A stretch of DNA of 64,000 nucleotides from the NCBI RefSeq assembly GCF_009914755.1, contig NC_060947.1. The stretch is one strand, 5' to 3'. Positions 1 through 64,000 of the stretch are shown here, piece by piece. How positions within the stretch are numbered: position 1 is the first letter of the stretch; each line of letters begins with the position of its first letter. The translations under genes were made by a program, and so were the position numbers. This stretch comes from the human T2T-CHM13v2.0 reference genome, Homo sapiens. The notes beneath the pieces were generated by a model. That model was not told the origin of the DNA. It did not search any database and saw only the letters and a list, made by a program, of their open reading frames with translations.

Positions 1-754
1 GAGATGTTATGAAAATTGACTTGGCAACCATCATTTGCAAGAATAGATTGATGATATTCATGCTTGAGTATTTTGTCGTATAACTGGGATTTTCTCTGCT
101 AATATCCAGGTAAATATGAATACCTGGCTTTCTACTCCTTTCAGAGGATTGTTATACAATAAATGTAGAAATTTAATTCTACCGAATTTTTGTTGTTTCA
201 ACCAAGGAAGGAGAATGTTGCATTCTGTTGATAAATAAGGGAGGGAAATTAACAAACATTTAATTACCTGCCTGATACTGATCAGCAGAATTCTTACATG
301 GCTTAGGGATTCTGGAGGAAAGGGTTGTGGGAAGGGCACTCAGTTTGACCATGGAAGAGGAAGCAGATTGCTTTGGGGCTTCATGTACAACCCAGGAAAA
401 TGCTAGGGGACAGGATGTAGAAGACTGCATCTGAGAGGGTAGCTAGAGAGCTTTCCTGGGCAAGAGTGAATGTGAAGGCTGTTACAAAAGCTTAGGTGGT
501 GTTGTCCAGAGAATGTAGTGGTTATAAACTGAATTCTAAAGTTTCCCACTTATTCATATACTCACTTTCACATCAGTTGGGCCTCCAAAATAGTTTAGAG
601 AGCTTTTAGAGTAATCACTTCAGAGTTTAGTAAGAGAGAAAGAAAGTGGGTAGCGTAGCAAGAGAGAGAAAGATCACCTTCCTTGAGAGTTGAAAAGCAC
701 TACAGAGGAGATGGTGAAGCAAATGTTTACAGACTGATTTTCCAGTGCTGTCAG

Positions 755-930
755 GTACTAGCTATGTAACTTCAGACAAGCTACTTAAACTCTGAGTCTC
801 AGTACCCTCATGTGGGAAATGGGAGTAACAGCACCTATCGAACAGGGCTGTTGTAAGGATTAAATGGTGACTGGTGAAATACACAGGACGTAGTATGTAT
901 GTAGTAATCTCAGTAAATGTTGGTTATTTT
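755..930 (+). mobile_element. MIR SINE
   Basis: MIR core-like gctatgtaacttcagacaag...ctcagt...aaatggg...gttgtaaggattaaatg; boundaries approximate. Confidence 0.7.
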
Positions 931-3809
931 GGCTCTACCTCTGCTGCCACTGCCCTACTTCAAGGCCCCAACCTCTCCCAGCTGAACTCCCTGGGTCTTC
1001 TAACTTAAGTGCTTCTCAAAGGTTAGTGTGCATAGACATGGCTTAGAGAACTTGATGCCGTGATGATTCTGATTGTAAATGTCCGGGGCATCCCTAGAAC
1101 TTGCCATCTTCTGTGAAGCTTCTAGTTCGGTATTGATTACTCTCTTGCCCCTTGCCCTGAATCAGTGGATTTATACAGGTGCCAGTCTTCCCCACAAGCC
1201 TGTGTACTGCCAGGGTGTGGCAGGGACAGGAGTTGAATTGCTGAGATTTCAGAACTGGCAGGAACACAGAAGGGTTTTATGGACTTAATTGGAATAAGAC
1301 TGGGATTAATCGTTTAATGGATTGCTGATCTGTTTTAGAGCCTGCAGAAATTTTTGCTGGACCATCTAGAAACTTGAAATATTCTGCCGGAATGTTCAGG
1401 GATGCCAGAAATCTTCTGTTTCTTTAGTATTCCTTATTGTCTCAGACTAAGAGAACATGACATATGAATTCCCAAAAGGGGGAAATCAGTAAGAAACACC
1501 CTTTTAAATCTGACTTTGTTTCTTTACAGATCTGGGTTTGCCTTTTTTTTTTTTTTTTTTGTACCTATCTTTTAGGAACAGGATTAGGATTAGCTGGGTG
1601 AGAGGAGGTGTTCAGCAAACTTTGACCATTTGCATTTTTACAGGTAAGACTCAGCGTTCCCTCATTCATTTATTCATCCACCAAACATTTATTCAACATG
1701 GGTTTTCTACCAGGCACAGTTTAGGGTGCTAGGAATATAATAAGTGACAAAATTGGCCTGACCCTGTTCTCAGAAGGGGCCACAAAATATGCACCTGTGC
1801 TCAGAATGCACCTCAGCTTTGGTCTAGGAAAGACTGGGCATTTTTCCTATGCAGGTATGTGTGTATGTGTGTGTGCGTGCTTCCGTGGAATTGAGTTCAT
1901 TTTCTTCATTGCTTGGATTCCCTCACAACGTTGCTCAGGTCAGGGTCTATGCTTGTGCAGTGAGAGCTTACTGAAAGAACTAAGGTTAGAGAAAAGCACA
2001 GCCAGTCAGTAGGGATACCTCAAAAACACCAGGATGCCTGATTCTGTTCCTGGATCTCTTTTGGAGCATGACTTTGCCACCTGCCTTTCCTGGCGTATTG
2101 TGTGGTGTATGGCATGCATATTACGTAATCCAGGGTAGATTAATTTACATTCTTGATTTTATCCGTTGGAAAGTTATATTCCCTTAAGATGGATGAGTAA
2201 CTGATAAAATATTGTCTTATGAGTTGTAATTTTTGAAGGAATTTTGATTGAAAATAAATTGGAAATTTCCACTGACTTGGTTGATATGTTTATATCATAC
2301 ACATTTAACATCATTACTGTCTACTTGAGAATTGTAAATATTTCATTCTTTCTCACTGATTAAATGCCTTTAATAAACCTTATATGAGAAGAGAAGATGA
2401 CTTCACTCACATTGATGAAATGTGCCATAATGCATTTTCCCCTATAAACTTAAAACAAATTCCTGGAACCATATTGAGATTTGAAAGACCATTTTCCTTT
2501 GCTTGAGCAATTGTTTATAAAGAGTGTGTACGTGTCTCTCTCTATAGAAAGACAGAGTTGATCCCTGATAGTGCGCAGCAATTTTTATAACTACAAATAT
2601 ATGATGTGATTATCTTCCACAATAGCATTTTCAATACTTTGAGGTTTTTACTTTAAAATAAACAAATATTGTAACCAAAGTAATTTCCAAAGATGTAGTA
2701 GTCTCTGCATTCTGCTTTTCTTCTGACCTTCTCTGGTTTTCTTTAAAATTCCATGTAAACATCTTAAATGATGTTTACATGAGTCAAACACTTTCTGGCC
2801 ATTACTGCACTGGGAGGCCACAGAGTTTTCCTTCTCTCTGTCAGTCTGGCTAAGCTGACTGACAGACTGGGTGAGGGAGGACAGACTGATCTGCAGAGCA
2901 CATTTCTGGGTGCTGCTGAAATAGTACTCATTCTGACAAATCGCTGATTAGGCCTGCCAGGAACTGCCTGTGATTTAGGCAACCCCACAGAGATTCCTGG
3001 GTTCTAGAGCACTAACTAGTTAACTTTAACCTCTTCAGATGTGGAAGAGTGAGGATATGTTCTCTCTTAGTCTCTCTTTATGAAAGATAGAATATTGTTC
3101 ATGATCATACTTTTTGCACCATTAGAAATTACTGCTAACATTTGCAACTTAATTCTGCTCAATTAGGCCCAGAAACTCCAATCCTTGCATTACTCTTTCT
3201 CTGGGACTTTTAATACACCTGCCCATTGCCTGCTGAAGATTCATTCCAGCCACTTGGCTTCTCTACTTTTTTTCTCAGTGAGCTTTCCCCGCATCCCTGC
3301 CCCAACTTCTTCACTTAGTCAATCTTTACATCACAGTTCTACACGTCAAGTACTGTGGCTAATATTCTTAGTGTCTCTTGTTCTCCTTGGTGCTCAGAAA
3401 CACTCGGAGCAAGGACTGATCTGATCACCCCCTTTCCCCATTCCTACATGTGGGCTGCTGTGTGTTATTGGGGACAATGTCACTTCTGCGCAGATCATTA
3501 CCACTACAGGGTTATCCTCTTCTGCCACATGTTGCACATTACGCGGGCATACATTAGGTGCCATGATACCCTGACTCTGCACCTAGACCTGAGACAGCAC
3601 TTATTCATGACATGTTAGACTTACCTGGTAGGCCCACTGCATGGAGATTGGTCTCCACACAGTTCTCTCATTGTTGCAACAACAGGTGATGTGAAGAAAC
3701 CTCTCTGTATTGCCAAATTTTTGCCATCACTGCCCCCTCTGAGAAGACTGCATCCTTCTCACAGTCTTTTAGATTTTATACTGCTATTAACAATCGCTAA
3801 TGAAAGCCA

Positions 3810-4040
3810 TAATTTATTGGGTGGTTGCTATGAGTCAGTCATAGTGCTAGCCACTTCATATACATTAACTTAATTCTCATAAAAACCTTGGCATGTAGGT
3901 ATTATAACCCCCATTTTAAAGTTGAGATAATTGAGACTCATAGAAGTTAAGGACCAAAGGTCACACATCTACAAACAGGTAGAGAGTTGGGATTTAAACC
4001 CAGGTCCAATTGATTCCAGAGCCCAGTCTCTTCACTCTTC
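3810..4040 (-). mobile_element. MIR SINE
   Basis: ccccattttaaagttgagataattgagactc...ggatttaaacccagg reverse MIR core; boundaries approximate. Confidence 0.7.
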
Positions 4041-4884
4041 AACACTGGTGTCCACATTATTTTTGAGAGGAGTTTCTTAATTCTGAATGGCACACATACT
4101 AATTGTAACAAACTTTAAAAATATAAAAAAAATGTACTTGCTCATTGTTCTATCACTAAAAGACACCTTGTGAATGCTTTGCTTTTATTTCTCATTCTGT
4201 TTTCTACACAATATTGCATTTGATCATTTGCTTAACATGATTGGGTTCATATAGCACATACAATCCTGTAACCTTTTCCAGACAACATTATAAGTATTTT
4301 TCGTAATACAGATTCTCTGAAAACATGCTTTTCACTAGCCTCTGCATTGATTACAAAACATGAAAAATCTACTGGGGAGTGTCACAAATGAGATATTCCA
4401 TGAAATAAGAAATGTAATCTGGGGTGGGAGGATAAAGGGAGCTTGGACTCCTAGTCCTGGGCAAATGTTACTCTATTTGAAAATGAAGAATGCCACAAAT
4501 ATAGACATTTCACATGGAACTGCACTAAAATTCAACTTTAAAAGGCAGAACAGGCAAAGGTGGATGAGTACAAGTTATTTATCTGAATTTGTGAAGGATT
4601 TGTTGGAAAGGACATCAGCCCTGAGATATGTAAGTAAACTCATGAATTACAGTGCTTTAGTCTTTATTTTAAACTCTTTCCTAGTCCCCTAGGTTTGCAT
4701 TCAGAAAGTCATGATCTTGCAATTCTTGCTCCTCAGCCTGGTTTCTCTCCTTCCACGGCTGTCAGGTGTAGTAAAAATTTGGCATTGTAAAGTAGTCCAT
4801 GGATGGTGGAAGATTTAATACCTTGAACCTAACCCCATAGTAAATGGGTCCTGGACTCATTCTCAGGACATGTTCCACTTTCAC

Positions 4885-5181
<297 letters not shown>

Positions 5182-7529
5182 AGGACATGCTTCACTTTGA
5201 TTCTAATTCAGGATTACAACTTTAGTGTCATTTAGTCCTGAAATATTTGTTCTGGGAGATATGGCACATGACATGTATGTCACATAGGTCCCAGATAGAA
5301 CTCCTGCAACATGTTTCAGGAACATTAGCAACAGGAGCCCAGATTTTGATCAGTAAGTCACTTGTCTCTAGAAAAGGTTGGTATTGCTGTGGATCTTGAG
5401 CTGTAAGTCTGATATTTGGGTCTTGGAAGTTTTGAGACTGAGAGAGTTAGACTGAGGATTCTTTTGACTGTGGGCCTTATCCCAATTAGACACTGATACA
5501 TCTATATTATCATAGTAGTCATGCCGGAAAGTATATATCTAAGTGATTCTCAACTACAGAGAGCCAATGATGAATTAAATCCACCTATTCAGTGTGTCTT
5601 CTTGTAAACTAAAACAAATATCTATGTATGTATAGATGTGTGTGTACACACACATCTATCATACGTTTTTCCAGAAAATTAAAAATGGATGAGAACAACA
5701 CTCCCCACAAAACCTCTTAGAAGAAATGTTTGCAAGTGTGACCCTCCTGACCTTTATATTATACTTCAGTAATACAATTTGATGGGATTTTAGATTATTT
5801 CCCATTGATTTTGGAAAAATGTACTTATGTAAACAGCTATTTCCAACCAATTAATTATTATTTTGCATAGGAGGGCTGACTATTCTTGGCCTGAGAGCTT
5901 TTAATTAGCCTTATTCTTTTTCAATCTTTCCATGTTCTTTCACCGACATAAGTTTCTGAATCTGTTGTTTTAGAATGAATTACTGAGTGGAGAAGGTGCA
6001 AAGTCCATTAGCAGTTAGGTGTTTGAGCCTACCTTGCCCAGTAGGTAAGGAGAGTGGTCAGGTGTTTATCTGTGGATTTTGAGTGTGTGCTCTGTGTGAA
6101 GCTGTGTGCTGTTGGAGGTATCAAAGATATGTAAAGCATGGCTCCTGTCTTCAAAGAACTTGTAAACAAATTTTGTTGCCCCAAAACACAGAAAGGGCTA
6201 TATTAAACACACACACATACTCTCTCTCTCTCTTTTTTTGTCTCTCTCCATGGTAAAACTTCAAAATTTTAATGCCTCTTTTATCATAAATCAAATTTCA
6301 GTTTATGTTGTCTCTTCTCTGCTATATGTATGTGTTTACCATTATTGATTAGCCTGAATACAGTAGCTTTATAATAAGCTTTGATGTCTAGTAGGCACAC
6401 CCTTTATATTGCTGTTGTTCTTCAAAGTTATTGTAGGTATTTTGGCCCTTTACTTTCCACAGGAATTTTGTAATTAACTTGTGAAGTTACATAGAAAAAC
6501 AAAGCAAAGCAAAACAAAAAAACTTACTGGTCTGATCAGAATTATGTTAATTTGTACATTAGTTGGGAAGATCTGATAAATTGATGATATTGAGACATCC
6601 CTTACACAGACTTCGCATTGTCACTGCATTTATTTTATGTGATTCAATAAAGCCTTATTATTTCTAGTGTAGTATTTCTGTGCAGTTTTGTTAAATTAGC
6701 TACTAAGCACTGGATAGTTTCCTTTCTATATGAAGGAACCTATAAATGTTATTTAAGAACATGAAAAACGGGTTTGAATAATTGTAGAGAGAGAACTTTT
6801 CTTGATGGAAATATATACCATAAAGATGTATAAATGTAATTTTAATAAATTACAATTAGATTATTGAAGTTTTTGGAATTTAAAATTAATTTTTATAGTA
6901 AATCATTTTGAAATATTTTCCAATTTTCTTTGGGGTTTCTTCTTTGACCCACAGATTGTTTAGAAGTATGACATTTAACTTCCAAATATTTGAGGGGTTT
7001 CCAGATATTTGTGTGTTTAGTATTACTAATTTAATCCTGTTGTGGTCAGAGAACAAAATCTGTGTGATTTTAATGCTTTAAATTTATTGAAACAGTAGAT
7101 GTTGAATCTTATTGAATGTTCCATATACAGTGGAAGATAATGTACGTTCCATAGCTGCCTGGATGTGGTGTTCTGTAAATATTATTGCTGGTAATGTTAA
7201 GTCTTCGATATCCTTACTTATTTTCTCTTTATTTATTCTATTGATTACTAAGGGGAGTATTTAAATTACCAACTCTTAATTGTGGATTTATTTATTTCTT
7301 CTTTCATTTATGTCCGTTTTTACTTCACTGTAAAGCTTTGTAGTTAGATGTAAACATATTTAGGGTTGTTAAGTTTTCTTGATTGACTTCCTTTATCATT
7401 ATGAAATGTCCCTTCTTTTCCCTAGTGATATATTTATCCTAGAGTCTACTTTGTGTAATATTAATATAGTCACCCAAATCTTTTATTATTAGGGCTGAGT
7501 GGTATATATGTTTTTATCCCACTTTTTTG

Positions 7530-8155
7530 TAGTTATTTAAGTTTATTTTTTTATTTTATTTTTTAAAATTTTATTATTATACTCTAAGTTCTAGGGTACA
7601 TGTGCACAATGTGCAGGTTTGATATATAGGTATACATGTGTCATATTGGTTTGCTGCACCCATCAACTCGTCATTTACATTAGGTATTTCTCCTAATGCT
7701 ATCCCTCCCCCAACCCCCCACCCCTGACAGGCCCCAGTGTGTGATATTCCCTGCCCTGTGTCCAAGTGTTCTCATTGTTTGATTCCCACCTGTGAGTGAG
7801 AACATGCGGTGTATAGTTTTCTGTCCTTGTGATAGTTTGCTGGGAATGATGGTTCCCAGCTTCTTCCATGTCCCCGCAAAGGACATGAACCCATCCTTTT
7901 TTATGGCTGCATACTATTCCATGGCGTATATGTGCCACATTTTCTGAATCCAGTCTATCATTGATGGACATTTGGGTTGGTTCCAAGTCACTACTATTGT
8001 GAATAGTGCTGCAATAAACATATGTGTGCATGTGTCTTTATAGTAGCATGATTTATAATCCTTTGGGTATATACCCAGTAATGGGATTGCTGGGTCAAAT
8101 GGTATTTCTAGTTCTAGATCCTTGAGGAATCATCACACTGTCTTCCACAGTGGTT
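7530..8155 (-). mobile_element. L1PA 3' fragment (about 0.6 kb, 5'-truncated)
   Basis: Canonical L1PA 3'UTR and ORF2 tail reverse complement; TSD atcccactttt on both sides. Confidence 0.93.
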
Positions 8156-8275
8156 AATCCCACTTTTAACCTGTGTCTTTATAATTAAATTGAGTTTCTT
8201 ATAGACGATACATATAGTTTGGTCTTGCTTTTTAAAAATCTAATCAACAATCCTAAACTACATTTGTGTGTTTAG

Positions 8276-8588
<313 letters not shown>

Positions 8589-9753
8589 TGATAATTTATA
8601 TTATTATGAGTATGTTTTGATTTAAGTCTACCATCTTACTATATGTTTTCTGTTTGTCCTATTTGATTGATGTTTCCATTGTCTTCTTTTTTCTGCTTTC
8701 TTTTGGATTAAATGAGCTTTTAGTTAGTATTCCATTTTATCTCTTTTTTGATTTATAATCTATATCTGTGCCTTTTATTTGTTGTCTAGGCAGTTTGTCA
8801 TATACATCTTTAATTTATTACAGTCTGCCATGGATTAATATTGTGCCACTTCATGTATAATGTAAGAAGCTTACAACAGCAGATTTCTATTTTCCACCCT
8901 CCCGTCCTTTGTGCTATCATTGTCACGGGTTTTACTTCAGCATATATTATAAACTTTAGAATATTTTGCTTTTACATCAATTATCTTTTATAGAAATAAA
9001 TTAAAGAAGATAAACATTCTTTTATATTTATGAACATATATATTCTTGCCAGTGCTTTTCATTCCTTTGTGTAGATCTGAGATTCCACCTGGGATCATTT
9101 TCCTTCTACCTGAAGTACTTCCTTTAATATTTCTATTAAAGCTGGTATGCTTCTCATTGACTTCTTTCAGATTTTGTTCACCTGAAAATATCTTTAGTTT
9201 TCTCAAAGGGTGTATTTTTGCTGGATGTAGAATTCTAGGTTGATTTTCCAACCCCCCCTTCCCAGCACTTTAAAGATGTTTCATTGTCTTTTGGTTTGAG
9301 TTGTTCTGATGGGAAGCCAGAGAGAAAACATTATTTTTCCTCCTGTATTAAATGTATCTTTTATTTCTGTTTGCTTTAAGATTTCTGTTTAAAATTGGTT
9401 TTCAGCAATTTGTTTTAGTTTTTCTTTGTGTTTATTTTATTGGGTTCACCAATATTCTTGGATATATGAGTTTATATTTTTCATCCAGTATGGCAAAAAA
9501 ATTGGTAATTATTTTTCCAAAAAATATTTTTGCCTCCCTCTTCTGGGAATCTAGTTACTTATATTTTAGATTGCCTGATACCATCCCACACTGAGAGAGA
9601 CTCTGCTCCTTTTCCTCTACTCTGGCTGGATACAACTCAAATGTCTTCCACCTAGGCATGAACTGTGGTGGTTATTTAGTTTTGTATTCATACCATTTGT
9701 TCTCTCCCTGGTAGTTTTGATCTTTGACTGGTCTTGTAGAATGTCACCTTGCA

Positions 9754-10166
<413 letters not shown>

Positions 10167-10438
10167 TTAGGTCTGTTTCCTAAAACTTAATGAGACCACT
10201 TTATTCTGGTTGAGATCCTTCTCCCTCAATCATGGTCTGGAAGTGCCCTCAGGTAGAAATCTGGGATTTCTGTGGAGCTCTTCTCATTTTTGCTCTTATC
10301 TCAAAGATCACAGGCATGTGCTACCTGCTTTCCAGTGTCTTAGAACAGGCATTTCCTATAATTTGTCCAGTTTCCTAATTGTTCATGGCAGGGGGACTGT
10401 TCCCACATCAGTTATTCTAGAGTGATAAACAGCAATCC

Positions 10439-10873
10439 TGTCTTAGTCTGTTTTCTGTTGTTATAACAGAATACCTGAGACTGGGTAATTTATAAAGAAA
10501 AGGGGTTTATTTAACTCAAGGTTCTGCAGGATGAGAAGTTCAAGGGGATGGCCCTAGCTTCTGGCAAGGGATTTTGCGCTACATCACAACATGGCAGAGA
10601 AAGTCTAAGGGGAAGGGGACATGTGCAAAAAGTGAGGCAGGCAGGAGGAGGAACTTAAGCTTCTAACAACCCAGTCTCTCAGAAATTAATCCATTCCCCT
10701 GAGAAGTAATCCTGTATCAAGAGAGTGAGAACTCACGACCAGGAGAATGGCACCAAGCCATTCATAACCCAAACCTTCTCACTAGGCTCCACCTTCCAGC
10801 ATTGCCTCTTTTTAAGGATCAAATTTCAACATGAGTTTTGGTGGAGACAGGAAACCACAACCAAGCCATAGCA
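10439..10873 (-). mobile_element. MaLR solo LTR (MST-like)
   Basis: tgtcttagtctgttt...gagactgggtaatttataaag...ccatagca termini typical of MST/THE1 LTRs. Confidence 0.85.
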
Positions 10874-10879
10874 GACCTC

Positions 10880-13100
<2,221 letters not shown>

Positions 13101-13134
13101 TATGTGTGTCCCTTATTTTGGGGACTGATAGATT

Positions 13135-14652
13135 ATTATTATTATTATTTTAGTATTTATTGATCATTCTTGGGTGTTTCTTGGAGAGGGGGATTTGGCA
13201 GGGTCATAGGACAATAGTGGAGGGAAGGTCAGCAGATAAACATGTGAACAAAGGTCTCTGGTTTTCCTAGGCAGAGGGCCCTGCCGCCTTCCGCAGTGTT
13301 TGTGTCCCTGGGTACTTGAGATTAGGGAGTGGTGATGACTCTTAACCAGTATGCTGCCTTCAAGCATCTGTTTAACAAAGCACATCTTGCACCGCCCTTA
13401 ATCCATTTAACCCTTAGTGGACACAGCATATGTTTCAGAGAGCATGGGGTTGGGGGTAAGGTTATAGATTAACAGCATCCCAAGGCAGAAGAATTTTTCT
13501 TAGTACAGAACAAAATGGAGTCTCCTATGTCTACTTCTTTCTACACAGACACAGTAACAATCTGATCTCTCTTTCTTTTCCCCACATTTCCCCCTTTTCT
13601 ATTCGACAAAACCGCCATCGTCATCATGGCCCGTTCTCAATGAGCTGTTGGGTACACCTCCCAGATGGGGCAGCGGCCGGGCAGAGGGACTCCTCACTTC
13701 CCAGACGGGGCGGCAGGGCAGAGGCGCCCCCAACCTCCCGGACGGGGCGGCTGGCCGGGCGGGGGCTGCCCGCCACCTCCCGGACTGGGCGGCTGCCGGG
13801 CGGAGACGCTCCTCACTTCCCAGACGGGGCGGCTGCCGGGTGGAGGGGCTCCTCACTTCTCAGACGGGGCGGCCGGTCAGAGACGCTCCTCACCTCCCAG
13901 ACGGGGTGGCGGCGGGGCAGAGACACTCCTCAGTTCCCAGATGGGGTCGCGGCCGGGCAGAGGCGCTCCTCACATCTCAGACGGGGCAGACGGGCAGAGG
14001 CGCTCCCCACATCCCAGACAATGGGCGGCCGGGCAGAGACGCTCCTCACCTCCTAGACGGGATGACGGCTGGGAAGAGGCGCTCCTCACTTCCCAGACTG
14101 GGCGGCCGGGCAGAGGGCCTCCTCACATCCCAGACGATGGGCAGCCAGGCAGAGACGCTCCTCACTTCCTAGACGGGGTGGCGGCCGGGCAGAGGCTGCA
14201 ATCTTGGCACTTTGGGAGGCCAAGGCAGGCGGCTGGGAGGTGGAGGTTGTAGCGAGCCGAGATCACGCCACTGCACACCAGCCTGGGCAACATTGAGCAC
14301 TGAGTGAGCGAGACTCTGTTTGCAATCCCGGCACCTCGGGACGCCGAGGCTGGCAGATCACTCGCGGTCAGGAGCTGGAGACCAGCCCGGCCAACAAGGC
14401 GAAACCCCGTCTCCACCAAAAAATACGAAAACCAGTCAGGCGTGGCGGCGTGCGCCTGCAATCCCAGGCACTCGACAGGCTGAGGCAGGAGAATCAGTCA
14501 GGGAGGTTGCAGTGAGTCGAGATGGTGGCAGTACAGTCCAGCCTTAGCTCGGCATCAGAGGGAGACCGTGCAAAGAGAGAGACGAGGGAGAGGGAGAGGG
14601 AGACCGTGCAAAGAGGGAGACGGGAGCGAGAGAGGGGGAGGGGGAGGGGGAG
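13135..14652 (-). mobile_element. SVA retrotransposon (about 1.5 kb, probably an older subfamily)
   Basis: Reverse order of poly-A, SINE-R (13150-13640), GC-rich VNTR (13640-14200), antisense Alu-like part (14200-14560) and degenerate CCCTCT hexamer head; short TSD agattatt. Confidence 0.96.
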
Positions 14653-14893
14653 AGATTATTTCCTTATGTATTTTCTAATTTTGAATGGTGAGCTCATCTT
14701 CAACAGTGCCTTATTTGTGGAAATTCTGTGGAATCTGTCTTTAGAAAGTATGTCTCCAGAAGGGGTTTATCTTTGCTTTTTCTGGAACCCCAAGGTTGAT
14801 TCAGTATGGTGGTGTCTTTTCTCCTGTACCCAGAGAACATGCTGAGACAGACAAGCTTCCTGTTTTCTTCTTTTGTTGGTAGGAGGATTTTTT

Positions 14894-15092
14894 TTTTCAA
14901 TGTAATGTTAGCCTCTGGGAGTCCTGGCTACATGTAGGGAGAGGTGGTGAGTTTTAATTCCACTTCGCTGTTTGGGTTATTTTTTATCCAATTTTTCTTT
15001 TCAATGTAATGTTAGCCTCTGGGAGTTCTGGCTATACATAGGGAGAGGTGGTGATTTTTAGTTTCACTTCCCTGTTCAGGTTATTTTTTATC
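14894..15092. repeat. Diverged tandem duplication, period about 104 bp, 2 copies
   Basis: tcaatgtaatgttagcctctgggag...ggttattttttatc at 14897 and 15001. Confidence 0.92.
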
Positions 15093-15485
15093 TAGGAGAG
15101 CATTAACACCAAGCACGGGTTCATATTTTGTGCTCAGTACCGTTCCAGTGTTTGACTCCCTGAACTTTCCCTTACTTAGAGAACATTTAAAGGATGTTTG
15201 CTATATTTTAATCACTTTTTTGTAACACATATGTATTGGGATGCCATTGACATCTACCTTGAGGCTTTGGCCTTGAGGTGATGTGTGAGTCTAATTGTAT
15301 AGCTCAAAGCAGAGGACTTCAGTGATTTCAGGGCTATTGTTTTATATGTCAAGGATTTCTGTGAACATCAACAATAATGCAAATTTTTCCCTTTTGTGGC
15401 ATGTACACGCTTGGCATGAAGCTTTCAAACTGCATCTGTCTTCATTTCCTTAAATTTTCTCAAAGTTAGTGAAAGTTAAATGAAT

Positions 15486-15537
15486 TTAAGGGTATGGAAT
15501 TAAAACACAAATTAAGGGTATGGAATTAAAATACAAA
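15486..15537. repeat. 26-bp tandem duplication
   Basis: ttaagggtatggaattaaaa(c/t)acaaa x2. Confidence 0.92.
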
Positions 15538-15866
15538 TATTTGGTTTTTTTTTTGGTTAAGTGGTGTAACCACAGAATGTTTTTGTAACTTTTACAAATA
15601 TATTCATTTGTAATGTTATTATCAAAAATATTCATTGGGGATTATGCAATAAAGCAAGTCTTCAACATCTACATAACATATGAGAGTGTTATTGGTACTT
15701 AATGAAAGCCTATCTTTAAAAGAAGTAGACATTCCTTGAGGGAAAAGTGTTACACAATTGAGAATTTTGATTAGTCTTATTGCTTTACTGTGATTCACCA
15801 TAGACTGATCTCTTAGTAAAATGTTGCTTCACTTTGATTTCAGGAGTCTTCCTACGTCACTGAATA

Positions 15867-15898
15867 ATGAATGAAGATGAGAGGGGAAAAGAGAAGAG
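15867..15898 (+). promoter_or_regulatory. Out-of-frame upstream ATG opening an overlapping uORF (31 aa after splicing; stop TGA at 19024-19026)
   Basis: ATG at 15867 (A at -3) reads MNEDERGKEKR|QSQSKKLSKEIKLDSIISYL*. Confidence 0.7.
15871..15898 (+). CDS. PASD1: PASD1 first coding exon (exon 15844-15898; CDS MKMRGEKRR + 1 nt)
   Basis: tttcag acceptor ends at 15843; ATG at 15871 is preceded by in-frame TAA TGA; GTATGC donor at 15899; 28 nt (phase 1) splices in frame to 18963; matches the recalled PASD1 N-terminus. Confidence 0.93.
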
Positions 15899-16283
15899 GT
15901 ATGCATTCATAACTGACTGACATTTCTGTCAAAGCCCTCTCCCTCGTCCTGTGTTCCCGTTTCACATCTAGCAAAATGCTACTTCCTCAGGGAAGCCTGA
16001 TTCACTCAGAGAAATGTGGTTTCTCCAGTGTTTTTTTTTCATAACTCTCAGCTCCAGCTCTATTATAATACTTAGCACATCACCTGTTTACCTGACAGCC
16101 CTCTTCCTCAAACTGTGTCCTCCATGCCTTGCACAGTGCCTGCCCAGAGCTGACTCTAAGGGTTGTCAAATGACTGACAAGTATACAGTCCCTGATATTT
16201 TTAGAAGACAGTTTTTGAGCCTTGGCTTGCCTACAGCTTAAATTCATTTGTGTTTGAGAAGATAAATTAACTTACTTTTCCAG

Positions 16284-16370
16284 ATCAAACTTCTAAAATA
16301 AATTCAAGTACACTGATCAAAAAGTTTTTGTCAAAAGTTTGCAGTATGATCTGTGGTATCCAATGGATAC
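16284..16370 (+). pseudogene. Candidate decayed remnant of the bHLH exon
   Basis: ttaacttacttttccag|A acceptor; in-phase reading SNF*NKFKYTDQKVFVKSL resembles [21 protein letters not shown]; expected intron position; similarity is weak. Confidence 0.35.
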
Positions 16371-16600
16371 ATTTGATACATTGTGGAATGGCTAAATCCA
16401 GCTAATTGATATATGCATTACCTCACATACTTAACTTTTTCTGATGAGACCACATAAAATCTACTCTCTTAGCAATTCTCAAGTGTACAATATACTGTTA
16501 TTTACTGTAGTCACCATGATGTGCAATAGAACTCTTGAACTTACTCTAACTGAAATCTTATATCCTTTGTCCAACATCTCCCCACTCCTTCATCTCTTAC
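16370..16600 (-). mobile_element. L1MA-type 3' end fragment
   Basis: tacattgtggaatggctaaat...atgcattacctcacatactt...aaaatctactctcttagcaatt. Confidence 0.8.
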
Positions 16601-16609
16601 TTTTGATGA

Positions 16610-17570
<961 letters not shown>

Positions 17571-18962
17571 AAAAGAGGTTCAGTTTAACAACAGGTACTG
17601 AATCCCTGCCATGACCTAAGTACTATGTTAGACGTTGGGGATATGATGAAGAACTGGATATGATGCACACCTTAGAGAATAAACAAAAACAAGTTCATGG
17701 GTAATAGTAAAGTAGAAAAGTCCTTTATGATTTATTTATAAAATACAGTGGTTATCCTTTCTTGGCAATATATGAACTCCCCTCTCTTTTTTATTTCTTT
17801 GAATGAAGTCTAGGAGATGAAAGTTATGAGATGGAACTGGAAGGCAATGGAGAAATTTCTTCAGAAATTGACTATGGAAGAGTGTCATGGGTTGTTTCTT
17901 GAGTTTGAAGAGCTATGCCTAGAATTGAGTTTCCAAGCTGGGACAGTGGTCAGGATCACTGATCCTGACTCATTTATGCAGTTGGCATGGTTTACTTTTC
18001 ATGTTACTCCTATTTCACACCCAGTTACACACCCTATTTTCATTCCCTCATCAGTGAGGGCTCTAAAGCTCTCTTTATGCATGGCCTCCCTCTTACCCAA
18101 CTCTACTCCTAGGAAAGAGTCAGAGACTCATGCCTGTCAAGAAAGCAATAGCCACTGTCAACATTATCCTTGTCATAGGATTTTACATTTTTAATAGAGA
18201 TCAAAGTTGTATGCTATGGGTCTCATTTTTCTGTGAGGAGAAGGAACTAATGTTTATTGACATGAAGCATTAAAATCACTTGAGATTGGAGGGCTGTGTT
18301 AGTGAAGTCCCTTTGCTAGTGAAGTTAGTGGAGTAGGGTGGAGTTGGGGAGGTAGAGAGGAGCACATGTTGACAGCAAAGACTAAGCACAGGAGCAGAAA
18401 CACACTTCTCATTGAGGAAACCAGAAAACCCTGAAGAATGTGATAGGACAGATGGGGGAGAGGACAGTACCAGGAGCTTTGAAGAGATAAAAGATAAGGC
18501 TTGAAGATATTCTAGTTAAGGAACCTTGTGCAAAGCTTAAATAGATGAAGCTAAAGAGTGGAATTTCATAATTTAGTTAGGACTAGGGAAGGGCTTTGGG
18601 AGTCTGGATCTGCTTAGAACCCCTTGACTTACCTGGCAGATTATGGATACTGGGTTTTGGTAGAATTCAAGAGGAAAAAAAGAACTAGAAGTTGAAAAAT
18701 CATAAAATTGTTGGACAGGTCATAATGTGTGTGGTAGAAATTGAGTTGGATGATCTTCAAAGTCTTTTTCAATTCCAAACACTTCTGGGTTTATGATCAT
18801 TTATATACAATTAGTTAGCCAACATCAGATCCTTCATTAGCACTCAGCATTTTCTCATAAGAGTCTTTTCTATAAATTAAGTATAACTTTGAAAAATCTA
18901 ATACCCATAGCTAATCATTTTAATGTGACACTGTTCTGTACTTTCTTCCTTTTTCTAAAAAG

Positions 18963-19051
18963 ACAAAGTCAATCCAAAAAGCTCTCAAAGGAAATTAAAC
19001 TGGATTCCATCATTTCCTACCTATGATTACTTCAACCAAGTGACGCTACAG
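18963..19051 (+). CDS. PASD1: PASD1 coding exon 2 (89 nt) DKVNPKSSQRKLNWIPSFPTYDYFNQVTLQ
   Basis: Pyrimidine tract + AAG acceptor, CAG|GTAAGA donor; W-x-PSF motif homologous to the CLOCK/NPAS2 WKP(S/T)F region preceding PAS-A. Confidence 0.95.
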
Positions 19052-19114
19052 GTAAGAGGGCTTTTGTTCTTTGATTACTTCATATGTTGAATACATGTAA
19101 TAGAAGACAAAGAA

Positions 19115-19282
19115 TAGTGTTTGTCAAAGTGTGATTAGGAGATCATATGCATTAGAATCAACCAGGGAGCTTGATAACTTAAATCGTCTGAATCAGACTC
19201 TCAAACCTGTTAGGGCCGGGAGTTTGCATTTCTCTCAAGCTCCCTGGATGCTTCCTATGCCAACTGAGTTTTGAGAACCACT
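19115..19282. mobile_element. MER5A-like hAT-Charlie DNA transposon remnant
   Basis: Termini tagtgtttgtcaaag / ttttgagaaccactg; internal gcattagaatca...ctgaatcaga. Confidence 0.75.
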
Positions 19283-19923
19283 GATTTTGAGTGACAACAA
19301 ACACAAACAAGTCTTCGCATAGGTTAGTGGCAAGTTAAGTGGTTATCTGGTAGACTAGTTCAACATAGATGGTTATACTCTAATGAATTAGCCTTCAAGT
19401 AGTTTCTCCCCCCTCAAGAATGTAAGGTGTTTATAGTTTCTGTCTCCAAGAGAACTGGTTAGTTTCACAAGCCACAAACTGCACTCTGAAGAACCATATT
19501 CCTTTGAGTGGGACAGACAGGGATACAGATTTTGCCTTTGTCCCTTACTTGCTGTATGTCTTGACTGAATTACCATCTCTGAGCCTTGATTTCTTTCTCT
19601 TTAAAATGGGTAAAAATTATCTTTATCTCATTGAGATGATGTGAGAATAAAATAAAGTGAACATGTGTAAAATATATAGTACAGCGTTTGGCAATATTAG
19701 ACGCCTGGAAATTATCCGTCCAGTCCCTTTTCTCCTTCAGTACTGGCTGACCACCCAGCACTATGACCATTAGTGGTCATAAAGGTGTGTGAGAAAGGCA
19801 TTGTGTGAGTGAATCTTTTCAAACCTATCCCAATGTTAGGGGCAAAATTCTGACTGTGAATGAATGGAGCCATATTGTAATATTCTACTTCATTTTTCTT
19901 CCTTTTAAGAAACAGACTCTCAC

Positions 19924-20198
19924 TTTTTTTTGTGACACAGGGTCTCACTGTGTCATCCAGGTTGGAGTGCAGTTGTGTGATTGTGGCTCACTGCAGCCTC
20001 AAACTTCTGGGCCCAAGCAATTCCCCCAACTCAGCCCCCAAAGTAGCTGGGACCAGAGGTGCACACTACTATGTTCAGCTCATTATGTTTCATTACGTCT
20101 CACTCTGTCACCCAGGCTGGTCTCCCAAGCTCCTGGGCTCAAGCGATCCACCTTGGCCTCCCAAAGTGCTGGGATTACATGCGTGAGCCACTGCACCT
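19924..20198 (-). mobile_element. Diverged AluJ-like SINE
   Basis: gacacagggtctcactg...ctcctgggctcaagcgatcc...gtgagccactgcacc. Confidence 0.88.
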
Positions 20199-21259
20199 GA
20201 CTCTCTCTCAATTTTATTAGAGGTTTTGTTTTAGGAATCCTATACACAAATATTTGCTAAATAGAGGACTTAAAATGTGTTATGTGAAATCCTGTTACCA
20301 ATTTTATGAAACCAGATGCTTATTTGAAATATTTTAGAAGCTAGACAAGGTATAAATACACCCTAGAGGGATAATTATGTTCACAACTACAGAACATATG
20401 GCATTCAAGTGGAAGGATCAGAATTTCTTGGGTAATTCCCTCCTTTCCACTTTTTTCCCCTCCATTAGGCTTTAATAACTTCCCTAGAAAAGTCTGTTCT
20501 TTATTCTTTATTCATGAAGTTTTTTCTTGAAATAAACAAGCCCAGTCTGGCTAATCAGAGCTGACTTCAACCAGGGAGATGGAAACATCAGGGAATCTGA
20601 GAAGAGGGACAGTAGAGGGCTCTTTCTCTTCACTTTCCAGTTTCATTACAGCTTTGGCCATTCTTTTGAAGCATGAAAGAAAGCGGGGTTTGGAGGGCAA
20701 GAGAGCAAGGTGACTTTGTTTCTTATGGCTTGTATTTCAGAGCAGTGACTTAGCTTTGGATGTTTCCTTCCTGTTTGCCATACTGTTGGTCAAACGTAAC
20801 AGCCTCCTGACATCTGCATAACAACCTACACTGTGCTCTCATGTAGAGTAGCCGATTTCATCCTCATAAGAAGCCTATGATTAACTTAATAATGATGTTG
20901 ATCCCTTTTACTGCAGGAAAGAGGAGACCAAAGCTGGGAGAGCTTGCACCTTGCCCAAATCCAAGACCTGTTGAGTAGCACAGCCGAGTAGCACACCATG
21001 TTTTCTCACTTACACTCCAGCCCATGGGGGTCCAGACTAACTCAGAGCAAACCGTCTCAGTAGAGAATGTGGTAATCAAAATGCCAAAAGCAAGCAGACA
21101 TACAGAAAATGAGTAGAGAAGCAAAGTGCCTTACCAGATCTGCCTAGACTCTTTTCTGAACCTATGTGTTTGGGAGGTCACTTCAGGCATGTGGCAATTT
21201 TGGATGTCATCTTTTGATGTCTAATGGGAAATAGCAAACACCCAGTTTTAAAAGTTTTT

Positions 21260-24200
21260 ACTTAAAATTTTATCTTACAAAAATATACATAACATATAGT
21301 AACACTTAAAAAAATAGTACAGGTGACACCGAGCTTAAGAAATAGAGCATTACCAGATCCTTTGAAATCCCTTTGTCGTAATCTTCTTCTTCCACACCAC
21401 TTCTTCCCTACTATTTCCTGAGTTCTGTATCAATATTTCTTTGCTTTGCTTTGTATTTTTAGGACATGTGTATGCATCTCTAAGTGATATGTTGTTTTCT
21501 TTTGCATGATTTTCACCTTTATATAAATGGAATTATATTGGATGTATTCTTCTCTGACTTGATATTTTTGCTCAACCTTTCTTTTTCAATTCATCCATGA
21601 TATTGCATGTAACTCTAGTGCATTCATTTTTACTTCTGTATTCTTGTTAGAACATACTACACAATTACTTACCCATTTTGCTGTTGATGGGCACTAGAAA
21701 TCTGTTTTAGCTCATGCTCCTTAGGAAGTAGAGGCTGAAGCAAAATTTATATGCTAAGGTTTTAGTGGGATATGCAATCTCAGGATAGCGAGGGTGAGGG
21801 GGAAAGTAAGGCAGGGAAGAAGGGAACTGAAATATAGGGTAGTTTATTACCAAGCTGGATAGAGCTTCACAAGAACACACAGCGGGTTGTTCAGTCACTC
21901 TTAAAACTATGTAAAAGGCACCACACCTTGAAATAGTCTGTATAGGGGAGGAAGGGAAAATACTGTATCTACCAGTTCCTTTCTTTCTCCTGTCATTAGT
22001 CAAAAGTCACACCCAGGATGTTAGCAATTCTGTCCTTTGGGTTACCTGGCTTTTCTGGAAACCCAATGGGGAACCCAGATCCCATGCTCCGAGGTGGATG
22101 AAGTTACTGCCTTCATGAATCCAGTCCCTTTGGATGGATACTGAAGCACCTAGTGCTGGCGGAGTTAGGAGACTAGGTTGGGACTGCAAAAGCAAAGCTA
22201 ACATCCCTGGCTTGATTGAGGGTGGGATGGGGTATGAATCTTGAGGAGGCGCATAAACTGAGTCTGGTATAGCTGTAGGTTTTTGTTATTGTGAGCAGGT
22301 TTGGTTTGAACGTTTTTGTTCATATATCCTCTTCCATATAAGCAAGAGTGTTTCTAGGTGTATGTCTAGGAGTGAGATTGCTGGAGGGTAGGGTGGAGTG
22401 GTAGGGTCGCTCCCTCTACATGAAAATGACAATGCTTTTCAAGTGACTCTGTTTCACTGTGTATTTCACTGTTCTTTTATATTCTTAGTAGTAGTGGATG
22501 AAAGTTCTTATTGCTCCACATCCTTGCTAACAATTTATTGTCTAATTTTTAAATTTTTGTCAATTGGGTGGGAATGGAATGGCGTCTTGTTTCATTACAA
22601 ATGACAATGAGCCTCTTTTCACCAATTTTGAGGCCACTTGTGTTTCCTCTTCTATGAGATGCTTGTTTCTAGCCTTTGCTCAGTTTCTTATGGTATTGTT
22701 CTTTCTAATTATTCATATGTTGGAGATTTTTAAAATAGATTCTGGAAACGAATCACTTGCTAGTTATGTGTTGCAAAATTCTTGTTCTAGTTTGTAGCTT
22801 GCCTTTTCACAATTTAAGGTGACTTTTGACAAATTATTAATTTTAAAGTAATCAAATTTACCAATCAAAGGGTGTTTACTTTCCTGTTTAAAAAATCCTT
22901 ACCTACCACAAGGTAATAAATATATTCTCTTATATTTTATTTTAAAAGCTTTAACGTTTTATCTATTATATTTAATGTGTTCATACTTTTTGAGTTATTT
23001 CTTGTGTATGCCATGAAGGAGAAACATTACAAAGATAAGAGAATATTCTAAACTAGTGATTTCATTCTTTAATGATGATGTGATTGGTTATATTTTTTAC
23101 TTCTTCCCAAGTCACTTTTTGCAATTTATATGTTTTTAAGACTTGCTTTCAAATTTATTGGCATAAAGTTGTTCATAATATTCTCTTATCTTCATAATGT
23201 CTAAAGCTTCTGTAATGATATCCACTTTTCACTCCTAATATTGTTTGTGTTTTTTGCCCCATGATTCATCTTACCAGAGGTTTGTCGATTTTAATGTTCT
23301 TTTCAAAGAATTGACTTTTAACATTCTTGATTCTGTCCATTGTGTCATTATTTTTTGTTTTATTAATTTCTGCTCTTATTTTTATTATTTACTTTTTTCT
23401 ACTTTTTGGGGTTCATTTTTTGTTCTCTAACAATTTTAGATTATTTAATTCATTGATTTGTAACCAATTTTCTTTTCTAATATATACATTTAGGCGAAGA
23501 TTCCCAAGTGTTGTTTTAGCTGCTTTTCACAGGTCTCAATAAATAGTGTTTAAAAAATTATTCTATTATAAATACTTTGTAATCTCCATTATTACTTATT
23601 ATTTGGCCTATTTTTTTATTACGGTAAAATGTATATAACACGAATTTACCGTTTAATCACTTTTAAATGTAGAATTCAGTGGCATTAAGTACATTCACAT
23701 TATTGTGCAACCATCACCACCATCCATTTCCAGCTTTGAAAATCTTGCGTAACTGAAACTCTGTACTCAAACAATAACTCCCCATTCTCACTTTCTCCCA
23801 GTTCCTGGTAACCACCTTTCTACTTTCTGCATCTATCAATTTGGCTATCCTAGGAACTTCATATAAATGGAATCATACAGTAATGTCCTTTTGTGACATG
23901 TTTCGCTTAGTATAATATCTTCATGTTTCATCCATGTTGTAGTATGTGGCAAAATTCTCTTTCCTTTTAAGGCTGAATAATATTTTGTTGTTTGTTACGC
24001 ATTTTGGTTATACATTCATCTGTTGGACACTTAGATTGTTTACACCTTTTGGCCATTATGAATAATGCTTCTGTGAGCATAGGTGTACACATACCTGTTT
24101 GAGTCCCTGCTTTCAGGGTGTTTTTTTTTTTTTTCACTATACACTCAGAAGTGGAAATGCTGAATCACATGATAGTTCTATGTTTAGTTATTTGAGAGAC

Positions 24201-25540
24201 TGCCGTAGAGTTTTCTATAGCAGCTTTGTCATTTTATACTACCATCAATAGTGCATAGGGGTTTCAATTTCTTCATATCTTGTCCCAAAACTATTTGTTT
24301 TGTTTTAATCATAGCCCATCCTAATGGGTTTGAGGAGTTCATGACTTTATACAAATAGAGAATCCTGCTTCAATTATTTGGGCTTCCTGAATCTTAAGAT
24401 TGGTGTATTTTATTACTTCTGGATAATTTTCCACCTATATCTCACTGAGTATTTCCTCTTCTCTGTTATATTATCTCCTTCAGGAACACTGATCAGACAT
24501 ATGTTGGACTTTCTGATTCTCTTCTCCATGAAATGAATTTATCTTATTTTTCCATTTGTATCTCCTTGTGTTACATTCTGAGTCATTTCCTCAGCTCTTT
24601 CCAGCTCAAAAATTTTATTTCTGGCTGTGTTCTAACATGCTACTTAACCTATACATTAAGTTTCTAATTTTGATGACAATATCATCTATAGACATTTTGT
24701 TTGATTATGTTTTATATCTCACGAGTCAGTTTTGAGTCTCTTGTTTCTTCATATTTCTAGTGCCCTGTGTTATTTATTTAAGCCTATTAAGCATACTTAT
24801 TTTGTATTCTGTATCTGATAATTCCAATAAGTTATTTTTAAATATGATTCTTTATTTTATTATGTCTGTTGCCTCTTATTCGTAATGCTTCATCTCTTCC
24901 TGTGTTTTATTTTTATTATAAGCTCATATTATTTGTAATTTTATCTACATGAATTCTTTGAACCCTCACTTTAAAATAATTCTCTAGATGTGATTTTGAT
25001 TTCCTTTTATTAGACATATGGGGTCAGGATCACTTTAAACTAAATATTAGACTTTGGTTGTTGAGGGCCACACAGGTAGTATATGAATTCTAGCTCCAAG
25101 TTTGTGTGAAGGTGGGCTTCTGCTTAGTACCTCCTAAAGTTGACTATTTTCTCTTTTCCTACTCTTCCCAGGATGGAGGCTGAGGCAGACATGCACATTC
25201 CCTGTCTCCTTTCACTGGATAAGATTTTTCTGTTTTACCTGTTGAAAGTGTCTCCCTTTTGGAGACCTGGCTTTGTACTGTGGTCTTTGATTTCACCTCC
25301 TACCTTGTACAGGCCTCGGCTTTGCTTTTGTCCCCCAAGCTCTAGGCTATCAGTGTTGGAAGATAGTCTCAAGGCAAATACAGGGTCTAATATTCTCCAG
25401 TGTCTTAATTCTCACAATCTAGTCATTTCTGATATCAGGTTATTTCCCTTACTTTACCAATAGCTTGGTCCTGTTTTGAAAAATAAGTTTTAATCTATTT
25501 TATTCATCATTTTAGATATTCTCTACCAGGAGGCATTTGT
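21260..25540 (-). mobile_element. Nested old L1M fragments (includes an L1MB-like 3' end at about 23610-24330)
   Basis: cagtggcattaagtacattcacattattgtgcaaccatcaccaccatcc and other L1M motifs; boundaries approximate. Confidence 0.6.
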
Positions 25541-25980
25541 CTGGCTATTGAATCCATCATACAGCAGGAAAGTGATGGCAATATCCATATTTATAAGGAG
25601 ATGACTAACCTAACCACAAATGAAAGTGTCCTTAAAATATTTTTAACATTTTTGAAATTAAGTGTTCTTAAAGTGAAACAACCTACACATGGAAATGAAT
25701 CTTCTTAGCTTGCATTGGAGAATTTCATGTTAATTGGGTGTACATTGAAATTTGTTTAAGTGACACATCATTTGATAAACATTTCATGCTTAAGGTTAAG
25801 TAGATTCTGTGTAGGAGGCAGAATAATGGAATTTTAATTAAGTCTGTGCCTACTTTATTGATATTTAAGGACTGGGGTGCATTTCAGTGTGCTATTATAA
25901 TTATCTATGCATTTAGCAATAAAACTATCATTTTATTATTGTTCCACTATTTAATTACATTATTATTCTCTCGTCATTAG

Positions 25981-26070
25981 TTATTAGATGGCTTTATGAT
26001 TACACTGAGCACAGATGGAGTGATCATTTGTGTGGCTGAAAACATCTCTTCTCTTCTTGGACATTTACCA
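25981..26070 (+). CDS. PASD1: PASD1 coding exon 3 (90 nt), start of PAS-A: LLDGFMITLSTDGVIICVAENISSLLGHLP
   Basis: cattag acceptor, CCA|GTAAGT donor; LDGF...DG...LLGHLP bHLH-PAS family PAS-A motif. Confidence 0.97.
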
Positions 26071-26129
26071 GTAAGTTCTTTCTACTTTTGGGAAAGTGGA
26101 TCATTCTGGTTTGTTGTTTAGGGGTTCAT

Positions 26130-28742
<2,613 letters not shown>

Positions 28743-31700
28743 AGGCCTTCATATTCCACTTATACGTGTGTTTGAAGAGGGGTTACCTAGAATACATTTA
28801 CCAACAACCCTCCCACACAAACTGTCTGCCATTGGCATGGTTGTGTTAGCAAAAAGTTTTGGGAGAGGATATGAAGAAATTGAAACCCCTATTCACTAAT
28901 GGTAGTAGTGTAAAACAATCATATCTCCGTTGTTGTTTTCATTACATATTCCTCATTCCACAGAGTTGTCTCAAGAACTTGACAAACCCTAATCCAGAAA
29001 TCTATAGTACTCAAATTTGGAACATGGAAATTAATAGAAGCTAGGTTAGATTATCTTGTAGTTAGGTTGGAAGTGGATTAAAAATATGTCACTATTTTAG
29101 CCAGGCCAGTTGGCATGTTCCGTGGCCTTCTTGGAAGCTCAGAGTCCTTATACCCTTTTAAAAAAAATTACAGATGCTAGAATCGATCTCTTTTATTTCT
29201 CATTCTCTTTCATTTTTTAAAAAAACAGTTTACATTTCCAAATTCAGCTTATATTTGTAGGATACCAAAACAGCTAAATGAAATAGTAGAGATATTTATT
29301 GGATTGCACTTTAGTATATTTAAATCATAGAAGGAAAAGAGTCTTTTAAAATATATATTAAAAGAGGGAATGTACGAGTATGATCCACTACAGCTTAAAT
29401 TTTATTATAATGAAGACCAGAAAACCACCCAAATTCTTGTGGCATCAGATATTGCTTAAACCAAATTGGTCATTGGCTGAGACTGGTGACTTTTTCTTAT
29501 TATGTGAAGATTTATCATAGTGATGGTGTTAGTTATGATATGATCTTGCTTCTTTATGTATTTGGTTCAAAGTTTTCCCTATCAAGAAGCTCTTTCACCC
29601 TTCAACATTTGAGGTACCACACACACACACGCCCCCCAAAACCACAAGGTCTAGAGAGGTGTCTGGGACATGTGCTTTGAACTGCCAGCCTTAAACAATA
29701 GACTTGATTTACCTGAGATCAGTGTACTTAAAAATAAATGTATAACTATTACATTTGTACATAAACATTAAATGGGAATTAAGTTATATATTCCTATAAA
29801 ACAAGGTTAAAAACGACTACACCTGAGGCATAGTTTCACACTTCCTCATTGAATCCCAACTGTTCTTAATTTTTCAAAACAGGCAATCTTTTTCTCAGGC
29901 TTTGATTAAAAATTTCATTTTATAAGTCATCCAACTTATATTATAAAAAGGAGACTGAACCATTTCTAGAGTGTCTGCGTGGCTCCAGGAATCTTCAGTT
30001 TCATTACATATCAGGGCACCTCTGTCTATGGAGCAACTCCAAACTAATAGCATGGTGTGATGGAAAGAACTTGGTCTTCGGAATCAAATAATCTAGAGAT
30101 TAAAATTTAGCTTTGTTTCTCTCTAACTGCCTGACCTTTAGTTTCTCTTCTATAAGTGGGGAAATAATATTACTTAGAGAGTGCTGGGAGATGAATTAGT
30201 ATAAATAACGTGATTGGCTAAGGCCCATCTGATCAGTGACATTTATACAGAGACCTGAATGGAGTATGTGTGATATGCAGGTAACTGGAGCAAGTGTCTT
30301 TCAGACAGAGGAGGAAGCTTATGTAAGAGCCTGAAAGCAGGAAAAGGTACAGCAAAGAGGACAGTGTAACTGGAGTGCTGTGAGCAAAAGGAAAATAGAG
30401 ATGATAAAGTCAGAGCAGTAACAGGAGAAGTAACATCCCTTTTCCTCTGAGATGGGAGGAAGCCATTGGGGAGGTTGGAGCAGATGAAAGAAATGATCTA
30501 ACTTAAGTTTTATCAGAATCGCTTTGGCTGTTATGTCAAGAATTGGCTATGAGGGGCAGGCATGGAAGTACAGAGTCCACTTGGAGGGCCATAGATGGTA
30601 GTGGGTTGGATTAATGTGGCAGTGGAAGCATTTTGTAGGTAAAATAAGTTGTTTTGCTGATGTATTGGAAGAGGGGTGTGACACAGAGATAAGATGTGTC
30701 CAAGTTATGCTGTTACAACACATACCATGAATAAAATGATGCCCATTATCATCATGATCATGGTATTAAACTTTTATCTGAAACCTGCCATCATATTTTC
30801 CCAATCATTGATTTCATTGACAGTTTTTTTTTTTCCTTTGGAAAAACTCATAGTCATTTGTAGTAGTAAGTTCCAGTCACTGCCCCCTGTTCTTAGCAGC
30901 CTGCCCTCCTACTCACCCTACTCTGTCATTCCCCCTGAAAATAAAATCAAATCTGGGAGTTTACATATATTTATTCTCTTTTGCAGTTCTAAAGCAAATG
31001 AAACTTTTAAAACGTACACTACATCTGAAAAAATTCTCAGCATTGAATCTTTAAGAGATTAAAACTTAGCAGGTTTTGAACATAGGTACATGGTTAGTTT
31101 GTGATAACTGTGATGAGATTTGCCCTATTTTCCCTGAGAAGCTTACCGCATAGTAGAGATTTAGTAGTGATGAGTCTCATTTGATTTGAGATGCTGCCTA
31201 AATCTCCTGCAGAGGATCTTATCCTTCCCTGTGCCCTATACAGTTGAATAGTTTTCTAATGCATGTATAATATGAGTGTCTTTGGCAGGAAAAAAGATAC
31301 TTCTTGCCTAGGTTCTCAGTAAATGTCATGAAGTCCTCAGTAAATTTCTTAATTCTTTCTTTTTTTGACGTGACTGAGACTCACCACACTAATATTTGTG
31401 TGACAACTAATAGATATTTGCAAACTTGGCTTTTGAAAAACCACCTTAGTTTTTCGCTGGTATTTATCCTTGCTTCATTAAGCTCTAAGTACCTTGATCT
31501 TTCTACCTTGTGTAATAAGAAGAGCAAATGCTAAAAATTTACAAAAATAACATGAGGTCGATCATGCTTTCAGGTCTCCTCCCTTTTTCTAACTAAGGAA
31601 CAAGGCCACTGGAACAGATCCAGTGTTTCAATTAGCGGTTAATTATAAGGCTTATTGTCACTATTCCTATCCCTAGAGAGGCAATAAGAAACTCATTACC

Positions 31701-32799
31701 ACTAGTCACATCCAAGAGAATGTAGACTATCAAAAGATAGCTCACTTTGAACTCTTTTAAGTGACAATGCTATCTTCATTTTTCAACTAATGAAAGAACT
31801 TACGAGACATAGCACTTTGTACCTCTTGTTAGGGTATTATTTTATACTCTACATCATAATTGATTGTGCATATTTAATCTGCCCTACTAGACTATGTGCT
31901 CATTGGAATTCGTTGTCAGGTTCATCTTTTGTAACCCTTATAAGAAATAAGTATAAAATCTTATTCAGTGAATTACTTCATGTAGAATGTCCAAAATACA
32001 GGAACTGGTCCAGTAGCAAATTTTCTGTTCCTGATGCAAACTGGACTTGAGGCAGCTATGGTGTAGTAAAAGGAACAATAGACATGGAATTGGATGGAGC
32101 TTTCATGTCAGTTTCATTTCTGCATTTCTGAACTCTCAACAATTGGAGAAGCCTTAATTTGCTGATGAATAAAACAAGGGATAATTCTTACTCTCCCAGG
32201 GGATTAAGTGAGCTTGTATATGTGAACATACCTAGAACAGTGACTGGCATGGAGCAATTGTTTATCGTGTGTTAGATGAGTGAATGAATGAGTGGTCTCC
32301 ACAGAGGTAACCCAGTTTGGCATCTAAAGTCTATTTTATAACTAAACCAACAAAAGTGTTTTTATTGAAAAGTTAAATTTAGTGAAAAAAATCTACATTT
32401 CTTTTGGGAAGTCAGTATTTTACTGTGTGACTTTCACTGTCAAGATGTATTGCCTGTTAATTCCATAATGTTTTGTTTGCTAGATTAAGGTAATATTTCT
32501 ATCCTTAATCAAGCCAAGCTTGATTGAGACAGCATCTGTCTGCTAATTTGATCATTGACCAGTTCATAGGCTGGCTTCTACAAATGGGCCATAAAGATAT
32601 ATTTCTAAATAGTGACTGTAGATTATTAATGCTAATCAGTTAAAAAATCATTGGAATTTGTGGTTCATCACACAAAGCCATTATTCAGCTACAAGGAATA
32701 CTTTATTACTTTGTTGCTATCACATTAAAGCCTCATTACTTCTATATCTGATATTCAATTTATCCATGTCTCACCGTATTTCAGCTACATGATACGGTA

Positions 32800-35180
32800 T
32801 TATTCATTCATTCAACCAATATTTACTGAGTGCTTACCAGTGCCAAGCTCTGTTCTAGGTGTTGAAGATATAGCAATGAATAAGACAGGCAAGGTCTCTG
32901 TTATACTGCAATTTACATTTTAATGGGGAAGGTAGATAATAAACAGATAACAAAAAAGGCAATAAGAGAATGTCAAGGAGTTGGTGCTATGTAAAATACT
33001 TTTGAGTAAAGACCTGTATTAAGTGAGAGAGAAAGCCATTGCAAATATTTGGGAACGAGTGCTTCACATTTCAGGAGGAGTTAGTTTAAGGGCTCTGAGA
33101 TGAGTATTTGCTCTCATTGTGTTTGGATGTGAATGAGGAGTTGGGTGTACCTGGAGTGCAGTGAGAGAGAGAGAGAGAGAAAGCAGATAAGGTCAATAGC
33201 AGCAAGGAACCAGAATATAGAGTGGTGAAAGCCCTTATAAAGACTTTGGCTTTTATTCAGAATGACTTGGATAATCAGTAGAAAATTTGGAATGAGCATA
33301 GGAATAGCATGATGTGGCTCATGTTTGGAAAGAATCATGCTGGCTGTTCTATAGAGAATGGAGTGGTGGCAGGGGCATGGCAAGAATAGATGCAGGGAGA
33401 GCAGTTACGGCTACTGCAGTAATCCAAACTGGAAATGAGACTTGGACCAAGTGGCGAAAAGTGAACTGAGCCTGTATGTGTTTTGAAAATTGATCCATTA
33501 GAGATTGCTGATGGACTGGATATTGAGTTTGAGAGATAAAAGGCAAGTCAAGGACAAGTAAATGGGTAAATGGTGGTTGCCATTACTGATATTGGGAAGA
33601 CCGAGGGAGGAACATATTTTGTCAAAGAAAAGATCAGTTCTTTTTGGATATCTTAAAGTTGAAATCCGATTAGACATCCAAGTTGAGTTATCATGGGGGC
33701 AAGAGACGACTATCTGTGAGTCATTAACAGATAGGTGGTATTTAATGAGATGGAAGTGGAAGAGACCACGTAGGGAAACAGGCCTAATGACTATAAGCCC
33801 TGGCACTCCGATGCCTAGTATTCAGGAAGCAAGACTAAGATCTAGCAAATTGTGAAGGAGTAGCCTTTGAGGTAGAAGTATATCCTCATGTGTGTGGTGT
33901 CCTGGAAGTCAAGTAAATGTATCAAGGGAAAAGGAAGGATCAATTGCATCAAATGCTGAGACGCTTGGTAAGATGAGGGCTGAGAAGTGATGATTTGATT
34001 TGGCAATATGGAGGGCACTAGTGACCTTGACAAAAGCAGTTTCAGTGGAGTGGAGTGGTTAGATATAAACTTCATTAGTGTGGTTTCAAGAAAGAGCGAG
34101 AAGTGAAGAAAGGGGAGGTAACAAGTGTCGTTTCATTTCAGGAATTTTTGTTCCAAAGTGGACCAGATAAGCAGAGTTATAATTGAAGTGAGAGGCGGTA
34201 ATGTAAAGGAAGGTTATGCATGTTTCGAATTTTGTGTTGTTTTTGTTTTCCTGATTATTTTTAAAATTTCTTATTCATGTATAAATTTGTACATAACTCC
34301 AGATAAGTAGAATTATAATTGAAGGGAGAGGCGGTAATGTAAAGGAAGGTTATGCGTTTTTAGAATTTTGTGTTGTTGTTTTTGTTTTCCTGATTATTTT
34401 TAAAGTTTCTTATTGATATGTAATATTTGTACATATGTATGGCGTACATGTGATATTTCAATACATGCATAGAGTGTGTAATGACCAAATAGATGACAGA
34501 TATCATAGCATGTATAGTACAGCATTTTGTATGCTTATGGGAACACCCAGTTGAGAGGGAAAGAAAACTTGATGTGTGGGGTAGGGTGAGACTTTCTAGA
34601 ACAATGTCTTTTCATAGTCTACAGAAAAATGGGATGCAGTGCACAGGTGAAGGAGTGAAATTCAGGTAGGAGCTTATTCATTGGAAGAGGAGGGAAAGCA
34701 GGTCTCTAGGCACAGGAACAGATAGGTTGGTAGATTTGGTGTCAGATGTTGACATTTCCCATTTTTTTTCACTGAAACAAGAAATTAGGTCAGCTGAAAA
34801 TGAAGGAAGGCTCGGGGGTCGGAGGTTTGAAGGAGGAAAAAGAGTAGGGGAGCAAATTGTCTAAATAAATGATTTTTGGGCAGACTTGAATACTTATTTC
34901 AAATAATATACTGCTTAGTTGTGGGTTTTTCTTCATTTACATTCAATTGCTTGGGTGAAGGTGTAGATAAATGAAAGGTTGGAAGTAACTAGAGTCAAAA
35001 TTTTCCCAGGCAAATATGGTAGAAGGAAAGAGCACATAGGAGGTGGTGCTCATAAAGTAGGATAATGGGAATTGTATTTTTTAGAGGTACAACAGGTATA
35101 ACTGTACATGGCTGAGGTGGGGCAGAGCATAAGCTCACTGGAGGTAAGGAGATAGAGGAACTGAACAGTATTAACACAGA
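32800..35180 (-). mobile_element. Long degenerate L2 fragment
   Basis: attcattcattcaaccaatatttactgagtgc L2 3' end (reverse) followed by purine-rich L2 body; boundaries approximate. Confidence 0.7.
34163..34435. repeat. Diverged tandem duplication, period about 136 bp, 2 copies
   Basis: ccagataag.aga.ttataattgaag.gagaggcggtaatgtaaaggaaggttatgc...atttgtacata at 34163 and 34299. Confidence 0.92.
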
Positions 35181-35249
35181 TAAAAAAAGTTTACTCTCTC
35201 CCTCTTCCCCTCCTTTTTCCCTCCACCTCCTCCTCTCCTCTCCTGCCAG

Positions 35250-35349
35250 GCTGAGATTGTGGGCAAAAAATTATTAAGCCTTCTGCCTGATGAAGAGAAA
35301 GATGAAGTCTACCAAAAGATTATTCTCAAATTTCCTTTACTAAACTCAG
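35250..35349 (+). CDS. PASD1: PASD1 coding exon 4 (100 nt) AEIVGKKLLSLLPDEEKDEVYQKIILKFPLLNS
   Basis: About 60-nt polypyrimidine tract + CAG acceptor, G|GTATGT donor; homologous to the NPAS2/CLOCK PAS-A segment LPE.EHSEVYKIL. Confidence 0.96.
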
Positions 35350-35801
35350 GTATGTATATTTTTAAAAGTAGTAAATTCTTAGGTTTTAAGGGACAAGTAA
35401 CAATCGCTCAATGGATTAATTTCTAAAAAGATATTAGAGCACATACGGCTGTTGATCATATATTAATTTACTTTTATATAATATTACAAACTCTATTTCT
35501 AGTGTTAAAAAAATCTCTCCTCCATTAAATCTTATTCTTCACCACAGACCCTGAGTATTGTAGCATTTGTACAATTGCATTAGTGCTATATAAATGATGG
35601 ACCATTGTATATAGTGTTCTAGCTGGTGCCCTACTCTACTGATACAACATAGCTAGCTATGTAAGTGCTAATGTTCGTGGAAAGAAAATAATATTTTTGT
35701 AAAATCTAATCGAAGAAAGACATTGGTCATATGAAATAATCCAGTAGAATATGGTAAAGTACAAATGTAGACTTGTTTTGTATTTCTTCTCTTTTTATTA
35801 G

Positions 35802-35912
35802 AAACACATATTGAATTTTGCTGTCATTTAAAAAGAGGAAATGTCGAACATGGTGATAGTTCTGCTTACGAAAACGTGAAATTTATTGTGAATGTAAGAG
35901 ATATTTGTAATG
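35802..35912 (+). CDS. PASD1: PASD1 coding exon 5 (111 nt) ETHIEFCCHLKRGNVEHGDSSAYENVKFIVNVRDICN
   Basis: ttttattag acceptor, G|GTAAGC donor, phase 1-1; EFCCH.RG...YE.VKFI motif of CLOCK PAS-A. Confidence 0.96.
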
Positions 35913-36903
35913 GTAAGCAGTTCTGTTTATCTTATCTATATGACATTTATGAGTCATGTAGCCTCACATTACTAACATAAATGCTCTTCTGCTTGGTACT
36001 TGCAAACTGTCTGATATCCCTATGGCCACAGTTTCTGACTACTCACATTACTTAGACTTTTAAAAATTAACAGTGAAATTTACAAGGTGGGGGACACTGA
36101 GTTGTTAAGGATGGCTCTTTCTTTTTATAAAACAAGGAAATGATTGCAAAAATATAACAAAAGAAGTTTAATGCATATCCAAGCTTAAAATAAAGGGGAC
36201 TCTGTGGGTCTATGTGTACCAGAAATTAAAGTTTAAAGCAGTATGACAGTGGTAAGAAGCAGCTGATTTTGTGGTGGCCTCGGTGGATTTTAAGTCATGC
36301 ATAGGCTCCATTGGCTGGGGTCGGGAATTCTAACACCCAGTCAAGCACCAGTATATAAAACCTAGAGATCAATGAAGTGATCAATAAAGTTCTGTCCATT
36401 GACCCAGAGGAATAGTGAGTAGGTTTATCATCTCTCTGGGAATTTGAATGGACAAAATGTGCCATTTACAAGAAACCAAAACCCAAATTTTTGTCGCGTG
36501 TGGATATAGGGTCCATTTTACAAATTTTGAGGTTTCAGAAACTGCAAGCTGAGAAATTAACATAAATTAATTAATATTAACTGGTTTGGAGCCATTAAAA
36601 TATCTGGGACTTGAATCAGAGGTAAATAGCCCAAATAGCTAACAAATATATGAAAAGATACTCCAACTCACTAATAAGCAAAGAATGAAACATTTAAAAA
36701 CCAGTGACATTAGCACTCTACACCCATCAGAATGGGAAAAATTAGAAGTTTGAATAATACCAAATATTGATGAACATGTGAGAAATGAATAAATAAATAA
36801 ATGAAATTAACTCACGCAAAAGGTGGCTGATATATTTGTCATGATTCTTGGAAATTAAAAGTCATACCTTTTGAAAAAATCTTACTTGACTCTGTGTGCA
36901 CAG

Positions 36904-36906
<3 letters not shown>

Positions 36907-36938
<32 letters not shown>
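36907..36938. repeat. (CA)n microsatellite
   Basis: About 16 AC units. Confidence 0.95.
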
Positions 36939-36940
<2 letters not shown>

Positions 36941-37256
36941 CCACACACTCTACCCATATGGTCTATATAAAAGAGAGGAGCCACATCTCTTTTGGAGACT
37001 AAAATATCCATCCACAGGGTAATAACGGAAGACTGAAAACCAACCTTAACTCTCAATATTTGATTCTCAGTAATAAATTCTTTATGTTTTGATGGGGAGG
37101 GTGGCTGAAAAGGAAAGAAGACAGGAAAAATCCCATGGCTCAGAATTTTGAAAATTGTCAATGGGTTAGCAAACAGCACATGGATGTGTCAGGTATTTGT
37201 CTTCTTGTTTAACTGGTCCACCTTTCTGTTTTCACATGTGTGTCTATCTTCCTTAG

Positions 37257-37384
37257 AGTTTCCTGTGGTCTTTAGTGGCTTGTTTTCCAGCCACCTCTGT
37301 GCTGACTTTGCTGCATGTGTTCCTCAGGAGGATCGGCTTTATCTTGTGGGAAATGTTTGCATTCTCAGGACTCAGCTCCTGCAG
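37257..37384 (+). CDS. PASD1: PASD1 coding exon 6 (128 nt) EFPVVFSGLFSSHLCADFAACVPQEDRLYLVGNVCILRTQLLQ
   Basis: ccttag acceptor, CAG|GTGGGT donor, phase 1-0; lies within ORF 37148-37438. Confidence 0.95.
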
Positions 37385-37879
37385 GTGGGTATACTGTGTT
37401 TGTGCTTCCCCCGCTGTGGCGATGTGGGCTTCCTTTGAAGGGTCACTTCCCCTTTGGTCTGTCAGCCACTGGACAACATTGCTAAATTACTCAGTGTGTG
37501 CAGAGGGTTGTGCTGGGATATGTAAATAAGGAAAATCAGCTCCTATGTTTCAGAAGGTGAACATCTCAGTGAAAATTTAGACACACTCGAAAGAGATGCA
37601 CAATCATTTACAAGTAGTCTTGACATAATATAAAATATTATAAAATGTAGGTGCTGGGGACTGGAACACATGAAGAGAAATGAGCATTTTGGCAGGTAGA
37701 TGAAGGAAGGCTTCTGATACTACGTGAGTTTTGAGGCAGCTCCACCACAACCCCATTGGGTAGCTGATTGTAAAGGCTTCTGCTCTCTTTGTGTTCTCTA
37801 ATATAGCATTCACAAATTCTAGCTCTAAAAAGAATTCACTTTGGAATTCATCTGATAGATTCAGCTTCCATTAATTTTT

Positions 37880-38720
37880 CCATTCAGTAACATATATAGT
37901 AAGTACCTACTGTGTTACAGGTACTGTGCTAGGTGCCAGAGAGACATTAGGGGAGATAGACAATAGCTAAATAATATTGGAAGGTGCCCTGAAGGATGAC
38001 AGAATAATGTGCTAATGACTAGTGCGGGTGGGGAGTTCAGACAGAGTGGTCAGGGAAGGTCCTTTTCGGATAATTTGTCTTTTGAGCAGAGACCCCTAGG
38101 GATGCTAACTAAGAAAGGAAGGCAACGCAGGTAGATGGTTCAACATCTGTAAAAGACCTAAGGTAGTAACTAGCTTGGAGAGTTCCAAGTAACAAAGTAA
38201 GTTATGTGACCAGAATAAGGTGAAAGGGGGAAGGAGCAGCAGAAAATAAGATCCAATAGATAGGCAGGGGACAGATTATGTAGAACTTTGAGATCCATGG
38301 TAATCAGTTTGGGTTTTATTTCAAGTGCATTGGAAAGCAGGAAGGTGACATGATCTGATTTTCTTTTTTAAAGGTCAGGCTGAATACTGGCTGAGAAATG
38401 GAGTACAGAGAAACAAGAACAGAAGCAAGAATACCTAAGTGAAAGATGATAGGGGCTTGGACTATGATTGTAGTAATGGAGATACAAGTATTCTGACTTG
38501 GGATGTATTTTGGAGGTAGTGCCCTTGCTGATGAGTTAGAAGTGTCTAGGAGAAGGGAGAGAAACATCTCGTGGAGGATTTTTAGCTTTTTGGCTTGTGG
38601 AACTCAGCAAATGGAGGTGCCATTAACTGATTTTAGCAAGACTGGGACAATGTGGATCAGGCAGTGTGGGAGGCTAAAATCAAGAGCACTGTTCGGGCCA
38701 TGTTAATATTGTGTTGATGT
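37880..38720 (-). mobile_element. L2 fragment
   Basis: gtacctactgtgttacaggtactgtgctaggtgc...atggaggtgccattaactga; boundaries approximate. Confidence 0.7.
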
Positions 38721-39767
38721 TACAACATAAAACATCTCCAACTCATTACCTTATAAGGGAAGGCTCTGATCCAGATTTCCTGTGTTCAGATCCTTTCCCT
38801 ACCAGCTCTGTGACCTTGGCCAAGTCACATCCTTTAGCCTCAGTTTCTTTTTCTATAAATGGCAGTCATAGTACCTTCTATTAGGGTTGTAAGGAGTAAA
38901 TAAGACAGTTTCTCCTATATGGTAAGCACTCAGTAAATGTGAGCTATTACAGTTGTTGTGATCATTGTTATTACTGTCATTATTACTGCCAGTGATCCAG
39001 AGAGGGCAACATGCTTGCTTTACTTTTCATCTCTGGTTTAAAACGTGGGCTTTTCAGACCACATTTTAGAAACTGTGGAGGGGGCCTTTACATTCAATTT
39101 TAGAACAAGTAATATATGTCATCATTTCTTCAAATTTAAGATGGTAAGAAAAGTAGTATAGAAGAAAGGCAGTTTAAGGAAGTTGCCTAATTCAGTTGCC
39201 CCATTCATTATTCCGTCTTTGTAGCCCTCTGGGATTTGAACTGTCACATCTGCCATGAGAATACAGACATCCCATTTTGGAAGTCAACCCCAGTAACTAC
39301 TTCCTTTTCTGAGAAACAGAAAAACATCTGATTTGGCCCAATACCTTGGTAGCCCTTACAGCACAAGGAACTCTATTTGTGTTCTAGTCCAGTTTCTCTC
39401 TGGGTTTATAGGATGTTTGTTCCATATTAGTGGACATTTTGGAGAAAAAAATCTTGTGCAAACAGGCGGGCTTTTGGAGGAAGATTTTTTTCACAGCGTG
39501 ACTGTGTAGTACAGTGGGAAGAGGGATGAACTCACAGTTCAAACTTTGAAATTCTGCTCCTGGATCTACTAGCTCTATTTCTTGGGTCAAATCATTATAT
39601 CTCTAATCCTCAGTTTTCAAATCTGTAAAACTCCAGTGCATTTCTCACATTGATATGCAGATTATTTGTAACATTGGATATGAGCATGCCTCCAAAATTA
39701 ATATATGCTGTGCATTTTTACTATTTATATACATATTAAATGTCTAAATATTTGAATTTTTCTGCAG

Positions 39768-39850
39768 CAACTTTACACTTCAAAGGCAGTCAGTGATGAA
39801 GCTGTACTTACACAAGATTCAGATGAGGAACCTTTTGTGGGAGAGCTCAG
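39768..39850 (+). CDS. PASD1: PASD1 coding exon 7 (83 nt) QLYTSKAVSDEAVLTQDSDEEPFVGEL(S)
   Basis: ttctgcag acceptor, AG|GTGAGA donor, phase 0-2. Confidence 0.94.
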
Positions 39851-39954
39851 GTGAGAGGTAGTATTGATAAAGCTAATGAAGATCTAGAATTCAATTTTAC
39901 TAAACGAAACTAAAACAAGAGAAATAACACCTACAGATATTTTTTTTCCCATCA

Positions 39955-40284
<330 letters not shown>

Positions 40285-41489
40285 CCAGAATAGCAGTCTA
40301 CTAGTCTGAACTTCCTTTCCCAGCTCATATAATTCACATTTTTCCAACAGAATGTAAATACAGGTGATTGGCTTTTTATTTTTTATTTTTTAAAAAAAGC
40401 ATTAAAGCAATAAATAGAGAAAACTTAACTGACCCAGGCATGTAATGACTTTCAAATTAAGGTAATGCGTTTTAATATACTACTTCATTACTTTTTTTTC
40501 TTGAAAAGAAAGGTAATGTTTAGACACTTTTAAATGGTAGAAGAGCAAGTATGCATTGTGGTAACTGCTAATTATACAGGCATTCCTCTTTTGTGAATCT
40601 AATGTGTTCTTTAAAATTTGTTTACTAACACATTTTCAGAGAATAGAAGCAAATATTCCACTATTTCACGTGAGAAAAGTAAAAATATATTCCTAACCCC
40701 CAGGAAAATGCCGATTAATTTGCCAGATACCACTAAAACCCCTTTATAAACTTATTTAACAACCCACAAAGGATTTCTGTAAAATATAAATTATTTATAA
40801 TACTATATAGTTATTCAGCATTTGATAAACTCATTGTTTGGCACATTTGTATGTAGTAAGCCACAATAGCATACACTATACAGTGTCTAGTATTGGGAGG
40901 GGATTACATTTTCCTTCTACGTTGCAGTGTACATGTACTGGTAAATAAATAATGAAGTAATATATTAAATATATTAAAGATGTGCACTGTATGCCAGTAA
41001 TATTTAGCAAAATAAAATAAGCAAACAAGAGAACTTTGCAAGAGATTTCTTGGGATCAAAGGCATGCTTGCATGAGGTCTGATGGTGAGAAGAGTGAGCT
41101 GGAAGCTGTGGTCACGGTTACTATTCGGGGGCAGGAGGAGGTAAGGAAGCCAGAGCTGGTGAAGGAATGAGTTAAACAGGAAATATTTGAGGCTCATCTG
41201 GATTTAAGAGAAGGCAGGGAGAATCTTCCATTCCCATCAGAAGAGTACAGAGGTGATTGGTTGTCAACCTTTAGCTGATGCTACACACAGAGCAGTGGGA
41301 TGAGAAACAGAACTCATGGTGGCTAGCTATTTACATCCCCTTTGCTTGATTAAAAATTCTTGCTAACATAAAGCTGCATTTGTATTAATAATTGTGTAAT
41401 TGTGTGTTGAATGTGACAATGTGACATGTCTGCTCATGCCATGATCACATTTATTTGTACCAGCATGCTGTTTTTATGGAATCTAATTT

Positions 41490-43738
<2,249 letters not shown>

Positions 43739-46700
43739 AGAATCTAAATTTTACGTGAATCTTCAGTGTTTTATGTTTGGCTCCTAGGAGTGGGGAGCAC
43801 GTGCACGACCAAGCTTAAGACTTCTAGCCAGTCTCTGAATGTGCTTTATTGCTCCCAGCTTTTCTTGTAGTACATGGACTTCAATAGGCCTGTTAGTCTT
43901 GCCCACTTCCTTCATTAGTTTCTCTAGTTTCTTAGATGACCTTTTACTGAATAATGTGGAACGTAAGATACCTACAAGACAACATGTTTAAACAACATGA
44001 ACTCAAGTTTTGCTATAAGGAGAATGACTGAGACACAATAGCAGCACACTGACATGCTCTTGTCTAGGCATGCATGACTTAAACATATTCTTGCATGCAC
44101 CCTAAAACAGATTTATTTAGCAGGTTTGGGTAATGAATTTTGTTTAAAAACTAGCATATCAGTGTAGCAAATATTCAGATAGTGAGAGTTTAGAGAACAA
44201 AGATACTCATATTTTATTTAAAGGTAGAGTTTAATTGGATGAAAAATATTCTGATGCAGCAAGGAGCCAGCTACCACATCTATGCCGTAATCTTCATAAG
44301 ATACATAATAAAAGTGTTTTCTGAAGGCTTAAAATTATATCATTTCTAATTTTGTAAGAAATTATGACTCAAATGTGGGTGAACGCACACTCTTTCCCCT
44401 AAAGTTCAAAACTAGACAATGGATTGTTTATCATGTAGGAAGTAAGATAGAAAATGACACTTAGGGAAAAAGCGGATGCATTTAATGAAGAAAAGTCTGA
44501 TTAATTCCAGACTGCTTGTCCCTCTCATATCCCTCCCTCCTCCAACTCCATGGCCACTACTTTGGCCCCAGTCTCTTCAGCTCTCATGTGATGGATTGTT
44601 GGTGGACCTGGCTGGCCCACTAACCTGAACTCTGTAAGGCAGGACCTGTCACCCTCACCCTTGTCTGAGCACAGAACCTGACAATGAGTAGGCAGAAGTG
44701 ACATCTGCTCATTAACTGATTGGTTACTTGATCTTATCAAAATGGTAATACATTCCGGGCCATGAGATCTCTCAAACATTATGCAGTATTGTTAGAAAAA
44801 AAGTGCAAACCAGTACCCTATTGCTTGATTTTTTCATAGACTTGTCCCTTGTCCCCATGATATTTTCAATTAAAAAGGAGAAGAGATTGCATCATATCAG
44901 GGTTGTAATTTTTAGTTATTAATAGTCTGGCTTCCATTTTACCCTCTGGGGGATAGTTAGAAAAGCAATTGTTCACAAAGGTCGTAGGGACCCACAGCTC
45001 CCAAAATGTTTCCCTTATCTTGGTAATTCCATTTTTTAAGATTAAGAAGCATCCTGCTAAGTTTTCTCTATGCTTATGAAGGAAACACAAAGGTGGGAAT
45101 TTGAAGTATTTAGAAGAAAGGGTGTATTTCCACATAGAATGTCCTGTTTGTGCAGGTTTAAGATTTGAGGCTTAAAAATCTTTCATTTCAGGAGAGGGCC
45201 TGAACAGCTGGGGTATTTTTCATTGAGGCTACAGGTGTACCGGAGTGGAAAGTCTTGCTTTCTTGGACTATTGAAGGTAGAAAGAAGTAAGGGATTTGTG
45301 AGTCAGTGAGGGGCAGGCAAAAAAGTGAATACTGAGTAGCCCTCTGCTGTCTTGCTACTGCTAAGAGTCAGAAGTAAGCAACTAAGGTACTCTTTGGATT
45401 TGCCCAGTTGCATGTATTGGTAAGGCCCAAATTCCTATCATAGCATCATCTTTTAACACAGTGCAATTTGTTCTTTATACTTCATCATGTTATTTTATGT
45501 TTATTAACTCAGTTATTTTCTACATATCTATAAGGTAGATTTTAGACTCATTGTACAGGTGAGAAAGTGCACTCACAGAGGATGTATGATTCACCCAAAC
45601 TCACACAGCTGGTTAGGCAGTATAGCTGTATTTGGGACCTAAGTTATCCTGGGCTGCATTCCACGAGGACACCAGTTTCAGGAGCTGTGGCCGGTATGTG
45701 ATTCAAGGGAGAAAACTCAAGGAGTCTTTGGAAAGTATGTGACCAGGGATGTTACTAAGAGAAAACATTTTTCTTTTTAATTTCACCTTAAACTTAGAGG
45801 GAGGAGAATATACCGATTAGTTAGCCCTAATACTTTTTACAAAGATGGCACATTTTCACCCAAAAGTAAAGTAGAAAACACTGGAAAATCAAATGATGAG
45901 TATTTCCCAGGTTCTAGTAGCTGTTACCTGTGCTTGCAAAGTCCTCAGAAACTCTGCTATAGGACTGGAATTGGTCCCTGGGGAGACTCCATCTGTCAGC
46001 AACTCCACCAGAAAGAATGTTCCTGCCTAATTCCTCTTTCAGTGAAGAGACACCTTGTACAAAGGTGTGGGGAAAATTTTGCAAAGATGTACAATGGTCC
46101 TAGTTAGTGAGGTTTTGTTGTACCGAGTCTTTTTACCATACTATACTATACCGTATTGACTCCATTCCTTATGTCTGTCCCATCTTGAGCAGAGGAGGGG
46201 CCTTGCACATCATTGTAAATGTGGCTAGCATGCCTAGTCTTATCACTTTAGTCCCAGTGAAACTTATTTATTCATACAGAAAATAGTTAGCATCTGCTAT
46301 GTGGAAGTTTCTGTTCCAAGATTTAAGGATATGGTAGTGAGCAAAAGTCCTTATCTTCGTGGTCATTACATTCTGGTGGAGGAGAAAGATAATAAACAAG
46401 TCAATAGACTATAGAGCAGGTGAGATGATGAGGGCCAAGGGAAAAAAAATTGAGCAGTGAAAGGGGTATAGGGAATGTTATTGGGGGGAAGTTAAATACT
46501 ACTAGATTTTGAAATGGCATTTTATAGGTTAAAAATGGAGTAATATTGGCAATTCCCTGTGGTTCCTTTGTGGCCAGAAAGGGCCTCAACAAGCAGGTGA
46601 CTTGAGTTAACATCTGAAAGGAGTGGAGGAGCAAGCCTTGTGGATTTTGGAGGAGATATTCCAGACAGAAGGAAGAGCAGATGCAAGGTCCTTGAGGCAG

Positions 46701-49700
46701 AAGTACATGGCAGAAGCATATGTTTGAGAAACAGCAAAGGAGCCAGCATTGCTGGAGCAGAGTCACCAGAGAGGAACATTCAGAGCATGCAGGGCCTGTG
46801 AGCAACTGTGAGGGAAGGACCCAGGATCGTGTCAGCTCGACCCTGCCTTGTGGAATAGCTCCTGCTAGAGTCATTCACCATTATTTCTCTTGTTTTTCAA
46901 TGCCGTGTGGAGACTCAGTCAACACTACCTGCTCTCCCTTTGCACGTTACTTGGCTATTTCTACTAATTCTACTCTACTAATTCTACCTATCACCTTTGG
47001 CAAATACTGTGGAGGTCTTGTAATATAGTTTTAAAACAACATAAAATTAGGATTTTTAAAAACTATAATGCTCAGGTTTTATTTCTCAGTTTTGCCATTT
47101 ACAGTTTGTGTGATCTTGGAGAAGCCTGTTAAGTCTTATGTTCTTTATCTATAAATGATGAAGATAATTACTGCAGAATGGGTGTGAGGCTCAAATAAAA
47201 AAAAAAAGAAATAAGATCTATATGTTTTGTAAAATACTATGCAAAGTCAAATTATTATGGATTAGAAAGTCCTTCCAAATATGGAGTAATTATAATTTAA
47301 CACTATAGTCCTTACTAATCTATGCAGACACCATTAACTACAAAGGGCTACCTGTGAACATAGCAGACAGTCATGATCTGAAGTTTGTGTCTGGTGATTT
47401 CTTCAATATTCTTTTTATTTTTCTATAAATTTAAGGTAGTTCTTTTTTTTTCTGCTTAAAGCCAGTACATTTGAAACCTCCATACTGAGATGGTACTCTC
47501 TCCATGAACAACCGAGTCATTCCATGAAGAGCATCCATGTCTCCTTGCAGGGTGAAGTGGGTGCGGCCCAACTTTGAATATGATGAAACTTCCAGCTTGG
47601 AGGCCACATACAGCCAGATGACTCTGTGCTCCGACACCCACCAGACAGATACTCACATGCTGACACCTGGTGTTAGCAGATAAGGAAAGGAGTTGGGGCT
47701 TTTCAGGCTTACATCCAGGGAAAGAACCCTTGAGCCCATTTCCACGCAGCTGTATTTGTTAGATTTGAAGCCAGCCCCTTGGTGTACATTTAACTAATCA
47801 TATTAGTAGTATGTACAGGGTCTGGTCCTTGAAAAGGACAGACATCAAAAGACACAGGTAGAAGGGATAGCAGTCTCAGGATCCTGGGTTTTATATATCA
47901 TTTTCTTTATGATGTGATCTCTAGCCAACCCATACTCCATCTTCAGCTACATGACAAATTATTTTGATCATCTAAATGCATAAAATCATTAAACTATTAG
48001 ATTTGCAATTGATAAGAGCAGTTTTGTTGTTAATATTTTTTGAAAAGCTCTGTGTAAGGGTTTGTACTAAAGACTTATTGAAGCAGCACTGAAATTACTG
48101 AGGTTTAGACACTAATGAAAAAAGTCTAATAAATATAAAAGTTTAAAAAAACTGGGACAAATTATCTGATATATTTGCCTATTTTATGAAAAGCAATTTT
48201 AAATAAATATTCTCACAGCTGCATATTCTTCTCAAGTAATAATGTTATTTTTTTCTCACAGTATTCATTTGCCATTCCACAATATAGTTGCCCAGCTTGT
48301 GTGTTGGTCATCTGAAGATGTGGAATGGGATTCATCCAGCTCTCTTTTCACTTAATGATTTTGGCTTTACCTCTTTCTTATCTTGAGACATTCTTTTGCT
48401 TTAGCTCCATTGCCATTTTTAAAATTTCTTTTTATTTTTTAACTTTTTATTTGAATATTGGCAGGAACTATATGTGTCCTCTTTTACCTATACTCACAAC
48501 TTTTTACAGCTTGCCCCATTTGCTTTATTATCATTCTCTCCTCTTCTCTCCTTCTCTCAACTTCTCCCCATCTTTTCTTCCCTCTCTCTTCTCTCTCTCT
48601 TCATATAGATAGATATTTTGTGTGTGTGTAATTTATTATAAACTGTGGAGATACACCTCTATTTCTCAAATACTTCTATGTATTTCCTATGTTCAAGTTT
48701 ATTATAATACATAACCTTAGTATGGTTATAATATCAGGAATTTTGGTATCTGTGGAATATTATTATCATCTATTCCACAGTCCATATTCAAATTTTGTCA
48801 GTTATCTTTTGTAGCTTTTTTTTTGGTATAGGATCCAATTTAGGATCACGATTACATTTAGTTGTCATATGTCTTTAAACTGGAATAGTTTCCCAGACTT
48901 CCTTTGATATTCTTAACTTTGAAATTTGTGATGAGTGCAGACTAAATATTTTATGGAATGTCCCTCCATTTGGGTTTGTCTGATGTGTCTTCTTAACTAG
49001 AGTCAAGTTACGCATTTTTATCAGGAATACCACAGAAGCAATGTTGTATTCTCAGTACGACATATCAAAAGATAGATGGTGTTGATATTTCTCATAAGCT
49101 GATGTGAACTTTGATCACATGGTTAAAGAGATGTCCACCAAGTTTCTCACCTGTAAAGTAAAATTTCCCTTTGTAAATTTTAAGTAACTTATGGGAAAGT
49201 ACTTGAAGACATGTAAATATTCTGTTCCTCAAGAAATTTTTACCCACTAGTCTTAGTACCTGTTGATAATTTTCTAACAGCATCATACCTTCTACATTTA
49301 TTGGTTGGCATTTTGGTTAGGAAGTTTCCCCTCTGCCTCATTAATTGAATCGTTATTTATTTATTCACTGGCTTATAATATACTACTATTATTACTTATT
49401 TTAATGCTCACATTGTCTCAGAATTGGCCAGTGGGAGCCTCTTCCAGCTGACTCATCTCTTTTTAATGTGCCCTGTCATTCTTTGAGCATCACCCTTACT
49501 ACCTGGCACAAGACTTTTCAGGTTCATTTTGTATTTTCTCTGCCTCAGAGAAATCAGCCAGTTCTCTAAGTCTTAGTCTGAGCAACTCCAGCTTCTTTAA
49601 TCAGAAGTATTTAGAAACCAAGATCTAGGCATTAGTTCTGGTCATCATTACTTGTGTGCCACTGCTTTTAAGTGCTTTCAGAACTAGGAAACAAATACAC

Positions 49701-50712
49701 ATGTACCTACATATAAAGATATATATCTATATGTATGTGTACCTTTGTGTATGAGTGTATATAAAATAATACAAATCATGAGTTCATAGTGATGCTTCAG
49801 ATTCTAAGCCAACACCATAGGGTTCATTCTAGTCTTCTCATTTCTGTATTTGCAACACTCTTTTCCAATAGTCACAAAGGCCTGGCCCCACTGTCCTCAA
49901 TATAGTTACTTACTTGCTCAAATATCAAATGCACAGAAAGTAGTTTCAGGGTTGCCAACTTATGTCATTGCAAAAAGAAAACCTTCTAAATTGAGTTTAA
50001 TAGTATTTACATTTGTAAAGTAAAATTTACATGTAGTAAAATACACCTATCTTAAGTCTATCATTCCATGAGCTTTGAATGGAGAAGCCCGTGTAAACCT
50101 CATTCCTGTCAAGATGTACAGTGTACATCATGGTGGCTATGGTTAATAACAATGTATTTTATGTTTGAAAATTGTTAAGAGAGTAGATTTTAAGTGTTTT
50201 CACTACAAAAATGATAAGTATGTGAGGTAATGCTTGCATATTTTAAATAGCTTGATTTAGCCATCCCGCAGTGTATACATATGTCAAAACATTATATTGT
50301 ACACCAGAAATACATATATAATTTTTACTTCTTAATTAAAAATTTTTAAAGATATACAATGTTTTCAGCACACTAGAAGCCTTCTTTGTGCCCCTTCTCT
50401 GTCATCCTCCCACCTAGAGGCAACTGCTATTTTGAATTTTTTCACTCTAGATTAATTTTGCCTTTACTAGAACTTCATAAAAATAGAACCATACAGTATA
50501 TACTCTGTTGATTCTGCCTTCTAACCCAGCATAAGTTGTACGTATCAGTAGTTCATTCTTTTTGTTGCTGAGGAGTATTCTATTGTATGACTATACCACA
50601 ATTTGTTACGTATTTTCCTTTTGATGGACATTTTTTTCTAGTTTTGGATTATTACAAATAAAGCTGCAATGAACGTTCTTTAAAAAAAGTCTTTCTGTGG
50701 ATATGTATTTTC

Positions 50713-51066
<354 letters not shown>

Positions 51067-51538
51067 TAAATTGTGCAGTAAATTTTTTTTTTCCTCTTGG
51101 TATACAGTTCTGTGGATTTTAAGAAAGCTATAGATTCATTCAACCACCACCATAATCAGAATACAGAACAGTTCCATCATCCCTCAAAAAACTTCCTTGT
51201 CCTGCCTATTTATTGTCAGCCCTACCCCACCTCACCCCTAACCCATTTCAACCACTGATCTATACTTCATCCTTATAGTTTTGTGTTTTTGAGAATGTCA
51301 TATAAATGGAGTCATACAGTATGTAATCTTTAGAGACTGGCTTCTTTCTCTCAACACAATTCCTTTAAGATTCATCCGAGTGGTTGCATGCATCAAAAAC
51401 TTTTTACTGATGAGTTGCATTTCATTGTAGGTATGTACCACAGTTTATTATTTCACCTGCTGAAGGACTTCTGTGTTATTGCCAGTTTTCTGGCGGTTAT
51501 GAATAGTACCGTGATAAACGTGTACAAGATTTTGGTAA

Positions 51539-51986
<448 letters not shown>

Positions 51987-52488
51987 TGTATGGGAGTTAT
52001 TATTGCTTCACTTCCTCCTGAGTGCTAGGTGTTGTCATTTTTCAAAATTTTAGCCACTAATAGGCACACAGTGGTATTGAATTATGGTTTTAATTTGCAT
52101 TCCCCCTAAGGACTAATAATATTGAATATCTTTTCATCACTTTCCATCATTACATCTTTGACAAAGTGTATGTTTGAATCTTTTGCCTAATTTTAAAATT
52201 TTGTTGTTTGTTTTCTTACTGAATTTTGAGAATTCTTTTTTCAGTTTCATTTTTTATTCACAAAATATTTTCTCATATTCATTGCCTTTAATCTTTGCAA
52301 CATCCTGCAAACATTGTTCTAATATTAATTTTGCAAAGTCAGAGCAGTAAAAATTAAAAATGTAGTCTCCAAAGCTAACAGTCTGGGTTCAAATTCTGGG
52401 TTTGTCACTTATTGCTGTATTAACTTTAGCAGCTTGACTTCCCTGAACCTTGATATCCTCAACTATGAAATCATACTCATACAAAACG

Positions 52489-52785
52489 ATCATTCTCAGC
52501 AAATTATCACAAGGACAGAAAACCAAACACCGCATGTTCTCACTCATAGGTGGAATTGAGAAATGAGAACACTTGAACACAAGGCAGGGAACATCACACA
52601 CTGGGGCCTTTTGGGGAGTGGGGGGCTGGGGGAGAGATAGCATTAGGAGAAATACCTAATGTAAATGACGAGTTGATGGATGCAGCAAACCAACATGGCA
52701 CACGTATACATATGTAACAAACCTGCACATTGTGCTCGTGTACCCTAGAACTTAAAGTAAAAAAAAAAAAAAGAAAAGAAAACAA
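52489..52785 (+). mobile_element. Short L1PA 3' end (about 0.3 kb) inserted in a MIR
   Basis: atcattctcagcaaa...taccctagaacttaaagt + poly-A. Confidence 0.92.
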
Positions 52786-55332
52786 TAACAACACTTACTG
52801 AGTGCTTACTGTGTATCAGGCATGGTTCAGAGTATTTTAAACACATCTTAACTCATTTCGTCCTCACCACAGTCTATGAGTTTTGAGAATTCTTTATGCA
52901 TTCTGGATACAAGTTATTTGTTCAATATTTGATGTGCAAGTACTTTCTCAAGTCTGGGGCTTCTATTTTCATTCTCAACAGTGTATTTTGCAGAACAAAG
53001 GGTTTTTATTTTAAGAAAGGAATATTTTGTCATTTTTTTTCTCTGATAGATTGCTTTTGGTGACATGTCTTAAGAATTCATTACCGAACCAAGACCACAT
53101 AAACTTTTTTTTTCCCAAAAGTTTTATCATTCTGGATTTTAAGTTTGTATCTACGATCTACTTTGAGTTACTATTTTTATAAGGTGTGAGATTTAGGTCA
53201 AAGTTCATTGTTTTTGGTATATGGATGTCCAGTTGTTCCAGTATCATTTGTTGAAATATGATGTTGTTACCGTCCTGCTCAAAAACTTTCGGTGCTTTCT
53301 CCATTGCACTTGGAATAAAATCCAAACTCCTTTTGTATGCTCTGTAAAGCATACTGCTTTCATGCCTACTTATTTCTGAAACCTCATTTTGTGTTGTATT
53401 CCCTTTTGTCTGTCAGACTTCAGCCTCCCTGGCTTCTCTTTTCTGTGAATTCTCAACACTCTTTTCCAGCGTAGAGCCTTTGCACAAGTTTGTGTCCTCA
53501 ACCTGAAATATTTTTCCATTATGTTGTTCAATAGTTGCCTTATATTGGTTCCCCTAAGTTTATTTTTTATTCTCTCCCCTGGCATTCTGCCCTTTTCCTT
53601 AATCATACTTATTACAATTTTTAACTTTATAGTTATCTCTAAACTAATCACTCATTGTCTGGATTTCCCATGAAACTGTAAGATCCATGAGACTGTGTTT
53701 GCAGTGCCCAGTACTGTGCCTATCCTCATAAAACTTGCTGTCTAGTGCTGAGATGTACAACGAAACGAGAAACTACAATACTACAAGAAACTACACCATT
53801 CTGCATACATGCCATTTAAGTTCATTCACTATTTCTACATGGACTAAAATGTTTTTCCCCACTATATTTTGTATACCTGAATCCTTCTCACCCCTCAAGA
53901 AACAGTTCCATCTTCCCTCTCTGAGAAGTTCCTCCTGGTGCCCAGTTCGGAAGAGCTCTTCCTCCCTGCTTTCTACTCTCGTACTGACACTCTCCACTTT
54001 GCCTTGAGATCACAGAGACTGACTTAGCTCTTCTCCTAGAAAATCAAAAGCTTGCTGAGAGTGGGATTGCATTCAGCTTGTGTCTCCCTCAGTACACAGA
54101 CTAGCTCATTTTATTCAATTAATTCATTTTCTGATTTCTAGAATACAGTCATGTGTTTAGCTATGGGTCCATCTTGCCATTGGAAACTAACAGAGCTGAT
54201 TTTCAGAACAAAAAGAGAAAACAAGGCCAAACTTCAAATCATATCTCATATTTGCACAGCCAACACAGGCCATTAGAGTTTTAATAAATAGCAAAGACAT
54301 AAAACGTTTTCTTTTAACATATGCTGGGACTCGACTGGTCTCTTGTTGCTTTATTTCCCCGCCTGGCTCAATAATAGTCCTATAAAAGTGACAGAAAAAC
54401 CATATACCATGTTACCTTAGAGGGATGACTGAGACAGTTACAAAAATAGGAAGACTCAGATGCCAAATAAAACATGGGATGTTTGGCAAAACCTTAGCAT
54501 GAACATATGTACCTAGTCCAGGCGCTCTGAAGTTACTGGATGTATTAAAAAGAAGTTGGTCCTGCCCTGTTTTATGATGTAAAAGTGTGTGTGTGTTTGT
54601 GTGTGTCTTGTTTCATTGAAGTGAAAGCAAATCATTTTGACTGAATAGTGACAAATATTAATTCATAAAATAGTTTTTAGACTGGAAAAATATTTGATAA
54701 TGGATCCAAATATGAAAATAATGAAATATAAAAGTCAATATAGTACCTTACAAACTGTAGAAATTATATCTGAGCTGTCAGTTCTAGTCCTTCAAAAACC
54801 CTGTCCTCTTTGAGTGAGAGATGCATCCCTATAGAACATCCTGTCCTCAGTTGGAAGGCTTGGCCTTAAGGGCTTATTAGTTAGTGGGAACAGAGCAAAC
54901 TTTCTTTATATCTTACCACACAGTGCTGGTCTTAGTATAGTCTTGTGTCTGATTTATGAATTTCTCCTGGAATGAATTTTCCACAAATATATGATGGGGA
55001 ACTGTGTAGCCTTGACATTCATTCTGCCCATGAATGTCTTTAGTGTTAGCAGCTGGCATCCAGGCATATTCCAGTGACTCACCAACCAAAGCTATATGTT
55101 GCCTTCTCTACGTTTGAAAAGGGGCAGGGGGCGGACCACAGAACACTAATCAGATTCTAAAGTTGCCTTCATGTTTACTTAATATTTCTACACTGCTCAG
55201 AGGAAGCCAATATCAGCAATATTCTTTTTGAGATGACAAAACCTTGAAACTTTTTTGGTTATTTTTATAGCAATAGAGTTTTTGTTGACTTAGTGTTCAT
55301 TTTTCTGTTTTCTCTTTATTATTTGACATTAG

Positions 55333-55432
55333 GGCAACTCTTACCACAGATTAATTGCTCTTCGGGGTACATCAGACTAAGATTTCTACCATGTTGATGA
55401 TTTGTGTTTACTTTTTAAGTGTGATGAATATT
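55333..55432 (+). pseudogene. Fossil (pseudo)exon of the lost PAS-B domain, first part
   Basis: Translates ATLTTD*LLF-[7-nt deletion]-GTSD*DFYHVDDLCLLFKCDEY vs recalled CLOCK [35 protein letters not shown]; pyrimidine tract + AG at 55331-55332, GT at 55433; phases 2-1. Confidence 0.88.
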
Positions 55433-56135
55433 GTGTATTACTTGTTTTTTTTTAATTCTGGTGAGGAAATACCACCAAGTGCTGTTCGGTGTTTTTCCTC
55501 TTTTGATGTGTTTGTGGAAAACTGGTGTAACCAAAAAAAAAGCACATTAGAGTAGTTCAAAATGGCCCTTTAGAGAGTGCTGATTTCTATGAAATGGATA
55601 GATTTTTAGTTGTATATTAGCAGTGATTTGAAGCAAGTCTTTACCATACAGCTAAAAGAAGAATTGAATTTTCTTAGCTATGCCATAAAAGTAATTACCT
55701 GCCAGATAAAAGGGACCTCATGTTATAAATAGTAGAAACTCAACATTTTGTTTTAAATCTTCATTTTCTAATACGTGAAATTATCTGAACTAATCTATAT
55801 GGTGTAGGTTCAGTTATGTATCAGCTTCAGATATATCAGTTATATATATGTTAACCCACAAAAAGAATATGATTTTGAAAGCCATAAGAATCCATATCTG
55901 TGTCTCGTACAGGAAAACAGGAAGGCTGAAATGGAAAGATGCTTATAGACCCTAACTCATTGTCTCATGAAAGTCAGTCCTCTTCATGCTATGGCCAGGG
56001 AGCAGTGAGGGTTGTGGTGCTCAGGATAGGGAATTGGAGAGGAGAAGGGTACATTATTTCCTGAGTCATCTTGTTTCACTTTCTGCCTATCTCTCAATCC
56101 CAACACACACCATAGACGTGTGCACACGCGTACTT

Positions 56136-56176
56136 ACACACACACACACACACACACACACGCGCGCGCGCGTATA
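56136..56176. repeat. (CA)n(CG)n compound alternating purine-pyrimidine microsatellite
   Basis: (AC)12-13 followed by (CG)6 and tata. Confidence 0.93.
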
Positions 56177-57834
56177 CCAGACATTTTCCTTCCCCATCCT
56201 TTTAGGCCCTGAAGTAATAAATTACTCTGCTGGAGAGGACGGGTAAATTCAAATAGCACACTCCTTCCATTCAGAATATCTTAATGAAATATCATACTTT
56301 TCCCCTCACATCAAAAAAGACAGAACTTTTTGTGACTAAAAGTTAATTTCTTAAGCCAAAAGAAAATTTCTGGAAGCAGTCACTCAGGAAGTTTCCTAAA
56401 ACATTTATATGCTAAGATGGTAAACGATGGGATTTGTTGTCCCTTTGTTAGCAGGAAAGCATGATCTTGAGCAGCTTCAGGTCCATCAAGATCTTTCCCA
56501 AGTGAGAACGCAATGGGCTTTTCTGGCTGTAAGTTGTCCATTGCCTCTGCTGTCATTGGAGAGAAAGAAACCAATCACCTGCTCGTGTTTTTTCAAATTA
56601 CAAAATCCATTCTTACATTGTAAAAAAACAGGCTGCTGCTGATTTTGGCTCACAGGCCATAGTTTGGATCCCTTATCTATTCAGTATACTAAGTATCTGT
56701 TCATATCAATATATTATTCTTGATTATATGCAATGACTACATTCTTGATTATAGTCAATGGATATATTCTTATTTTCAACATTTTAAGGAATGTTTAATT
56801 TGTAAAAAGTTAAAAGTCACAGAATGGTTTACCATTCTTATGAATAAAAACAGAATTTCAGGATTTCATATGAATGTTTCTAGTTCATGCTAATTTAATA
56901 ATACACTTTTAAAGAATGCATTTTCTAATTTTTCAATGATTTAGCATGTTTTCAGATTTTATCACCAATATCATCAAATGACTTATTTGCCAAATTTACC
57001 ATTTTCCCCAAACTTATATCTTTGAACTCTGATAAAACTTAATGACTTAGAGTGGATTGAAATATTTTAACAGTTTTTGAAGATACTTAGGATATATTGT
57101 GCTTGGCCAATTTTTCTATTAACATTTTAGGAAAGGTTCCATTTGTCTGTACCCCAGGTCCCTTACTGCTGCAGCTGAATTGAGCAGGGGACAAGAGAGG
57201 GGAACTTGCAATGGGGAAAAGAAACAAAGGAGAGCCAGCATCCAGCACAGCTTGGGCTTCCAACCCCTGAAGTTGGGTTGGGAGGAAACTGGAGTCCATG
57301 AGAGAAGGAAATGAGGAGCTAAGCAGGTGTCTGAAGCCCTCAGGACTCTGAAATCCTTCCTTCCAACGATAGTCTTAAACTCTGCCAACTCAGCATACTG
57401 CAAATTTTATGAATAGCTTAAAAAAACAGGTTTTTGGTAAATCAGTATATTTGGATAATTTGACAGATTGTTACTTTGATTCATGTTCATTCAGTCCATT
57501 TGTCTCCTGGCAAGTTGGCTTTTGGAAAATTTCCTATTAGCAGATTGACTTGGGAAGTTGGTATGCTTCCATACTGAAAAGCAGTGGCTTTCCAGAAGCA
57601 AAACTAAGAAGGAGCCAGGAGTTGGTCAAGATTGCATCCTTCCTGGAAACAATAGTGTGCACAAACTACCTGGCAAAGTTGGTAATAGCTCATAGGTATC
57701 TGCAGTTCATTCTGTGGGGGATGTTAGTGGGTTAAGCTGCGGTGTGAATATACAGTGATGGAATGGATCTTAACATATGAGCCTATCGATTTCAAAGACA
57801 TACACATTTTGGTAATAGAGACAAATGGAGGCAT

Positions 57835-57930
57835 CACATGCCTCTATCAAAACATTTCATGTACCCCATAAATATATACACCTACTATGTACACACAAAA
57901 ATAAAAATAAAAAATAAAAGTAAAAATAAA
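57835..57930 (+). mobile_element. Very short L1 (L1PB/L1MA-like) 3' terminus
   Basis: catgtaccccataaatatatacacctactatgtac + A-rich tail. Confidence 0.8.
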
Positions 57931-60009
57931 CAAATTAGGGCATATTGGACGTGTGACATGACAAAATCAAGGCATTTCTGGCTGGGATTAAACAAAACTA
58001 GAGATTATTTTACTACTCCCTAGTGGTGACACAACTATTGCCCTTACTGGTATAAGGAGTTAGCAGACTGGGTTCATATTCTGGCTTTGTCACTTACTGG
58101 TTGTGAACTTATATGTTATTCATGTTATAAAGCTTTATTTTCCTCATCTATAAAGCAGAGATGATAACAGAGCATATGTCATTGAGTTATTGTAGGATTC
58201 AGAAAGGTAATATGTGTAAGATACAGACCCCTGGGTAGGAACTTGGTAAATGATAGTGTCTTTTCTGTCAGTCAGAGATGAGATTGGTCGTGGGTAGGGA
58301 GTATGGTTAGTTAGCATTTACCTTAAGATTATTGAGGGTGATGATGAAGCATTCACTTCAAGTTACTGATATTCTGAACCGATCCAAATTACATCCATTG
58401 ACTATCTGCCTTTAGCCAAGGTTCCTAAAATGAACTAAATTCATCTTCAAATAATGTAAATCTATTAAGACGACTATCTCCAATTATTTATTTAATAAAA
58501 GGTGGCTATATTGAAAGAGAAGGACCTATCAAATATTTAGAAGGCAGTGTAGTTATTTTGTATTCGGAAGGATCAGGATTTGTACATTGATTCAGAAGAT
58601 ATTTACAAGTGTACATTGTATGCAGAGCCCTGTAGCCACAGAACACGCTTCTCTTCTCCCCCTCAAAGGAGGGTATTGGTCTAGGTGATCTACAGCAATA
58701 GCAACATTCCCAACTCTCTCAGTGCAGTTTCAAGTCACAAAACCCAGGCTCTTGATCCCTAGTCTGCTCATCTTAACACTAGAGCACCTGCTTCTTGGCT
58801 CCAAAGGAATAGAGAAATGATAGTGCATGCAGAACTCATCTTGCAGGAAGACGTTTTCTAGGAGAGAGAATTAAAATTACAAAAGAACAATTGTAAAGCA
58901 AATTACAGTATTATGCCTCTCAAATCATATAGTTAAGTGGAATAGAAACTTAGAGACATAGGGTGGTCAATGAAAGAATGGCTAATGAGGGCATTTGAAC
59001 TGACCACACTTATGGGGACTGTACAGATTACAACGTAATTTTTCTTTTTTTTTTTTAATTTTTCAGAATTTTGTTTTCACTTTTTGCATGTGGAGTTGAG
59101 AAAAATATTTTTCCAGCTTTATTTAGGTATAATTGACCAATGTTGAGGGTATGTGACCCCAGCTTCTGTTCACCTTCCATGGCTTGCCTAGAATACTGAA
59201 TAAAATAGTGGGAGGCTGGGGCAAAGAGAGGCTGTTTCAGGCTTAATTCCCAGGGAGCCACTTAACAGGAATCCTCTTCTAAGAACATAATGACTCTTCA
59301 GGAGAGGTGGGCTTTGGAGCTGCTAGTATCTAGTTATCAAGGATGGCTGAGATGCAGTTGGATTTGAAGGAAAAGATGATACCTGATCCTTGACTCAAGA
59401 TTTTACATTTCAGACAGGGCATGGTAGTGGGCTTCCTCTGAGAGCCTGTAGACAAGCCTTGGTTAGAGTAACCTTAAAAATTAGCTCCATAAACTTTGTT
59501 CATAACCTGCAACCAAGAAGGGAAATCTGGTTTTCTTTCCCTCCATCACTTCAGATTATATCATCTCAGCTGTAAATTAAGTAGGGAGAGACATTTAGGA
59601 TTATATTTTTACTGTCATCAGTTTCCTGACTCTCTGCCACAACTGTTCAAAACACACCTTAGTTTGTACTCCATTGACGTATGAAAGGACAGTATTCATT
59701 TGACATCTTTTTCATATTTACAGTTTCATTTATACAGCAAGTAGAAGTAGATGATATTTTAAGCCAAGAACAACCTTGCATTAAAGTAATTCAGCAGTGT
59801 TGAGCACTTTACCAATGGATATCAAACCTCGGTAAAATATTTAAAATGAAGAGAGAGAAGAAACATGAAGGGCTCGATTTAAGAGTAATATTTTGAGATT
59901 TTACATAATGAGACAGAGGTACTTTTCTTTGTAGAATTAGGTGTTATTTTTACGTAACTACAACTGGCAAAGTGTTCTTTGATCTTTCTCCTTATTTTTA
60001 AAAATTAAG

Positions 60010-60152
60010 TGATACAATTTGGACAAAGAAAGTTGTGCTTGTATCTGTTCCTAACCAAAGGCCAGCAGTGGATATGGCTGCAAACCCTCTGTTACATGTT
60101 ATATCCCATATCCTGAGCCCAAACTCATTATTTACATGCACAAACTAGTTAG
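60010..60152 (+). pseudogene. Fossil (pseudo)exon of the lost PAS-B domain, second part
   Basis: Translates (L)[31 protein letters not shown]-[5-nt deletion]-PKLIIYMHKLV(S) vs recalled NPAS2 [50 protein letters not shown]; AG at 60008-60009, GT at 60153; phases 1-2. Confidence 0.93.
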
Positions 60153-60205
60153 GTATTAAATATTCCCTAATGTTTTTATTTAAAATTGTAAGTGCTTCTC
60201 TGTGA

Positions 60206-60510
<305 letters not shown>

Positions 60511-60721
60511 TGTGACTTTTATGTTCTACATCAAATATTTGCCATTTATACTGGCTTATGGAGAGGCACAAAATGTAAATTCACTGAATAATTTGGAAAA
60601 TATTTACTTGTATTTATATTCTTGATATTTAAGTCGGTGGATTTGAAACAAAACATACTTGCTTCACAACATATTGCTGTCAAAGAGTTTTGTCCAGTAA
60701 AACTTACTGCATCCTTTAATA

Positions 60722-60922
60722 CAGCACTGTCCAGTAGAACTTTCTGTGATGATTGCAGTGGCCTATAATCTGCTTCATCCAAGACGGCAGCCACTAGCTA
60801 CGGAGCACTTGAAATGTGGCTACTGTGACTGAAGACTAAATTTTAAATTGTATTTAATTTAAATTAACTTAAATTTTGATTTAGCCACATGTGTCTAGTG
60901 ACTGCCATATTGGACAATGCAG
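60722..60922. mobile_element. MER3-like hAT-Charlie DNA transposon remnant
   Basis: cagcactgtccagtagaactttctgtgatgat...gagcacttgaaatgtggct...tattggacaatgcag. Confidence 0.82.
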
Positions 60923-62947
60923 CAAGCAATATATTCCTATGTTGTTTATCTCAGATATAAAGTTATGCACTATTTAGAAGCCAATATAAAGGTATTAGAT
61001 TGCTTTTAAGCAACAAATAGAAGCTCCAGCTTGTTCATTAAAATAATTTTGTCAATCCAGGCAGACTTGGGATGAAGGATGTGAAAACATTTTGATTGAA
61101 TTGACTACTAAGTTTTATCTGTTTATTCCTTTATTTACTTAGCAAATATCCATTAAGCACATAGTAATTGCTCTCCATTGTGTGAAGTGCCTGGGATACA
61201 AGAAGTTTAAAGCATGTTCATTGCCTTGAAGAAATTAACCAGGTAGAAAAAGTAGATAGAAAGTAATAAGAAACATTCATATAAGGCAGAAGAGAGTTGA
61301 GAAAGAGGGAAGAGTCTAGGATGACTTGTAGATTTCAGTCTTGAGTGACTGGGTGGAAGGTGGCACTGTTCACCAAGTAGGAGACACTGGAGTGGGGAAC
61401 AGGAGTCTATACCATGTTGAATTGAGGTTAGATGCCCACATGCATGTGCTGAAGGCAGTTGGATATGTGGGTCTACAGCTTGGGAAGAGGTCTTGAGGTA
61501 GAGCTGTGGGAGTCACGCATAGTTGAAGCCAAGGGATACGACATGGTCTGCAAGGCAGATAATATAAAGAAATAACAGAACTCCAAGAGCAGCCCTGAAG
61601 AGGTACCAGCATTTATGATGTGAGAAAACATTCTGTTAGACTAACATAGCTTATAAATTTAGTTGGAGGTTGAAAAATTATTTTAAAAATATGTAATAAT
61701 ATAGGAATTTTGTTTTTAAATAATATGTGGGCAGATTTACAAGTGACTCCATTTATGTTTGTTTCATGACACTGAAAATCAAACCAGTAAGAAATATTTT
61801 ATATTTTACATATTTTATATTTTAATTAAATTAATATTAACAACATAAAATATTAATAAATATATTTAATTAAATATATACTTTTTATATATTTTAAACA
61901 TTCTGTATTCGATATAGTCCAGTTATACATGCAAATGAATGACTTAACTCATTAACTAGTTGTTTTATGCTGTGTAAATCAGTACTTCCTAAATATTACG
62001 TATTTTGGATATCCGAAATACATTTTTCAAGCTCTTAATTTTTTAGTGTTAGAAATAAATGATATAAATAAAATGGATTTTTGTCAGGGTCCTCTGAAAT
62101 ACATAATGGAAAATTTATCTCCATTGGATCAGAATTCACTTTTTGAAACCATGTGGCATAACCCAGGTTTTCTCTTAATTATGTGTCTTCTGAATATGCT
62201 TGGAAAGTTTTATATATATCATTTTGCCACTGTCTTGCTGCTCTGAGGTCTTGTTTTTTATAATATTTATTATCAGACTTTAATTTCTCATTTTGTGGAG
62301 TAATAGGGGCTTTTCTAAAGAAAAACTCGTGAAAACAAAATACATTTCAATAACAGAATCTCAGTTATGAAATTTTTAAGGCTTGAAACACTATTATCAA
62401 TATTAGAAATAAGATTCTCATTCATTCATATTTTCTCACCCATACTTAATTGGTGAAAAGTAAGCTAGTATTTCGACTCTAGTGTGCCATGAAGCTGCAT
62501 CTCACCCTGGGCAAATTTCTATCTAATTTTGATAGAAATGAATTGTTAATGAGCCCCGAGAATGGAGAGTTTCTCTAATTACAGGAAACAAAATTAAATT
62601 GGGCCTAAAGGCATTTTTTTTTTTGTAATTGCAGTTGGTTTAAAAATTGAAAAAGAATATTCACTCAAACACCTTGGCTTTAAAAATATTGGTTTGCTCC
62701 CCACTGTTAAAAAGGCATTGAGACCTGCAGCAAACTTCATTCTAATGAGGGTCCAGATGATTTTTTTTTTTGTAGATGTGTAGAACAACTCTGTGGGAAA
62801 AATGATACCTCAAAGATTAATGATGTTCTGTAGTAGGGAAAATAAAACAAATAGTTTTTATTTGAACCTTTTTATTGTATGATAGAAAATTTTGATTTAA
62901 ATGGCGAGTGAGATATGCTTACCATCTCTCTTTTTTCCTATTTATAG

Positions 62948-63035
62948 TAGCTCTCAAGGTCAAAGAGGACACACTAGCATGAAAGCCGTGTACGTTGAAC
63001 CCGCTGCTGCTGCTGCTGCTGCTGCTATCTCAGAC
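62948..63035 (+). CDS. PASD1: PASD1 coding exon 8 (88 nt) (S)SSQGQRGHTSMKAVYVEPAAAAAAAAISD
   Basis: Pyrimidine tract + TAGTAG acceptor, GAC|GTATGT donor, phase 2-0; includes (GCT)8; matches the recalled PASD1 sequence. Confidence 0.93.
63003..63026 (+). repeat. (GCT)8 coding trinucleotide repeat encoding poly-Ala
   Basis: Eight perfect GCT codons in PASD1 exon 62948-63035. Confidence 0.97.
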
Positions 63036-63679
63036 GTATGTACATTGAGGACCATAGACTACAATCTTAGACCCTTATCCGTGTGATGTTGATTATTTAG
63101 TTAATGTGTGTTACCAAGAAGTATGTCATATGGATGTGACACATGAGCAGTGTTCCACAGTTGCCATCTTGTAGACATTTCTTATTAGGAGCCAGTAACT
63201 GCCAGACTTCGAATGGTCCCTGTAGTGCTTGAAAAAGAATTAAGCTAAGCTGTATCCCAGATGTTGTTCAGGGTCTTTTTGCCTTGTGAGTACATTTCAT
63301 AATGGAAGTTTACTTACTGACCTGCCTGGTGTAGAAAGCCATGAAGGCTAGAACCTAGTGCCTAATTAGCCTAGGTTGTCTGCATCCGTTCTCTAAGACA
63401 ATGAATGTATCATCAATTTATTCATTAACCAGATATGACTAGAAAGAATCCTTAAGGGACATACATTAATAGAAATCTACCTGGGTCTACCCTCAGTGAT
63501 CTGATGAAACTCTAGACTGGGACATAAAACCAAACTGCAAGGAGAGAGGTAGAGAAGAACAGAAGAGGTATCCCAGAAGGCATTTCCCACGTTAAAAAGT
63601 GACAGGGTGGTTCCTCACCTTACATGCCACTCTATGGGTATATGTACCATAGCTGATAGGCTGGATCACCACAGTGGTA

Positions 63680-63860
63680 ACAGTGCTACAGAGAGAAAAC
63701 ATGACCGAGACATCAGAAGACAAGGGTTTGATTCCTGATTCTGCCACTTACCAGTTACATGGCCTGGGGAAAGTTGTTTTACCTTGGACAGCCTCAGTTT
63801 CCTCATCTGTAAAATGGAAGTAGTAATAATAATCTCTGCCAGGCTACCTCATGGGGATAT
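63680..63860 (+). mobile_element. MIR SINE
   Basis: gcctcagtttcctcatctgtaaaatgg MIR core; boundaries approximate. Confidence 0.8.
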
Positions 63861-64000
63861 AATAATGCTCAAAGGAATCTTATCGGGATATTTATTTTAC
63901 TCCTATAATAGAATGAAACCTCTGTGAGAGGAGAGATCATTGGCTGTCTTGTTGGTCAGCATATCCCCAGTATTTTGAACAAGGCTTGTTACACACAGTA

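What the first reader, a model, noticed from the sequence alone, without database searches (positions are those of the whole stretch)
15867..15898. Ancestral NPAS2-like start codon survives out of frame; the current N-terminus comes from a frame switch
Seen: ATG at 15867, 4 nt before the PASD1 ATG, reads MNEDERGKEKR over 32 nt to the donor (phase 2). Knowledge (recalled): NPAS2 begins MDEDEKDRAKR with a 32-nt first coding exon, followed by a 149-nt bHLH exon (phase 2 to 1). Inference: loss of that non-3n exon broke the frame, which was rescued by an overlapping ATG at +4 (28 nt, phase 1). MKMRGEKRR would then be the alternative-frame reading of the ancestral exon.
Basis: partly seen in the sequence, partly recalled or inferred. 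Interest (0 to 1): 0.85.

Follow-up and report, generated by a model that had tools for sequence, protein, structure and literature searches.

The report
PASD1 start codon frame switch
Human PASD1 still carries the start codon of its DNA-binding ancestor four bases before its current one, and because the DNA-binding exon is gone the protein now begins in a shifted reading of that same old exon.

Summary
ATG 15867 reads MNEDERGKEK+AG to the donor at 15899. The annotated ATG 15871 reads MKMRGEKRR+G.

Evidence from the same human genome:
- The 32 bases from 15867 align without gaps to the first 32 coding bases of NPAS2 (24/32) and to the matching CLOCK exon (23/32). All three end at the same donor.
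- The next exon in NPAS2 and CLOCK is the 149-nt bHLH exon, phase 2 to 1.
- The exon after that enters in phase 1 in all three genes.

Evidence from other species:
- PASD1 of platypus, birds, reptiles, frogs and coelacanth starts MDEDEKDRAKR and has an intact bHLH.
- 29 of 60 eutherian PASD1 models, gibbon X1 included, start in this frame and carry a decayed HLH-like exon.

Human DNA shows no trace of that exon. The old ATG therefore now opens a 31-codon out-of-frame ORF.

Refinements:
- It is PASD1's own ancestral start.
- The +4 and +10 ATGs pre-existed, since NPAS2 has them too.
- Whether exon skipping preceded the deletion is open.

No description of this was found in the papers searched. 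It is a neat case of a known kind of event, of moderate interest.

The parts
15844..15898 (+). PASD1 exon that holds the starts (55 nt). It is homologous to the NPAS2 first coding exon (54 nt by my reading of its acceptor) and to a 60-nt, fully coding CLOCK exon.
   Evidence: The NPAS2 and CLOCK acceptors are my reading of AG after a pyrimidine tract, not an annotation.
15867..15869 (+). Ancestral start codon (MNEDERGKEKR frame). It is now out of frame with the PASD1 coding sequence. Context: A at -3, A at +4.
15871..15873 (+). Annotated PASD1 start, four bases downstream (MKMRGEKRR frame). Context: T at -3, A at +4.
   Evidence: hub annotation.
15877..15879 (+). Third ATG (+10), in the annotated frame (Met3), with A at -3. 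Liggins et al. 2004 proposed it as a possible true start.
   Evidence: (passages of PMC2364759).
15899..18962 (+). Intron where the bHLH or HLH-like exon lies in NPAS2, CLOCK and long-form PASD1 models. No trace of that exon was detected in human.
18963..19051 (+). Next coding exon (89 nt, KVNPK..WIPSF..). It starts with 2 nt that complete a codon, like the 92-nt NPAS2 and CLOCK exons. The ORF from ATG 15867 stops here at TGA 19024-19026.

Best explanation
The exon at 15844-15898 is the PASD1 copy of the CLOCK-family exon that precedes the bHLH exon, and ATG 15867 is the family's old start codon. In the ancestor, translation ran from this ATG (32 nt, phase 2) into a non-3n bHLH exon (149 nt in NPAS2 and CLOCK; about 155 nt inferred for PASD1). 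That exon handed phase 1 to the next exon. In eutherians the bHLH exon decayed to an HLH-like remnant. In the human lineage its DNA is gone, so the first coding exon is spliced straight to the third. From the old ATG this splice is a +1 shift that ends after 31 codons, at TGA 19024-19026. The ATGs at +4 and +10 lie in the acidic MDEDE codons (ATG GAT GAA GAT GAG) and already existed. They give 28 or 22 nt, both phase 1, and so read through into the PAS-A region. The annotated N-terminus MKMRGEKRR is therefore the +1-frame reading of the ancestral MNEDERGKEKR exon.

Shown here: the exon homology, the exon phases, the frames, outgroup use of the old frame, and the absence of the exon in human DNA.

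Inferred: the order of events, the 155-nt size, and that the old ATG now acts as an overlapping upstream ORF. It has the better -3 context, so it should draw off scanning ribosomes, and PASD1 would then be made by leaky scanning to 15871 or 15877.
For: Exon homology within the human genome:
- Ungapped identity of the 32 nt is 24/32 to NPAS2 and 23/32 to CLOCK, with the donor at the same base. These were the only matches at >=21/32 in the 100 kb and 80 kb scanned.
- The exons are 55, 54 and 60 nt.
- The bHLH exon is 149 nt in both NPAS2 and CLOCK.
- The following exon starts in phase 1 in all three genes: 89, 92 and 92 nt.

Frames:
- The spliced frame from 15867 gives a 31-residue ORF. The frame from 15871 stays open.
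- NPAS2 has ATGs at 0, +4 and +10, exactly as PASD1 does, and its +4 frame also begins MKMR.

Other species:
- Non-mammal and platypus proteins named PASD1 start MDEDEKDRAKR and carry Pfam HLH.
- Of 60 eutherian PASD1 models, 29 start in the old frame with an HLH-like exon, 3 more hold that exon behind another start, 14 start in the +4 frame, and 14 are partial or other.
- Tamandua PASD1 still scores above the Pfam HLH cut-off: 23.4 bits against 20.7.
- A profile of the eutherian exon finds the platypus bHLH at E 1e-18 and the NPAS2 bHLH at E 2e-7.
- Eutherian long forms and non-mammal PASD1 share a two-residue loop insert (GHGHP / HGYPV). NPAS2, CLOCK and fly Clk lack it.
- The Microcebus long and short models fit one unique 32-nt string. 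The same method recovers the true human 32-mer.

Absence in human:
- The gibbon, lemur and stoat exon peptides find nothing in the window (tblastn, E<=1).
- Smith-Waterman scores in the intron equal those of shuffled queries: 30-32 against shuffled means of 29-30.
- The Pfam HLH search of the genome gives no hit in the PASD1 locus.
Against: - Use of ATG 15871 or 15877, or of 15867, in human cells is not shown by any data I could reach. The start is an annotation and a 2004 prediction.
- All ortholog evidence comes from predicted protein models. Short-form models in other species may be projections of the human protein.
- No DNA of other mammals was available. The 155-nt size, the presence of the +4 ATG in other species and the date of the deletion are therefore inferred.
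- Orthology of eutherian PASD1 with non-mammal PASD1 has SH-aLRT 97-98 on the PAS region. However, AU tests do not reject a sister relation to NPAS2 (p 0.167) or to CLOCK (p 0.134).
- A 7-residue exact match to the exon's most conserved motif (YPVKGDR) lies on the minus strand at 25196-25222, in unique sequence. At E 0.12-0.23 it is probably chance, but it is unexplained.
Confidence: 0.85

Rival explanations
1. Coupled alternative splicing and alternative initiation is an old, regulated feature of eutherian PASD1. Including the HLH-like exon uses the first ATG. Skipping it uses ATG +4. Human merely fixed the short form. The old ATG is kept in human because its 31-codon overlapping ORF tunes PASD1 translation, not because it is a fossil.
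For: Short +4-frame models occur outside anthropoids: bears P0028 and P0055, badger P0029, seal P0050, aye-aye P0023 and Microcebus P0024. In Microcebus they occur beside long models P0025 and P0026. The three ATGs are also present in NPAS2. ATG 15867 has A at -3, while 15871 has T.
Against: These are predicted models with no transcript or ribosome data, and short forms may be copied from the human protein by the annotation pipelines. Nothing shows constraint on the human 31-codon ORF. Human differs from the gibbon/orang reconstruction at one base inside it.
Confidence: 0.2
2. The out-of-frame ATG and its NPAS2-like reading are a coincidence of a purine-rich exon.
For: The exon is GA-rich. The CLOCK 32-mer finds a second 23/32 match elsewhere in the window, not on the + strand.
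Against: The exon order, the donor position and the near-equal exon length all match. The NPAS2 32-mer's best other match in the window is 20/32. Orthologues translate this very frame.
Confidence: 0.02
3. Human still makes a long form from ATG 15867 through an unannotated HLH-like exon, so the old start is not out of use.
For: Gibbon isoform X1 (P0013) starts MNEDEREKEKR with such an exon. A weak YPVKGDR match exists at 25196-25222.
Against: No + strand match to the exon exists anywhere in the window. The weak match is on the minus strand, in the wrong intron, and has no similarity beyond 7 residues.
Confidence: 0.03

Closest known systems
NPAS2 first coding exon and 149-nt bHLH exon (human chromosome 2, read here from the same genome)
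   Same: There are 32 coding bases from the ATG to the donor, 24/32 identical. ATGs lie at 0, +4 and +10. The next-but-one exon enters in phase 1.
   Different: NPAS2 keeps the bHLH exon, so its first ATG is in frame. PASD1 human has no such exon and is annotated from the +4 ATG.
PASD1 of monotremes, sauropsids, amphibians and coelacanth (named so by NCBI; some entries are named NPAS2 or NPAS2-like)
   Same: The start is MDEDEKDRAKR, and the two-residue loop insert is shared with eutherian long forms. This is the best tree position for eutherian PASD1.
   Different: These proteins have an intact bHLH and PAS-B and evolve slowly. Eutherian PASD1 sits on a stem branch of 2.68 changes per column. 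Orthology is not secured by the AU tests.
Overlapping upstream ORFs and leaky scanning between closely spaced AUGs (general eukaryotic translation; recalled knowledge)
   Same: An upstream AUG in a better -3 context, out of frame, ends downstream of the main AUG.
   Different: Here the upstream AUG is the gene's former start codon, only 4 nt away. No translation data were seen.
New protein termini made by frameshift after duplication (survey PMC8872073; I saw only the search listing and the start of the abstract)
   Same: A paralogue reads ancestral coding DNA in another frame.
   Different: The shift here comes from loss of a non-3n exon together with a pre-existing internal ATG. It affects only 9 residues. 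PASD1 does not occur in that paper's main text (0 occurrences).

Membership tests
CLOCK/NPAS2/PASD1 exon preceding the bHLH exon | Nucleotide homology without gaps, ending at the same splice donor | tested here: met
   Identity is 24/32 to NPAS2 and 23/32 to CLOCK, with GT following at the same base. These were the only hits at >=21/32 in the 100 kb and 80 kb scanned.
CLOCK/NPAS2/PASD1 exon preceding the bHLH exon | Same exon order and phases (phase 2 out, non-3n bHLH exon, phase 1 into the next exon) | tested here: met
   The NPAS2 and CLOCK bHLH exons are 149 nt. The next exon starts with 2 nt completing a codon in all three genes. In human PASD1 the middle exon is absent.
CLOCK/NPAS2/PASD1 exon preceding the bHLH exon | Orthologues translate the exon in the 15867 frame | tested here: met
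   Platypus, emu, turtle, gecko, caecilian and coelacanth proteins start MDEDEKDRAKR. Of 60 eutherian models, 29 start M[DNEG].. in this frame with the HLH-like exon. These are predicted proteins only.
bHLH-PAS transcription factor (DNA-binding member) | A basic helix-loop-helix domain | tested here: not met
   Human PASD1 has no Pfam HLH, and the PASD1 locus has no HLH hit in the genome search. Tamandua PASD1 scores 23.4 bits (above the cut-off) and alpaca 13.2 bits (below it).
Overlapping upstream ORF | An upstream AUG, out of frame, whose ORF ends downstream of the main AUG | tested here: met
   ATG 15867 opens a 31-codon ORF that stops at 19024-19026 in the spliced message.
Overlapping upstream ORF | The upstream AUG is translated and lowers output from the main AUG | not testable with these tools
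   No ribosome profiling or reporter data were available. Only the contexts were read. 5' UTR exons outside the window were not examined.
Vertebrate PASD1 orthology group (third CLOCK-family paralogue) | Eutherian PASD1 groups with non-mammal PASD1 rather than with NPAS2 or CLOCK | tested here: inconclusive
   For: SH-aLRT 97-98; the shared loop insert; phmmer ranks coelacanth PASD1 (E 1.7e-29) above the NPAS2-like and CLOCK-like proteins (E 1e-19); and the human genome holds only three CLOCK-family loci (run with a stricter first look). Against: AU p 0.167 and 0.134 do not reject the alternatives. Synteny was not testable.

The most novel reading that the evidence does not exclude
The triplet of ATGs at 0, +4 and +10 in the acidic MDEDE codons is an inherited frame adapter of the CLOCK family. 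It lets a transcript that skips the non-3n bHLH exon be translated in frame into a bHLH-less, potentially dominant-negative PAS protein. On this reading, eutherian PASD1 used this as a regulated splice-plus-start switch before human fixed the short form by deletion. By the same arithmetic, an NPAS2 message lacking its 149-nt exon would read in frame from its own +4 ATG (MKMRKTEPR-E-VSAQ..).
Probability: 0.2. Interest if true: 0.7.

Novelty: new member of a known kind. Interest (0 to 1): 0.5.

Why it matters
PASD1 is a testis and cancer protein that represses CLOCK:BMAL1 (passage of PMC6310821 citing Michael et al. 2015).

- The finding gives a base-by-base account of how a DNA-binding clock factor became a bHLH-less repressor: an exon was lost and a pre-existing internal ATG restored the frame.
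- It shows that the gene is probably the fast-evolving eutherian form of an old third CLOCK-family gene that is still intact in platypus and non-mammals.
- It flags a practical point. The first AUG a ribosome meets in this exon is out of frame and in the better context. This should limit PASD1 output, and it matters for expression constructs, antigen prediction and variant interpretation around the start.

Tried and rejected
1. A bHLH-like hit at window 23266-23316 (tblastn, E 0.3-0.5 with the NPAS2 and CLOCK bHLH exons). It lies in the wrong intron and inside a dispersed repeat: 298 first-look candidates genome-wide, of which 40 were scored and matched, the window's own copy included. Rejected as chance.

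2. The minus-strand SYPVKGDR match at 25196-25222. The sequence is unique in the genome, and there is no similarity on either side. I treat it as chance and leave it listed as unexplained.

3. The Pfam HLH search of the whole genome found the NPAS2 and CLOCK exons but nothing in the PASD1 locus.

4. Searching with single short exons:
- The DNA query was too short, so a longer stretch was used.
- The 36-residue query was too short, so a 42-residue exon was used.
- P0002 found only itself in the genome.

5. Michael et al. 2015 (PMC4458219) is not held, so its account of PASD1 domain evolution could not be read.

6. Paper searches found no description of the out-of-frame ATG or of a frame switch. 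Liggins et al. 2004 discuss only Met1 and Met3.

8. AU tests did not reject PASD1+NPAS2 or PASD1+CLOCK.

Full report
**What is there.** The window is human chrX with PASD1 on the + strand.
- The exon 15844-15898 follows acceptor AG 15842-15843 and is followed by donor GT 15899-15900.
- It holds three ATGs, at 15867, 15871 and 15877.
- From 15867 it reads MNEDERGKEK plus two bases, AG. The first base of the next exon, A at 18963, completes AGA = R.
- From 15871 it reads MKMRGEKRR plus one base. This is the annotated coding start.
- Joined to the following annotated exons, the 15867 frame stops after 31 codons (MNEDERGKEKRQSQSKKLSKEIKLDSIISYL, TGA at 19024-19026). The 15871 frame stays open.

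**Homology to NPAS2 and CLOCK, read from the same genome.** The window's own assembly can be searched, and the paralogues were located as follows.
- A PAS-A exon of PASD1 found NPAS2 on contig 2 and CLOCK on contig 4.
- The Pfam HLH model found their bHLH exons, and found nothing in the PASD1 locus.
- I fetched 100 kb of NPAS2 and 80 kb of CLOCK.

Sliding the 32 bases 15867-15898 along the coding strand of each gave one match at 21/32 or better per gene.
- NPAS2: ATG + 32 nt reading MDEDEKDRAK+AG, 24/32 identical, followed by GT.
- CLOCK..VEEDDKDKAK+AG, 23/32 identical, followed by GT.

The reverse scan agrees.
- The NPAS2 32-mer against the whole window, both strands, scores 24 only at 15867. 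The next best score is 20.
- The CLOCK 32-mer scores 23 at 15867 and once more elsewhere, not on the + strand. I take that second hit for a purine-rich chance match.

The exons are 55 nt (PASD1), 54 nt (NPAS2) and 60 nt (CLOCK, coding throughout). The NPAS2 and CLOCK sizes rest on my reading of their acceptors.

**Phases.**
- The next exon in NPAS2 (L019:3844-3992) and in CLOCK is 149 nt. It starts with one base that completes the codon and ends with one base of the next, so it runs phase 2 to phase 1.
- The exon after that is 92 nt in both NPAS2 and CLOCK. It starts with two bases completing a codon and encodes ..QDWKPSFLSNEEF...
- The PASD1 exon 18963-19051 (89 nt..LNWIPSFPTYDYF..) starts the same way.
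- Without the middle exon, a start that leaves two bases at the donor is out of frame and a start that leaves one base is in frame.

**Other species.** The protein database holds named eukaryotic models. I classified 60 eutherian PASD1 models by N-terminus.

| Class | Count |
|---|---|
| Start in the old frame (M-D/N-E-..-E-K-R) and continue through a ~51-codon HLH-like exon before KVNPE..WIPSF | 29 |
| Hold that exon behind another predicted start | 3 |
| Start in the +4 frame, directly before KVNP | 14 |
| Partial or other (three of these, P0054, P0060 and P0064, also show the old start by eye) | 14 |

- The old-frame group covers mustelids, pinnipeds, canids, cat, camelids, horse, rhinoceros, dolphin, squirrel, mole, rabbit, pika, bats, tamandua, mouse lemur X2/X3 and gibbon X1 (P0013, MNEDEREKEKR).
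- The +4-frame group covers human, orang-utan, bonobo, colobines, two New World monkeys, aye-aye, one mouse-lemur model, bears, badger and a seal.
- For mouse lemur, the long and short models are compatible with exactly one 32-nt string. They are therefore two readings of one exon. The same procedure returns the true human 32-mer.

Beyond eutherians, proteins that NCBI names PASD1 start MDEDEKDRAKR and carry precomputed Pfam HLH plus PAS-A and PAS-B. These come from platypus, birds, turtles, lizards, frogs, caecilians and coelacanth. Some entries are named NPAS2 or NPAS2-like instead. A 2026 paper independently lists a salamander PASD1 with bHLH + PAS-A + PAS-B (passages of PMC13663383).

**The eutherian middle exon is a decayed bHLH.**
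- A profile of 27 eutherian copies finds held-out alpaca and dog copies at E 1e-31 to 1e-34, the platypus bHLH at 1e-18 and the NPAS2 bHLH at 2e-7.
- Tamandua PASD1 still passes the Pfam HLH cut-off (23.4 against 20.7 bits). Alpaca scores 13.2 bits. Human and six of the other long forms scanned (nine proteins in all) show none.
- Eutherian long forms and non-mammal PASD1 share a two-residue insert in the loop (GHGHP / HGYPV) that NPAS2, CLOCK and fly Clk lack.
- That insert gives 51 rather than 49 full codons. If the boundaries are conserved, the PASD1 exon is 155 nt, which is still non-3n. This is inferred from proteins, because no DNA of other animals was available.

**Is eutherian PASD1 the orthologue of that old gene?**
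- A likelihood tree of the PAS region, with the bHLH left out, places eutherian PASD1 inside the tetrapod PASD1 clade with SH-aLRT 97-98. Its stem branch is 2.68 changes per column.
- phmmer ranks coelacanth PASD1 (E 1.7e-29) above NPAS2-like and CLOCK-like proteins (about 1e-19).
- Platypus PASD1 finds only three CLOCK-family loci in the human genome, namely NPAS2, CLOCK and PASD1. That search ran with a stricter first look.
- Against this, AU tests do not reject eutherian PASD1 as sister to NPAS2 (p 0.167) or to CLOCK (p 0.134).
- Orthology is likely but not secured. The frame-switch conclusion does not depend on it, because NPAS2 has the same start and phases.

**Human has lost the exon's DNA.**
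- The gibbon, lemur, stoat, alpaca, horse and tamandua N-termini match the window only at the first coding exon and at the exons from 18963 on (tblastn, E<=1).
- Smith-Waterman scores of the exon peptides in all six frames of intron 15899-18962 are 30-32. Shuffled queries give means of 29-30 and maxima of 38-43.
- The profile's best hit in the six-frame window is E 0.12, on the minus strand at 25196-25222 (SYPVKGDR). It lies in unique sequence, in the wrong intron, and has no flanking similarity.
- Since a gibbon model still has the exon, a merely silenced human copy should be nearly intact. Deletion is therefore the likely cause.
- Fossil exons can be seen in this gene. A PAS-B exon relic survives at 60010-60152 (see the passing notes). 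This makes the blank for the HLH exon more telling.

**How it most likely works.**
- The +4 and +10 ATGs are by-products of the codons ATG GAT GAA GAT GAG.
- NPAS2 has ATGs at the same three offsets, and its +4 frame also begins MKMR. CLOCK has only the +10 ATG.
- No new mutation was therefore needed. Once the non-3n exon was skipped or deleted, the pre-existing +1-frame ATGs gave an in-frame message.
- The next in-frame Met is about 45 residues downstream, in LLDGFMITL (P0006). The +4 and +10 starts are thus what keep the WIPSF.. segment ahead of PAS-A.
- By the usual scanning rules (recalled knowledge), ATG 15867 (A at -3) should be favoured over 15871 (T at -3). ATG 15877 again has A at -3.
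- Liggins et al. 2004 also judged Met3 the slightly better start, but did not mention the ATG four bases upstream (passages).
- I infer that the old start now acts as an overlapping upstream ORF and that PASD1 is made by leaky scanning. No translation data were available, and 5' UTR exons outside the window were not examined.

**What stays open.**
- It is open whether exon skipping with the +4 start was already an alternative form in early eutherians, as the short models in carnivores and lemurs hint. Those short models could instead be annotation projections.
- It is open when the human-lineage deletion happened.
- It is open whether either frame of the 32 nt is under constraint in apes. The gibbon long model plus the orang short model reconstruct a 32-mer that differs from human at one base.

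**Novelty.**
- Seven searches of the held papers and the passages read gave no description of the out-of-frame ancestral ATG or of a frame switch.
- The key functional paper (Michael et al. 2015) is not held, so I cannot exclude that it touches on this.
- The kind of event is known: an exon is lost and an internal ATG in another frame takes over.
- This is a clean, well-dated example in a gene of circadian and cancer interest. I rate it of moderate interest.

Noticed in passing
window 60010-60152 (+): This is a fossil PAS-B exon in the intron between annotated exons 39768-39850 and 62948-63035. It aligns end to end with the NPAS2 and CLOCK PAS-B exons and keeps the AG acceptor and GT donor. 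It reads ..[13 protein letters not shown].. (13/13 as in platypus PASD1, NPAS2 and CLOCK). A 5-nt deletion is followed by TGA at 60114-60116. None of the 60 eutherian PASD1 models holds this motif.
   Followed up: partly
window 25196-25222 (-): SYPVKGDR lies on the minus strand. It is an exact 7-residue match to the most conserved motif of the eutherian HLH-like exon (profile E 0.12; tblastn E 0.23). The sequence is unique in the genome and has no flanking similarity. It is probably chance, but an inverted scrap of the lost exon is not excluded.
   Followed up: partly
window 23240-23440 (+): This stretch belongs to a dispersed repeat (298 first-look candidates genome-wide). By chance it translates to ..DFNVLFKEL.., mimicking bHLH helix 1.
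   Followed up: yes
proteins P0088, P0209, P0210, P0318, P0320 (no window coordinates): The same slow-evolving gene is named PASD1 in tetrapods but NPAS2 in gar, shad and some coelacanth entries. In the tree the fish 'npas2' rows group with PASD1, not with the mammal-type NPAS2 rows (SH-aLRT 98). The naming of fish npas2 against PASD1 may need review.
   Followed up: partly
L017:3449-3480 and L020:1608-1699 (human NPAS2): By the same arithmetic, an NPAS2 message that skipped its 149-nt bHLH exon would be in frame from its own +4 ATG (MKMRKTEPR then E-VSAQ..). I did not check whether such a transcript exists.
   Followed up: no

What the first reader, a model, noticed from the sequence alone, without database searches (positions are those of the whole stretch)
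55333..55432. Second fossil PAS-B exon (GTS...YHVDDL...KC.E) upstream, in correct order and phase
Seen: pyrimidine tract + AG, then G GCA ACT CTT ACC ACA GAT TAA TTG CTC TTC GG / GGT ACA TCA GAC TAA GAT TTC TAC CAT GTT GAT GAT TTG TGT TTA CTT TTT AAG TGT GAT GAA TAT T|GT. This aligns with recalled CLOCK [37 protein letters not shown], a 107-nt span. It carries a 7-nt deletion, two TAA stops at Tyr positions and a degraded donor (GTGTAT). Its final T joins the TG of the 60010 relic to give TTG (Leu), and its first G completes the AG left by the exon ending at 39850 (Arg). Inference: it is the genomic, intron-flanked partner exon, which argues against a retrocopy origin.
Basis: partly seen in the sequence, partly recalled or inferred. 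Interest (0 to 1): 0.85.

Follow-up and report, generated by a model that had tools for sequence, protein, structure and literature searches.

The report
Fossil PAS-B exon inside PASD1
A 100-base stretch in a long intron of the human PASD1 gene is the decayed remains of an exon that once encoded part of a second PAS domain, as in its relatives CLOCK and NPAS2, so it shows how PASD1 lost that domain.

Summary
Confirmed. Window 55333-55432 (+) is a dead exon. It is homologous to the 107-nt PAS-B exon of CLOCK and of the chromosome 2 paralogue I take to be NPAS2.

- **Specificity.** Its 23-residue reading hits only CLOCK chains in the PDB (2 of 2 hits). In the whole human genome it matches only itself and that exact exon in the two paralogues.
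- **Chance.** The CLOCK exon peptide scores 69 here. The next best place in the intron scores 38, and the best of 500 shuffles scores 50. A family profile finds one hit in the whole window (i-E 3.6e-6).
- **Junctions.** The acceptor AG, donor GT, first and last bases and both split codons coincide with CLOCK.
- **Lesions.** There is a 7-nt deletion, two TAA codons at Tyr codons, and a weakened donor (GTGTAT).

Together with the 60010-60152 relic (148 nt in CLOCK), the two lost exons total 255 nt in CLOCK. Skipping both therefore keeps the reading frame, and annotated PASD1 exon 7 joins exon 8 in that way.

It is a new example of a known kind of feature. I found no report of it in seven literature searches, but the key 2015 PASD1 paper could not be read.

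The parts
55303..55332 (+). Acceptor region of the relic exon: a pyrimidine-rich tract ending in AG (55331-55332).
   Evidence: One search shows the sequence. In MAFFT alignment A1 the AG is aligned with the acceptor AG of the CLOCK and NPAS2 exons. The contexts are printed.
55333..55432 (+). Relic exon D. It is the homologue of the 107-nt PAS-B exon of CLOCK (C4:58944041-58944147, minus strand) and NPAS2 (C2:101424358-101424464). It is now 100 nt and not translatable.
55352..55354 (+). First in-frame TAA. It is aligned with the TAT (Tyr) codon of CLOCK in the ..IIGYLPF.. stretch.
55358..55366 (+). Site of the 7-nt deletion, which shifts the frame. Its exact placement is ambiguous within these bases.
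   Evidence: MAFFT gives a single 7-column gap. The best single-gap placement is after 55358 against CLOCK and after 55362 against NPAS2.
55378..55380 (+). Second in-frame TAA. It is aligned with the TAT (Tyr) codon of CLOCK in the ..GTSGYDYY.. stretch.
55433..55438 (+). Degraded donor GTGTAT. The homologous donors are GTAAGT in CLOCK and GTGAGT in NPAS2. Positions +4 and +5 are lost.
60010..60152 (+). Partner relic exon E, the homologue of the 148-nt CLOCK/NPAS2 exon. It is now 143 nt, with a 2-nt insertion, a 7-nt deletion, and TGA and TAG stops. It supplies the TG that completes the Leu codon begun by 55432.
39768..39850 (+). Annotated PASD1 exon 7 (83 nt). It has the same length and phase as the CLOCK/NPAS2 exon that precedes exon D, and it ends in AG|gt in all three genes.
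62948..63035 (+). Annotated PASD1 exon 8. It is the positional counterpart of the CLOCK/NPAS2 exon that follows exon E. It begins with T in all three genes, giving the junction codon AG|T (Ser).

Best explanation
The stretch is a fossil (vestigial) exon. The ancestor of PASD1 was a CLOCK-family bHLH-PAS gene with the same exon-intron layout as CLOCK and NPAS2. In that ancestor this exon (107 nt) and the next (148 nt) encoded most of the second PAS domain, PAS-B.

On the lineage to humans, both exons dropped out of the mRNA. The two together are 255 nt, or 85 codons, so skipping both keeps the frame. Skipping either one alone would not. Exon 7 now splices directly to exon 8, and the junction codon AG|T (Ser) is the same codon that CLOCK forms at its E/F junction.

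Once unused, the exon decayed. It lost 7 nt, two Tyr codons became TAA, and the donor lost its +4 and +5 matches. Today it most likely does nothing.

What is shown: homology, junctions, lesions and frame arithmetic. What is inferred: that skipping came first, possibly through donor weakening, and decay second; that the loss is ancient; and that it helped turn a CLOCK-like protein into a repressor lacking PAS-B.
For: - **Specific homology.** PDB hits are CLOCK only, 2 of 2, at chain positions 283-304. These are directly followed by the match of the 60012-60113 relic at 306-336.
- **Genome-wide.** There are 3 matches: the relic itself and the homologous exon in C2 and C4. The C4 exon is 35 of 35 identical to CLOCK chains.
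- **Shuffle and profile controls.**
- **Unbiased scan.** A tblastn of all CLOCK/NPAS2 reading-frame fragments against the window recovers this spot at 34.7 bits, among the top non-repeat hits.
- **Gene structure.** Seven consecutive exons match in order and phase. PASD1/CLOCK/NPAS2 lengths are 100/121/121, 111/114/114, 128/119/119, 83/83/83, 100/107/107, 143/148/148 and 88/76/85. Every length difference in the five retained exons is a multiple of 3. In the two relics it is not (7 and 5).
- **Coding imprint.** Identity to CLOCK by codon position is 25/34, 22/32 and 15/34 for positions 1, 2 and 3. Over both relics, at sites where CLOCK equals NPAS2, 34/147 differ at positions 1+2 against 14/33 at position 3 (Fisher p 0.03).
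- **Domain.** In family members the region encoded by exons D+E lies inside Pfam PAS_11 and PAS_3 matches.
- **Single copy.** The stretch is single-copy at the DNA level.
Against: - No RNA data were available, so non-inclusion in the mRNA rests only on the RefSeq annotation supplied with the task.
- No other mammalian genome could be searched. The time and order of events (skipping before decay, or a lesion first) are therefore inferred.
- The DNA-only Smith-Waterman test against CLOCK is not overwhelming: 141 against a shuffle maximum of 152 in 300 shuffles.
- Pfam hmmscan of the short fragments found nothing.
- The acceptor is still intact, so occasional inclusion cannot be excluded.
Confidence: 0.9

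Rival explanations
1. Chance resemblance of AT-rich intron sequence to a recalled CLOCK peptide.
For: The stretch is short. Pfam found nothing in the fragments. At least one of 300 shuffles beat the DNA-level score against CLOCK.
Against: - 0 of 500 shuffles reach the protein score: 69 against a maximum of 50.
- 62 of 100 bases match, against a maximum of 46 in 2,960 random intron 100-mers.
- The only PDB hits are CLOCK.
- The only genome-wide matches are the homologous exons.
- The profile HMM gives a single hit in the window.
- Splice junctions and phases coincide exactly.
Confidence: 0.005
2. A piece of a processed CLOCK or NPAS2 retrocopy, or a recent genomic copy or gene conversion from one of them, that landed in the PASD1 intron.
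For: The sequence resembles both paralogues about equally: 62 and 60 of 100 bases.
Against: - The two relics are separated by 4,577 nt. Each is bounded by AG and GT exactly at the CLOCK exon borders. A cDNA copy would be contiguous.
- They lie in order, strand and phase between the homologous exons 7 and 8.
- Third codon positions are near saturation, 15/34 identical.
- blastn finds no DNA-level match between the 2.1 kb around the relic and the CLOCK or NPAS2 regions. The copy is therefore not recent.
Confidence: 0.01
3. The stretch is still used now and then as a premature-stop ('poison') exon that lowers PASD1 output through nonsense-mediated decay, or it serves some other splicing-regulatory role.
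For: The acceptor tract and AG are intact and a GT is still present. The relics have changed less than the neighbouring retained exon 7: 34/147 against 28/52.
Against: - The donor has lost +4 and +5 while the last exon base is not G.
- There is no RefSeq exon here in the annotation given.
- The faster change of exon 7 is explained by positive selection on PASD1 (PMC5737536, passage seen).
- No expression data could be examined.
Confidence: 0.07

Closest known systems
Human CLOCK, 107-nt PAS-B exon (C4:58944041-58944147, minus strand; encodes positions 270-304 of PDB chain 4f3l_A)
   Same: The acceptor and donor positions are the same. The first base (G), last base (T) and both split codons are the same. 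62 of 100 bases match, and 14 of the 22 residues aligned are identical. The neighbouring exons have the same lengths and phases.
   Different: The CLOCK exon is open, has a consensus GTAAGT donor and is part of the mRNA. The relic has a 7-nt deletion, two TAA codons and a GTGTAT donor, and it is not in the annotated PASD1 mRNA. The introns around it are much longer: 15,482 and 4,577 nt against 214 and 2,072 nt in CLOCK, computed from the coordinates.
Human chromosome 2 paralogue, taken to be NPAS2 (name recalled from its map position; exon at C2:101424358-101424464)
   Same: The exon is 107 nt with the same phases, and 60 of 100 bases match. The encoded peptide is 31 of 35 identical to CLOCK.
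   Different: Its first base is A and its last is C. It is intact and in use.
Unnamed full-length CLOCK-family proteins of a third clade (P0054, P0090, P0039, P0049, P0065, P0067), probably non-mammalian PASD1
   Same: The retained part of human PASD1 scores best against them: 127-116 bits against 114-97 for the other two clades. It sits among them in the tree (100/100). P0054 has HLH, PAS and PAS_11, so it keeps the domain whose exons are dead in humans. A salamander transcript whose best hit is annotated PASD1 is listed with bHLH + PAS-A + PAS-B (PMC13663383, Table 2, seen).
   Different: The AU test does not reject human PASD1 grouping with the CLOCK clade instead (p 0.126). PAS-B is so conserved in all clades that the relic matches all of them equally, 41-44 of 77.

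Membership tests
CLOCK/NPAS2-type PAS-B exon (homologous exon) | Sequence homology specific to the CLOCK family. | tested here: met
   The PDB hits are CLOCK only, 2 of 2. By contrast the intact CLOCK exon also hits BMAL1, EPAS1 and HIF1A. The genome-wide matches are only the homologous exons.
CLOCK/NPAS2-type PAS-B exon (homologous exon) | The same exon borders, phase, order and strand relative to neighbouring homologous exons. | tested here: met
   AG and GT are aligned, the split codons are Arg and Leu, and the relic is flanked by the 83-nt exon upstream and the 148-nt-type relic downstream.
Functional coding exon | An open reading frame in the gene's phase. | tested here: not met
   There are two TAA codons and a 7-nt frame-shifting deletion.
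Functional coding exon | A usable donor site and inclusion in the mRNA. | tested here: inconclusive
   The donor GTGTAT matches 5 of 9 consensus positions against 7 of 9 in CLOCK and NPAS2. I counted this by eye from the contexts, against a consensus recalled from memory. The supplied RefSeq annotation has no exon here. No RNA data were available.
Pfam PAS_11 / PAS_3 domain | A match to the profile above the gathering score. | tested here: not met
   hmmscan of the 23-, 32- and 34-residue readings gave 0 families. The fragments are short and broken. Intact family members match PAS_11 at 87.8-92.4 bits over the region that includes exons D+E.
Processed pseudogene / retrocopy | Contiguous cDNA-like sequence without introns. 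| tested here: not met
   Relics D and E are 4,577 nt apart, and each has AG/GT at the CLOCK exon borders.

The most novel reading that the evidence does not exclude
Human PASD1 is the stripped-down orthologue of a third, ancient CLOCK-family paralogue that is still a complete bHLH-PAS-A-PAS-B protein in amphibians and birds. In the mammalian line a single frame-preserving double exon skip removed PAS-B, and its two fossils survive in intron 7. That skip would have helped convert a CLOCK-like activator into a testis-specific, fast-evolving repressor of CLOCK:BMAL1. The shared lesions in the fossils could date that switch, and the relics may still be spliced in occasionally as premature-stop exons.
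Probability: 0.45. Interest if true: 0.6.

Novelty: new member of a known kind. Interest (0 to 1): 0.45.

Why it matters
PASD1 is known as a CLOCK relative that represses CLOCK:BMAL1 and has a single PAS domain. I saw this in passages of PMC2364759, PMC6406328 and PMC6310821.

The fossil exon gives physical evidence of how that architecture arose. PASD1 derives from a gene with the same exon layout as CLOCK, not from a retrocopy, and it lost PAS-B by skipping two exons in frame.

The lesions in the relic are the 7-nt deletion, the two Tyr-to-TAA changes and the donor changes. They are ready-made markers: scoring them across mammals would date the loss and show whether any lineage still has a PAS-B-containing PASD1.

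It is also a clean teaching case. Abandoned exons can remain recognisable while the exons that stayed in the mRNA change faster under positive selection.

Tried and rejected
- **Pfam on the short readings:** no hit.
- **The search for homologous proteins with the partner relic:** no candidates.
- **First tblastn scans:** swamped by Alu and L1 matches until the listed repeats were masked (then 33).
- **Global DNA identity with free gaps:** uninformative, because flanking intron controls also gave 44-70%. I replaced it with a single-gap test.
- **blastn of 2.1 kb around the relic against the CLOCK and NPAS2 regions:** 0 hits.
- **Assigning the relic to one of the three family clades by its own sequence:** impossible, at 41-44 of 77 identical to all.
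- **My idea that exon 7 was a truncated version of the CLOCK exon:** rejected. Both are 83 nt.
- **Search for a fossil of the helix-loop-helix region in 15000-19000:** only noise-level scores of 26-31.
- **Rfam scan of 54500-61000:** nothing.
- **Michael et al. 2015 (Mol Cell):** not held.
- **AU test:** did not reject PASD1 grouping with the CLOCK clade (p 0.126).

Full report
**What is there**

A pyrimidine-rich tract ends in AG. Then comes G, ten codons that translate ATLTTD*LLF, a change of frame, and GTSD*DFYHVDDLCLLFKCDEY plus a final T. This is followed by gtgtat. The stretch lies in the 23,097-nt intron between annotated PASD1 exons 39768-39850 and 62948-63035.

**Is it more than chance?**

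- I searched the 23-residue reading, with X at the stop, against all PDB chain sequences. It returned two hits of 177,635 distinct sequences. Both are CLOCK, at positions 283-304 of chain 4f3l_A (E 0.0097).
- The neighbouring relic 60012-60113 matches positions 306-336 of the same chain (E 3e-8). The two pieces are therefore contiguous in CLOCK, with one residue left for the split codon.
- The same 23 residues searched against the whole 3.1-Gb genome in six frames gave three matches: the relic itself, C2:101424398-460 and C4:58944042-107. These two lie 2-2.5 kb upstream of the places hit by the 60012 relic.
- The C4 exon is 35 of 35 identical to the CLOCK chains. The C2 exon is 31 of 35 identical. 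I call the C2 gene NPAS2 from its recalled map position.
- The CLOCK exon peptide was aligned (BLOSUM62, local) to all six frames of the intron. It scores 69 at 55366-55431 and at most 38 elsewhere. In 500 dinucleotide-preserving shuffles the best-of-six-frames score had mean 35.5, sd 3.3 and maximum 50.
- With a single 7-nt gap, 62 of 100 bases match CLOCK and 60 of 100 match NPAS2. For 2,960 random 100-mers from the same intron the mean was 30.6, sd 3.8 and maximum 46.
- The 5' part alone, before the deletion, matches at 16 of 26 bases (binomial p 0.001).
- I built a profile HMM from the exon-D segment of 31 distinct family members and ran it over all six frames of the whole 64-kb window. 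It finds one significant place, 55366-55428 (i-E 3.6e-6). The next best has i-E 6.
- An unbiased tblastn of every reading-frame fragment of the CLOCK and NPAS2 regions against the window, after masking the listed repeats, recovers this spot at 34.7 bits. Above it are the 60010 relic, PASD1 exons 25981-26070 and 35802-35912, and unlisted repeat fragments.
- The weakest test is DNA-only Smith-Waterman. CLOCK scored 141 against a shuffle mean of 103.6, sd 8.8 and maximum 152 in 300 shuffles, so at least one shuffle exceeded it. NPAS2 scored 123 against a maximum of 116.

**Junctions and gene structure**

I fetched 70 kb of CLOCK and 50 kb of NPAS2. I defined their exons by mutual conservation and splice signals.

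| Exon | PASD1 (window) | PASD1 nt | CLOCK nt | NPAS2 nt |
|---|---|---|---|---|
| 4 | 35250-35349 | 100 | 121 | 121 |
| 5 | 35802-35912 | 111 | 114 | 114 |
| 6 | 37257-37384 | 128 | 119 | 119 |
| 7 | 39768-39850 | 83 | 83 | 83 |
| relic D | 55333-55432 | 100 | 107 | 107 |
| relic E | 60010-60152 | 143 | 148 | 148 |
| 8 | 62948-63035 | 88 | 76 | 85 |

- In the five retained exons every length difference is a multiple of three. In the two relics it is not (7 and 5).
- The 83-nt exon ends in AG|gt in all three genes.
- Exon D begins with G in CLOCK and in the relic, and with A in NPAS2. All three give Arg.
- Exon D ends with T in CLOCK and the relic, and with C in NPAS2. The next exon begins TA, TG and TG respectively. 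All three give Leu.
- MAFFT aligns the acceptor AG and the donor GT of the three sequences with a single 7-column gap.

**How the exon was lost**

In CLOCK, 107 + 148 = 255 nt, or 85 codons. Skipping either exon alone would shift the frame, while skipping both keeps it.

Annotated PASD1 does exactly that. Exon 7 (ending AG) joins exon 8 (beginning T) to give Ser. CLOCK forms the same AG|T Ser codon between its 148-nt exon and the next one.

The relic's donor is ATT|GTGTAT. CLOCK has ACT|GTAAGT and NPAS2 has ACC|GTGAGT. The last exon base is not G in any of the three, so pairing with U1 depends on the intron side. There the relic has lost +4 and +5. I infer, but cannot show, that weakening of this donor contributed to the skipping.

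In family members the D+E region lies inside the Pfam PAS_11 and PAS_3 matches, for example 274-377 in P0087. The loss therefore removed most of PAS-B. Exon 7, which in CLOCK encodes the start of that domain, stayed in the mRNA.

**History**

The relic keeps a coding imprint. Identity to CLOCK is 25/34, 22/32 and 15/34 at codon positions 1, 2 and 3.

Over both relics, at sites where CLOCK and NPAS2 agree, 34 of 147 position-1+2 sites differ (Jukes-Cantor distance 0.28), against 14 of 33 position-3 sites (Fisher p 0.03). The exons were therefore under protein-level constraint for part of the time after PASD1 separated from its paralogues, and then decayed.

A distance of about 0.28 substitutions per site is, by recalled neutral rates for the human lineage, of the order of 100 million years or more. 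This is a rough inference, not a measurement.

The retained exon 7 differs at 28 of 52 such sites, more than the dead relics (p 9e-5). This fits the report that PASD1 has one of the largest numbers of positively selected codons among 331 selected primate genes (PMC5737536, passage seen). It assumes that the ungapped alignment of exon 7 is right.

**An older origin than a recent copy of CLOCK**

- A search of 1.84 billion representative proteins with the partner relic returned 95 animal CLOCK-family proteins.
- Sixteen long proteins among these hits were put in a tree with the retained part of human PASD1. Fourteen form three well-supported clades: CLOCK-type, NPAS2-type and a third one. The other two, P0036 and the outgroup P0095, fall outside them.
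- The retained part of human PASD1 scores best against the third clade. It sits inside that clade in a maximum-likelihood tree (100/100).
- Its branch is extremely long, however. An AU test does not reject grouping it with the CLOCK clade (p 0.126).
- A third-clade member has HLH, PAS and PAS_11.
- A salamander transcript whose best hit is a newt protein annotated PASD1 is tabulated as bHLH + PAS-A + PAS-B, 751 aa (PMC13663383, Table 2, seen).
- Chicken PASD1 lies next to GPR50 and MAMLD1 on chromosome 4 (PMC9911055, Table 1, seen). From recall, these are also its neighbours on human Xq28.
- Together this suggests that PASD1 is an old third paralogue that lost PAS-B on the way to humans. PAS-B is about 90% identical across all clades, so the relic itself (41-44 of 77 identical to every member) cannot be assigned to a clade.

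**Rivals**

- **Chance** is excluded by the controls above.
- **A retrocopy or recent copy** is excluded. The two relics have separate, correctly placed splice signals and are 4,577 nt apart. Third codon positions are near saturation. blastn finds no DNA-level similarity around the relic, and the stretch is single-copy.
- **Residual use as a premature-stop exon** cannot be excluded without RNA data. The acceptor is intact, but the donor is poor and no exon is annotated here.

**Novelty**

It is in print that PASD1 is closest to NPAS2 and CLOCK (PMC2364759, passages). It is also in print that it represses CLOCK:BMAL1 through a region like CLOCK exon 19 (PMC6406328 and PMC6310821, passages).

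Seven full-text searches found no paper describing PAS-B relics in the PASD1 intron. The key paper, Michael et al. 2015, is not held, and I consulted no supplements, so prior mention there cannot be excluded.

The finding is a real and neat example of a known kind of feature, a vestigial exon left by domain loss.

**Limits**

- There were no other vertebrate genomes and no expression data.
- The neutral-rate dating and the Xq28 neighbours are recalled.
- Splice-site strength was judged by eye against the recalled consensus.

Noticed in passing
window 39768-39850: Retained PASD1 exon 7 has the same 83-nt length and phase as the CLOCK/NPAS2 exon that encodes the start of PAS-B. It differs from CLOCK at 28 of 52 conserved codon-position-1+2 sites, more than the abandoned relics (34 of 147). 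A live exon has therefore changed faster than the dead ones, which is consistent with positive selection on PASD1.
   Followed up: partly
window 60010-60152: When the partner relic is read with frame corrections (a 2-nt insertion near 60094 and a 7-nt deletion near 60110), it stays alignable to CLOCK to its last codon, and it ends in AG|gt like CLOCK. Its acceptor tract is purine-interrupted (aaaaattaag).
   Followed up: partly
window 15871-19051: The first coding exon of PASD1 ends right after ..GEKRR. The CLOCK bHLH exon has the similar stretch ..SEKKRRD.. but goes on through the helix-loop-helix. No fossil of the helix-loop-helix part was detectable in 15000-19000 (local scores 26-31). PASD1 exon 18963-19051 aligns weakly (score 40) with the CLOCK exon that follows the bHLH exon.
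   Followed up: partly
window 39851-62947: The three PASD1 introns around the relics are 15,482, 4,577 and 2,795 nt. In CLOCK they are 214, 2,072 and 547 nt. Much of the extra DNA is Alu and L1-like repeat, including fragments not in the supplied mask list, for example near 60412-60531 and 20111-20226.
   Followed up: no
L018 (C2:101422756-101422874): The NPAS2 exon homologous to PASD1 exon 6 appears to use a GC donor (..TTAAAG|gcaagt) rather than GT.
   Followed up: no
proteins P0023, P0063, P0080, P0083, P0085, P0086, P0089, P0091, P0093, P0094: Among the library hits there is a further group of CLOCK-like PAS-B sequences with ..MQKGEGTSC.. and ..LQTRFYITY.. It is distinct from the three clades analysed, and its origin is unknown.
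   Followed up: no
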